A stretch of DNA of 40,531 bases from Candidatus Helarchaeota archaeon (lineage in GTDB: Archaea > Asgardarchaeota > Lokiarchaeia > Helarchaeales > RDOG01), in assembly GCA_019058315.1 (NCBI GenBank), contig JAHPZH010000010.1, positions 1-40,531 of the forward strand. Reading direction: 5' to 3'. A model generated the notes under the pieces. It saw only the letters and a list, made by a program, of their open reading frames with translations, was not told the origin of the DNA and did not search any database. Position 1 is the stretch's first letter. Each line of letters opens with the position of its first letter. Shown here piece after piece: positions 1-40,531 of the stretch. The translations under genes were made by a program, and so were the position numbers.

Positions 1-85
1 CGTGGACCAGCCAGTCCCTCCGACTCCGCAAGGAGTATGATGACAAATTCGGGACAAAACCATTCATTTTGCTGAATTGTAGTTC

Positions 86-1081
86 ATGAGTTCTTTAGAA
101 TCATTTAAATCCAGATTTCATTATTTATTTCCTATGAGTTTTTCAGAATCAGAAAGTAAACAATATAGTCCCACTATATCTAAAATTAGCATGTTGATTG
201 CTGCTATTCTTATGGGAAATGTTGGTTTAGTAGTAAGTTTACTGGCTAATTATCCGCCTTATACAATTACATTATTAAGAGGTATAGGTGGAACCTTATT
301 TCTTACCTTATTTATGATAAAATATCGTTCATTTTCTCGAGATTTCTTTAAAGAATCTTTCAAATTACACTGGAAACCCTTATTGGTATTAGGTGTAATG
401 AACCCTATAGTAATTGGGCTTTATTTTTTTGCTATTATTATTTCAGGATATGCCATTGCTGCGTTCTTATTGTATACAGGAGGTATTTTTGTCCTAATTT
501 TTCTAATAATTGGTAAAGTAGAAACAGTCTCAAAAACAAATATTTTGAGTTTTATTTTAGCTATAATTGGAGTAGCGATAATTATGGAGTTCTGGACTGG
601 TCAAGCTTTATCATATGGTGTTCTAATAGGAATTCTTTCAGGATTCACTTACGCAATTTTCATGTTTTGCACAAAAAAAATATACATTTTTAGGAGTAAT
701 AATACTTCAAAAATTAAAACGGAAGGAGATATTGATATATTAATCGCTTGGCTTTCAACATTTTTTATAATAATTTTATCTCTGCCATTTGGGATATTAG
801 ATCTTTTTAAATTAACCATAACAGAATGGTTATATGTTCTAATTTTGGGTTTAATTCCTACGGCTCTACCTTTTATTCTATTTAATATTGGTATAAAAAA
901 TGATAAGGGAGGAAATATCCTGATTTTATCTTACATTGAGCCATTAGTCGCAACGATTAATGGTATTTTCTTTCAACAGATTTTTTCAATTTATACAATT
1001 ATAGGAGGAGCTTTAATCCTAATAGCTAATATAATTGTGCTTATATATTCAAATAAAAAATCAAATTCTAATAATTCTTGA
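86..1081 (+). CDS. DMT/EamA-family inner membrane transporter
   Basis: About 10 hydrophobic helices in two EamA-like halves (e.g. LILGLIPTALPFILFNIG, SYIEPLVA, IIGGALIL). The true start may be the later Met (MSFSES, about 134). Confidence 0.85.
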   Translation: MSSLESFKSRFHYLFPMSFSESESKQYSPTISKISMLIAAILMGNVGLVVSLLANYPPYTITLLRGIGGTLFLTLFMIKYRSFSRDFFKESFKLHWKPLLVLGVMNPIVIGLYFFAIIISGYAIAAFLLYTGGIFVLIFLIIGKVETVSKTNILSFILAIIGVAIIMEFWTGQALSYGVLIGILSGFTYAIFMFCTKKIYIFRSNNTSKIKTEGDIDILIAWLSTFFIIILSLPFGILDLFKLTITEWLYVLILGLIPTALPFILFNIGIKNDKGGNILILSYIEPLVATINGIFFQQIFSIYTIIGGALILIANIIVLIYSNKKSNSNNS

Positions 1082-1094
1082 AATTTAATAAAAG

Positions 1095-2720
1095 TTGATA
1101 AAAATGAGTTATGATATCCTTATTAAGAATGGCAGAATTATCGACGGTGCTGGAAATCCTTGGTATTATGCTGATGTAGCAATTAAAGATGGTAAAATTG
1201 TTAAAATTAGACCTCAATTAGACGTAATCGCTACTAAAATCATCGATGCTAATGGATTAATTGTTTGTCCAGGTTTTATTGATCTTCATTCCCATACGGA
1301 TTTTATTCTACCCTTTCTTAGTAGAGTAGAATCTTTCATAAGACAAGGAATAACTACTTGTGTAGTCGGCATGTGTGGTGATAGTCTCGCTCCTATCCCT
1401 CCCGAGAGAGTAGATGATGCTAAAAAGTTATTATGCACAATTAATCCGGCATTTGCCAATTTAAATATTTCATGGAATACGTTTGAAGAATATCTGAATA
1501 AAATGGAAAAAGTCCGTTGTCCGCTAAATTTGGTATTTTTTGTGGGATATAACAATATAAGACTCGCTGGAGGAGCTGCATTTGAAAACAGATTGCCCAC
1601 AAATAAGGAGCTCGAAAGTATGAAGAATTATCTGGCAGAAGCTATGGAAGCAGGAGCTTTCGGTATGAGCACTGGATTGATTTATTCTCCTCAGGTTTAT
1701 GCGAAAACTGAAGAACTCATCGAATTGGCTAAGGTTGTAGCTAAGTATAGAGGCTTATATTTTTCCCACATTCGCGGTGAAGGCAAAACCTTAATAAATG
1801 CAGTTAAAGAATTTATTGAAATTATTGAAAAGTCTGGTTGTATTGGCGGCCAAATTGCACACCATAAAGTTTCTGGGAAAATTTATTGGGGAACAAGCAA
1901 AGAAAGCTTACGCCTGATAGAAGAAGCGAATTCTCGTGGTATTAATATTAGTTGTGATCAATATCCCTACACCCGTGGCATGACTTCTCTCTCTACCATT
2001 CTCCCTCCTTGGGTTCATGAAGGTGGCGTAGATAAAATTCTTGAACGTCTACAAAATTCCAAAGATAGAAATCGTATTAAGAATGAAACTAGAAATGAAG
2101 GTTGGGAAAATTTTATCCATGAAAATGGATTTGAGTCTATCTATATTTCAACAGTTAATACAAAGAAATGGAAAGATATAGAAGGTAAAAATATTGCAGA
2201 AATTACAAAGATCAAAGGAAAGATAGATGGTTGGGAGACTTTATTTGAAATCTTAATCGATGAAAAAGGAGGAGGTACTATGACTATCGAAAGTATGTGC
2301 GAAGAGGATATTCGCCGAATTATGACTAATCGATATCAAATGGTCGGAACAGATGGCATTGGAGTTCCAGCTAACCCTTCTTTCGGAAAATTTCATCCTC
2401 GTTTTTTTGGCACTTATCCTCGGATCCTTGGTAAGTACGTTCGTGAAGAAAAGGTTTTAACTTTAGAGGAGGCTATTCGAAAAATGACTTCCTTCCCTGC
2501 TCAACGGTTGGGTTTGAGGGATAGAGGTTTAATTAGAGAAGACTTGTGGGCAGATCTTGTTATTTTCGATCCCAATACAGTGATTGATATAGCAACATAT
2601 GAAAATCCACTTCAATACCCTGAAGGAATTCCACATGTCATTGTTAATGGTATAATCATAGTAGAGAATAATAAACAAAATAGAAAATATCCAGGAAGAG
2701 TATTACGTCGACCAACTTAA
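1095..2720 (+). CDS. N-acyl-D-amino-acid deacylase / D-aminoacylase family amidohydrolase
   Basis: IKNGRIIDGAG, PGFIDLHSH metal motif, GAFGMSTGLIY, HPRFFGTYPR, AIRKMTSFPA, ADLVIFDP. Likely start ATG at 1104. Confidence 0.92.
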   Translation: MIKMSYDILIKNGRIIDGAGNPWYYADVAIKDGKIVKIRPQLDVIATKIIDANGLIVCPGFIDLHSHTDFILPFLSRVESFIRQGITTCVVGMCGDSLAPIPPERVDDAKKLLCTINPAFANLNISWNTFEEYLNKMEKVRCPLNLVFFVGYNNIRLAGGAAFENRLPTNKELESMKNYLAEAMEAGAFGMSTGLIYSPQVYAKTEELIELAKVVAKYRGLYFSHIRGEGKTLINAVKEFIEIIEKSGCIGGQIAHHKVSGKIYWGTSKESLRLIEEANSRGINISCDQYPYTRGMTSLSTILPPWVHEGGVDKILERLQNSKDRNRIKNETRNEGWENFIHENGFESIYISTVNTKKWKDIEGKNIAEITKIKGKIDGWETLFEILIDEKGGGTMTIESMCEEDIRRIMTNRYQMVGTDGIGVPANPSFGKFHPRFFGTYPRILGKYVREEKVLTLEEAIRKMTSFPAQRLGLRDRGLIREDLWADLVIFDPNTVIDIATYENPLQYPEGIPHVIVNGIIIVENNKQNRKYPGRVLRRPT

Positions 2721-2757
2721 AAATCAATTAATTAAAAACTAATTAAGGTAATTAGTT

Positions 2758-4566
2758 ATGACAGAAGCTCCTTCTAATGAAATAAAAAGTGAAAAAAAAA
2801 GTCGGATAGATGTCTTTAAGGAGTCAGGTGCATCTAGAGCAGTTGCCAGTTCAAGCTGGACCATCTTAATGGCAGTAATAGGAGCTATTATGCTTTTTAT
2901 TTACCAAATAATTGCTGGAAATCTGTATACTGAGGGAGAATTAAATTTTTACGGTCTTACTTCAATGTTTTTTTCATTTGCAGTTATTTTCAGCTTGGGA
3001 GCTAGTGGTGCATTCATCAAACTCGCAAAAGAAAGCTTTGTTTTAGATGAAGAAAAAGGAAAACATCGGGCAATTCAAATGGCTAAAATTAATTTTATTC
3101 TTGGGTTCTCAATTAATATAGTTATGTTCATTCTCGCATTTCTTTCTATTCATGATATAGGACTATTTATTATGTTACTTGGTGCTGCTTCAGCAGTCCT
3201 AATCGCATTTTTAAGAGATATATTTACAAATCTTTTAGGAGTAATGAATCGATTCGATCTTGGTGCCATTATAGGAGGACTATTTGGGGTTGTCGTTTGT
3301 ATTTTTGGATTTACTATCATTATTTTTAATATTGCACCCGAATATCTTGCCTTTGTTCCAGCAACCATGTTATTCCTTATGTTGATCTTATCTGTAGTTT
3401 TTTACAACAGAATCAAACCAAAAGGGTTAGGATTCAAGGATTTATTTTTTCCCTCAAAAAAATATCCCCTTACAAAGGATTTTACGAACGAATATTTGAA
3501 ATATGGTGGGCTTACCACAATTTCTAACCTTGTGGTTTATGGATTTTATTCTCAAATAGTACTTTTAATGACTTTTATTTGTTATTATTTCTGGGGAGGT
3601 GCATTAGGCTTAGGAGGACTTATAACTTGGGAAAAAATGACTCAATTACTCATTTTAATTGATTCATTTGTCTTTATTGAAGTTGCTGTAATTTTATTTT
3701 CGGGTCCAGTAAATGTTGAAATTGCTGAAGCATGTGTTAAAAATGATTATGAATGTATAGAGAATTCACTTAATGCAGTAGGAAGAGTAGGATTGGTTAT
3801 TTCAATGCCACTTTCTGTTGCCATGCTAGTGCTCGCTCGACAATTACTCCTCCTTTTTATGGCGGGTTCCGTTTCTTTCTCAATTTTTGGTCTTACTGTT
3901 GTTACAGAAGATTTATTATTCCAAGGATGGGCCACAATGGCAGTAACGGGATTTGGACAATCATTTTATGGATTAGCTTGTATTTATGGTGCGGGTCTTA
4001 TTGGAGCAGGTCGTGCAAAACAATCTGCAATTGCCTTTGGTATTGGGGCGATAATCTTATTCATTTCGACTCCAATATTCATTTTTCTATTGGGTGCTAT
4101 TGATAATCTATTTCCAATTTGGGGAACCTATAATTATTCACTTATTGGAGCGGGTTTTTCATTTCTAGTAAGTGGAATTTTCGTTTTTCCCTATCTAGCT
4201 ATATATTCAAAGAGATATTTCAAAATTAACTTTGATCTACGCATTAAACGGACTATTATCTGTATGGTAATACTAGGATTATATCTATTTTTAGCCCCTA
4301 TTGAACCATATGCTTATTTTCTCAATTCTATTCTTCATATTGGATTAGGACTTGGTCAATTTGTATCATTCTTGACTTTCCTATTAATCGGACTCTTCTT
4401 ATTAATTATTTTATATTGTTTCTTCGGAGTTTTTGGAAAAGGTGATGGAAAAATTCTTCAAGATACCTTTGATTCCTTTAACCAAGGATGGATAGCACAT
4501 TTTTTACGGAAAATGGGGCGATTCTTTTATAATTTGAATCCTAAAAACCCAAAATTAGATAATTAA
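2758..4566 (+). CDS. MOP-superfamily (MATE / polysaccharide flippase-like) membrane protein
   Basis: About 14 TM segments with the Wzx/MurJ-like layout (early helix pair, central soluble loop ending EYLKYGG, then SMPLSVAMLVLARQLLLLF). Confidence 0.65.
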   Translation: MTEAPSNEIKSEKKSRIDVFKESGASRAVASSSWTILMAVIGAIMLFIYQIIAGNLYTEGELNFYGLTSMFFSFAVIFSLGASGAFIKLAKESFVLDEEKGKHRAIQMAKINFILGFSINIVMFILAFLSIHDIGLFIMLLGAASAVLIAFLRDIFTNLLGVMNRFDLGAIIGGLFGVVVCIFGFTIIIFNIAPEYLAFVPATMLFLMLILSVVFYNRIKPKGLGFKDLFFPSKKYPLTKDFTNEYLKYGGLTTISNLVVYGFYSQIVLLMTFICYYFWGGALGLGGLITWEKMTQLLILIDSFVFIEVAVILFSGPVNVEIAEACVKNDYECIENSLNAVGRVGLVISMPLSVAMLVLARQLLLLFMAGSVSFSIFGLTVVTEDLLFQGWATMAVTGFGQSFYGLACIYGAGLIGAGRAKQSAIAFGIGAIILFISTPIFIFLLGAIDNLFPIWGTYNYSLIGAGFSFLVSGIFVFPYLAIYSKRYFKINFDLRIKRTIICMVILGLYLFLAPIEPYAYFLNSILHIGLGLGQFVSFLTFLLIGLFLLIILYCFFGVFGKGDGKILQDTFDSFNQGWIAHFLRKMGRFFYNLNPKNPKLDN

Positions 4567-4610
4567 AAATACAAAAATATAAAAAAAGTTGAATAAATTT
4601 TTCCTAGATT

Positions 4611-5390
4611 TCATTTTAGATAGAATTTGTTTATATATTTTGAAAGCTCTACAAAAAGTTCCTTAATTTCTTGAGTTGATTTCTTACCTTTGCTAAAAAT
4701 TTCTACTTTATATTTTGATATCTCTTCAGCTTCGTCTTTAGGTTTTAATGAAAAAATAGCCTCTTTTTTAGTTATTTTTGGCTCATTAAGAGCAGTTTTT
4801 ATTTTTGTAATTTGTTTTGAAACAATTTTTTTATTAACTGCTTTATCTATATAATCTAGAATAGAATGTGCAATATCCCATGTAATTTGGGGATATATAA
4901 ACCTGCCAGATCCTACGACATCAACGTGATAAAACTGAATATCTTGATAAATAATTTGATCAACAAAAATTTCATTTTCTACCATTTGTTCTGCTATTTT
5001 CTTTACATTTTTCTTATTTATTGATGGCAAAATCATTCCAATAGCTCTTCCTATTTCAACAAGTCTTCTTTCTTCCTCTGACGGTTCGAAATAATTGGGA
5101 GCTGGTGCACCCAAAATCATGTTACCTGGAACAATTTTACCGGGTTTATCCAAAGCTAATCTTTGATATTTTTTAAATTCTTTAATAATATTCACGAAAT
5201 TTTCAATATTTGTAATTTTTTTTAGATCTTCTAAGAATTTCGCATCAACTTGTGGCGGAATTACTACGGGACCTTCGCGTTCTCTAGATTCCTTATAAAT
5301 TTCCTCTAATGATTTTTCCTTTTTGGATTTGCCCATTTTTAACACTTCAATTTTTTTTATTAAGAATTTTTTAGATTCGTTATTTAACAC
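4611..5390 (-). CDS. Hypothetical soluble protein
   Basis: 259-aa ORF with host-like composition and no recognisable family motif. Probable start at MGKSKK (about 5336). Confidence 0.6.
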   Translation of the reverse strand: MLNNESKKFLIKKIEVLKMGKSKKEKSLEEIYKESREREGPVVIPPQVDAKFLEDLKKITNIENFVNIIKEFKKYQRLALDKPGKIVPGNMILGAPAPNYFEPSEEERRLVEIGRAIGMILPSINKKNVKKIAEQMVENEIFVDQIIYQDIQFYHVDVVGSGRFIYPQITWDIAHSILDYIDKAVNKKIVSKQITKIKTALNEPKITKKEAIFSLKPKDEAEEISKYKVEIFSKGKKSTQEIKELFVELSKYINKFYLK

Positions 5391-5445
5391 TTAATAAATT
5401 ATTTGCTGGTTTTTTTATTTTCCTAAATTTTAAAATCAGAAAGAA

Positions 5446-6711
5446 TTAACCATTAGTAGCTTGCACACCATGAACAAAAATCATTACTCTCTGCCCAACA
5501 TTTCTACCTTGGTCGTAATCATCAGCAAAAGAACACGATACATTCCACCCAACTTTTGCAAAAAAGGAGGGAACATTTTTTACATCAAGACCCCATTTAA
5601 AATGCTTAGAAAAAGAATCCTTTAGAAGTTCATTTCTAATAATACGATTAGGAATCCATCTTGATTGGTGCATAATATCCACGAAGATTTGACTATTTTG
5701 TGCACTTATCTCAGCTGTTTTTGAAAGTAGAGTGACAATTTTTTCTTGTTCCATATAGTAGACAAGACCTTCTAAAACCCAAAAAGTGGGAGTATTACTC
5801 GAAAATCCGCTATTTAAAAGAATGGAGGACCATTTGGGTTCAGAGATATCTGCAGAAATACGTATAAGATCACATAATGGTTGTTTGTCTTGCAAAATCT
5901 TTTCTTTATAGTGGATAACAATGGGGAGATCAATCTCGAATAATTTATGGAGATTTTTTTGGATTGGTGTGAATCGATAAGCACGCGTGTCCAAACCAGC
6001 CCCTAATAGAACGATCTGGGATTTCGAATGTGCATCGCACCAAGGTTTTAACAAGTTTTCTTCAATGTAATATGAACGAACGATTGGATAATCCATTTCG
6101 GAGTAACGTATATGCTCTTTAAGATATGAAGACAAATCACCAGCGAGTTTTTCTGCGAATGGATCAATAATAAGAGGATTATCACGCTTGTATTCTTGAG
6201 CACGGTAATATGCCATAAGACGGGATGTGAAAGGTATACTAGCACTCTTATTATCCATACTTTGTTTGTTTTTAGATGAATTATCATCCATTTTCTGATT
6301 TTTCAGCCCTAATTGTTCGCTTTTATCTATATAAGTTCCTTTACCACTTAAAGAAGCTAAAGCTCTAGCTAGCTCCATATATGCAAAACCTACAATTCCG
6401 TCTGGTTCAATACGAACAATGATTGTTCTCTTGTCATCTTTAGCTCCTACAATATGACCTTCACCCTTAATGGAGGTTGCAATTAATCTTTCGTTTGAAC
6501 AGAGTCTGATTATGTATCTAATTCCAGAAAACATAATGGGATTAGTCTTCATAGAAGACCAGTTAGAAATTAATTTGTTGATATCTGCTTTTATATCCCA
6601 ATTATCTGTTGAATAAATAATATCAGCTTTTCCCTCAATTAAAGCAACTGAAATAACATAAGGTAAAGCTTGCTTTAGTTTAGATAAAATAGCTTCGTAA
6701 TTTACGGACAT
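5446..6711 (-). CDS. Fusion of an Asgard profilin-like domain and an LCM-family (leucine carboxyl methyltransferase-like) SAM-dependent methyltransferase
   Basis: N-terminal 120 aa show YSTDNWDI, SGIRYII and ERLIATSIKGEGHIVG, the pattern of Loki profilins. The C-terminal part shows RAQE..DPFAEKLAG, QIVLLGAGLDTRAYR, FEIDLP and WVLEGLVYY. Confidence 0.8.
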   Translation of the reverse strand: MSVNYEAILSKLKQALPYVISVALIEGKADIIYSTDNWDIKADINKLISNWSSMKTNPIMFSGIRYIIRLCSNERLIATSIKGEGHIVGAKDDKRTIIVRIEPDGIVGFAYMELARALASLSGKGTYIDKSEQLGLKNQKMDDNSSKNKQSMDNKSASIPFTSRLMAYYRAQEYKRDNPLIIDPFAEKLAGDLSSYLKEHIRYSEMDYPIVRSYYIEENLLKPWCDAHSKSQIVLLGAGLDTRAYRFTPIQKNLHKLFEIDLPIVIHYKEKILQDKQPLCDLIRISADISEPKWSSILLNSGFSSNTPTFWVLEGLVYYMEQEKIVTLLSKTAEISAQNSQIFVDIMHQSRWIPNRIIRNELLKDSFSKHFKWGLDVKNVPSFFAKVGWNVSCSFADDYDQGRNVGQRVMIFVHGVQATNG

Positions 6712-6727
6712 TTATAGATAAGACCTT

Positions 6728-7183
6728 TCAATCATCTTCTATGGGCAAACCAATAATTACTTTTTTATCAGTGAAAAAACTATCAGACATTGAATCATGA
6801 GTAGAAATTTCTTCTACAATTGCACCTTCTTTTGAACTGAAAGTATGATTAGTACCTGGTTCTAGATTATAATGGTCACCAGGTTTTAGTGTTATAGTTT
6901 TATCAGGCAATGTTAAGATCACTTCACCTTTATGGCAGAAAAAAGTCTCTTTTTTCTTTTTATGATGGTGTTCAGGACATCGTTGTCCAGGTAAAAGAAT
7001 TAACCACTTGGAACAGTATTCGGGTTCATTAATTCTTGTAACCAAAGCCATACCAATTTGTTCAAAATTATTGAAACCATAAGTCGCAATTCGAAATTGT
7101 ACATCTGGTAAAATAGGAATACCGGCTTCAGCTAATTTCTTTCGAGCTATTTCCTCGTATTTCTTAAATTCAGATCTCTTCAT
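6728..7183 (-). CDS. D-lyxose ketol-isomerase family cupin
   Basis: YCSKWLILLPGQRCPEHHH..KKETF, LKPGD..LEPGTNHTF and AIVEEIST, typical of the D-lyxose isomerase cupin family. Confidence 0.8.
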   Translation of the reverse strand: MKRSEFKKYEEIARKKLAEAGIPILPDVQFRIATYGFNNFEQIGMALVTRINEPEYCSKWLILLPGQRCPEHHHKKKKETFFCHKGEVILTLPDKTITLKPGDHYNLEPGTNHTFSSKEGAIVEEISTHDSMSDSFFTDKKVIIGLPIEDD

Positions 7184-7367
7184 ATTAACACCAGAAATAC
7201 AAAAAGCGGAATTATATATATTATAAATGTCAAATTTAGTTTTAAATCATTTATATATCTTAAAAATTCCTTATGATTCAAAAAAGTGATATTATAAAAA
7301 TATTGAATTATTATAAATATCAACTTTGGATTGATTAAAAAAAACATTAAAGGAAAGAGGATTTAAA

Positions 7368-7979
7368 ATGGATGAGATTAAATCTTCAATAATAAGAGCC
7401 AAAGAATGTTTTGAGAAGAAACAGTATGAAAACTTGATTCAAATTTTAGAGAGTATTATTCAGAAAAATCGAAATCTTCTTGACGAAGAGGAATCTAAAA
7501 CAGATTTAGGAGAAATGTATTTACTTTTTGCTAAATCCTTTTTAGCTCTTAATAAATTAGATGAATCTTTAAAACATGCAAATGACTGCCTTCACCTAGC
7601 AAAAAATTGTAAATTTTTCTCCTTACAGGCGAAAACATTAAGAATTCTTGGTAGCATTTACTCTCAGAAAGGAAATCATTTAAAGAGCCTAGAATTATTG
7701 AGAAAATCACTACAACTTGAACAGAAGATCGGGGATAAAATCGGTGAAGCCTATGCCTTGTTTGAATTAGGAATTGAAGAAGCAGATGGCGAGGAATTAA
7801 ATGAAAGCATAGAACATTTAAAGCATGCTGTAAAAATTTTCAAAAATTTGGATCGGGAAAAAGATGCACAAACGGTTCAAAAAGAATTAACCATAATTTT
7901 AGAAGAGATGGATGAAGATAAGTGGCTAGAGGAAAAGATACCAAAAAAATTCCGTGAAAAGAAAGGTATGAAACTATAA
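7368..7979 (+). CDS. Tetratricopeptide repeat protein
   Basis: TPR helix pairs (AKTLRILGSIYSQKG, GDKIGEAYALFELG). Purine-rich AAGAGGA lies upstream. Confidence 0.85.
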   Translation: MDEIKSSIIRAKECFEKKQYENLIQILESIIQKNRNLLDEEESKTDLGEMYLLFAKSFLALNKLDESLKHANDCLHLAKNCKFFSLQAKTLRILGSIYSQKGNHLKSLELLRKSLQLEQKIGDKIGEAYALFELGIEEADGEELNESIEHLKHAVKIFKNLDREKDAQTVQKELTIILEEMDEDKWLEEKIPKKFREKKGMKL

Positions 7980-7988
7980 TTGTGAATT

Positions 7989-8018
7989 TTAAGCTTCTTT
8001 CTCTTTTGGATTTTTTTA
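7989..8018 (+). terminator. Putative archaeal T-rich terminator between convergent genes
   Basis: Pyrimidine/T tract (cttctttctcttttggattttttt) immediately after the TPR stop codon. Confidence 0.35.
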
Positions 8019-8351
8019 TTATTTACCAGCTTTGGAGAGCTCCAGTGCACTACCTTGAGTGCAATAATTAACCCATCTAAGACTCATTTGTTTGCTAATT
8101 GGACATTGTCCACAAAGACACCCTTTTTCCTCCTTTATCAGTGAACTCTTACCTATTGAACAAAATGCAAGATTTGTTTCGCCTGTCCCCTCATAGCTTG
8201 GACATTTTCCACAATAATCTTTACAAATATACTTCACTTGATCAAAGGCATCTCTTTTTTGTTTCTCCGTCATTTTATCCATAATTTTAATCTTTTCTTC
8301 AAATGGGAGATTCTTGAAGTTCTCTTCGAGGTCTGACATTAATTTCACCAT
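8019..8351 (-). CDS. DUF2769-like Cys-rich metal-binding protein
   Basis: YCGKCPSY...AFCSIGKS...GCLCGQCP...NYCTQG cysteine pattern. Confidence 0.75.
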   Translation of the reverse strand: MVKLMSDLEENFKNLPFEEKIKIMDKMTEKQKRDAFDQVKYICKDYCGKCPSYEGTGETNLAFCSIGKSSLIKEEKGCLCGQCPISKQMSLRWVNYCTQGSALELSKAGK

Positions 8352-8465
8352 GATTTTACATTCTTTGTATTATATTTAGAAATTAAATTTTTATTACTTA
8401 TTATTTCCATTCTTAATAATTGAAATAATGTTCAAATGTTTAAGTAAAATATAAATAATTGGTTC

Positions 8466-8840
8466 TCACATTAAAGCTCTTATTTTTTTATAAAAGTCAA
8501 GTAATGCAATTCGAATTAAGGGCAAATTTAGATCTTCTCCTCCTATCCCAATGAAAGTTAAAGTTTGTTCTACTCCTTCTTTTGAAATTTTTGAGATTAT
8601 AATAATTCCATTTGGTCCTTCAAGAACATAGTCTTTTAAATTTCCCATTTCTAAGAAATTCGAAAATTGCTGGAATGTTGCTTCAACATTGAATATTTCC
8701 ATGATGATTTTTTCTTTTAAATCGGCTACTAGTGTGGTTGCCAAGACTTTCCCATCAGGGTATGAGATTAAGAATGTCCCAGTAATTCCAGTAATTTGTT
8801 CCAAATCTCGAAGATATTTTTCCATTTGTCCTATATTCAT
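8466..8840 (-). CDS. Roadblock/LC7 (LAMTOR2/MglB-like) domain protein 2
   Basis: GITGTFLISYPDGKVLAT, GNLKDYVLEGPNGIIII and LNLPLIRIAL fit the roadblock pattern. The start was reassigned to ATG 8840, 4 bp after the upstream stop, because the longer ORF overlaps the upstream roadblock gene. Confidence 0.8.
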   Translation of the reverse strand: MNIGQMEKYLRDLEQITGITGTFLISYPDGKVLATTLVADLKEKIIMEIFNVEATFQQFSNFLEMGNLKDYVLEGPNGIIIISKISKEGVEQTLTFIGIGGEDLNLPLIRIALLDFYKKIRALM

Positions 8841-8844
8841 GTTT

Positions 8845-9210
8845 TCATCCCATAATTTTTTCGATTTTAATTGAGGCATTTCTAATTTCAAATGCACATG
8901 ATGGAATATTAGCGTATTTTTCAAGAAAAGTTACGATAATTGAATTTCGACCCGCATTCATGATAATGAAATTACCCTCATCACTATCAACAATCACTCT
9001 TTCTAAATTGGATTTGCGAAATAGTTTGTATAAATGATCTAAAGTCAACTTTACTGAAGTAACAAGACCGCTTGCCATTACAACCTCGATCTCTTCTTCC
9101 CAAGTTGTCGCAATTGGAATTCCATCAGGATATGAAATAATTACACTTCCGAGAACTCCTGTCGTCTTACTTAGTTCCTTTAATATAATAGTTAATTTTT
9201 CTTCGGACAT
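8845..9210 (-). CDS. Roadblock/LC7 (LAMTOR2/MglB-like) domain protein 1
   Basis: GVLGSVIISYPDGIPIAT, LERVIVDSDEGNFIIMNAG and ANIPSCAFEIR give a canonical 120-aa roadblock domain. Confidence 0.9.
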   Translation of the reverse strand: MSEEKLTIILKELSKTTGVLGSVIISYPDGIPIATTWEEEIEVVMASGLVTSVKLTLDHLYKLFRKSNLERVIVDSDEGNFIIMNAGRNSIIVTFLEKYANIPSCAFEIRNASIKIEKIMG

Positions 9211-9261
9211 TCATTCAAACCTTTTCTTTTTTTTTAAACTTAAATTGTTTAATTTTTAGAA

Positions 9262-10923
9262 TTATTTATAAAATTTTTTCAAATTGTCTTTGAAAAAATT
9301 GATCGAAACCCATCTAACAAGCTCTTTCAAATCAAAACCCCCATCATGTGGTGCTGCTCTTTTATGTAAATTCATTTCACCAGGCAACGTAATAGTACAA
9401 CCTCCCATTAGTGTCAACAAATCTGAAAAATCTTGAATTTTTTTCATCTGACCAATAATTGAGAATGTTTGAAGAAATTTTTGGATTTTCATTTCTTGGA
9501 TCCAATTTTTAATTTGATCTAATTCATTAAAAGGAACAACCATGATAAACCGATTAATACAAGCATCAATATCAGACTTATTAGGCATTCTTCTTAAATA
9601 TAGAACAGTCCAGTCAGGATTTTGAGTTAAAGCCTTACCTTTAGGAATAAAAAGTTTGCCCCAACCCTTATTTTCTATTTTAAATGTATAAAAATCTCTT
9701 TTATTTAAGGTTTCAATTGCTTCATACTCAGTCATTTTGGTCCTAGCAAGCTGTTTGCTCATTTCTCCTAGTTCTAGACTCAATAATTTTGCGAACCCAA
9801 GAGCTGTGTTAAATGTTATCGTTCTTCTTAACATATCCATGCTCTCTGACATCAACGAGATTATTTGTGAATCCACATTTGAATTTGTTTCTTGATTTGG
9901 TATTGAATTGTCATTTATTTGATTCATGAGATTTGTCATTTCACTTCTAATATTGGAATCATCTTCACATAAATTATTTGTGTTCTTTTCTTGAACAAAT
10001 ACAATTCGAGGAGAACAGCAAGCATATTGGTTCCAAATGGAGACATCCTTAGCGATTTCTCTAGCCACGAGCGTTAAATATTCCCGTTTATTTAGAAAAT
10101 CTTCGGTAATAATTGAAAAACTGAATTTCGGACCATGTTCAATGAACTTAACCCCATAATACGCTGATAATTTTTTTAATTGCCTAACAGATTCTAATCC
10201 ACCCCAAGCTATAACTACATCAATGAGTTCTTCATTGAATAAAAATTGGTAGATATTTTTTTCCCTACCTCTCCAATACATGACTGCTAATTCTCTTGCT
10301 AAGTTTCTATCAATATCGTAAATTGTTTGAACAAATCTGACTGCAAAATAGGGTTCTCCTGAAGCGAGCTTAATAAGATTAAGATTTTTTGTTAGGATAC
10401 CAAATAAAATACTTATAGGTCCAATTACAAATGCATTTCCAGCTAAGCTGTGAAGGATTAAACCTCTTGGTTGAGCATGTAAAAGAACATCATTTTTTAC
10501 AACCCAATCATCTAGAGAATTTATATCCCCAAATTGTTCAGATAAAAAACCAATGAGATGATCTTTTTGAAACAGTTCTAATACGTGTTCTAATTCAAAA
10601 TTAATCAATGCCTTTGATTGTCCCGTCACTAATGAAAGAACTTCTTCTGCTTCTTTTTTAAATTCAAAATTAGGGTTAGTCCATATATCATGAAGTTGGT
10701 GTAATATTTCTATTGTTTCTAATATCGGTCTGTCATGTGCTTGCTTTTTATATTTATTTAAGTAAATTACTGCAAGCTTTATTTCTCTAGAGCTTATAAC
10801 TGGATAGCTAATTTCAATTATTTTATCTCTTCTCTTGATTTTTAGGGTATCATCTACTCTATCTATATATAATCCCCCAACATATGAAGGTAAATTAATT
10901 TTAAGAGAAATATCAATCACCAA
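9262..10923 (-). CDS. luxC: Acyl-CoA reductase, LuxC family (ALDH superfamily)
   Basis: QPRGLILHSLAGN, VVIAWGG, IEHGPKFSF, NQYACCSP (catalytic Cys region), FLQT and PHDG..L..LVRW. Confidence 0.88.
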   Translation of the reverse strand: MVIDISLKINLPSYVGGLYIDRVDDTLKIKRRDKIIEISYPVISSREIKLAVIYLNKYKKQAHDRPILETIEILHQLHDIWTNPNFEFKKEAEEVLSLVTGQSKALINFELEHVLELFQKDHLIGFLSEQFGDINSLDDWVVKNDVLLHAQPRGLILHSLAGNAFVIGPISILFGILTKNLNLIKLASGEPYFAVRFVQTIYDIDRNLARELAVMYWRGREKNIYQFLFNEELIDVVIAWGGLESVRQLKKLSAYYGVKFIEHGPKFSFSIITEDFLNKREYLTLVAREIAKDVSIWNQYACCSPRIVFVQEKNTNNLCEDDSNIRSEMTNLMNQINDNSIPNQETNSNVDSQIISLMSESMDMLRRTITFNTALGFAKLLSLELGEMSKQLARTKMTEYEAIETLNKRDFYTFKIENKGWGKLFIPKGKALTQNPDWTVLYLRRMPNKSDIDACINRFIMVVPFNELDQIKNWIQEMKIQKFLQTFSIIGQMKKIQDFSDLLTLMGGCTITLPGEMNLHKRAAPHDGGFDLKELVRWVSINFFKDNLKKFYK

Positions 10924-10974
10924 AATAAAAGAATTAATATAAATTTAATATCCTTCATAAATTTGGTAATTGTA

Positions 10975-12114
10975 TTACTCTCCAGCTAAATCTGCTATCA
11001 TTGCTCCACAACCTTTTGCATCGGCTCCGACAGCTCTGCTAACATTTTGGAAGGTTTTTCCATATCTACCGCATTTACACTTCTTTTCATTAATGAAATC
11101 TGCAACATCGTCTAACAAGATACTGATACCTGGCCAACTAGTGGATAATGGATTTATTATATTCACTAATCCTTTTTCACCTTCTTTTACTGGTTCCATT
11201 GTTTGAGGATCTCGAAAAATTATATCTCCCCAAGGTGGTACATGAAATAGTAATTCACTACATTCATGAAAAGACAAATCACTTTCAGTTAATCCATAAT
11301 TATCTCTAACTCTATTTAATGGAACACCGAGAATATCACTAATCACCTTTCTGAATTGGTCCTTACTAATTGCTTTGCCTGCAAATGTCTTCCAGCCTCC
11401 ACCAAAACCAGCTGCAAAGCTATTTTTTAAATTGAATTTTTTTCCCGTTTTCTCATGCATTTTAGTTAGAGTTAAGAATGCAAGTGCTGGACTACCACCA
11501 AACATAAAGACCTCTTGAGTTTTGGATGCTTCTATAAGATTTTGCATGGTTAGCTGTATATCAATTGGGATTTTCCCTTCCTCTTTTTTTTCTGTCATTA
11601 AGTATACGGCGCTTTCGCACATTCCTTCTGTCCAGACTTTCATTCCTACAGAAAATGTGAGCCCTTGTATGAACTTTAAAGAAGGTCCAAAGACAACTCC
11701 TTTTTTAAATCCTTCTATTTCAAATAAAAGTCTAGCATCTTTTAAACCGAAATCATAATATCTCTTGTCTGATAAGACGTCTCTTCCAACAAAACTTGGG
11801 TCACCTGATGTACCACTGCTTCTGTACCATGTGACGATTTGATCTTCGGGAATTGAAATTAAACCCTTATATAAATTATATGATTGTTTAAAAGATTTTG
11901 AGGTTATCCAAGGAATTTTGACGATATCGTCATATTCTTTTAAATCTTTTGAAGGGTTAAAATCATTTTTTCGGCAAATCTTTTTAAAGGGTGTACAATT
12001 CTTGAAATGATGTTTTGTTGCCTTTTTTATAACTTCAAATCTCATATCTCGAATTTTATCTGGATTCTGGTGATAGGGGTCCTCAATTTTGAGAAAATCT
12101 TCTATTTCTACCAT
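10975..12114 (-). CDS. luxE: Acyl-protein synthetase, LuxE family
   Basis: IPWI..KSFK, SSGTSG adenylation loop, GGGWK, RDNYGLTE, FHVPPW, IRDP-like IFRDP, SWPGISILLDD and a C-terminal R...A.AKGC Cys. A GAGGTGA Shine-Dalgarno-like site lies upstream. Confidence 0.9.
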   Translation of the reverse strand: MVEIEDFLKIEDPYHQNPDKIRDMRFEVIKKATKHHFKNCTPFKKICRKNDFNPSKDLKEYDDIVKIPWITSKSFKQSYNLYKGLISIPEDQIVTWYRSSGTSGDPSFVGRDVLSDKRYYDFGLKDARLLFEIEGFKKGVVFGPSLKFIQGLTFSVGMKVWTEGMCESAVYLMTEKKEEGKIPIDIQLTMQNLIEASKTQEVFMFGGSPALAFLTLTKMHEKTGKKFNLKNSFAAGFGGGWKTFAGKAISKDQFRKVISDILGVPLNRVRDNYGLTESDLSFHECSELLFHVPPWGDIIFRDPQTMEPVKEGEKGLVNIINPLSTSWPGISILLDDVADFINEKKCKCGRYGKTFQNVSRAVGADAKGCGAMIADLAGE

Positions 12115-12150
12115 AACTTCACCTCATTTGTTTGATAATTAATTTTTTAA

Positions 12151-13464
12151 TTAACCTCCCACCAAAGTAATAATAGACATATTATTCAAGTGATACCCTC
12201 CAGGAGTTGAGTTTTTAATCTCTCCAGACGAGCCGAAACCAAAAATTGGTATATCTTTTCCTATTTCCTCCCTAATGACATTTATCTCGTCTATAATTCT
12301 ATCCCCGAGCAAAGAAAGCCTTGCCGAGCAGTCAAAATAAATCAAAAATTTTGGATCTTCAACATTCTCCAATGCCATTTTTACTGCTCTTCTAGCTGAT
12401 TCTAATATTATTTCCCCTGTCGCTTCACAAATTTCTAACTCTAATTTTTTCTCCACCATTTTTGGAGGCAAAACGGTAAAAATCGAGTCGTACTGGGGAT
12501 CTGTTACCGCCACATATGGATGTATACTATCTTCATCTTCTAAACCTAATAACGATAAAAAATTTATGTATCCTTGATGTTTTAGCTCATTTAAAGCCTC
12601 TTTTTCATGCCCCATGACTTCAAGTAATCCGTCTAGCGCTTTTTTTCCATTTATACCCATGAGAAATGGTCCAACATTTTTTGTAATTTGAATTCTTTTC
12701 CCTGTACGCCTTACACCAATATCATAACCAACTCCAAACTTATGGTTATTAGAAGAAAGCATACAAGCAATAACTGAATCGTAATTCACGGTTTCATTGA
12801 AAAATTCAAAAGTTTTTACACCACTGAGATCTCCACACTGAGTTCCAACAATTGGACAATTTAGACCATTTTCTACTAAATATTCCACTAATTCTTGAGT
12901 AATTGGAAAACCTTTTCCCTCACTAGCAAAATTTCGCATGTTACTCCAAAAAATTCTCGAAACCAAGCTACTGAAAACACGAGCACCAAAACTATCGAAT
13001 CTTTTCTGTTGAGCCAATACTTCAGGAGGGATCCTATAGCCGGAAGTAAAGAGTAAGATTACTTCATTTAAAGTTTTGTTAAGATGTGATTTATAGCTTT
13101 TAATAATATCTTGTCCTATTTTTTCGTAGTTATCCCTTGATTTTGTCCAAATTTGAGGTTCAATAACATCAATATCTCCTCCTAATAAGAGAATTCCAAC
13201 TGCTCGGATTGAAACATTATTATTTATTATTATTCCTATAGATCCACCACCAAGTAATGGAGTATTTGGAATCTCTTTTTTTATGCCTTTTAGAACATTT
13301 TCCAAATTGTATATATTTGCAGCTGATAAATCTATACCTATAATCGCTAATTTTGGAGTTCCAGAAAAATCTTTCAAAGCTTCCTTGGTTGCTTCAATAC
13401 CAGCTAAATAAGAATTAGAATTTGTTGAAAAACCGACACTTGCCTCAAGCATATATTCACACAC
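12151..13464 (-). CDS. FIST N + FIST C domain signal-transduction protein
   Basis: AGIEATKEAL, PLLGGGSIG, INGKKALD, FDCSAR, PIFGFGSSGEI and NNMSII are FIST hallmarks. There is no output domain. Confidence 0.85.
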   Translation of the reverse strand: MCEYMLEASVGFSTNSNSYLAGIEATKEALKDFSGTPKLAIIGIDLSAANIYNLENVLKGIKKEIPNTPLLGGGSIGIIINNNVSIRAVGILLLGGDIDVIEPQIWTKSRDNYEKIGQDIIKSYKSHLNKTLNEVILLFTSGYRIPPEVLAQQKRFDSFGARVFSSLVSRIFWSNMRNFASEGKGFPITQELVEYLVENGLNCPIVGTQCGDLSGVKTFEFFNETVNYDSVIACMLSSNNHKFGVGYDIGVRRTGKRIQITKNVGPFLMGINGKKALDGLLEVMGHEKEALNELKHQGYINFLSLLGLEDEDSIHPYVAVTDPQYDSIFTVLPPKMVEKKLELEICEATGEIILESARRAVKMALENVEDPKFLIYFDCSARLSLLGDRIIDEINVIREEIGKDIPIFGFGSSGEIKNSTPGGYHLNNMSIITLVGG

Positions 13465-13653
13465 CAGAGGTTAAAAATTAGTATTTTCTTATATTTATAT
13501 TGTGGTTAAATTTGATAAACCTTTTTAGTTTTTTAATCAACATTTCTACTTAAATGTTTGTAATTTATAAAATAAAACCACTAATATTATTCAAAATTTT
13601 TATAGAAATAAAAAAAAATTTAAACAGTGTTGATTAATTGATTTTTCAATACA

Positions 13654-14430
13654 TTAAGCTTTCTTAATATTCTTTAAAAGATTATTTGCAAGTGTTTTTA
13701 CGCTTAAATTCGAATTCTTCGTGAGTTCCCTTATTTTTTGTTTTGCATTAATTATTAATTCTTTGTTTTTTTTCCCAATTTTATTATATATAGACAATAA
13801 CGTGGTGATTAAAGGAATATTGTCTGAATTTAAGTCCTCAAGGAAATTTTGTTCAAATTCTTTCATTATAGATGGATCTTCTTCACCAATAACTCCAATT
13901 AGTATCAGGATTTTTCTTTGAATTTTTTGGTTCTTCTCTCGCAAATATATTTGCTTAAGCGTTGATATCATAGGGATTACTAAGTTAATATTCCTTTTGG
14001 CTAATGTTATTAATAAATCAATTGATTGGCTTTGAATAAGTTCGTTATTTTGATTTAATGCAAATATAATTGGTTTTAATGCTTCTTGAAGTGCGTCTGG
14101 ATCTGTTTCGAATATATCTTCTAATGTATCCAATGCATCTTCTCTTTCTTCATCTTCGATTCTAAACGGCTCCTCCATAATTACCGATTTAAAATCTTGA
14201 AATGCTACTGCTACTTCTTTTTCATCATATACATGATTCCATTCTTCCTCTCCCATATACCAGCTTACAATATATTCTCCTGAACTTATCTTTATTATTG
14301 ATTTTCCTTGTTTTATTTCTGGATAAAATTGTCCATTTCGAATACCATCATCATGAATATAATCATCTAGCACTTCCCCTTTTTCTTTAGCTTTTTTTAA
14401 ATCCTCAGGAAGTAAAGTGTATTCTTTCAT
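13654..14430 (-). CDS. Protein with an unknown N-terminal domain and C-terminal HEAT/ARM repeats
   Basis: Helical repeats of the type REDALDTL, LNQNNELIQSQSIDLL, LNSDNIPLITTLL and SNLSVKTLA. Confidence 0.65.
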   Translation of the reverse strand: MKEYTLLPEDLKKAKEKGEVLDDYIHDDGIRNGQFYPEIKQGKSIIKISSGEYIVSWYMGEEEWNHVYDEKEVAVAFQDFKSVIMEEPFRIEDEEREDALDTLEDIFETDPDALQEALKPIIFALNQNNELIQSQSIDLLITLAKRNINLVIPMISTLKQIYLREKNQKIQRKILILIGVIGEEDPSIMKEFEQNFLEDLNSDNIPLITTLLSIYNKIGKKNKELIINAKQKIRELTKNSNLSVKTLANNLLKNIKKA

Positions 14431-14517
14431 TTGAAGTTGACACTGGTTTTTTATTAAGATAATAAAGAAATAATGTAATTTAAAATATTTTGAAATAAAT
14501 AAAAAAAAGATTATAAA

Positions 14518-15060
14518 TTAAGTTTTGCTTTTAATGAATGCAACCAAAGCAAGGATAATTGAAGAAAATATTAGTACCCACTTTGATAGCGCAAATATAG
14601 AATGAGCTACAGTCCACCAATTTGGGAAGAATAATGGATTTGTCAAAGTCATTAGAATGAAAGCATTTTCTATCGCGTCTAATCCAGCAGCAACTAGTCC
14701 AAGAATTGCAAAAGTATAGCAAAATTTACCCCACTTGTCTGTTGATCCAAATAGTCTACCAGTAAACAACAAAATGCTGAATATTAGAATACCATAACCA
14801 ACCATAAAAACGTAATCTAGAATCATTACATTCCTATAAGCATTAATTCCACCAATAAGGACCATTGGCAAATATTGCGCTTTCATTTTTGACCCACTAA
14901 ATGATAACTGGCTAGCAAACATATTCGTAGTATCCCCAGATTGTCCTAAGAAGATTCCCATTAAAACTTGCATTGAAATCATAAGCAAGATACCAATAAT
15001 CAAAAGAATTTTCGTCATTTTTGAGGATGGAGAATCATCAAATTTTTCTAGAATAGACAA
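14518..15060 (-). CDS. Hypothetical 4-TM membrane protein
   Basis: Four hydrophobic segments with LDYVFM.GY and LDAIEN motifs, seen in an uncharacterised membrane family. TTG start. Confidence 0.7.
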   Translation of the reverse strand: MSILEKFDDSPSSKMTKILLIIGILLMISMQVLMGIFLGQSGDTTNMFASQLSFSGSKMKAQYLPMVLIGGINAYRNVMILDYVFMVGYGILIFSILLFTGRLFGSTDKWGKFCYTFAILGLVAAGLDAIENAFILMTLTNPLFFPNWWTVAHSIFALSKWVLIFSSIILALVAFIKSKT

Positions 15061-15399
15061 TTAAATCATATCCAAATATTTTTGACTTAATATTAAACAA
15101 ATAGCTAATTTCATCTGATTACTTATATATTTTTTTAATTTGAGTTCATGCAGATTACTAATTTTTTAAAGATCGGATAAAATAATTTATGAAATTTTGA
15201 TTTTGGATTAAATTCTTTGGGTTTAAATTTCATTTCTTAAAATTAAAAATAAAATAAATTTGAGAATTAATAGACTCTATTTTTTTTTCATATATATAGA
15301 GGTTTTTGAAATTGATATTATATCGATCTTTTTATATTTTCTAGTAAACTAACCCGATATTGGTCATTCTTTGTAATTTTTAAAATTATAAAGTAATCT

Positions 15400-16353
15400 T
15401 TATTTAAGACCTTTTATTTTCTCATTTATTTCCTCCGCCCTTTCTTTCAAGACTTGCAAATCATTAAGTTTAAGTCCGCCTGCTTTGATTTGCCCTTCTA
15501 TTAATTCTAAGCTTTTAATAAGTTTTTTTAATTTCACACTTTTACAATATTTTATTAATGGTCCAACTCCTTTCTCATATATTTCATTATCTTTTTTTGA
15601 TAAAGGATTATAGTCCAATTCTATTGTATTTAATTGTTCCAAATTGCCTAATTGCTCCGGAAGAGTCGTCAAATTATTACCAGTCAAAGCTAGAAAACTA
15701 AGCGATTTTAGGTCACCAAACGACTCTGGGAGAGACGTTAACTGATTACCATTTAAATATAATTCTTTGAGTGAAGTAAGTTTACCAAAGGATTCCGGGA
15801 GAGTCGTTAACTGGTTATTATCGATATATAGTTTTTGGAGTGATTTCAAGTTGCCAAAGAATTCTGGGAGAATCGTAAACTTATTTTGACTCAAAATAAG
15901 TAGATGGAGTGATTTAAACCCTTCAAACGACTCCGGCAGAGTTTTTAATTTATTACTAGCCAAATATAGGATTTCAAGCGATTTTAGATTCCCAAAAGAT
16001 TCCGGGAGAGTCATCAACTTATTACTACTCAAATTTAGAGAATTTATCGATTTTAGGTTAATGAGGGACTCTGGGAAAGGTGTTAACTTGTTATGACTCA
16101 AACTTAGATAAGTGAGTGATTTTAAGGTGCTAAGCCCCTCCGGGAGAGTTGATAACTGATTATCAGTTAAATTTAGTTCTTGGAGTGATTTTAATTCAAG
16201 AATTGGCTCTGGCAGAGTTACTAATCTTTTGGAAGTTAAATTAATATAGGTTACATGCCCATTCTTAATCTTGAAATCATCATCTTTCAAAGAATATTTT
16301 CTCTTTAATGTTTCGAAAGTTTTTTTCTCATGCTCATCGATGATTTCGACCAT
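15400..16353 (-). CDS. Leucine-rich repeat protein (about 9-10 repeats of 23 aa)
   Basis: Repeated LxLxxNxLxxLPESFGxLKSL units, an NPL...G...IKY C-cap and a short helical tail. Confidence 0.95.
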   Translation of the reverse strand: MVEIIDEHEKKTFETLKRKYSLKDDDFKIKNGHVTYINLTSKRLVTLPEPILELKSLQELNLTDNQLSTLPEGLSTLKSLTYLSLSHNKLTPFPESLINLKSINSLNLSSNKLMTLPESFGNLKSLEILYLASNKLKTLPESFEGFKSLHLLILSQNKFTILPEFFGNLKSLQKLYIDNNQLTTLPESFGKLTSLKELYLNGNQLTSLPESFGDLKSLSFLALTGNNLTTLPEQLGNLEQLNTIELDYNPLSKKDNEIYEKGVGPLIKYCKSVKLKKLIKSLELIEGQIKAGGLKLNDLQVLKERAEEINEKIKGLK

Positions 16354-16375
16354 TGAGGTTCAAATTCCGATAGTC

Positions 16376-17140
16376 TCAATCATTACGAAATTTTATTTTA
16401 AAATAACAAATCGAAGATTCCTTTTGAAAATCAAGAACATCAATACATATATTTTCCCCAAAGTGTTCACGGATTTTTATTTCCCAAAAACCTACCATGA
16501 AGTGATAAAAAGATTTTGCATGCTTAATTTCATTGGAGATATTTTGTACTCTAATTTTTATTGAGGTTGGTTCTTCATCCGGTTCAAATGGAACAATTTC
16601 TGCTAGGAACATATCACCAGCTAGATCATTAACTGATTTGAAAACCTTGATTATGGTTTTACCTACTTGATTTACAAATTTTTGTTTTTCAACTGATTCA
16701 TTAATTATTAATTCTGTCAATATAGGTGTTTTAATTTTTTGACCCATTATATTGCCCATTTCTTTTAAAAAATTAGCTGGATCAGAGATATACTTAGATT
16801 GGACCTTTTCAAATGAGTCTATTATATTATTAATAATTTCTATAAAGTTAGAACGAATTATTTCTATATTTTCTTTGTTAGAAACCCGATCTATATAACA
16901 TAATTTTGCTCTACCTATTTCTTTAATTTTAATTAGATTTTCTTGTTCAAGAGCAATAATCAACTTTTTAACAGTTTTTCTACTCAAATCCATCTGGTCT
17001 ACAATTTGAGAGATATTAAGCCCATACTTAGATTTTTTTAAAAGGTTCAAGATATCTTCTTTAGAATCTTTTTTCTTATTATTATTTTTTGCTTTATTAT
17101 TACTGTCTTTTGATTCTGCTTGAATTTCCATTCTATTCAA
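16376..17140 (-). CDS. Winged-HTH transcriptional regulator with a C-terminal V4R/Bet3-like domain
   Basis: GLNISQIVDQMDLSRKTVKKLIIALEQENLI..KEIGRAK forms the wHTH. LKEMGNIMGQKI, HFMVGFWE and terminal CYFKIKF fit the V4R/TRAPP fold pattern. Confidence 0.7.
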   Translation of the reverse strand: MNRMEIQAESKDSNNKAKNNNKKKDSKEDILNLLKKSKYGLNISQIVDQMDLSRKTVKKLIIALEQENLIKIKEIGRAKLCYIDRVSNKENIEIIRSNFIEIINNIIDSFEKVQSKYISDPANFLKEMGNIMGQKIKTPILTELIINESVEKQKFVNQVGKTIIKVFKSVNDLAGDMFLAEIVPFEPDEEPTSIKIRVQNISNEIKHAKSFYHFMVGFWEIKIREHFGENICIDVLDFQKESSICYFKIKFRND

Positions 17141-17202
17141 TTCCTTTTTCCAATAAAAGATTACAACTTCAATATTTCAATCTATTAAAACTAATGGTCA
17201 AA

Positions 17203-17298
17203 TATTTGGTACTTTGTTTATAAAAGAATTTTTATTATTTACCAAATAATTATTCAAGTAACAAATATATATAGGAATAGTTACCAAATAATAGGTAA
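17203..17298. promoter_or_regulatory. Candidate operator array (TACCAAATA x3) in a divergent promoter region
   Basis: TTACCAAATAAT occurs at 17239-17250 and 17281-17292, 42 bp apart. Its reverse-complement core TATTTGGTA is at 17203-17211, and 17281-17298 forms TTACC-N8-GGTAA. Confidence 0.5.
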
Positions 17299-17423
17299 TT
17301 TTTTTAAAAATATCAAAAATTATTATTATTGAAAGTCAACTTTCCCTAATTCTAATAAATAGAATCAATAATATAGATAAAAAAAAGCATTATTAGAACT
17401 AAAAAGGAGCGGATGTAATTAAT

Positions 17424-18650
17424 ATGACAGAATCATCAATACCAAATAACTATGGTGACATTCCAGATGATATAATTACAAAACCATACATTCCATTATC
17501 TAGACATGGTTGGAAATTATTCAAAAAATTTGGATATCATGCATTCTACGAGGATGCCATACCCGCGATCTCGGATGATATGATTTATGATGTTTTTAAG
17601 GCAAGATTAGATGAATCTCTTTTAACCGCAAAGGAGGTCATCGAAGGTAATATTTCTGACCCGGATAAACGGTTAGCATGGGCAATATTCCCTCCAGTAA
17701 TACCATTACGAGCTGACCTCACTCAGGGGTCTACGAGACTTTTATTTGGGGATTCTATGTCCGTAACATTTATTGTTTTGAATGATCTAAATCAAGAAAT
17801 ATTTTTTCTATTTAATGGACATATAGAACATGGAATACCTGTTGACTGGTGGATTGCTGGTCCTCAAGATGAACTCCTCCAACGAAGACATCTTAAATAC
17901 GGTTACGAACTCAAAGATTGCTGGAAAAAAGGAGGTAAAGATTTTACTAAATGTGGTCTACGGGTTATTGATGTTTTACGTGATGTGAGGAATGAAAGAA
18001 CTCCTAAATATGCAGATTCGCCTTATGCAGTAGCTATGGTCTGGGCTTCAAGCATAGCGGGATTTTTAATTGAACCGTCAATGTATGAGTTAATAGGCAT
18101 GATTTGGGACGGTGTGGCAGCGAAGCGGAATTATGGACTTCCGGATTATTGGTTTTCTTTTATTCCATGGCCTTCGATGATTCAAATGCTCACATATATG
18201 GACCGATCTGATTTTATACAACGAATGTCAGCTCTTGTTACTGGTGGAAAATTATGCATCAATTACGTCGAAGAATCGAATAAAGAAATGGCTTTAGAAC
18301 TTATAAGAGATATGGCAACAGAATTTGATTTTTGGTCGGATGCATTTGAAGCTACTTGGTATGAAGGTTGGCCATGGCCAATACAAAGTGTAAACTGCAA
18401 ACCACCAAATTTAAAAAAGAAAAATGCATATGAAAAAGAAGATTTCGATTGGTATTATCCAGGAATGGAAAAAGAGGCCAGCAGGTTCATGAACCCTGAA
18501 GATTTTGATATGACTGTAGAGGAGATGATGAGAGGAATCTTGCTAGATATAACTCATAAAACGAAACCATGGAGCATTAACCCTAAGGATGAAATTATTA
18601 GCATCGGATGGGGACGTGATATTAAAGTTCTTAAAGATGTGAAATTATAG
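17424..18650 (+). CDS. Hypothetical soluble protein, first gene of the redox operon
   Basis: 408-aa Trp/Pro/Asp-rich globular ORF with AAGGAG upstream and no recognisable family motif. Confidence 0.75.
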   Translation: MTESSIPNNYGDIPDDIITKPYIPLSRHGWKLFKKFGYHAFYEDAIPAISDDMIYDVFKARLDESLLTAKEVIEGNISDPDKRLAWAIFPPVIPLRADLTQGSTRLLFGDSMSVTFIVLNDLNQEIFFLFNGHIEHGIPVDWWIAGPQDELLQRRHLKYGYELKDCWKKGGKDFTKCGLRVIDVLRDVRNERTPKYADSPYAVAMVWASSIAGFLIEPSMYELIGMIWDGVAAKRNYGLPDYWFSFIPWPSMIQMLTYMDRSDFIQRMSALVTGGKLCINYVEESNKEMALELIRDMATEFDFWSDAFEATWYEGWPWPIQSVNCKPPNLKKKNAYEKEDFDWYYPGMEKEASRFMNPEDFDMTVEEMMRGILLDITHKTKPWSINPKDEIISIGWGRDIKVLKDVKL

Positions 18651-18726
18651 TTTATTTCTTTTAGGAAATGAAATTTATACATACTTCATTCATTTTATTT
18701 AATTAAGAGTTGTAAAATTTAATTAT

Positions 18727-20187
18727 ATGGAGCAAAATAAGTTGACAGAGGCTATACTCAATCAAATAAAGATAGAATTACAAAATAAGATTGGAGTGGA
18801 AAAAGTCTTAGATAATAAGGAAATTTTAGAGCATTTTTCATCTGATGAAAGCATTGAAGAAAAAAAATCACCAGATCTTGTTGTTACACCAACAACTCTT
18901 CAGGAAATTCAAGAGATTTTAAAAATTGGTAATAAATATAAAATCAACTTAATTCCATCGAGTTCCACTGAAAAATATTATGGAGCAACAATACCAAAGG
19001 ATGGAGGAATTATAGTTGATTTAAGAAAAATGAATAAGATTTTAGATATAGATTTTGAAGAGAGATATTGTAGAATCGAGGCGGGGGTGACTTTTGAACA
19101 ATTGCAGACTGAATTAAAAAAACATAGTCTAAGAATTATGGTTCCTCTAGGATTGCCAAGCTCCGCTTCGGTTGTTTCAACATACGTTGAACGCGTTCCT
19201 TTACTTACTGGTCCAAAAGTATTATTATCTGAAGGTTGGCAATGCACGTTAAATATGCAAATTGTCATTCCAAATGGTATGATCGTTAATACTGGTTCTG
19301 CTTCATGGTGTAAAGATAGACCATCTTTTCTACCATCAGGTCCTCTTAGTGGACTAGATTTATCACGATTATTTTCAGGGGGCCAAGGAACTCTTGGTAT
19401 AGTCACTGATCTAGTTATAAAGGCGAAATATCTTCCAAATCTAAAAAAGATTATTTTTATTCCTTATGAAAAAATTGAAGATATTTTGGATATTATTTAT
19501 AAAATTCAATTTTTCGATAAAGGTCGTGAATTTTTAGGTATTTCTCAAAAAAATCTCGCCATGTTATTAGGTAATGGTCAAGAAAATATTGAAAAACTTC
19601 GCAAACAATTACCTCCCTGGTTAATTGTAATGAGTATTGAAGCTGATTCTGAAGAAAAATATCAAATTGATTTAGAAGATTTGAAAGATATTGGAGCGCA
19701 ATTTCAAACAGAATTTAAGATTAATGGAAACGATCTAACTGAAATTTTTCTGAAAGAATTTGAGGTTCCCGATAAATTAAATAATTTTAGAAAATATAAA
19801 GGAACTTGCCTACATATTCCTTTTTACATTAACTTAGATAAAATTAAGAATTTAAATGACTTATCAGAAAAAATTTTGAAAAAATATGGATATCCAATCG
19901 AAGATCTTTATGGTTATTTAATGCCCATAGAACAAGCTCATACTTGTTATTATGATTTTAATATTCATTATAATCGTGATGATAGTTCAGAATCAGAACA
20001 AATGAGAAAATTATTTCTAGAATTGAGCGAGATGGTTATTGAAAATGGAGGAGTTATTGATAGACCATACGGAACTTGGGCAAAAATGATTTTTTCAAGG
20101 AATAAAGCATATTATGATTTCTTAAGACAAATAAAAAAAATAATTGACCCAAACGATATAATGAATCCAAGTCAATTAAGAATATAG
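18727..20187 (+). CDS. FAD-binding oxidoreductase, VAO/PCMH (GlcD/D-lactate dehydrogenase-like) family
   Basis: PDLVVTP, GGIIVDLRKMNKI, IEAGVT, GGQGTLGIVT and DPNDIMNP. Confidence 0.9.
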   Translation: MEQNKLTEAILNQIKIELQNKIGVEKVLDNKEILEHFSSDESIEEKKSPDLVVTPTTLQEIQEILKIGNKYKINLIPSSSTEKYYGATIPKDGGIIVDLRKMNKILDIDFEERYCRIEAGVTFEQLQTELKKHSLRIMVPLGLPSSASVVSTYVERVPLLTGPKVLLSEGWQCTLNMQIVIPNGMIVNTGSASWCKDRPSFLPSGPLSGLDLSRLFSGGQGTLGIVTDLVIKAKYLPNLKKIIFIPYEKIEDILDIIYKIQFFDKGREFLGISQKNLAMLLGNGQENIEKLRKQLPPWLIVMSIEADSEEKYQIDLEDLKDIGAQFQTEFKINGNDLTEIFLKEFEVPDKLNNFRKYKGTCLHIPFYINLDKIKNLNDLSEKILKKYGYPIEDLYGYLMPIEQAHTCYYDFNIHYNRDDSSESEQMRKLFLELSEMVIENGGVIDRPYGTWAKMIFSRNKAYYDFLRQIKKIIDPNDIMNPSQLRI

Positions 20188-20209
20188 CGATAGATAGGAG
20201 AGGTTCTAT

Positions 20210-21397
20210 TTGGTTAACAAAGCTATGAAAAAATTAAAAGAAAAATATAGATGGGATATTTATCAATGCAGTTTAAAATGTTATAATTGTCAATATGTAA
20301 ACCCACACTCACTTTTTAATCAAGAACATTATGAAAATTGTCCTGCAGGCAAAAAATTCGTGTTTGATTCATATTTTGCAGGGGGAAGGATGGAGATTGC
20401 TCGGGGTTTATTAGATAAATCTTTGAAAATACCATCCAAAAAATTATTAGAAATAGTTTATTCTTGCACTGCATGTGGTAATTGCCAAGATCGCTGCTAT
20501 TACAATCGCGATATGAGACCTTTAGAAGTTTTTGAAGTAATTAGAGAATATTTAGTTGAGCAAGAAATCGGACCAATGCCTGAACACGTAGCATTTATCA
20601 ATAGCACTAAAAATAAACATAATCCCTACAATGAAGATCATGAAAAACGAGCAGATTGGCTCGATAATAAAAAATTATCAAAAGATTCGAAAATCCTTTA
20701 TTTTATTGGGTGTACTTCTTCCTATAGAACCCAGAATATCGCAAAAGCTACTGCCAAAATATTGGAAAAATTAAAAATCGACTTCAATATAGCAGGGGAT
20801 GAATGGTGTTGTGGGAGCCCCCTATTTAGAGTGGGCGCAGTTGATTTAGGAGAGGAAGTAATGCGCCACAATATTGAAGAGATTAAAAGACTAAAAATTG
20901 AAAAAGTCATTTTTTCTTGTGCGGGATGTTATAGAACATTTAAAGAAGATTACCCCGCACGAGGAATCGAACTAACTTTTAAAGTACAACATGTCTCCGA
21001 ATTCTTAGCGGAAATAATTAAAGAGAATAAAATTGAATTTAAGGATTTAGATTTATCTATTACATATCACGATCCTTGCCATCTTGGAAGGCATGCAGGT
21101 GTATATCAAGCACCTAGAGATGTTTTAAATTCCATTCCTAAATTAAAATTGGTTGAGATGTTCCGGAATAGATATAATGCTTGGTGTTGCGGCGCGGGGG
21201 GAGGTGTGAAATCAGCCTTTAAAGATTTCGCCGTGGAGACGGGAATTACGCGAATAGAAGAAGCGAAAAAAACCGGAACTAAAACCTTAATCTCAACTTG
21301 TCCATTTTGTCATTTAAATTTAAAAGACAGTGTAAAAGCAGCAAATGAAGATATTGATATTTTAGATCTTACTGAACTTTTATTAAAAGTGTTATAA
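20210..21397 (+). CDS. HdrD/GlpC/GlcF-type Fe-S oxidoreductase with two CCG domains
   Basis: CTACGNCQDRC ferredoxin motif, YFIGC, EWCCG, CAGC, YHDPCHLGR, WCCGAGGG and CPFC. Confidence 0.92.
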   Translation: MVNKAMKKLKEKYRWDIYQCSLKCYNCQYVNPHSLFNQEHYENCPAGKKFVFDSYFAGGRMEIARGLLDKSLKIPSKKLLEIVYSCTACGNCQDRCYYNRDMRPLEVFEVIREYLVEQEIGPMPEHVAFINSTKNKHNPYNEDHEKRADWLDNKKLSKDSKILYFIGCTSSYRTQNIAKATAKILEKLKIDFNIAGDEWCCGSPLFRVGAVDLGEEVMRHNIEEIKRLKIEKVIFSCAGCYRTFKEDYPARGIELTFKVQHVSEFLAEIIKENKIEFKDLDLSITYHDPCHLGRHAGVYQAPRDVLNSIPKLKLVEMFRNRYNAWCCGAGGGVKSAFKDFAVETGITRIEEAKKTGTKTLISTCPFCHLNLKDSVKAANEDIDILDLTELLLKVL

Positions 21398-21409
21398 AGA
21401 GGGATTTTC

Positions 21410-23626
21410 ATGTCTGTTCAAGTAAAAGAAGAAATATTAGAAAAATTGAGAAGTATTGTGAAAGAGAATCTTGCTTCTAATGATGATGCTGTCCGAATTG
21501 CATATTCTCGTGACCAAATGGTAACATCGGATGGACCAGACTATGTAGTCGCTCCAGAATCAACGGAACAAATTCAAGAAATAATGAGACTGGCAACAAA
21601 ATATAAAATTCCTGTTCTTCCTAAAGGAACTGGGGCAAATATGGGAGGTTTAGTCATACCATTAACAGGTGGTATTATATTAGATTTAAAACTGATGAAT
21701 ACTATTCATGAAATTGATGTTAAAAATATGACCGCAACGCTAGGACCGGGTGTTACTTATGGTCAACTTCAGATTGAAGCATATAATCGCGGATTATTTG
21801 TGGTAGTGCCTAGTGGACCACACACGGTCAGAGTTATTGCAAACGTATGTGGTACACGAGGTATTGGCCATTATGCTGGAAAATATGGACTTGGTGACAA
21901 CCAAATTATTGGAATGGAAATTGTATTACCGAATGGTAATTTATTAAAATTAGGTTCCTTTGCACATGGGAAGGGAGAATATTCCGCCAATGTTCCTCAT
22001 AGTCCTGGTCCTGACTTAATGGGGCTGTTTTTAGGTGGTTTTGGAACTGTAGGTGTAATTACAAAAATAAAAGTAAAATTATATCCAAAATATCCCCAAA
22101 GTGATCTTATTGCTATTGCAGGAGCGTTGGATCCATTATTCGATGAATCAATTTTCTTGGTAAAATTAGGATATTCTAATTTAATGCAAATCCGATGGCC
22201 GTATATCGCAATTCTTGCTGGTAGAAATCGAGAAGAATCTTTAAGATTATTGAAGCAACAATTAATAGAAGGCTTTTCATTAATTTTTATAGAGGGGACT
22301 AAACGAGAGTTTGATTATCATGTAAAAAGACTTAAAAAGATTTATAAAAAAAGAAAGGGTTTTACACCAATTCTTTATTCAGAAATGATGGACACTATGA
22401 GTAGAAGCCTTAGTGTTGACGGAGAATATACAGAAAATGATCAAGAATTTGGTTATATGCAAGAACGACGGAAATTTCACGATTTCATGTTTCAGTCAGT
22501 ACGAATTTTAAGATTACATGGTGGATTTGCTCCTCATTGCCCGTTTTTTTCATTGAAAGATGCAAAAGCAACATGGAATTATATGAAAAATTGGATAACT
22601 AAAATAGGTGGTCCAATTGAAGAAACATGTTGTTATTTCCAAGTAACTGATGATGGGCATACGATTCTACAAGAAATGGACTTAGAATTTAATCCCGACC
22701 CAAATAAAATGGGAGACAATATTAAATCTTTCATAGGGATCGGAAAGCCGATAGTTGACACGATGTTTGTAAAACGTAACGGAATTCAATATTATTTTTA
22801 CCCAATGGCGGGGTCAATGCTCGAGAATATCGGTCCGATCTTAATACCAGGTTTCTGGTATCTTTCAAAGAAATTTAAAACACTGATTGATCCTCTTTAT
22901 TTGATGAATAGGGGACGTGGAATTTACCCTGAAGGATTTGCGCAAGAGGATCTTCAAATACAAAGTTTTGGGTCAATGAGTGGGATGGATATGGGTTCAA
23001 TGTACTGGTTTCAGATCCTAGGTTCCGTTATCAATAATTTGCATCTTGATAAAAAGGAGAAATTGGTTAAATTAATTGAAGATTTAAAAAATAAAAAGAT
23101 TGGGGAAGAATATTTACAAGAAATTTTACAATCTGCATTAAATTCAGCAGTAAGTATTATCTTAAATGATAAGACACGAGCGACAGTTGATGAATCCTTA
23201 GGTGAATTCTTTAAGAGAAATTATATTGAATTAATAGGAGAAAAAGTCGTAATTAAATCAGATGTTCATAATTTGTGGATTATCGAATTTAATAGTTTAG
23301 AAAATTCTGAGCCCATCAGAGTCTATACTGTAGAAAAAAAAGAAGCTAGAGGAATTCCATACATATCAACAGATTTCGTATTTGCAAGAAAAGCGTTAAG
23401 TGGTGAGGAAGTTGACCCACTTCTATCAATGCTCAAGCCTGATGAGGGAAAGTTCGGCATTATGGAATCAATTATGAGATGGCTTAAAGGTACAATACTA
23501 AAAAGATTTTCAAATGTTGTAACGATTGGAGCGATAACATTACTTTATAGAGAAAATTTAATGGAGCAACTCAATACACGATTTAACAATAAAATTGACT
23601 CGATTTTAAGCAAGTTGAATTATTAA
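21410..23626 (+). CDS. FAD-binding oxidoreductase (VAO/PCMH family) with an extra C-terminal domain of about 230 aa, possibly SCP2-like
   Basis: PDYVVAP, PKGTGAN, GGIILDLKLMN, GFGTVGVIT and DPLYLMNRG at about residue 500, followed by a long extension. Confidence 0.85.
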   Translation: MSVQVKEEILEKLRSIVKENLASNDDAVRIAYSRDQMVTSDGPDYVVAPESTEQIQEIMRLATKYKIPVLPKGTGANMGGLVIPLTGGIILDLKLMNTIHEIDVKNMTATLGPGVTYGQLQIEAYNRGLFVVVPSGPHTVRVIANVCGTRGIGHYAGKYGLGDNQIIGMEIVLPNGNLLKLGSFAHGKGEYSANVPHSPGPDLMGLFLGGFGTVGVITKIKVKLYPKYPQSDLIAIAGALDPLFDESIFLVKLGYSNLMQIRWPYIAILAGRNREESLRLLKQQLIEGFSLIFIEGTKREFDYHVKRLKKIYKKRKGFTPILYSEMMDTMSRSLSVDGEYTENDQEFGYMQERRKFHDFMFQSVRILRLHGGFAPHCPFFSLKDAKATWNYMKNWITKIGGPIEETCCYFQVTDDGHTILQEMDLEFNPDPNKMGDNIKSFIGIGKPIVDTMFVKRNGIQYYFYPMAGSMLENIGPILIPGFWYLSKKFKTLIDPLYLMNRGRGIYPEGFAQEDLQIQSFGSMSGMDMGSMYWFQILGSVINNLHLDKKEKLVKLIEDLKNKKIGEEYLQEILQSALNSAVSIILNDKTRATVDESLGEFFKRNYIELIGEKVVIKSDVHNLWIIEFNSLENSEPIRVYTVEKKEARGIPYISTDFVFARKALSGEEVDPLLSMLKPDEGKFGIMESIMRWLKGTILKRFSNVVTIGAITLLYRENLMEQLNTRFNNKIDSILSKLNY

Positions 23627-23667
23627 GAAATTAAAAGAGCTTCATCATTTTATGAATGATATTTTAG

Positions 23668-25149
23668 ATGAAATTAATGAAAAAAATAATTATAGTGGGT
23701 TCTGGAGTCGGTGGTTCAGGTATAGGTGCTTTAATAGCAAAAGAGACACCTCATCAAGTTCATTGTTTTGAACAAAATAATTTTATAGGTGGTCGCTGTG
23801 GATCTTATGAAAAGAAGGATGAGAAAGGAAGAATTTGGAAATTAGATGTCGGCTGTCATGTATTTTCAACTAGTGATAAAGGACCTATTGGCGAAATTTT
23901 AGAACGTTGTGGAAAAAAAATAAAATGGAGTTACCTGGACCAATTGTTTCCTACCTTAAATTTTATGGGATTAGATTTTACATTCACACTTCAAGATAGA
24001 AAGAGAAAGAAAAAAGATTTTCAAGGTCTTTTAGAAGAATTTCCAGATCTAGACCCTTCAAAATATGATAGAATCACCTTGATGGATTTTCTTGATGATT
24101 ATTTTGGTCCAGATAAAAAGAATTTAGACAAAATTGGTTTTTCAATGGCTGCAGGAGTAATTTTTGGAACTGATCCTTATTCTACTAGTGCTGGTGAGTA
24201 CTTACGCAGTATGATAGAAAACGTGAAACATTTAAGCAACGGCTATCCGTATGGCGGTACTGGCGTAATTCCCAAGGCATTTTGTGATACAATAAAAGAG
24301 AATCGAGGAAAAATATTTCTGGACGGAAATGGACGCGTTAAAAGAATTGTGGTACAAGATAATAAAGTTGCTGGAATTGAGGCAGGACCTGATAATGAAT
24401 TTTATGAAGGAGAAATAGTAATTGCTAATTCAGACATTAAGTCAACTGTTTTTAAATTAGTTGGAGAGAAATATTTTCCAAAAGATTATTTACAATATAT
24501 TAGTGAGTTAAAATGGGGCGCACAAGTCTGCTCCTTAAAGATTGGAATAGATAAGGTGTTAATAAAAGAAAAAACATTAGTTTATGTTCCAAAAATGGAT
24601 CCTGATAAGGCAAAAGATGCATTTACAGATATTAAACAATCAATGAAAGATTTTTTAGAGAATTTAGAAATACCAGAATTCACTGTATTATTAATTGTTC
24701 CTGTATCTAATCATGACCCTACACTTGCACCCGAAGGTTGCCAAAACATACACACAGTTACAGCGACTGCAGTTGGAAAAATAAAAGAATGGACTAGGGA
24801 TGAGGATAAGAAGTGGGAAAAAACCTGCTTAGATACTTTAATTTCATTAAATCCAGAGATTGAAGATCATATCATTTTAAAAGATTTTATCTCTACAAGC
24901 GTTTTAGCAACCCGTTTCGGTAAGGAGGGAGTAGGAACTGGCACAGCCCAATCGACAGACCAAGTTGGTAAACTTAGACCAAAGATGTTATCACCAATAA
25001 AAGGTTTGTATTATTGTTCGTCTGATGTTGGTGGATGGGGTATTGGCACCGAATTGGCAGCAAGAGCTGCCCTTGAATTGTTCCAAATGTTCAAAAATAA
25101 TAATTTTTCAAATAATAAATTATTTAATAATTTTAAAGCAAATTTTTAG
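23668..25149 (+). CDS. Phytoene desaturase (CrtI)-like FAD-dependent oxidoreductase
   Basis: IVGSGVGG, EQNNFIGGRC, LDVGCH, YPYGG, DPTLAPEG and PIKGLY. Confidence 0.85.
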   Translation: MKLMKKIIIVGSGVGGSGIGALIAKETPHQVHCFEQNNFIGGRCGSYEKKDEKGRIWKLDVGCHVFSTSDKGPIGEILERCGKKIKWSYLDQLFPTLNFMGLDFTFTLQDRKRKKKDFQGLLEEFPDLDPSKYDRITLMDFLDDYFGPDKKNLDKIGFSMAAGVIFGTDPYSTSAGEYLRSMIENVKHLSNGYPYGGTGVIPKAFCDTIKENRGKIFLDGNGRVKRIVVQDNKVAGIEAGPDNEFYEGEIVIANSDIKSTVFKLVGEKYFPKDYLQYISELKWGAQVCSLKIGIDKVLIKEKTLVYVPKMDPDKAKDAFTDIKQSMKDFLENLEIPEFTVLLIVPVSNHDPTLAPEGCQNIHTVTATAVGKIKEWTRDEDKKWEKTCLDTLISLNPEIEDHIILKDFISTSVLATRFGKEGVGTGTAQSTDQVGKLRPKMLSPIKGLYYCSSDVGGWGIGTELAARAALELFQMFKNNNFSNNKLFNNFKANF

Positions 25150-25886
25150 TGAATAAACACAATTTTTTCATGACAAGGGATAATGTGAGAATATTGGAAA
25201 ATATAGAGAAAGAAATCAGCAAAATTTTGGATAGATACAACCAAAATGTCAGTGAAAATGACAGAAAACTTCAAATTACGAAATTAGGTAAAATACAAAA
25301 TCAAGCTGTAATTCCACACTTAGTAAATATATATAAAAAGGAAACAACTGACGCTTCGATGAGGAACGCTGCGATACTTGCTATATTAACAACTAAAATC
25401 TTTACTGATGAAACATTGGATGCTTTATTGGTAGGAATAGATGACAATTCGGAAGTTGTAAGAAGAGCTGTCGTGATGGGATTAGGTAAACATAAATCTC
25501 CAAAGGGACTTCCAGTTCTTTTAGACAAAGCAAAAAATGATCCATCAGATCTTGTCCGGGGGTCTTCCACTTGGGCACTTGGACAATTAGGAATGGAAGA
25601 AGGATTACCATTATTACTCGAAAGATGCAGTGATCCTCATTGGATCATTCGTAAAGCAGCAGTTGAGGGTTTAGGAAATTTTCCTTCGACATCAGAACGT
25701 GTTAATTTATTGATTAATTTAATGAAAAATGACGAAATTGAGGACATTCGGAAAGCCTCAATACGAGTATTAGGACAATTGAATGCCAAGGAAGCACTCC
25801 CAGATTTGAAAAATTTAATTGAAAAAGAAAAATCCACGCATATTCGAGTTGAAGCGAAAAAAGTTATAAAAATACTTGAAGATTAA
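25149..25886 (+). CDS. PBS-lyase-type HEAT repeat protein
   Basis: VVRRAVVMGLG, LVRGSSTWALG, IIRKAAVEGLG and IRKASIRVLG repeats. Likely start ATG about 25170. Confidence 0.88.
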   Translation: MNKHNFFMTRDNVRILENIEKEISKILDRYNQNVSENDRKLQITKLGKIQNQAVIPHLVNIYKKETTDASMRNAAILAILTTKIFTDETLDALLVGIDDNSEVVRRAVVMGLGKHKSPKGLPVLLDKAKNDPSDLVRGSSTWALGQLGMEEGLPLLLERCSDPHWIIRKAAVEGLGNFPSTSERVNLLINLMKNDEIEDIRKASIRVLGQLNAKEALPDLKNLIEKEKSTHIRVEAKKVIKILED

Positions 25887-27261
25887 AGGGATGTATGATG
25901 TCTTGACTGAAAATTCAAACGCTATCGTTGTAGGTGGAGGTATTGGTGGCTGTGCGATTGGCGCACTATTAGCACATAAAGGGTATAATGTCAAATTATT
26001 TGATAAGAATAAAACTATTGGTGGTCGATGTACTTCTTATACTCATAAAGGATTTACAATAGATTTAGGGGTTCATATTTTTGGTTCTAGTCAACATGGA
26101 TATCTAGGTGATGTTTGCCGAATGATTGGGATGCCTGATGCTATAAAATGGGTACTTTCTGAAAATCCAACACCAATAATGCGGGATCTTGGTGAAGAGA
26201 AAATTGCTTCACAAGAGTTAATCAAATTCTTCGAACATTGTCTAAATATGCCTGAAACCGAATATGAAAAGTTATATTACAAAAGTTTATCGACATTTGT
26301 CTGGAAATTTACGAAAGATCCAACATTACTTACATCCATATCGGGAATGTGTGGCATAATTTTTTGTATCCCACCATTTGAAGCATCTGCAGGTGAATTT
26401 ATTCGATGTTTTCAGCAGCTTGCCAAGACGAGTTCTAGTGGATACCCAATTGGTGGATGTATTGCCATTCCCCGAGCGTATACTAATGCGATGGAAAAAT
26501 TTGGTAGTAGTGTAGTATTAGATGCCCCAATAAAAAAGATTATTATCGAAAATAACCAAGCTAAGGGAGTCGAATTAAAAGATGGAACTCAATACTTTTC
26601 GGATTTAATTATAAGTAATGCTGATATACAAAATACAGTTTTAAATCTCGTAGGAGAAGACCATTTTCCTGAAGATTATGTAAAAAAAATCAAGAAATTA
26701 CGTTATTCTATGCATTGTATTACCATCAAGGTCGCATTAGATAAACCAGTTACGGATGAAAAGTTTATAATGTACTATCCCACTTCTTTTAAAAACATGA
26801 TGAAAGACCCAAGTGTATTTGTAGGTAGTAAAGACAAGCCTCCAGAAAAATTACCGGGTATGATAACAATACCGACTAATTTTGATCCAAATCTTGCTCC
26901 CAATGGTAAACAATTAATCTTTTTTGGTACTGCAAGTATACCAGGATTGTCTAATTACGATGCTTGGGGTGATGCCTGTTATAAATCTTTATGTGAATGC
27001 ATCCCTGAAATCGAAAATCACGTTATGTGGTACCGTACAGATAGCCCAGCGACGGTTGAAACATATGCAGGTGAAGGGGGATGTATTATCGGAGTTTCGC
27101 AAAATATATACCAAGTTCACGAACGCCGTCCTTCCCAAATAACACCAATAAATGGATTATACATAGTTGGAGCGGAGGCTGGGGGACATGGGATTGGTAC
27201 GGAATTAGCAGCAAATTCAGCAATAGAATTATTTGAAATTTTAAAAAAAGAACCTAAATAG
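25876..27261 (+). CDS. Phytoene desaturase (CrtI)-like FAD-dependent oxidoreductase, paralogue
   Basis: VVGGGIGG, IGGRC, IDLGVH, YPIGG, DPNLAPNG, TPINGLY and GIGTELAA shared with the 23668 gene. Confidence 0.85.
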   Translation: MKIKGMYDVLTENSNAIVVGGGIGGCAIGALLAHKGYNVKLFDKNKTIGGRCTSYTHKGFTIDLGVHIFGSSQHGYLGDVCRMIGMPDAIKWVLSENPTPIMRDLGEEKIASQELIKFFEHCLNMPETEYEKLYYKSLSTFVWKFTKDPTLLTSISGMCGIIFCIPPFEASAGEFIRCFQQLAKTSSSGYPIGGCIAIPRAYTNAMEKFGSSVVLDAPIKKIIIENNQAKGVELKDGTQYFSDLIISNADIQNTVLNLVGEDHFPEDYVKKIKKLRYSMHCITIKVALDKPVTDEKFIMYYPTSFKNMMKDPSVFVGSKDKPPEKLPGMITIPTNFDPNLAPNGKQLIFFGTASIPGLSNYDAWGDACYKSLCECIPEIENHVMWYRTDSPATVETYAGEGGCIIGVSQNIYQVHERRPSQITPINGLYIVGAEAGGHGIGTELAANSAIELFEILKKEPK

Positions 27262-27286
27262 ATTATTCTAACAAGGGATTTATAAC

Positions 27287-28294
27287 TTAATGTTGATTTC
27301 GTTTATTCTCCTTATAATAAGGAGAGTGTTTCCTTAAATACCATCTTGCTATGGGAGCAACAAGCCTAATAAAATTTCTTTTAAACCCAATTTTTTTTCT
27401 TATTTGATCAAGATAGTCGTCAAATGATGTATTTTGATATTTTAACAATCTTTGGGATTCCTCAGTATCCACCCAATCGGTATAAAACCACTCATCATCA
27501 TTTTTTGGTATCTTGAACGCCAGTTCATCTATCATCCCTATTCCAAGAGTGTCGAACAATCCCCCCATGAATTCTCTGTTAAGCATTTGACAATTCTTAC
27601 CACCACCTATTAATAACGTCTTATGAACCGCATCTGCAGTTACAGCATTTGCTAAAGCTGTTCCCACATCACGAGAAGAGGTAAATTCAATTCTTTGATC
27701 TAAAGGCATGTCAAACATCACTTTAGCAAGCTCCATGTCTAATGATAAGGAGTCTAAGACGGGAACAGAAGCATTAAGTCGAAAAATAATCCAAGGAAGT
27801 CCATCAGAAGTAGCGTCTCTAATCATTTTTTCACAAGCAACTTTTTGTCGAGTATAATTATCTGTTGGATTAAGAACTTCATCTGCTTTCCTAGGTGGTG
27901 CAGTGTGCATACGAGGACCATGAGTAGAGATGGAACTCGTGAAAATGAACCTCGGCTTTTTTTCTAATCCCATTATAGCGTCTAATAAATTTTTTGTTCC
28001 TCCGACATTAACTGCTTGAGATAGTTCGGGTTTTGTCTCGCTCATTGGAGGAATAATAGCTGCTAAATGTATGATACAATCGAAATCTTTCACGATTTCT
28101 TTAACTTTAATAGGATCAGTGATATCACCCCATACAACATCAAATTCTCCAAAATCCTTTGATAATTCTTTAGCTTTCTTTTCATTTCTCTCATTTTGAA
28201 TGTCAAAACAAGTTAAATCATATTTTTTTTCCAAGAGAGCAATTACTGTGTTTTCTCCGACGTTACCAAATGCACCCGTTAAAAGAACTTTCAT
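27287..28294 (-). CDS. Extended SDR, NAD-dependent epimerase/dehydratase (3-beta-HSD-like) family
   Basis: LLTGAFGNVG, IIHLAA, VNVGGT, FTSS and catalytic YTRQK. Confidence 0.88.
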   Translation of the reverse strand: MKVLLTGAFGNVGENTVIALLEKKYDLTCFDIQNERNEKKAKELSKDFGEFDVVWGDITDPIKVKEIVKDFDCIIHLAAIIPPMSETKPELSQAVNVGGTKNLLDAIMGLEKKPRFIFTSSISTHGPRMHTAPPRKADEVLNPTDNYTRQKVACEKMIRDATSDGLPWIIFRLNASVPVLDSLSLDMELAKVMFDMPLDQRIEFTSSRDVGTALANAVTADAVHKTLLIGGGKNCQMLNREFMGGLFDTLGIGMIDELAFKIPKNDDEWFYTDWVDTEESQRLLKYQNTSFDDYLDQIRKKIGFKRNFIRLVAPIARWYLRKHSPYYKENKRNQH

Positions 28295-28444
28295 AAATGT
28301 ACTTAACTCAGTTCTATTTATATTTCTTATGAAATTTGACTTTAAATTAAAATATACTTGCTATTTTTTTATGAAATATTTACTATTTGAACAAAAGAGA
28401 TGAAATCTTCAAAAATTTAGAAAAAATTGGACTCTTTTTATAGT

Positions 28445-29182
28445 TTATTTATATTCAGTTTCATCTAACATTAAATTGGGTTCCCTTAATACTTTTTGGA
28501 TTTTTTTCAATGTATATTTCCGAAATTCCTTGCTTGTGAAACTTTGATTTCCAAATTGCATAAATTCGTCTACATCCTGTATTTTATCATGGGGAGTTTC
28601 ATTATCTCGCATCACCTTTTCCACCATAGTCGCTCCTAATAATAGACTAAATAGAAAGAATGAGTTTAAAGCCGCATTTTTTTCTTTAATCTCTCCGTTA
28701 TCAATAGCTCTTTGAATTATTTGAGTAGTTCCATCTAGAAAGCTAAATTGTTTATAATCTTTTTCAAATAGCCCGACTTTTTCTGATGGAGGGGAACGGA
28801 TTATATGCATCATTCGAAAAGCAGCATAATCTTTTTCTGCAAATTCGAAGAAGTGTTCAAAAATCAATAATAATAAATCTACAATTGAACCACTGAAATC
28901 CTTAATGATTTTTAAGTTTTCGTCACGAAATTGTTTATAAAACTTATTCCTTATCGCAATCCATAGTTCTCGTTTACTTTCCACATAATTATAAAGATTA
29001 TTAGGATCCATTTTTAATCTTTTTGCTAATCTACGCATTGTAAAACCATCACGTCCATGTTCTTGAAACAATTGCTTCCCTACTTCCAAAATATTATCAA
29101 ATTGTTTTGCTTTATCCTCAGGTGATCTATGTCTTGTTTTTTTTCCTTTAGAAATAGTTTTTTTTTTAACCATCGATATCAA
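28445..29182 (-). CDS. TetR/AcrR family transcriptional regulator
   Basis: ILEVGKQLF.EHG.DGFTMRRLAKRLKM...NLYNYVESKREL HTH. Likely start at MVKKK. Confidence 0.92.
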   Translation of the reverse strand: MISMVKKKTISKGKKTRHRSPEDKAKQFDNILEVGKQLFQEHGRDGFTMRRLAKRLKMDPNNLYNYVESKRELWIAIRNKFYKQFRDENLKIIKDFSGSIVDLLLLIFEHFFEFAEKDYAAFRMMHIIRSPPSEKVGLFEKDYKQFSFLDGTTQIIQRAIDNGEIKEKNAALNSFFLFSLLLGATMVEKVMRDNETPHDKIQDVDEFMQFGNQSFTSKEFRKYTLKKIQKVLREPNLMLDETEYK

Positions 29183-29220
29183 AATCCAAAAATATCTTGA
29201 AATTTAATTAAATAATTTGT

Positions 29221-29247
29221 AATAAATCTACATAGTAGATTTAAATA
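29221..29247. promoter_or_regulatory. Palindromic operator, copy 1 (candidate TetR site)
   Basis: Perfect inverted repeat TAAATCTAC-ATA-GTAGATTTA (29223-29243) between the divergent TetR and FAD oxidoreductase genes. Confidence 0.75.
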
Positions 29248-29304
29248 TTGATAAGATACTATTTCAACTATATAAGGATTTTATAAGAATTTAATGGTAA
29301 AATA

Positions 29305-30870
29305 TTGAATAAGTGGATTAATATGAAAAAAATAGTTGAACCACAAAAAGAAATTGACATAATTGAAGAAGCAGATGTTATCGTTGTTGGTGGTGGGCCA
29401 GCTGGTATTGGTTCGGCTTTGGCATCTGGGCGGAACGGAGCTAAAACTGTTCTAATTGACCGGTTTGGCAGCCTAGGTGGATTACAGACACAAGGCAATA
29501 ATCCGATTTTTTCATTTGTTGATCCTGAATTACATAATGGCATCATACAAGAAATTTTAACTCGTCTTGAAAAAGGTGGGGCGTTAACAAAAATGGATGA
29601 TATGTCACTACGAGAGCGATCCAGAATGAAGGAGGATCTGATGAGGACTATCGGTGCAGAAAATCTTCCGAAACGGCTGGTGGAGACAGAAGCAGGATAT
29701 TGGGGACGTTGGGGATATACCTTTGATCCGGAGTATTACAAATTTCTGCTTGACATTATGATGGAAGAAGCCCATGTCAGTCTTTTATACCATGCATTTG
29801 CAGCAGGTGCTATACGGGAAGGGAATTCACTTAAAGGTGTGATTGTTGAAACTAAGGAAGGTAGAAGGGCGGTGTTAGGGAAAGTCATTATAGATACGAC
29901 GGGAGAGGGAGATATAGTATGGAAATCTGGAGCCCCTTGCACGGGTGACCACGGATTTCCTGCGGGAATAATCAAAGGTCATCCAGGTGCATTTTTAACT
30001 GCTTTTTTTATTAATGGAGTAGATATGAAGAAATTTAAGGAATTTAAAGCAGCAAATATGGAAGAATGGGGCGAGATGTATGGTGGCAGAGAGATGATAA
30101 AACAGGCGAGAAAAGAAGGGGCGTACATTAAAGGTCGAAGCGTTATTCTAGCCACAGTTCAAGATGTATACAACACTGGAAGGATATATATGATGAATCC
30201 ATTTTACTTAGTCCCATTTCGCAAAAAGACCTGGATGGCTAAGCAAATAACCAAATGTGAAATAGATCTCAGGAAGCAAGCTTGGTCTCTCTTTAATGTG
30301 ATAAAGAAGAATGTTCCAGGTTTTGAGAAATCCTACATTGAGAAATCCCCAGCCATGCCGTGTAACGGACTCCCTCATAGGATCATTGGTGAATACGTTC
30401 TAACCATGAAAGATATGCGTGAGGGGAAAATTTTTGACGATTCCATTGCTATAAACAATATGCCTCCAGACCTCTATGAAACAGCGGGGCGGTTCAGTTA
30501 TGAAATTCTGCCTCATGATGTTCCATATCGTTGTTTATTATCCAAAGGCATCGATAATCTTATGGCGGCTGGCACAACTATGTCAACCGGAACTTTCAGT
30601 GGTATGGGGTTACGATACTGTACACCCTCTATCTGCACGGGTCAGGCTGCGGGTACAGCAGCAGCTCTTGCCACCAAGAATGAAGTCAGTCCAAAGAAGC
30701 TAGATGTAAAAATATTACAGGACACACTTCGCAAACAAGGTGCGCGTGTGACAGTTAAAGACGTGCCAGATGAAGCTCTAGAACCATATCGGTTTATAAA
30801 AAGACAAAGGATTGTATTTAGGAAATCTGGACCTCAATTAGTGAGTGAAGAAGAATTAGCTATGTATTAA
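29305..30870 (+). CDS. FAD-dependent oxidoreductase (FAD_oxidored / PF12831-type)
   Basis: DVIVVGGGPAG, FGSLGG, IDTTGEGD, VPYRCL, NLMAAG and GQAAGTAAAL. Likely start ATG 29323. Confidence 0.88.
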   Translation: MNKWINMKKIVEPQKEIDIIEEADVIVVGGGPAGIGSALASGRNGAKTVLIDRFGSLGGLQTQGNNPIFSFVDPELHNGIIQEILTRLEKGGALTKMDDMSLRERSRMKEDLMRTIGAENLPKRLVETEAGYWGRWGYTFDPEYYKFLLDIMMEEAHVSLLYHAFAAGAIREGNSLKGVIVETKEGRRAVLGKVIIDTTGEGDIVWKSGAPCTGDHGFPAGIIKGHPGAFLTAFFINGVDMKKFKEFKAANMEEWGEMYGGREMIKQARKEGAYIKGRSVILATVQDVYNTGRIYMMNPFYLVPFRKKTWMAKQITKCEIDLRKQAWSLFNVIKKNVPGFEKSYIEKSPAMPCNGLPHRIIGEYVLTMKDMREGKIFDDSIAINNMPPDLYETAGRFSYEILPHDVPYRCLLSKGIDNLMAAGTTMSTGTFSGMGLRYCTPSICTGQAAGTAAALATKNEVSPKKLDVKILQDTLRKQGARVTVKDVPDEALEPYRFIKRQRIVFRKSGPQLVSEEELAMY

Positions 30871-30894
30871 AACCTATACAATAAATGATGTTTC

Positions 30895-31839
30895 ATGGAA
30901 TCAAAATCTAAAGGATTAATCTTTAAAATTGAAAGAATGACTACTGATGATGGTCCTGGTGTTCGTACAACCATTTTTTTTAATAATTGTCTCTTAAATT
31001 GCGTATGGTGTCACAATCCAGAATCAATTCCAAAAAAACCTCAAATTCAATGGATAGACCGTAAATGCATTGGTTGTAAAAGTTGTATAGAGGTTTGCCA
31101 TGAACAAGCTTTATTTTTTGAAAAAGATGGTTTGCATATTAACAGAAAGAAATGTAATAGTTGTGGAGATTGCGTTGAAACCTGTCCTAGTACAGCATTA
31201 AATATGTTTGGACAATGGTGGGATCTAGAAGATCTTTTTCGCGAAATTGAGAAAGAAAAAATATTTTTTAACAAAACCAAAGGAGGCATCACTGTTTCTG
31301 GTGGTGAACCTACGTTACAGCCAAAATTTCTCCTGCAATTTTTAAAATTGTGCAAGAAAAATGACATTTCTACTGCTTTAGATACATGTGGATATTCAAG
31401 TAAAAAAGTTTACCAAGATTTACTTCCCTATATTGATATAATTCTTTTAGATATAAAAGTCATTGATCCTGATAAACACAAAGAATATACAGGTGTTGCA
31501 AATGACAAAATTTTAGAAAATGCCAAATGGATTTCAAATTATATCAAAGAAAATGGAAAAATAATGTGGATAAGGACACCACTAATCCCAAAATATACAG
31601 CCACTGATCATAATGTTAAAGGGATTGGAGAATTTATTGTAAAAAAATTGAGTAATATTCCTGATCAATGGGATTTATTAGCGTTTAATAAACTTTGTGA
31701 AATAAAATATTCAAGGTTAGGTATGTCATGGTCACTTAGAGATGAACCTTTAATGACAAAAGAGGAGATGGAACATTTTTTGGAAGTTGCTAAAATTACT
31801 GGAGCGAAAAACGTAAAGTGGTCTGGTTTCACTAGATAA
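30895..31839 (+). CDS. Glycyl-radical enzyme activating protein (radical SAM with a ferredoxin insert)
   Basis: DGPGVRTTIF, CLLNCVWCHNPES (CX3CX2C), two CX2CX2CX3C motifs, GGITVSGGEP and LDTCG. Confidence 0.95.
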   Translation: MESKSKGLIFKIERMTTDDGPGVRTTIFFNNCLLNCVWCHNPESIPKKPQIQWIDRKCIGCKSCIEVCHEQALFFEKDGLHINRKKCNSCGDCVETCPSTALNMFGQWWDLEDLFREIEKEKIFFNKTKGGITVSGGEPTLQPKFLLQFLKLCKKNDISTALDTCGYSSKKVYQDLLPYIDIILLDIKVIDPDKHKEYTGVANDKILENAKWISNYIKENGKIMWIRTPLIPKYTATDHNVKGIGEFIVKKLSNIPDQWDLLAFNKLCEIKYSRLGMSWSLRDEPLMTKEEMEHFLEVAKITGAKNVKWSGFTR

Positions 31840-31950
31840 TTATAAAAGACGACCTAAAAAAAAACCTGTAATAATTTTTCAAGTTGGGACTAGTATTAAT
31901 AATAAAGGAGTATTGCTCCCTTAAAAAGTGGATTTGAATAAAGCAATCTT

Positions 31951-32847
31951 TTAATTGAACTGTTTTTTAATATAATCTCCAATTTCATCTATTGCTTCTT
32001 GCCCTTCGGGGGCTACAGGTGCGAAAATTTGAAAAACATGAAACATATCTTCCCAAATTTTTAATTCAATTTTAACTCCTGCTTGCTTAGCACGTTCATA
32101 AATTCGAGTTGAATCATCAAACAAAATTTCATTTTTTCCTACATGAATAAGAATTGGAGGTAGACCTTCTAGATTTGCATAAAGAGGTGAAATGAGAGGG
32201 TTCTCGGGGTCCTCATCCCCAATATATATGGAAACCATAAAAAATAACTCCTCTCGAGTGACAACAGGGTCTGATATTCTTCTGTCCTTAAACCATCCGC
32301 CAGTTTGTGTTAAATTTGTCCAGGGTGAAAGGCAAACCGCTGCTCTAGGTAAGGGTATTTTCAGATCTCTTAATTTTATAAGAGTCGCTAGCGTCAAACC
32401 TCCTCCTGCGGAATCTCCAGCTATAATCAAATTAGATGGATTTATTTTAGCAGTTGTAATCAGCCATTTATAGGCTTTAATTGAATCTTCAATGGCTGCC
32501 GGAAAGGGATGCTCGGGTGCTAATCGGTAATCTAGAAATAATGCTTTAGCATCTGATGCTCTACATATTCTTGATATTAAGACATTATGAGTTATAAATG
32601 ATCCTTGCATATATCCCCCTCCATGGAGATATAATATTATTCTTTCTTCTTTACTATTAGGTGTACTAATCCATGCTCCTGGGAGACTTTCTATATCCAC
32701 TTTTTCTATTTTAACATCTTTAGGAAGCTTAATCCAAGCTGCCACTTCTTCCAGAACTTTTCTAGAGGATTTAACTCTTTTTTCGATATCTGTTTTCTTA
32801 ATTTGAAATAGTAATTGAATAGTTTGTTCTAATCCTTTGCTAACCAT
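31951..32847 (-). CDS. Alpha/beta hydrolase, hormone-sensitive lipase family esterase
   Basis: YLHGGGY, DYRLAPEHPFPAA, GDSAGG, E.LFDDS and MFHVF. Confidence 0.93.
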   Translation of the reverse strand: MVSKGLEQTIQLLFQIKKTDIEKRVKSSRKVLEEVAAWIKLPKDVKIEKVDIESLPGAWISTPNSKEERIILYLHGGGYMQGSFITHNVLISRICRASDAKALFLDYRLAPEHPFPAAIEDSIKAYKWLITTAKINPSNLIIAGDSAGGGLTLATLIKLRDLKIPLPRAAVCLSPWTNLTQTGGWFKDRRISDPVVTREELFFMVSIYIGDEDPENPLISPLYANLEGLPPILIHVGKNEILFDDSTRIYERAKQAGVKIELKIWEDMFHVFQIFAPVAPEGQEAIDEIGDYIKKQFN

Positions 32848-33023
32848 TTTTTTATCGCCCTTTTATTAAATTCAACAAAAGTAATAAGAATTATAGTTAT
32901 ACATTGTTATATGAATATTGTTATTAAGTTTTTCATAAGATGAACGTAATAGATTTCATGAAATTTTATAAAAATAGGTAAAAGATAATATCTAAAGATG
33001 TTTATCGAAATTTATTACTTCAA

Positions 33024-33057
33024 ATATATTTTAAGGAAATTAGAAATCTAATAATAT
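33024..33057. repeat. 34-bp direct repeat also at 35623-35656 (3' flank of each GRE gene)
   Basis: ATATATTTTAAGGAAAT(T/A)AGAAAT(C/T)TAATAATAT with 2 mismatches between copies. Confidence 0.8.
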
Positions 33058-33099
33058 AACAACAAAAAAAATAATTAAAAAAAATTTAATTGAAGTTTA

Positions 33100-35595
33100 T
33101 CATTCATTGAAGACGGTTCGTGCGATAATATCGTCTTGAAGACTTCTGCTTAGATCTATAAACCGAGCTGAATAACCCGAGACTTTAACAGAAAGATCAG
33201 TATATTTTTCTGGATGTGCCTGTGCGTCTTTCAATATGTCTGAACTTATTGGATTAAGCTGAAGCTCTCTTCCTCCTAACTCAAAATAAGCTTTTACTAT
33301 AGAAGCTAGATTATCTATTCCCTCATCATTCTCTATTAGGCTTGGATTGATTCTTACATTTAATGCTACTCCATCGGTAAGGAGGGCATCACGTGATGCT
33401 AAAGCTACTGATCGGAGAACCATGGTAAGACCATTGTGTTCTGTGCCATTTACAGGGGAAAGTCCGTTAGATACTGGTTCATTGGCCAATCTTCCATCTG
33501 GAGTTGCTCCTAACAGTTTACCCTCTATAACATGTGTTCCTGCGGCAGATACAAGGCTCGAGCGATATATACCCTTACCACCCCTCACATGATATTTTCT
33601 TGGAATTTCACTAAAAACTTGTGCAACCCATCTTGCAAGTTCATCTGCCTTTTCATCACCATTACCATATTTAGGAGCTTTATTCAATAATTGTTCCCTA
33701 AGCTTTTCTGCACCCTTGAAATTATTACGAAGATATTTAACAAATTCTCCCATTGTTACTAATTTTTTTTCGAATACAGCCCAGCGAATTGCGGCAAGTG
33801 AGTTAGCTACGGTTCCTAATGCTTGTCCATTCATACAACCATTATTGTAGCGTGCCCCATTTCGGGTAATATCCATGCCACTCTCTAGACATCCTTCTAT
33901 TGTAGATGATAGCAATGGAGAGGGAAAGCCTTCTGCAAATGCTTTATCTTTTAACGCAGCCATTTTCACGACTCTATCTATTGCAAAGGTAAGTTGATCT
34001 ACAAAAGCTTGCTTTACATCTTCAAAAGAGTCAAAAGTACTAGGATCAGGAGTTTTTGCGCCGACTTGTCGATCATTTAATAATTGAACACGTCCTTCAT
34101 TTAATGCCATGTTTAAAATGACTGCCATGAAAATACCATTACCCCCTGTATAGGAGAAATCATTACCCGTACCTGTAGGTTCCACACACCCAACAATTGA
34201 ATAGTCTCGGGCATCTTCTAATGAATACCCATCTTTTTGAAGTTGTGGTATTAATATATCATCATTATGAATGGCCATTCCCGCAGTATGACGAAATGTT
34301 TCAATTATTCTTTTCACAAAATCGTGGGATGTTTTGGAAGAGATCCGTATTGACAATGTGTTTAATAGACTTTTTACATTTGCAATAGCCTCGAGAAATA
34401 TGTATGATACATCATTTGTAGCATCGTTTCCATCCTTATCTACTCCTCCAATAGTTATATTATTCTGTCCGGCATAAACAACAGAAGCAAGTTTAACTAA
34501 ATATTCTTCAATTGCTTCTAAAGCTTCCTCATAAGTAATCCGCCCTTCTGCTAAATCTTTGGCATAATAAGGATAAAGATATTGATCTACTCTTCCTTGA
34601 GAAAACACATTAAGCTCGCCATAACTCATTTCCATAACAACATTCGTCATCCATACCGATTGAATTGCTTCCATAAAAGATCTAGGTGGAAGGGCTGGAA
34701 CTCTCCTAACACGTTCGGCGATTTCTAAGAGTTTTGCTCTTCTTTCTTCTTTAGCATTTTCAGCCATTTTAAGGGCGAGATCAGCGTATCGATTAGAATA
34801 ATCACAGACGGTTCTAGAAGTTATCAAAACTGATTCATAAAAATCCTTACGTTGTTCGTAATTTTCATCAGTTTCTTTGAGTTTCGCAAGACCTTCGGCA
34901 GCCATTTTTTCTACTCCTTTAAATCCTAGTTTTAAAACCCGTTTATAACCCGGAATGATATGTCCTTGACCGTCATGTAGTAATGTATAAGTATCGGGAG
35001 TTTGCAATAAAAATCTATTAAATATTCCAGCCAGCGGTCCTGTAAAATCATGATATAAATCTGCTTCCCTTAAGAGTTCTGCCTTTTGACTACTTAAAGT
35101 CTTTCCTTCCCAGAAAGGCATAATATTATTTTTCAACTCATTAAGTTCTTGTTTTGTCAGAGGAGCATAACGATCAAGTGCACCAAATAATTCAGTGACT
35201 ACTTCTTTAGCTTTCTTATTGAACTTTGCAAAAAACTTTAAAAAAGCCCTAAGAAACCTCATCTTAAAACTATCGTCTAAGAGAACACCAAATTGATTAA
35301 CATGGCTTCCAAGTTCTATTTCAAAAGGATCTGCTCTTATTTTACTAGATTTTACTCCTACTAAAAACTCATCATCATCAATCCTTATAGGAAGGCAATG
35401 TAAGAACTCCTCTAATGCTTTAGCTTTCCGCATACAGGGAGGTGAATCTAACATCTGCTTCCATATTCTTGTATAACATCGTGCTCGTTCAATATCAAGT
35501 TCTCTAGGCATAGATAGCATTCTATCTCTAATTTTTCGAACCCTCTCTGAAGGCACCCCCTGGAGAGGAGTTATTTTTAGAGTAACTATATCCAA
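33100..35595 (-). CDS. Glycyl-radical enzyme (PFL superfamily, non-PFL eliminase-type), copy 1
   Basis: GRVDQYLYPYY, Cys loop GCVEP, GATPDGR and Gly loop VKVSGYSARF. TTG start, with an in-frame stop just upstream. Confidence 0.93.
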   Translation of the reverse strand: MDIVTLKITPLQGVPSERVRKIRDRMLSMPRELDIERARCYTRIWKQMLDSPPCMRKAKALEEFLHCLPIRIDDDEFLVGVKSSKIRADPFEIELGSHVNQFGVLLDDSFKMRFLRAFLKFFAKFNKKAKEVVTELFGALDRYAPLTKQELNELKNNIMPFWEGKTLSSQKAELLREADLYHDFTGPLAGIFNRFLLQTPDTYTLLHDGQGHIIPGYKRVLKLGFKGVEKMAAEGLAKLKETDENYEQRKDFYESVLITSRTVCDYSNRYADLALKMAENAKEERRAKLLEIAERVRRVPALPPRSFMEAIQSVWMTNVVMEMSYGELNVFSQGRVDQYLYPYYAKDLAEGRITYEEALEAIEEYLVKLASVVYAGQNNITIGGVDKDGNDATNDVSYIFLEAIANVKSLLNTLSIRISSKTSHDFVKRIIETFRHTAGMAIHNDDILIPQLQKDGYSLEDARDYSIVGCVEPTGTGNDFSYTGGNGIFMAVILNMALNEGRVQLLNDRQVGAKTPDPSTFDSFEDVKQAFVDQLTFAIDRVVKMAALKDKAFAEGFPSPLLSSTIEGCLESGMDITRNGARYNNGCMNGQALGTVANSLAAIRWAVFEKKLVTMGEFVKYLRNNFKGAEKLREQLLNKAPKYGNGDEKADELARWVAQVFSEIPRKYHVRGGKGIYRSSLVSAAGTHVIEGKLLGATPDGRLANEPVSNGLSPVNGTEHNGLTMVLRSVALASRDALLTDGVALNVRINPSLIENDEGIDNLASIVKAYFELGGRELQLNPISSDILKDAQAHPEKYTDLSVKVSGYSARFIDLSRSLQDDIIARTVFNE

Positions 35596-35683
35596 AAGTC
35601 TCTACATCCATATTTTTAATATATATATTTTAAGGAAATAAGAAATTTAATAATATTGAAAAGAAAAAAATTTAAATTTAAGT

Positions 35684-38131
35684 TTAACATTCATTAAAGA
35701 CGGTTCGTGCGATGATATCATCCTGAAGTTCTTTAGTGATCTCTATAAAACGAGCGGAGTATCCCGAGACTTTGACTGATAGGTCAGGATATTTTTCTGG
35801 ATGAACTTGTGCGTCTTTAAGTGTATCTGAATCTATTGGATTAATCTGAAGCTCTCTTCCACCCAACTCTAAATAAGCCTCTACTATAGAAGTTAATTGA
35901 TCTATTCCTTGGTCAGAATCGATTAAGCTAGGATTAATTCTTATATTCATCGTTACTCCATTAGTGAGATGAGGTTCAGCTGTTGCATAAGCTACAGATC
36001 GGAGTGCCATAGTAAGACCATTCTTTTCTGTACCATTTGCAGGAGATATACCGTTAGCCACGGATTCACCAGATAATCTTCCATCAGCAGTAGCCCCTAA
36101 TATTTTACCCTCAATAATTTGAGTTCCAGCAGATATACAGCATGGGTGATATATACCATTCCCACCTCTCGCATGATATTTTCTTGTGATATCACAAACT
36201 GTTTGTGCAGCCCATTTTGCAAGTTCATCTGTTCTTTCATCACCATTTCCGTATTTAGGAGCCTTATTCCTTAATTTTTCTCGAAGTACTTCTGCCCTCC
36301 TGAAATTATTACGCATATGTTTAGCTAATTCTTCCATTGTCACTAATTTTTTCTCGAATACAGCCCAGCGAATTGCTGCCAGTGAGTTAGCTACAGTTGC
36401 TAATCCTTGTGTTCCCATAGGATTATTATTGTAGCGTGCTCCATTTCGAGTAACATCCATTCCACTCTCTAGACATCCTTCTATTGTAGATGAAAGCAAC
36501 GGAGAAGGAAAAAATTTAGCATATGCTTTATCTTTAAGCTCAGCCTTTTTCACCGCTAGATCTATTGCAAAAGAAAGTTGGTCTACAAAAGCCTGTTTTA
36601 CATCTTCGAAAGATTTAAAAGTACTAGGATGAGGAGTTTTTGCTCCAACCGTTCGCTTTCCTGAAAAAATAGTACGTCCTTCATTTAATGCCATGTTTAA
36701 AACGACTGAAAACCAGATACCATTACCTGCTGTATAAGAGAAATCATTACCCGTACCATGGGGTTCTACACACCCTACCAGTGAGTAATCTCGGGCATCT
36801 TCTAATGAATAGCCCGTATTATGAAGTTGGGGGACTAATATTTCATCATTATGAATGCCCATTCCTGCGGTATGTCGATACGTTTCAATAACTCTTTTCA
36901 AAAAATCACGGGGTGTTTTGGAAGAGATTCGTATTGACAATGTATTTAACAAACTTTTTACATTTGCAATAGCCTCGAGAAAAATATATGAAATATCATT
37001 TGTGGCGTCATTTCCATCCTTATCTAACCCTCCAATGGTTACATTGTTCTGACCGGCTATAACAACAGAAGAAAGTTTAACTAAATATTCTTCAATTGCT
37101 TCCAAAGCTTCTTCATAGGTAATCCGACCTTCTGCCAAATCAGCAGCATAATAAGGATAAAGATATTGATCTACGCGTCCTTGGGAAAATATATTTCCTT
37201 CACCATAACTCATTTCCATGACGACATTAGTCATCCATATAGATTGAAGTGCTTCCATGAAATTTCTGGCCGGGAGTGCTGGAACTCGTCTTGTACGATC
37301 AGCAATTTCTAAAAGTTCTGCTTTTCTTGCTTCTGATGCCTTTTCAGCCATTTCTAGTGCGAGATCAGCATATCGATTGGAATAATCACAAACCGCTCTT
37401 GCTGCCACCAGAACTGATTCATAAAAATCCTTGCGTTGTTCGTAATTTTCATCTGTTTCCTTGAGTTTCGCAAGTCCATCTGCTGCCATCTTTTCGATTC
37501 CCTTAAATCCCATTTTAAGAACTCGTCTATAACCTGGAATGGTATGTCCTTGACCTTGAGCAAATGCAAATATATCGGTACCCGCTCCACCTCCCATAAT
37601 AGCTGAAATAGCCCCAAGACCTTTTGGTTCCTCATATAAACCCGCATTCTTATATAATTCTATTTTTCGGTCAGCTGCTGTCTTTCCTTTCCAGAAGGGG
37701 ATAATGTCATTTTTCAATTCCTGAAGCTCTTGTTCTGACAAAGGAAGATAACGATTAATGTAAGTAAAATTTTTACTGAAATTATTTCTTATTTTTTCAT
37801 TTATTGTATCATCCAAGATAAAGCTAAATAGTTTAGCACGCATTCCACGTTCTATTTCGATAGGATCAGCTCTTATTTTACTAGATTTTACACCTACAAG
37901 AAGCTCATCTTCATCAATCCTGATAGAAAGACATCTTAAGAATTCCTCTAATGCTTTAGCTTTCTTTATACACGGGGGAGAATCTTCCATTTTTCTATAT
38001 ATTCTTGTATAACATCGTGCTCGTTCAATATCAAGTTCTCTAGGACAAAATAACATTCTATCTCTAATTTTCCGTACCCTCTCTGAAGGTATCCCTTGAA
38101 GAGGAGACATTTTACTGCTTTTAGCTATCAT
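35684..38131 (-). CDS. Glycyl-radical enzyme (PFL superfamily, non-PFL eliminase-type), copy 2
   Basis: Same motifs (GCVEP, GATADGR, VKVSGYSARF). Visibly collinear with copy 1 at protein and DNA level. Confidence 0.93.
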   Translation of the reverse strand: MIAKSSKMSPLQGIPSERVRKIRDRMLFCPRELDIERARCYTRIYRKMEDSPPCIKKAKALEEFLRCLSIRIDEDELLVGVKSSKIRADPIEIERGMRAKLFSFILDDTINEKIRNNFSKNFTYINRYLPLSEQELQELKNDIIPFWKGKTAADRKIELYKNAGLYEEPKGLGAISAIMGGGAGTDIFAFAQGQGHTIPGYRRVLKMGFKGIEKMAADGLAKLKETDENYEQRKDFYESVLVAARAVCDYSNRYADLALEMAEKASEARKAELLEIADRTRRVPALPARNFMEALQSIWMTNVVMEMSYGEGNIFSQGRVDQYLYPYYAADLAEGRITYEEALEAIEEYLVKLSSVVIAGQNNVTIGGLDKDGNDATNDISYIFLEAIANVKSLLNTLSIRISSKTPRDFLKRVIETYRHTAGMGIHNDEILVPQLHNTGYSLEDARDYSLVGCVEPHGTGNDFSYTAGNGIWFSVVLNMALNEGRTIFSGKRTVGAKTPHPSTFKSFEDVKQAFVDQLSFAIDLAVKKAELKDKAYAKFFPSPLLSSTIEGCLESGMDVTRNGARYNNNPMGTQGLATVANSLAAIRWAVFEKKLVTMEELAKHMRNNFRRAEVLREKLRNKAPKYGNGDERTDELAKWAAQTVCDITRKYHARGGNGIYHPCCISAGTQIIEGKILGATADGRLSGESVANGISPANGTEKNGLTMALRSVAYATAEPHLTNGVTMNIRINPSLIDSDQGIDQLTSIVEAYLELGGRELQINPIDSDTLKDAQVHPEKYPDLSVKVSGYSARFIEITKELQDDIIARTVFNEC

Positions 38132-38154
38132 GATTTATACATTGTATCTTTAAT

Positions 38155-38181
38155 TATTTAAATCTACTATGTAAATTTATT
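38155..38181. promoter_or_regulatory. Palindromic operator, copy 2, upstream of the GRE pair
   Basis: Reverse complement AATAAATTTACATAGTAGATTTAAATA matches 29221-29247 at 26 of 27 positions. It lies 24-50 bp upstream of the GRE start at 38131. Confidence 0.75.
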
Positions 38182-38236
38182 TATAAAGTATAAAGAAATA
38201 AATAAAGTGGGCTTTTTAAAGGGAAATTGTTGAATG

Positions 38237-38645
38237 TTATTCAAATAATTCAGCATTATTTTTGTTTAAAAGAATGGCAAGTGCGAAAATACTCACAAAG
38301 ATAGAAAATCCATTTCCTATTATTGCTATGATCTTTACAAGTGCCATATTATCATTCAACAAAGGAGTAATAGTCTGCCGTGGAAGGACAAGTATTAATC
38401 TAAACACTGAAATTGATAACAAGTAAAATGCCGCTATAATTCCCAATATCCGAGCACTTTTTTTTCATTTGCATCAAGATTATACCACTTATGAACGATA
38501 ATAAACCAGAACTAAGGGTTAAAAACAAATAAATTAATTCACTGCCAGTTATAGAAGCAATACCACCTAAGGTTATAAAACTAATTAGACCAAATATTAT
38601 ATAAAAAACTCCAACCGCCGTTATAGCTCCAGGTCTGACTGACAT
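38237..38645 (-). pseudogene. Small 4-TM membrane protein gene split by a frameshift at an A8 tract
   Basis: ORFs 38400-38645 and 38237-38446 join into one frame (…LMQMKKSARILGIIAAFY…) if one base is removed from the T8 run at 38458-38465. Confidence 0.7.
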
Positions 38646-38845
38646 AACTTCATTCTCCTAATATTATTTAAAATAATTTTGAAGTATTCAAATTTTTTAG
38701 TATTATACGAATTATATTGAAGATTTCAATGTATTTATTAAAAAATCTTAAATAAGATTATTTTTTTTATAGAGATTTATTGAATGAAAATACGAATTAG
38801 TGAAAGTAGATTAATTTTTATAAATTTACTAAAATATAGAGAAGT

Positions 38846-39454
38846 TTGGATGGAAATAACATGATAGAATGGATAAATTTTGGTGTATTTATATTATCTA
38901 TGATTCTAATGTCATATTTGTACACTTTAAGTGTCCAACCAGTAACTCGTTCTGAAAAATATGGTAATAAAGCATGGAAACAATGCGAAACGTTCAGATC
39001 CATAGGAGGCATTTTCGAATTAGTAGCAATTATAAATATAATTGTTTGGTTTTTTTATCCCATTGAGAATTTCAATTGGAAAATAAGTTCAAATCCTTGG
39101 ATAGGTATCATCATTTCAATATCCATGGGAGTTCCTTGTGTAATCATCATGCTCAAGGGTGTGAAGGATGCGGGTTCGGAAACTCTAAAGCCTTCACCAG
39201 ATACAAAAATGTATGGAGGGATCTATAACTATATTAGACATCCACAAACACTAGGAGAGTTTCCATTATTTGTAGCAATAGCATTTGGTTTTAATTCGTT
39301 GTTCTTAGTTATATTCAGTGCAATTTGCATCGTGGTCTACATACCAATCATGATTCATTATGAAGAACAAGATCTCACAAAAAGGTTCGGAGAGAAGTAT
39401 CTTGAGTATAAAAAACGAACAGGTGCATTATTTCCTAAATTTTGGAAGCATTAA
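38846..39454 (+). CDS. Isoprenylcysteine carboxyl methyltransferase (ICMT/PEMT) family membrane protein
   Basis: GIYNYIRHPQTLG, EEQDL..RFGEKYLEYKKRT and hydrophobic N-terminal helices. Likely start MIEW (38861). Confidence 0.88.
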   Translation: MDGNNMIEWINFGVFILSMILMSYLYTLSVQPVTRSEKYGNKAWKQCETFRSIGGIFELVAIINIIVWFFYPIENFNWKISSNPWIGIIISISMGVPCVIIMLKGVKDAGSETLKPSPDTKMYGGIYNYIRHPQTLGEFPLFVAIAFGFNSLFLVIFSAICIVVYIPIMIHYEEQDLTKRFGEKYLEYKKRTGALFPKFWKH

Positions 39455-39472
39455 AGCATTTTTTATTCTATT

Positions 39473-39949
39473 GTGATATTTATGAGCAAGATAATTAAAA
39501 ATGGGAGAAATGAAACACATCGATCATTTAGAAGTGATTTTATGGACATTAGAAAAAATAAATGGCTATTTACTGCAACAATAATGTTTTTATTTTATTC
39601 AATTCTAGAGAGTCTTGATTGTGTGATTTTATTACTTATAATTCTTAAAATAATGCCTAATTTATATTTAAATTGGCTATTCGCCAATCCAATGATTCAA
39701 CAAATGTTACAAAATTATACGATTTACATGTTCCTATTTTTTATAGGATTTACGAGTTGGAGGATGATTTCAACCATCGGATTATTTAAAAATAGGCTTT
39801 GGGGATTTTGGCTTGGTTTAACGAATCTATTAGTAACCATAGTTTTGGATATGTGGTTCCTGCCAATAGGTGCAATTGAAATTTTCTCATGCATCGTAAT
39901 TATTGTTATTCTAATGGTTGGATATTATGATAATCAGCAAATAATTTGA
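39473..39949 (+). CDS. Hypothetical membrane protein
   Basis: About 4 hydrophobic segments with GLFKNRLWGFWLG. The start may be at MDIRK. Confidence 0.65.
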   Translation: MIFMSKIIKNGRNETHRSFRSDFMDIRKNKWLFTATIMFLFYSILESLDCVILLLIILKIMPNLYLNWLFANPMIQQMLQNYTIYMFLFFIGFTSWRMISTIGLFKNRLWGFWLGLTNLLVTIVLDMWFLPIGAIEIFSCIVIIVILMVGYYDNQQII

Positions 39950-40154
39950 TTCTATATATTTAATTTACTTAATTAACATAAATTATTTTTACAAAATGTT
40001 CTATGGGTTTTTTATTACAAACCATTTTTCAAATTTTTGTACGACACAAAATTTATTAGTTTATGAAGGGAGATGAACAAGGAGATAATTTTCTTTCTGG
40101 AATTTTAAAATCCGCAAATTAATCAAATTAATTAAACTTTAAAGTGGGATATAT

Positions 40155-40531
40155 ATGGATGCTAAAAAGAAAAAAATTGAAATTTTTACAATATTGACTT
40201 TATTTTCCATGTTATTTCTATTAACACAGTTCTCTATGAATAGAACTAATATACTAGTTCCAAGTTGGTTCAATGCAAAGACGATCATTCCATCGCAGCC
40301 CCTAGAACTTCAACCGGAAAAAGCGGAGCTCGGCTTTTTCGACACGCCAGGAAACGCATATGGTGTAGCGGTATCGGGAGACGTGGCATACGTTGCCGAT
40401 TTTGCTTCGGGCTTGCGGTGCATTGATATCAGCGACCCGTCGGCCCCGTTCGAAATAGGGGATTACGACACACCAGGAACCGCTTATGGTGTGGCGGTAT
40501 CGGGGGATGTGGCATACGTTGCCGATGTTTC
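40155..40531 (+). CDS. Secreted/surface LVIVD-repeat protein, truncated by the window end
   Basis: Hand translation gives [26 protein letters not shown] (signal peptide-like) and then [62 protein letters not shown]. The repeat period is 126 nt (40341 and 40467). Confidence 0.88.

Follow-up and report, generated by a model that had tools for sequence, protein, structure and literature searches.

A profilin-family domain fused to a predicted carboxyl methyltransferase in Lokiarchaeia hints that methylation and the actin cytoskeleton of these archaea may be connected

Introduction

Profilin is a signature protein that ties the Asgard archaea to the eukaryotic cytoskeleton, and to our knowledge it has so far been studied solely as a free-standing regulator of actin. 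The Asgard profilins with solved structures, from Odin (5ZZA), Loki (profilin-1, 5YED/5YEE, and profilin-2, 5ZZB) and Thor (7PBH), are free-standing proteins of 120-145 aa and proven actin regulators. The only extensions discussed in a 2021 survey of 256 Asgard profilins are short N-terminal ones (PMC8410842). Profilins are recognised by a seven-stranded sheet, N- and C-terminal helices and a three-strand insert standing where the Roadblock fold has half of its central helix; the insert touches actin in the Loki profilin-actin complex (PMC10933270).

The closest described enzymes to the catalytic part of the protein reported here are the “OPCMT-like” methyltransferases, represented by Mycobacterium leprae ML2640c, M. 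tuberculosis Rv0731c and M. neoaurum MnMT4, single-domain, monomeric enzymes of Actinomycetota, ~300 aa long, with hydrophobic acids as substrates (PMC10193983). Work from 2023 established that ML2640c and Rv0731c methylate the carboxyl groups of small molecules, and in ML2640c the substrate carboxylate is held by Thr20 and Tyr194 within a large hydrophobic pocket, the corresponding landmarks of the OPCMT-like enzymes as a group being Thr20 and Tyr/Phe194 (PMC10193983). SAM is bound in ML2640c by Arg28, Arg90, Ala113-Ser114-Gly115, Asp135, Asp164-Leu165 and Glu189-Gly190 (PMC10193983). Eukaryotic LCMT1, yeast PPM1 and TYW4 are carboxyl O-methyltransferases that share Pfam family PF04072 and a Rossmann-type core with the enzyme described below.

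The gene under study lies in a 40,531-nucleotide stretch of DNA (hereafter the window) assigned to a member of the Helarchaeales within the Lokiarchaeia, and encodes both kinds of domain in one chain.

Architecture and reality of the open frame

The fusion gene (Table 1) is a single open reading frame with an ATG start codon, zero internal stops and no frameshift. A first-pass annotation had described one frame comprising an Asgard profilin-type N-terminal domain, a polar linker of about 35 aa and a complete LCM-type methyltransferase, and this description is borne out by the match to PF04072, the profilin matches in the PDB, the structural model and the homologues. Residues 126-157 of the linker have a pLDDT below 50 in the full-length model. 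Amongst homologues the linker is 31-58 aa long, with a mean identity of 21%, compared with 47% for the N-terminal domain and 61% for the methyltransferase. Despite the disordered linker, the full-length model has a pTM of 0.74, which may reflect some packing between the domains.

Table 1. Features of the fusion gene, with positions in the window
Feature	Position	Strand	Basis
Whole gene: profilin-linker-carboxyl methyltransferase fusion, 421 aa	5446..6711	minus	ORF list and translation; stop codon 5446-5448
Residues 1-122: profilin-family domain	6346..6711	minus	phmmer, AF2 model, Foldseek
Residues 123-160: Lys/Asn/Ser/Glu-rich disordered linker	6232..6345	minus	model pLDDT, homologue alignment
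Residues 161-421: TIGR00027 / OPCMT-like SAM-dependent carboxyl O-methyltransferase (LCM superfamily)	5449..6231	minus	PF04072, TIGR00027, nearest structures
Thr162, equivalent of the carboxylate-binding landmark Thr20 of ML2640c	6226..6228	minus	profile alignment; Thr in 41/43 homologues
Tyr319, equivalent of the carboxylate-binding landmark Tyr194 of ML2640c	5755..5757	minus	alignments; invariant 43/43
Gly237-Ala238-Gly239, SAM-binding motif I (LLGAGLDTR)	5995..6003	minus	aligns with Ala113-Ser114-Gly115; both glycines invariant
Asp261 (EID), predicted SAM ribose-hydroxyl binder, equivalent of ML2640c Asp135	5929..5931	minus	alignments; invariant

It is next to inconceivable that the fusion is an artefact of assembly or gene calling in which two genes have been merged. 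Besides the intact frame in the window itself, independent contigs from several sources, dozens in all, show the same continuous frame. In 43 full-length homologues that could be aligned end to end (45-78% identity) the start codon is kept along with both domains, a degree of conservation far beyond chance. As to the junction, for which the first-pass annotation had proposed a check of read support, the fusion region is matched with 0 differences by a Logan contig from what is probably the source run, and a 531-nt contig from a different study (window positions 6070-6600, 15 differences, 97% identity) bridges residues 38-214, crossing from the profilin domain through the linker into the start of the methyltransferase. 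An assembly artefact was ruled out on the basis of this independent junction-spanning contig and of the fused homologues found in many sequence clusters. The domain architecture is real and conserved.

A scan for sigma-70 promoters and terminators returned 11 sites against 11.4 expected; these are bacterial-type signals, and the host is an archaeon.

The N-terminal domain is a diverged profilin

When residues 1-135 were searched against PDB sequences with phmmer, Asgard profilins were the sole matches, aligning over residues 1-128 (5zza_P, E = 2.8e-10; 7pbh, 2.2e-08; 5yed, 9e-06; with 5zzb included the values range from 2.8e-10 to 3.7e-05). A Pfam search with the same residues gave no match to the profilin model PF00235 even at E<=10. 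This model has mostly eukaryotic profilins as its source.

An AlphaFold2 model of residues 1-128, built from a 56-sequence alignment, has a pLDDT of 90.2 and a pTM of 0.85. It consists of an N-terminal helix (5-15), two strands (19-26 and 30-34), a short helix (41-52), five strands (59-61, 64-71, 75-80, 86-91 and 95-101) and a C-terminal helix (107-121), and the three-strand insert of profilins is present at residues 59-80. Foldseek searches of the PDB with this model place the Odin, Loki-1, Loki-2 and Thor profilins on top (E from 1e-10 to 1e-06), with TM scores of 0.73-0.87 (0.82-0.87 for the top Odin, Loki and Thor hits) that uphold the profilin fold proposed for residues 1-122 in the first-pass annotation. 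Eukaryotic profilins follow the Asgard ones and ranks 1-47 are all profilins, with a Roadblock structure coming in no higher than rank 48 (E = 2.5e-4). A Roadblock/LC7 identity was considered for this domain and rejected, as profilins match far better (1e-10 vs 2.5e-4).

The residues conserved throughout the profilin family are also kept (L12, Y33, W38, W51, Y66, R75, A78 and G85-H86-I87). A further set is specific to the fused clade, having no counterpart in stand-alone profilins: Y5, L16, I101, E102, D104, I106, I107, E113 and L118. All of these from I101 onwards sit around the C-terminal helix of the domain. The net charge averages ~0 over 24 fused domains.

The source genome encodes two more profilin paralogues, one a stand-alone protein of 124 aa and the other a protein of 241 aa that has a Pro/Gln-rich tail and ends in a small helical domain. 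Their PF00235 scores are 25.6 and 22.5 bits (E = 1.5e-05 and 1.3e-04), so that against the cut-off of 25 bits one just passes and the other falls below. The fused domain is 37-40% identical to these two proteins and is the most diverged of the three paralogues; its E-value to the Odin profilin is 2.8e-10, compared with 1.6e-17 and 7.7e-20 for the others. Set against these stronger matches of both paralogues to the solved structures, the N-terminal domain counts as a genuine profilin, albeit one that has diverged. It shares the fold, topology, insert and family residues of the solved Asgard profilins; those are independent actin regulators, whereas this one forms the N-terminal part of an enzyme.

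The methyltransferase belongs to the OPCMT-like branch

Residues 166-332 match the Pfam LCM family PF04072 (E = 9.1e-32, 110.9 bits against a gathering score of 22.3), and residues 162-399 match NCBIfam TIGR00027 (148.4 bits against a cut-off of 93.55), the family whose characterised enzymes are OPCMT-like and convert carboxylates into methyl esters with SAM. By both sequence and fold the closest PDB structures are ML2640c and Rv0731c (family-profile E = 1.5e-21; TM 0.74), and the OPCMT-like enzymes are the best matches to residues 161-421 as a whole, although at only ~22-24% identity. The remark in the first-pass annotation that bacterial relatives act on small molecules holds for the nearest enzymes, ML2640c and Rv0731c being proven small-molecule carboxyl methyltransferases. 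Unlike the single-domain OPCMT-like enzymes, the methyltransferase described here belongs to an Asgard-specific clade whose members mostly bear an accessory domain.

In addition to the residues in Table 1, equivalents of the SAM-binding residues of ML2640c are found at R170 (Arg28), R212 (Arg90), D288-I289 (Asp164-Leu165) and E314-G315 (Glu189-Gly190). The SAM-binding and carboxylate landmark residues are kept in 38-43 of the 43 full-length homologues, and on the strength of this conservation the protein is very probably an active methyltransferase that makes a methyl ester from a carboxylate. The source genome carries one copy of it.

The shared Pfam family might suggest an orthologue of LCMT1/PPM1 acting on the C-terminal leucine of a PP2A-like phosphatase, and there is a profile match to LCMT1 (E = 1e-9) together with a structural match to LCMT-1 and PPM1 (TM 0.58). 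We regard this as very improbable. LCMT1/PPM1 and TYW4 rank below ML2640c and Rv0731c, the TIGR00027 match is likewise much closer, single-sequence similarity to LCMT1 amounts to just E ~1e-3 over 55 residues, and the catalytic domain measures ~260 aa here against 334 in LCMT1. Orthology to LCMT1 was accordingly rejected on both sequence (1.5e-21 vs 1e-09) and structure (0.74 vs 0.58), and nothing points to a PP2A or tRNA substrate.

Distribution of the fusion and an alternative accessory domain

A search of 5.8 billion proteins retrieved 321 relatives, and domain architecture was read in the top 120 clusters, 68 of which carry profilin and methyltransferase in one chain; the 43 homologues aligned end to end come from these. 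Scanning one genome per species gave 40 loci: 16 encode the fusion, 1 a broken copy, 16 the enzyme with another accessory domain and 7 the enzyme alone. The same architecture, which the first-pass annotation had suggested looking for in other Asgard genomes, is thus present there. The full fusion occurs in 11 of 301 sampled genomes of the phylum, all within the class of the window, and in 2 of 7 genomes of its order; most genomes of the class in the 301-genome sample are without the methyltransferase altogether. With so patchy an occurrence, the fusion therefore has an accessory function and not a core cytoskeletal one.

Orthologous methyltransferases, 55-65% identical, either lack an extra domain or carry at the N- or C-terminus an unrelated one, here termed domain X. 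Domain X is helical, spans ~145 aa, occurs in genomes labelled Thor-, Heimdall-, Hod-, Hermod-, Jord- and Odin-, and contains motifs that include ISPRLLRDPLS and EAHIVGYLKAILQL; the source genome of the window has none. Searches with domain X gave sub-threshold noise against Pfam (best E 0.11), nothing significant against the PDB in a profile search (best E 0.1) and nothing above noise in the ESM Atlas. Among the longer proteins searched it is always paired with this methyltransferase and never found elsewhere. In a phylogenetic tree of the methyltransferases, the X-bearing and stand-alone forms make up one clade (SH-aLRT 95) with no profilin-fused member. The sole outgroup of this tree is a Prochlorothrix homologue on a branch of 4.5 substitutions per site, which makes the root unreliable, and so the tree does not give the direction of the swap between domain X and profilin. 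That profilin, domain X or nothing occupies the same slot speaks for the extra domain being a module that targets or regulates the methyltransferase.

Gene neighbourhoods were compared by clustering the open reading frames within 8 kb on either side of the 40 loci and running 46 flanking proteins against Pfam. Across these loci there is no conserved neighbour of the fusion; in particular, neither actin, gelsolin nor another cytoskeletal gene was found as a conserved neighbour, nor was a GTPase or a gene of lipid metabolism. The neighbourhoods vary between lineages, and even the closest homologue (75% identity) has different neighbours. The cupin gene upstream of the fusion in the window is not seen at the other loci. 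A membrane Rce1-like protein is the immediate neighbour in two fusion loci, and an ICMT/PEMT-like membrane methyltransferase in one.

A fusion-prone profilin subfamily

With the N-terminal domain as query, an exhaustive HMMER search recovered 113 relatives of varied lengths, whose partner domains were identified with Pfam. Profilins of this subfamily stand N-terminal to TrmB-type winged-helix (wHTH) domains in proteins of ~400-440 aa and to a second enzyme, SIR2 (P0148); they stand C-terminal to Ras-family GTPases, winged-helix arrays, a coiled coil and an MIT domain. The general statement of the first-pass annotation that Asgard profilins are normally stand-alone fails in this lineage, given its fusions to TrmB-type wHTH domains, SIR2, Ras GTPases, MIT domains and coiled coils.

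In a tree of the profilin domains, every one of the 29 LCM-fused domains sampled belongs to a single clade (SH-aLRT 96), which is consistent with a single fusion event. This clade adjoins a family of ~201-aa proteins, the wHTH-fused clade and the SIR2 fusion, and stands apart from the two ordinary profilins of the source genome. Five genomes, all of one genus, have the wHTH fusion gene on the same strand as a second actin paralogue and 54-100 nt downstream of it; this adjacency is the one piece of genomic evidence that ties the profilin subfamily to actin, and for the methyltransferase fusion it counts by analogy. These Lokiarchaeal profilin-TrmB proteins resemble the methyltransferase fusion in the layout profilin-linker-effector, in a 36-43% identical N-terminal domain and in their position in a neighbouring clade. 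They differ in that their effector is DNA-binding and their gene actin-linked, whereas here the effector is an enzyme and the gene has no conserved neighbour.

Possible function of the fusion

The fusion hints that methylation may be connected with the actin cytoskeleton of these archaea. The reading that we favour, at a probability of roughly 0.4, is that the profilin module tethers or gates the carboxyl methyltransferase through an actin partner. On this proposal the methyltransferase would be the working part of the protein and the profilin domain an interchangeable targeting or regulatory module, whose likeliest partner would be actin, either as a monomer or at the barbed end of the filament. 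Carboxyl methylation would then be confined to, or gated by, the actin cytoskeleton, and the target could be the carboxylate of an actin-associated protein or a hydrophobic acid. The retention of the family-wide profilin residues and of the actin-contacting insert speaks for an actin partner, as does the parallel fusion of an enzyme, SIR2, to the same profilin subfamily and, by analogy, the location of genes of the nearby wHTH-fused clade beside an actin gene. Against it, the fused domain is the most diverged profilin of its genome and falls below PF00235 detection, the residues that its clade alone conserves near the C-terminal helix might signal another partner, the closest characterised relatives of the enzyme are monomers whose substrates are small hydrophobic acids and not proteins, the fusion loci share no cytoskeletal neighbour, and the gene is patchy in the sampled genomes. 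A more specific version, in which profilin docks the enzyme on actin so that it methyl-esterifies a carboxylate of actin itself, for example that of the invariant C-terminal ...HRCF, or of an actin-bound protein, seems to us quite improbable. The HRCF carboxylate lies beside the profilin-binding site.

Two alternatives dispense with actin. The enzyme could be a small-molecule carboxyl methyltransferase that its profilin-like domain anchors at a membrane or lipid head group, where it would meet hydrophobic carboxylic acids of a fatty, isoprenoid or steroid-like kind. ML2640c and Rv0731c methylate rigid hydrophobic acids in their large pocket, the landmarks of which are kept here, and the Rce1-like and ICMT/PEMT-like neighbours noted above would fit such a role. 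Profilins in general also bind phosphoinositides. Binding of PIP2 has moreover been reported for Asgard profilins (PMC8410842). The N-terminal domain is nevertheless not notably basic on average, a point of limited weight, the protein is without a membrane segment, lipid-metabolism genes are not conserved at the loci, and the sister fusions of the same profilin subfamily are tied to an actin gene and not to membrane genes. We consider membrane anchoring rather unlikely. Alternatively, the profilin fold may have been turned into a sensor or docking module, comparable to the Roadblock and longin domains to which it is structurally related, that would switch the methyltransferase on or off and not localise it. 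Its partner would then be something other than actin; a small GTPase, a peptide of helical or proline-rich type and the catalytic domain of the same protein are candidates for this re-purposed module. The paired helices of the Roadblock and profilin folds are partner-binding sites (PMC10933270), and the clade-specific residues fall in the N- and C-terminal helices and the preceding loop. The divergence of the domain from its paralogues, the fusion of the same subfamily to Ras-family GTPases and the inter-domain packing that the full-length model may reflect point the same way. We hold such re-purposing to be unlikely, in view of the wide separation between profilins and Roadblock structures in the Foldseek ranking, the presence of the profilin-specific insert and the lack of a GTPase among conserved neighbours.

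Returning to tethering or gating through actin, the fusions to methyltransferase, wHTH, SIR2 and Ras GTPase partners, taken together, suggest that in Lokiarchaeia profilin may act as a general adaptor coupling enzymes and regulators to the actin pool. Were this true, a cytoskeleton-linked layer of signalling or modification would predate the eukaryotes; were it wrong, the family would still show re-purposing of the profilin fold. If the enzyme does methyl-esterify actin or an actin-bound protein, the archaea most closely related to eukaryotes would possess a hitherto unknown system for modifying the cytoskeleton, and the protein would be the first profilin to act as an enzyme-targeting module. 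Within the microbial carboxyl methyltransferases, a newly recognised group, the family also marks out a branch specific to Asgard archaea.

The first-pass annotation did not recognise this architecture as described, and we likewise found no published account of a profilin-methyltransferase fusion in the literature searched, although an earlier mention is possible in papers outside that coverage. The architecture is apparently undescribed; both domains come from known families, and it is their combination that appears to be new. Also new are the placement of the enzyme, with its landmark residues, in a branch of proven carboxyl methyltransferases, the recognition of domain X as an alternative, the trees of methyltransferases and of profilin domains, the counts of how widely the fusion occurs and the contig that bridges the junction. 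The database name of the fusion protein is merely “class I SAM-dependent methyltransferase”.

Neighbours of the fusion gene

In the window a cupin gene precedes the fusion gene on the same strand with a gap of 16 nt, so the two are probably co-transcribed; this pairing was not seen at the other fusion loci. A few kb from the fusion gene, two Roadblock genes are located beside LuxC/LuxE-type acid-reducing enzymes, so that the window has two pairings of a profilin- or Roadblock-fold protein with a carboxylic-acid enzyme. The adjacency of the Roadblock and LuxC/LuxE genes to the fusion gene is likewise not kept at other fusion loci.

A gene for a membrane Rce1-like protein (CAAX-protease family) directly adjoins the fusion gene at two loci. 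At one of these its start and the fusion gene's stop are no more than a few bases apart, with both genes on one strand. In another fusion locus the gene is flanked by genes for an ICMT/PEMT-like membrane methyltransferase and an Arf/Ras GTPase. These neighbours recall C-terminal processing, with too few cases to count. In one genome (G273) the fusion gene is present in two frames divided by an in-frame stop; this is a pseudogene unless the stop is a sequencing error. The 105-kb contig DATKTP010000204.1 (loci L011 and L022) is assigned by name to a bacterial MAG, Candidatus Deferrimicrobium. Besides the fusion it has genes for an archaeal-type EF-2 and an RLI/Tsr3-like protein, and it is probably mis-binned Asgard DNA.

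Coordinates of the neighbours, paralogues and related proteins discussed in the text
Feature	Location	Strand	Matches
Cupin, 151 aa	window 6728-7183	-	Cupin_2, E 1e-11; D-lyxose isomerase-like, E 1e-10
Roadblock and LuxC/LuxE-type genes	window 8466-13464
Fusion loci with Rce1-like, or ICMT/PEMT-like and GTPase, neighbours	L010/L011/L022 (gene directly after fusion); L025:5426-6688; L012:4900-5775
Fusion gene in two frames	L053:8163-9238 (G273 contig C161)
Third profilin paralogue of the window's genome (G000), 241 aa	L002:1147-1872 (contig C5)
Protein resembling the 241-aa paralogue, 201 aa	L088:1276-1881
124-aa stand-alone profilin of G000, then 317-aa protein	L003:1489-2963 (contig C6)
Profilin-TrmB(wHTH) fusion and second actin paralogue	L093:307-2700 (G099 contig C4)
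Further contigs with profilin-TrmB fusion and second actin	G057:C58, G121:C64, G077:C46, G141:C243
Domain X examples	P0072:1-150; P0076:300-457

Other profilin fusions and paralogues

The profilin subfamily found in the methyltransferase fusion is also fused to SIR2 (P0148, 408 aa), to Ras-family GTPases, where profilin is C-terminal (P0125, P0145 and P0188), to winged-helix arrays (P0204, P0225 and P0230), to a long coiled coil (P0224) and to an MIT domain (P0223). Profilin behaves as a promiscuous module in these archaea. In five genomes of one genus, a second actin paralogue is followed after 54-100 nt, on the same strand, by a gene encoding a 400-aa profilin-TrmB(wHTH) fusion. This actin is 74-77% identical to the main actin, and the HRCF end is common to both.

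Besides its profilin domain, the third profilin paralogue of G000 contains a linker rich in Pro, Gln, Glu and Thr and, at the C-terminus, a small helical domain. Proteins resembling it, 201-245 aa long, are frequent in the class. The 201-aa example, the wHTH fusion and the methyltransferase fusions share a PYLD-x3-LG-like motif after the profilin domain. The protein encoded 147 nt downstream of the 124-aa profilin of G000 has no Pfam match and contains a PPPPP stretch, which makes it a possible proline-rich partner for profilin.

An accessory domain in other Asgard lineages

Orthologous methyltransferases in genomes labelled Thor, Heimdall, Hod, Hermod, Jord and Odin carry, in place of profilin, a conserved helical domain of ~145 aa (domain X, alignment A4) at the N- or C-terminal end. 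It has no match in Pfam, PDB or Atlas, and in longer proteins the methyltransferase was its only companion found.

What the first reader, a model, noticed from the sequence alone, without database searches (positions are those of the whole stretch)
8466..13464. FIST - LuxE - LuxC - roadblock - roadblock: candidate undescribed acyl/aldehyde signalling system in an Asgard archaeon
Seen: five co-oriented genes with gaps of 36, 51, 51 and 4 bp, and no luxA/B or luxD in the window. Known: LuxE adenylates a fatty acid and holds it on a C-terminal Cys, LuxC reduces the acyl group to an aldehyde, FIST domains are ligand/heme sensory modules, and roadblock dimers are scaffolds or regulators of small GTPases (MglB, Ragulator). 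Inference: the cell may make an acyl-thioester, aldehyde or acylated protein under control of a stand-alone FIST sensor and pass it to a roadblock pair. That would link lipid chemistry to a Ragulator-like adaptor. I know of no description of this gene combination, but I cannot search for one.
Basis: partly seen in the sequence, partly recalled or inferred. Interest (0 to 1): 0.85.

Follow-up and report, generated by a model that had tools for sequence, protein, structure and literature searches.

The report
FIST-roadblock-wired acid-to-aldehyde enzyme module
An Asgard (Lokiarchaeia-type) archaeon keeps a bioluminescence-style enzyme pair that turns a carboxylic acid into an aldehyde next to a FIST "sensor" protein and two roadblock proteins, and the same partnership survives several gene rearrangements in about twenty related genomes, so it is a real, undescribed functional module whose purpose is still untested.

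Summary
Five minus-strand genes (FIST, LuxE, LuxC, roadblock, roadblock paralogue) lie 36, 51, 51 and 4 bp apart. No luciferase, LuxD, KaiC or GTPase gene is on the contig.

The linkage is not chance. In 400 Asgard genomes, the orthologues of this LuxC and this FIST occur in the same roughly 20 genomes. All 18 genomes whose contigs reach far enough also carry the roadblock pair, in at least four gene orders. Most lineages add a one-domain gelsolin and a HEAT-solenoid protein.

The LuxE and LuxC catalytic cysteines and the adenylation motif are invariant. The FIST-linked LuxCs form one clade that carries a clade-specific insert of about 45-60 residues. A co-fold model supports a FIST-Robl1-Robl2 complex (score 0.86, best control 0.37).

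More distant Asgard FISTs also sit beside a roadblock gene, there with a KaiC-like ATPase and a Ras-family GTPase. FIST plus roadblock is therefore the old core, and LuxE/LuxC is one of its alternative partners.

This scan had already noted KaiC-roadblock-FIST modules, with or without LuxE/LuxC, on other DNA (DPANN, Altiarchaeota, Hodarchaeales). I found no paper describing the combination.

The signalling reading is plausible. Acylation of the roadblocks and a Ragulator analogy are unsupported.

The parts
12151..13464 (-). Stand-alone FIST protein (FIST N and FIST C domains). The likely true start is the ATG at 13452.
   Evidence: Pfam PF08495 E 4e-17 and PF10442 E 6e-12. 13 orthologues at 34-68% identity. 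AF2 model pLDDT 86.6, best solved fold match FBXO22 FIST. The co-fold model places it on the roadblock pair.
10975..12114 (-). LuxE-type acyl-protein synthetase: an adenylating enzyme with a C-terminal acyl-carrying cysteine.
   Evidence: Pfam PF04443 E 8e-42. Full-length match to LuxE of PDB 7XC6, E 4e-28, with the SSGTSG motif and the C-terminal KGC aligned. G101-S107 and C369 are invariant in 16 orthologues. A GAGGTGA ribosome-binding site lies upstream.
9262..10923 (-). LuxC-type acyl-thioester reductase (aldehyde-forming).
   Evidence: Pfam PF05893 E 8e-79. Match to LuxC of 7XC6, E 7e-25, with the catalytic Cys aligned. The block around W297, N298, Q299, A301, C302, S304, P305 and R306 is invariant in 17 orthologues. 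Member of a single FIST-linked clade.
9853..9984 (-). Low-complexity Asn/Ser-rich insert just after the catalytic-Cys strand of LuxC. It ends in a conserved Met/Ser motif.
   Evidence: Present, with variable sequence, in all 17 aligned FIST-linked LuxCs (about 45 residues here, about 60 in most), and followed by invariant M358 and S361. The sister LuxCs without FIST (CR_4, Cohnella) and 7XC6 LuxC are about 90-120 residues shorter, and the 7XC6 alignment breaks at this point.
8845..9210 (-). Roadblock/LC7 protein 1 (Robl1).
   Evidence: Pfam PF03259 E 4e-6. 12 orthologues. Adjacent to the module in every arrangement. Residues 16-18, 71 and 97-114 lie in the modelled interface with FIST.
8466..8840 (-). 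Roadblock paralogue 2 (Robl2), short form lacking the C-terminal helical domain of most orthologues.
   Evidence: No Pfam hit. Its profile matches the Robl1 family, probability 96.8%. Orthologues are usually 310-338 aa, with a Pro/Glu-rich linker and a conserved C-terminal domain. Replacing this chain drops the co-fold score to 0.25.
13654..14430 (-). HEAT-repeat protein, 258 aa, upstream of FIST. It is an accessory member in this lineage and probably a separate transcript.
   Evidence: Orthologue in the same position in two relatives (L034 at 44% identity, L100) but not in L101. Weak Adaptin_N hit. Its protein-atlas neighbours are mostly HEAT-repeat families.
13465..13653 (-). AT-rich spacer of 189 bp with a T9 run after the HEAT gene and TATA-like boxes before FIST. 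This is the likely start of the FIST-LuxE-LuxC-Robl transcription unit.
   Evidence: Read directly from the sequence. Inference only, with no transcript data.

Best explanation
The five genes are one version of a conserved accessory module of Lokiarchaeia-type Asgard archaea.

Enzymatic half (inferred from intact catalytic residues):
- LuxE adenylates a carboxylic acid, probably a fatty acid, using ATP.
- It carries the acyl group as a thioester on its C-terminal Cys369.
- It hands the acyl group to Cys302 of LuxC, which reduces it with NAD(P)H to a free aldehyde. No CoA is needed, as in the LuxCE fatty-acid reductase of luminous bacteria.

Second half (inferred from conserved linkage and a co-fold model): the FIST protein binds a Robl1-Robl2 roadblock heterodimer. 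FIST plus roadblock is an older archaeal regulatory pair. Elsewhere it is wired to a KaiC-like ATPase and a Ras-family GTPase. Here it is wired to the aldehyde-forming enzymes.

Most likely working model (untested): the FIST-roadblock complex either controls the LuxE/LuxC pair or reads its substrate or product. It then relays that state to scaffold partners, which are a HEAT protein here and a gelsolin plus a HEAT-solenoid protein in most lineages. The clade-specific LuxC insert is a candidate docking arm.
For: Real genes and families.

Catalytic competence:
- The LuxE SSGTSG motif and C-terminal KGC, and the LuxC catalytic Cys, align with PDB 7XC6.
- These residues are invariant in 16-17 orthologues at about 35% identity.

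Linkage:
- LuxC orthologues (E below 1e-100) and FIST orthologues (E below 1e-180) occur in the same roughly 20 of 400 Asgard genomes.
- The distribution is patchy within one family (18 of 135).
- 18 of 18 genomes with enough contig also carry both roadblock genes, while the flanking genes differ.
- The set survives at least four arrangements: this window; Robl1 inverted in L100, L101 and G123; Robl1-Robl2-gelsolin-FIST-LuxE-LuxC with a convergent HEAT gene; and FIST-LuxE-Robl1-Robl2 in L102.
- The FIST-linked LuxCs form one clade (support 99/98) with a shared insert.

Specialised role: the same genome has a second LuxE-LuxC pair, distant in the tree, in a plainly metabolic operon with an acyl-CoA ligase and an Fe alcohol dehydrogenase and a nearby divergent phosphopantetheinyl-transferase gene. 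It has no FIST or roadblock. The nearest bacterial LuxE-LuxC pairs also lack FIST and roadblock.

Complex:
- The model supports binding of FIST to Robl1 plus Robl2: score 0.86, best of 3 controls 0.37. In calibration that mark was reached by 58 of 80 solved complexes and 2 of 110 mismatched pairs.
- Runs agree in at least 86% of contacts, and the partner's pLDDT is at least 87. The tool notes that its counts hold only roughly for own alignments and three chains.
- The FIST profile has no relative by sequence among solved structures, so the pass is unlikely to be from memory.

Older core: more distant FISTs in three other Asgard families lie directly after a roadblock gene, as KaiC-Robl-FIST-Ras GTPase-106 aa, or KaiC-Robl-FIST-MFS. 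One further contig of unnamed taxon places an ALDH plus AMP-binding pair divergently beside KaiC-AF0774-FIST.
Against: - There are no expression, biochemical or interaction data.
- The substrate is unknown. Both enzymes score far below NCBI's equivalog cut-offs for the lux enzymes (120 against 550 bits, 122 against 750 bits), so 'fatty acid' is an extrapolation.
- The direction of information flow (FIST regulates the enzymes, or senses their product) is not constrained by any result.
- Residues in the modelled FIST-roadblock interface are no better conserved than the rest.
- The closest solved FIST fold (FBXO22) is a protein-recognition module, so FIST need not bind a small ligand.
- One roadblock gene is inverted in the nearest relatives, so strict co-transcription is not conserved.
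- L102 shows FIST-LuxE-Robl-Robl with no LuxC in the next 5 kb.
Confidence: 0.55

Rival explanations
1. Purely metabolic complex. FIST and the roadblock dimer are structural or substrate-delivery subunits of a lipid aldehyde or alcohol pathway, taking the place that LuxD has in the lux system. There is no signalling role.
For: LuxD is absent from the genome. The FIST fold also resembles Toblerone-fold enzymes that bind small cyclic molecules. FIST always directly precedes LuxE wherever both are seen.
Against: The same FIST-roadblock pairing occurs without any LuxE/LuxC, beside KaiC-like ATPases and Ras-family GTPases. The plainly metabolic LuxE-LuxC operon of the same genome, and the bacterial LuxE-LuxC pairs, need no FIST or roadblock. 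Gelsolin and HEAT partners are not metabolic.
Confidence: 0.2
2. Protein lipidation. Acyl-LuxE or acyl-LuxC passes the acyl group to a roadblock, FIST, gelsolin or HEAT protein, anchoring a roadblock scaffold to the membrane as lipidated LAMTOR1 anchors Ragulator.
For: LuxE is by mechanism an acyl-protein synthetase with a swinging acyl-cysteine. FIST has an invariant Cys379 next to the modelled interface.
Against: No cysteine is conserved across both lineages in Robl1 or Robl2, and there is no N-terminal Met-Gly. FIST Cys379 and Arg382 are conserved in nearly all related FISTs compared, including the KaiC-linked ones without LuxE/LuxC, so they are general FIST features. The invariant catalytic Cys of LuxC points to reduction as the selected activity.
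Confidence: 0.1
3. Linkage without shared function. The genes travel together as a mobile or hitch-hiking island, and the roadblock pair serves an unlinked GTPase elsewhere in the genome.
For: The distribution is patchy (18 of 135 genomes in one family). IS605/TnpB-like genes flank the module in L101. One metagenome bin holds two copies, one of them close to another family's copy. Asgard GTPases are reported not to be generally encoded with their roadblock partners (PMC10933270).
Against: Joint presence and absence, persistence through at least four rearrangements at about 35% identity with unrelated flanks, and the co-fold result are hard to explain without selection for co-function.
Confidence: 0.1

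Closest known systems
LuxC-LuxE fatty-acid reductase of luminous bacteria (Photobacterium phosphoreum, PDB 7XC6)
   Same: Same two Pfam families, adjacent and in LuxE-then-LuxC order. The adenylation motif, the C-terminal acyl-carrying Cys of LuxE and the catalytic Cys of LuxC are aligned and invariant.
   Different: No LuxD and no adjacent luciferase. Scores are far below NCBI's equivalog cut-offs. LuxC carries a clade-specific insert of about 45-60 residues. It is encoded with FIST, two roadblock proteins and HEAT or gelsolin partners, which no bacterial relative examined has.
Archaeal KaiC-like ATPase / roadblock-fold (Pfam AF0774) / FIST gene modules. These were noted repeatedly by this scan. 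The KaiC-hub paper of Makarova, Galperin and Koonin (mBio 2017) was not held, so I could not read it.
   Same: A FIST gene glued to a roadblock-fold gene. In some lineages an adenylating enzyme plus ALDH/LuxC-like pair is also present.
   Different: No KaiC on this contig. There are two roadblock paralogues instead of one. HEAT is added here, and gelsolin plus a HEAT-solenoid protein in sister lineages.
MglA/MglB and the actinobacterial conservon (CvnA-D): sensor, roadblock protein and small GTPase (PMC4316618)
   Same: A roadblock-family protein encoded beside a presumed sensor. The FIST-roadblock pairs of other Asgard families do carry a Ras-family GTPase in the same operon.
   Different: No GTPase and no histidine kinase in this locus, and none consistently in its orthologues. 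The output here is an enzyme pair.
Eukaryotic FBXO22 FIST domain (PDB 8UA6, 8S7D)
   Same: Best solved structural match to the FIST model (Foldseek E 4e-9, probability 1.00, TM about 0.46-0.59). In the matched entries the FBXO22 chain is bound to a protein dimer (the BACH1 BTB dimer), and the modelled FIST here sits on a roadblock dimer.
   Different: No F-box. Sequence identity is about 12%. The partner is different. The resemblance is of fold, not of shown function.
NosP (bacterial FIST-domain haem NO sensor; from my own knowledge, not tested here)
   Same: A stand-alone FIST protein encoded next to the signalling proteins it controls.
   Different: No haem-binding evidence here, and the partners are roadblock proteins and enzymes rather than a histidine kinase.

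Membership tests
LuxE acyl-protein synthetase (PF04443) | Pfam model above the gathering score over the full length | tested here: met
   143.9 bits against a cut-off of 24.9, residues 3-374 on model positions 16-387 of 391.
LuxE acyl-protein synthetase (PF04443) | Adenylation motif (SSGTSG) and C-terminal acyl-accepting Cys | tested here: met
   Both align with LuxE of 7XC6. G101-S107 and G368-C369-G370 are invariant in 16 orthologues.
LuxE / LuxC of the lux operon (NCBIfam equivalogs NF052244, NF052251) | Score above the equivalog cut-off | tested here: not met
   LuxE 120 bits against 550. LuxC 122 bits against 750.
LuxC acyl-thioester reductase (PF05893) | Pfam model above the gathering score, and catalytic Cys present | tested here: met
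   265.8 bits against 21, in two stretches split by the insert. The Cys aligns with 7XC6 LuxC. C302 is invariant in 17 orthologues.
LuxC/LuxE enzymes | ATP- and NAD(P)H-dependent reduction of a fatty acid to an aldehyde | not testable with these tools
   Needs an enzyme assay.
Bacterial lux fatty-acid reductase system (LuxCDE with LuxAB) | LuxD acyltransferase and luciferase genes in the same cluster | tested here: not met
   PF02273 has no match in the genome (94% complete). All nine PF00296 matches are on other contigs.
FIST (PF08495 and PF10442) | Both FIST domains above the gathering score, and the FIST fold | tested here: met
   63.1 and 46.4 bits. The AF2 model (pLDDT 86.6) best matches the FBXO22 FIST domain.
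FIST as a ligand or haem sensor (NosP-like) | Binding of a small ligand or haem | not testable with these tools
   There is only a conserved Cys379/Arg382 motif, shared by nearly all related FISTs compared.
Roadblock/LC7 (PF03259) | Pfam model above the gathering score | tested here: met
   Robl1: 26.9 bits against 23. Robl2: no Pfam hit, but hhalign probability 96.8%, E 2.6e-10, against the Robl1 family.
Ragulator-Rag or MglB-MglA type roadblock-GTPase system | A cognate small GTPase encoded with, or bound by, the roadblock dimer | tested here: not met
   No GTPase match in the window, and none consistent in the orthologous loci. GTPases appear only in the distant KaiC-Robl-FIST operons.
Archaeal KaiC / roadblock-fold / FIST triad | KaiC-like ATPase gene adjacent to the roadblock and FIST genes | tested here: not met
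   No PF06745 match on contig C8. The roadblock-FIST adjacency itself is met.
Actinobacterial conservon (CvnA-D) | Histidine kinase, roadblock protein, DUF742 protein and GTPase | tested here: not met
   Only the roadblock component is present.

The most novel reading that the evidence does not exclude
The module is an Asgard-specific signalling route. A self-made aldehyde, or the acyl-enzyme state of LuxE/LuxC, is read by a FIST-roadblock complex. That complex couples it to cytoskeletal and membrane scaffolds: gelsolin and actin, and HEAT-solenoid proteins with a winged helix and a beta-sandwich. This would be a prokaryotic forerunner of lipid-metabolite control over roadblock scaffolds, in the closest relatives of eukaryotes.
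Probability: 0.15. Interest if true: 0.85.

Novelty: new variant of a known kind. Interest (0 to 1): 0.62.

Why it matters
Roadblock, gelsolin and HEAT-solenoid proteins count among the eukaryote-like proteins of Asgard archaea. Their partners are almost never readable from gene order. A published study notes that Asgard GTPases are generally not in operons with roadblock genes (PMC10933270).

This module is a rare exception. It is a conserved, rearrangement-proof neighbourhood that names concrete partners for two roadblock proteins and, in most lineages, for a gelsolin. All of the proteins are small and soluble and could be expressed and tested.

The module also extends a recurring archaeal theme, FIST plus roadblock, to a second kind of output: an ATP- and NAD(P)H-driven aldehyde-forming enzyme pair instead of an ATPase or GTPase. 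That suggests a general adaptor role for FIST-roadblock complexes. If the aldehyde is a signal rather than a lipid precursor, this would be a new type of archaeal second-messenger chemistry.

Tried and rejected
- RNA evidence: no RNA holder was listed for window 8400-14500, so co-transcription is untested.
- Literature: no paper holds LuxC + LuxE + Asgard, LuxE + LuxC + FIST, roadblock + 'FIST domain', acyl-protein synthetase + roadblock, or KaiC-like + archaea + signal transduction + FIST. The mBio 2017 KaiC-hub paper is not held, so I cannot say whether it lists this neighbourhood.
- HEAT homology: comparison of the window's 258-aa HEAT protein with the roughly 590-aa HEAT-solenoid protein of the sister lineages is inconclusive (hhalign probability 21%).
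- Missing partners: orthologues of that roughly 590-aa protein, and of the Robl2 C-terminal domain, are absent from the window's genome. Its gelsolin genes lie on other contigs.
- Interface conservation: the modelled FIST-roadblock interface is no more conserved than the rest, which is neutral.
- Acyl acceptor: no conserved cysteine was found in the roadblock proteins.
- FIST sequence search of solved structures found nothing.
- The word-index protein search returned only 10 FIST relatives because of its candidate cap. The exhaustive representative search was used instead.
- Bacterial LuxE-LuxC neighbourhoods (Cohnella, Sericytochromatia) gave no functional hint.
- The bacterial-type promoter and terminator scan was not run. 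I judged it unsuitable for an archaeon.


Full report
**1. The observation**

The five open frames exist as described, all on the minus strand:

| Gene | Coordinates | Length |
|---|---|---|
| FIST | 12151-13464 | 437 aa |
| LuxE | 10975-12114 | 379 aa |
| LuxC | 9262-10923 | 553 aa |
| Robl1 | 8845-9210 | 121 aa |
| Robl2 | 8466-8840 | 124 aa |

- The gaps are 36, 51, 51 and 4 bp.
- Pfam assigns FIST N and C domains, LuxE (E 8e-42), LuxC (E 8e-79, split into two stretches by an insert) and Robl_LC7 to Robl1.
- Robl2 has no Pfam hit. Its family profile matches the Robl1 family at 96.8% probability, so it is a divergent roadblock paralogue.
- The FIST start is more likely the ATG at 13452.
- A 189-bp AT-rich spacer separates FIST from an upstream 258-aa HEAT-repeat gene. 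It holds a T9 run and TATA-like boxes. LuxE has a GAGGTGA ribosome-binding site.
- The window is the whole contig C8 of a 5.8-Mb, 12-contig genome. No Bac_luciferase, LuxD or KaiC family match lies on it.
- Relatives are recorded as Promethearchaeota, and the closest as Candidatus Helarchaeota. The Asgard assignment therefore holds.

**2. The linkage is conserved**

I searched 400 Asgard genomes.
- Full-length orthologues of this LuxC (E below 1e-100, 34-60% identity) occur in about 20 genomes.
- Orthologues of this FIST (E below 1e-180) occur in the same set plus one incomplete genome.
- Within one family only 18 of 135 genomes have them, so the genes are gained and lost together.

I fetched up to 20 kb around each locus and clustered all ORFs.
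- The module genes are the only block shared among the loci. The flanks differ.
- All 18 genomes whose contig reaches past the core carry both roadblock genes.

The gene order differs between lineages:
- (a) This window: HEAT258, FIST, LuxE, LuxC, Robl1, Robl2.
- (b) Nearest relatives (FIST 67-75% identical; L100, L101, G123): the same order, but with Robl1 inverted.
- (c) Most Lokiarchaeial genera: Robl1, a long Robl2, a one-domain gelsolin, FIST, LuxE, LuxC, then a convergent protein of about 590 aa.
- (d) One contig: FIST, LuxE, Robl1, long Robl2.
- G143 lacks the gelsolin, and G138 has a permuted order.

A LuxC tree places all FIST-linked LuxCs in one clade (support 99/98). It splits into the window's type (100/100) and type (c) (100/99). 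Its sister group is a FIST-less pair from Lokiarchaeon CR_4 plus Cohnella. The association therefore arose once and has been kept through rearrangement at about 35% protein identity.

**3. The enzymes look active and specialised**

- The only close solved relatives are LuxC and LuxE of the Photobacterium phosphoreum complex 7XC6.
- The LuxE SSGTSG adenylation motif and its C-terminal Lys-Gly-Cys align with that structure. They are invariant in 16 orthologues.
- The LuxC catalytic cysteine lies in an invariant block around Trp-Asn-Gln, Ala-Cys and Ser-Pro-Arg in 17 orthologues.
- Both proteins fall far below NCBI's equivalog cut-offs. They are family members, not lux enzymes, and the substrate is open.
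- All FIST-linked LuxCs carry a low-complexity insert right after the catalytic strand (about 45 residues here, about 60 in most). It ends in a conserved Met/Ser motif. The FIST-less sister sequences are about 90-120 residues shorter.
- The same genome has a second, distantly related LuxE-LuxC pair. It sits in an operon with an acyl-CoA ligase and an Fe alcohol dehydrogenase, beside a divergent phosphopantetheinyl-transferase gene. That is an ordinary acid-to-alcohol context with no FIST or roadblock.
- Bacterial relatives have LuxE-LuxC only.

**4. FIST and the roadblocks**

- The FIST model is confident (pLDDT 86.6, pTM 0.87).
- Its best solved matches are the FIST domain of human FBXO22, in entries where that chain is bound to the BACH1 BTB dimer. 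Toblerone-fold cyclic-amide hydrolases follow.
- Co-folding Robl1, Robl2 and FIST gave scores of 0.86, 0.86 and 0.89, against a best control of 0.37.
- In calibration that mark was reached by 58 of 80 solved complexes and 2 of 110 mismatched pairs.
- The runs agree in at least 86% of contacts, and the partner's pLDDT is at least 87. The tool warns that these counts hold only roughly for own alignments and three chains.
- Replacing Robl2 dropped the score to 0.25.
- The FIST profile has no relative by sequence among solved structures, so memory of a known complex is unlikely.
- The result supports binding. It does not show it, and interface residues are not especially conserved.

**5. FIST plus roadblock is the older unit**

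- More distant FISTs (E about 1e-40 to 1e-67) in three other Asgard families all lie directly after a roadblock gene.
- Their operons read KaiC-like ATPase, roadblock, FIST, Ras-family GTPase and a 106-aa protein, or KaiC, roadblock, FIST and an MFS transporter.
- An exhaustive profile search found further intermediates. One contig, of unnamed taxon, places an ALDH plus AMP-binding pair divergently beside KaiC, AF0774 (PF27410) and FIST.
- LuxE/LuxC and KaiC/GTPase are thus alternative partners of one adaptor pair.
- I found this independently. The scan's earlier notes then showed that the same theme had been seen before on other DNA (DPANN, Altiarchaeota, Hodarchaeales).
- The FIST residues Cys379 and Arg382 are shared by nearly all these related FISTs. 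They say nothing specific about aldehyde sensing.

**6. Extra partners in sister lineages**

- The gelsolin is genuine. Its profile matches Asgard 2DGel3 (PDB 7C2H) at E 5e-12.
- The convergent protein of about 590 aa models as a 24-helix HEAT/ARM solenoid, a winged helix and a seven-strand beta domain (pLDDT 86.8).
- Its best natural matches are COPI and Integrator solenoids at low TM scores. I read that as a generic solenoid likeness.
- The window's lineage lacks both. It has a 258-aa HEAT protein upstream instead.
- Homology between the two HEAT proteins is unproven.

**7. Interpretation**

- Shown: real genes, family membership, intact catalytic residues, joint phyletic distribution, rearrangement-proof linkage, and a single LuxC clade with an insert.
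- Supported by a model only: the FIST-Robl1-Robl2 complex.
- Inferred: the enzymes make an aldehyde from a (fatty?) acid, and the FIST-roadblock complex regulates them or reads their substrate or product and relays it to scaffold proteins.
Neither roadblock family has a conserved cysteine.
- The Ragulator comparison fails on its defining GTPase.

**8. Novelty**

No paper in the searchable library holds the combinations tested. Tran et al. (PMC10933270) state that Asgard GTPases are generally not in operons with roadblock genes. I rate this a new variant of a known kind. It is a LuxCE-type carboxylate reductase wired to an undescribed FIST-roadblock adaptor, with Asgard-specific additions. Interest is moderately high, because every component can be tested in vitro.

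Noticed in passing
window 5446-6711 (-): A 421-aa protein joins an N-terminal Asgard-type profilin domain to a leucine carboxyl methyltransferase domain. The first 160 aa match solved Asgard profilin entries (5ZZA chain P at E 4e-10, 7PBH at E 3e-8). The methyltransferase domain is PF04072, E 9e-32. It lies 1.7 kb from the module.
   Followed up: partly
L105 (G000:C3:558000-577900), ORFs 4571-11163: The same genome has a second, distantly related LuxE-LuxC pair in a metabolic operon. An AMP-binding acyl ligase, an Fe alcohol dehydrogenase, LuxE and LuxC run in one direction, and a phosphopantetheinyl-transferase gene lies divergently upstream. There is no FIST or roadblock.
   Followed up: partly
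L091-L095 (for example L092:8205-11816): A five-gene operon in two other Asgard families: KaiC-like ATPase, roadblock, FIST, Ras-family GTPase and a 106-aa unknown protein. L090 has KaiC, roadblock, FIST and an MFS transporter.
   Followed up: partly
L040:14136-15152 (-) and orthologues (L037, L042-L044, L047, L048): In most lineages Robl2 is 310-338 aa: a roadblock domain, a Pro/Glu-rich low-complexity linker and a conserved C-terminal helical domain of about 90 aa with a motif of the form NIGTSLALFD. It has no Pfam hit. The domain is absent from the window's Robl2 and from its genome.
   Followed up: partly
L040:7249-9027 (+) and 13 orthologues (alignment A4): A protein of about 590 aa lies convergent with LuxC in the sister lineages. 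It has a HEAT/ARM solenoid, a winged helix and a beta-sandwich domain. Paralogues of about 975-990 aa sharing the N-terminal 330 aa occur in many other genomes of the same family.
   Followed up: partly
window 15400-16353 (-); L043:2256-3020; L101:1-1981; L040:15773-17317: Leucine-rich-repeat or Roc/Arf-type GTPase genes lie next to the module in several loci. The window has a 317-aa LRR protein. L043 has a 946-aa homologue. L101 has an LRR-TIR protein. L040 has a 514-aa Arf/Roc GTPase. This may only reflect how common these families are in Asgard genomes.
   Followed up: no
L036 and L046 (both from genome G143): One metagenome-assembled genome holds two copies of the module. The second LuxC groups tightly with that of a genome from another family (G274). 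This suggests lateral transfer or a mixed bin.
   Followed up: no
L075-L081, L086, L087 (for example L076:9941-12592): In several bacterial phyla LuxC is fused to a C-terminal AMP-binding (adenylating) domain, giving proteins of about 880-1100 aa, with a separate LuxE upstream.
   Followed up: partly
window 8019-8351 (-): A 110-aa DUF2769 protein (E 6e-13) lies 114 bp downstream of Robl2 on the same strand. It is not conserved with the module in the other loci.
   Followed up: no
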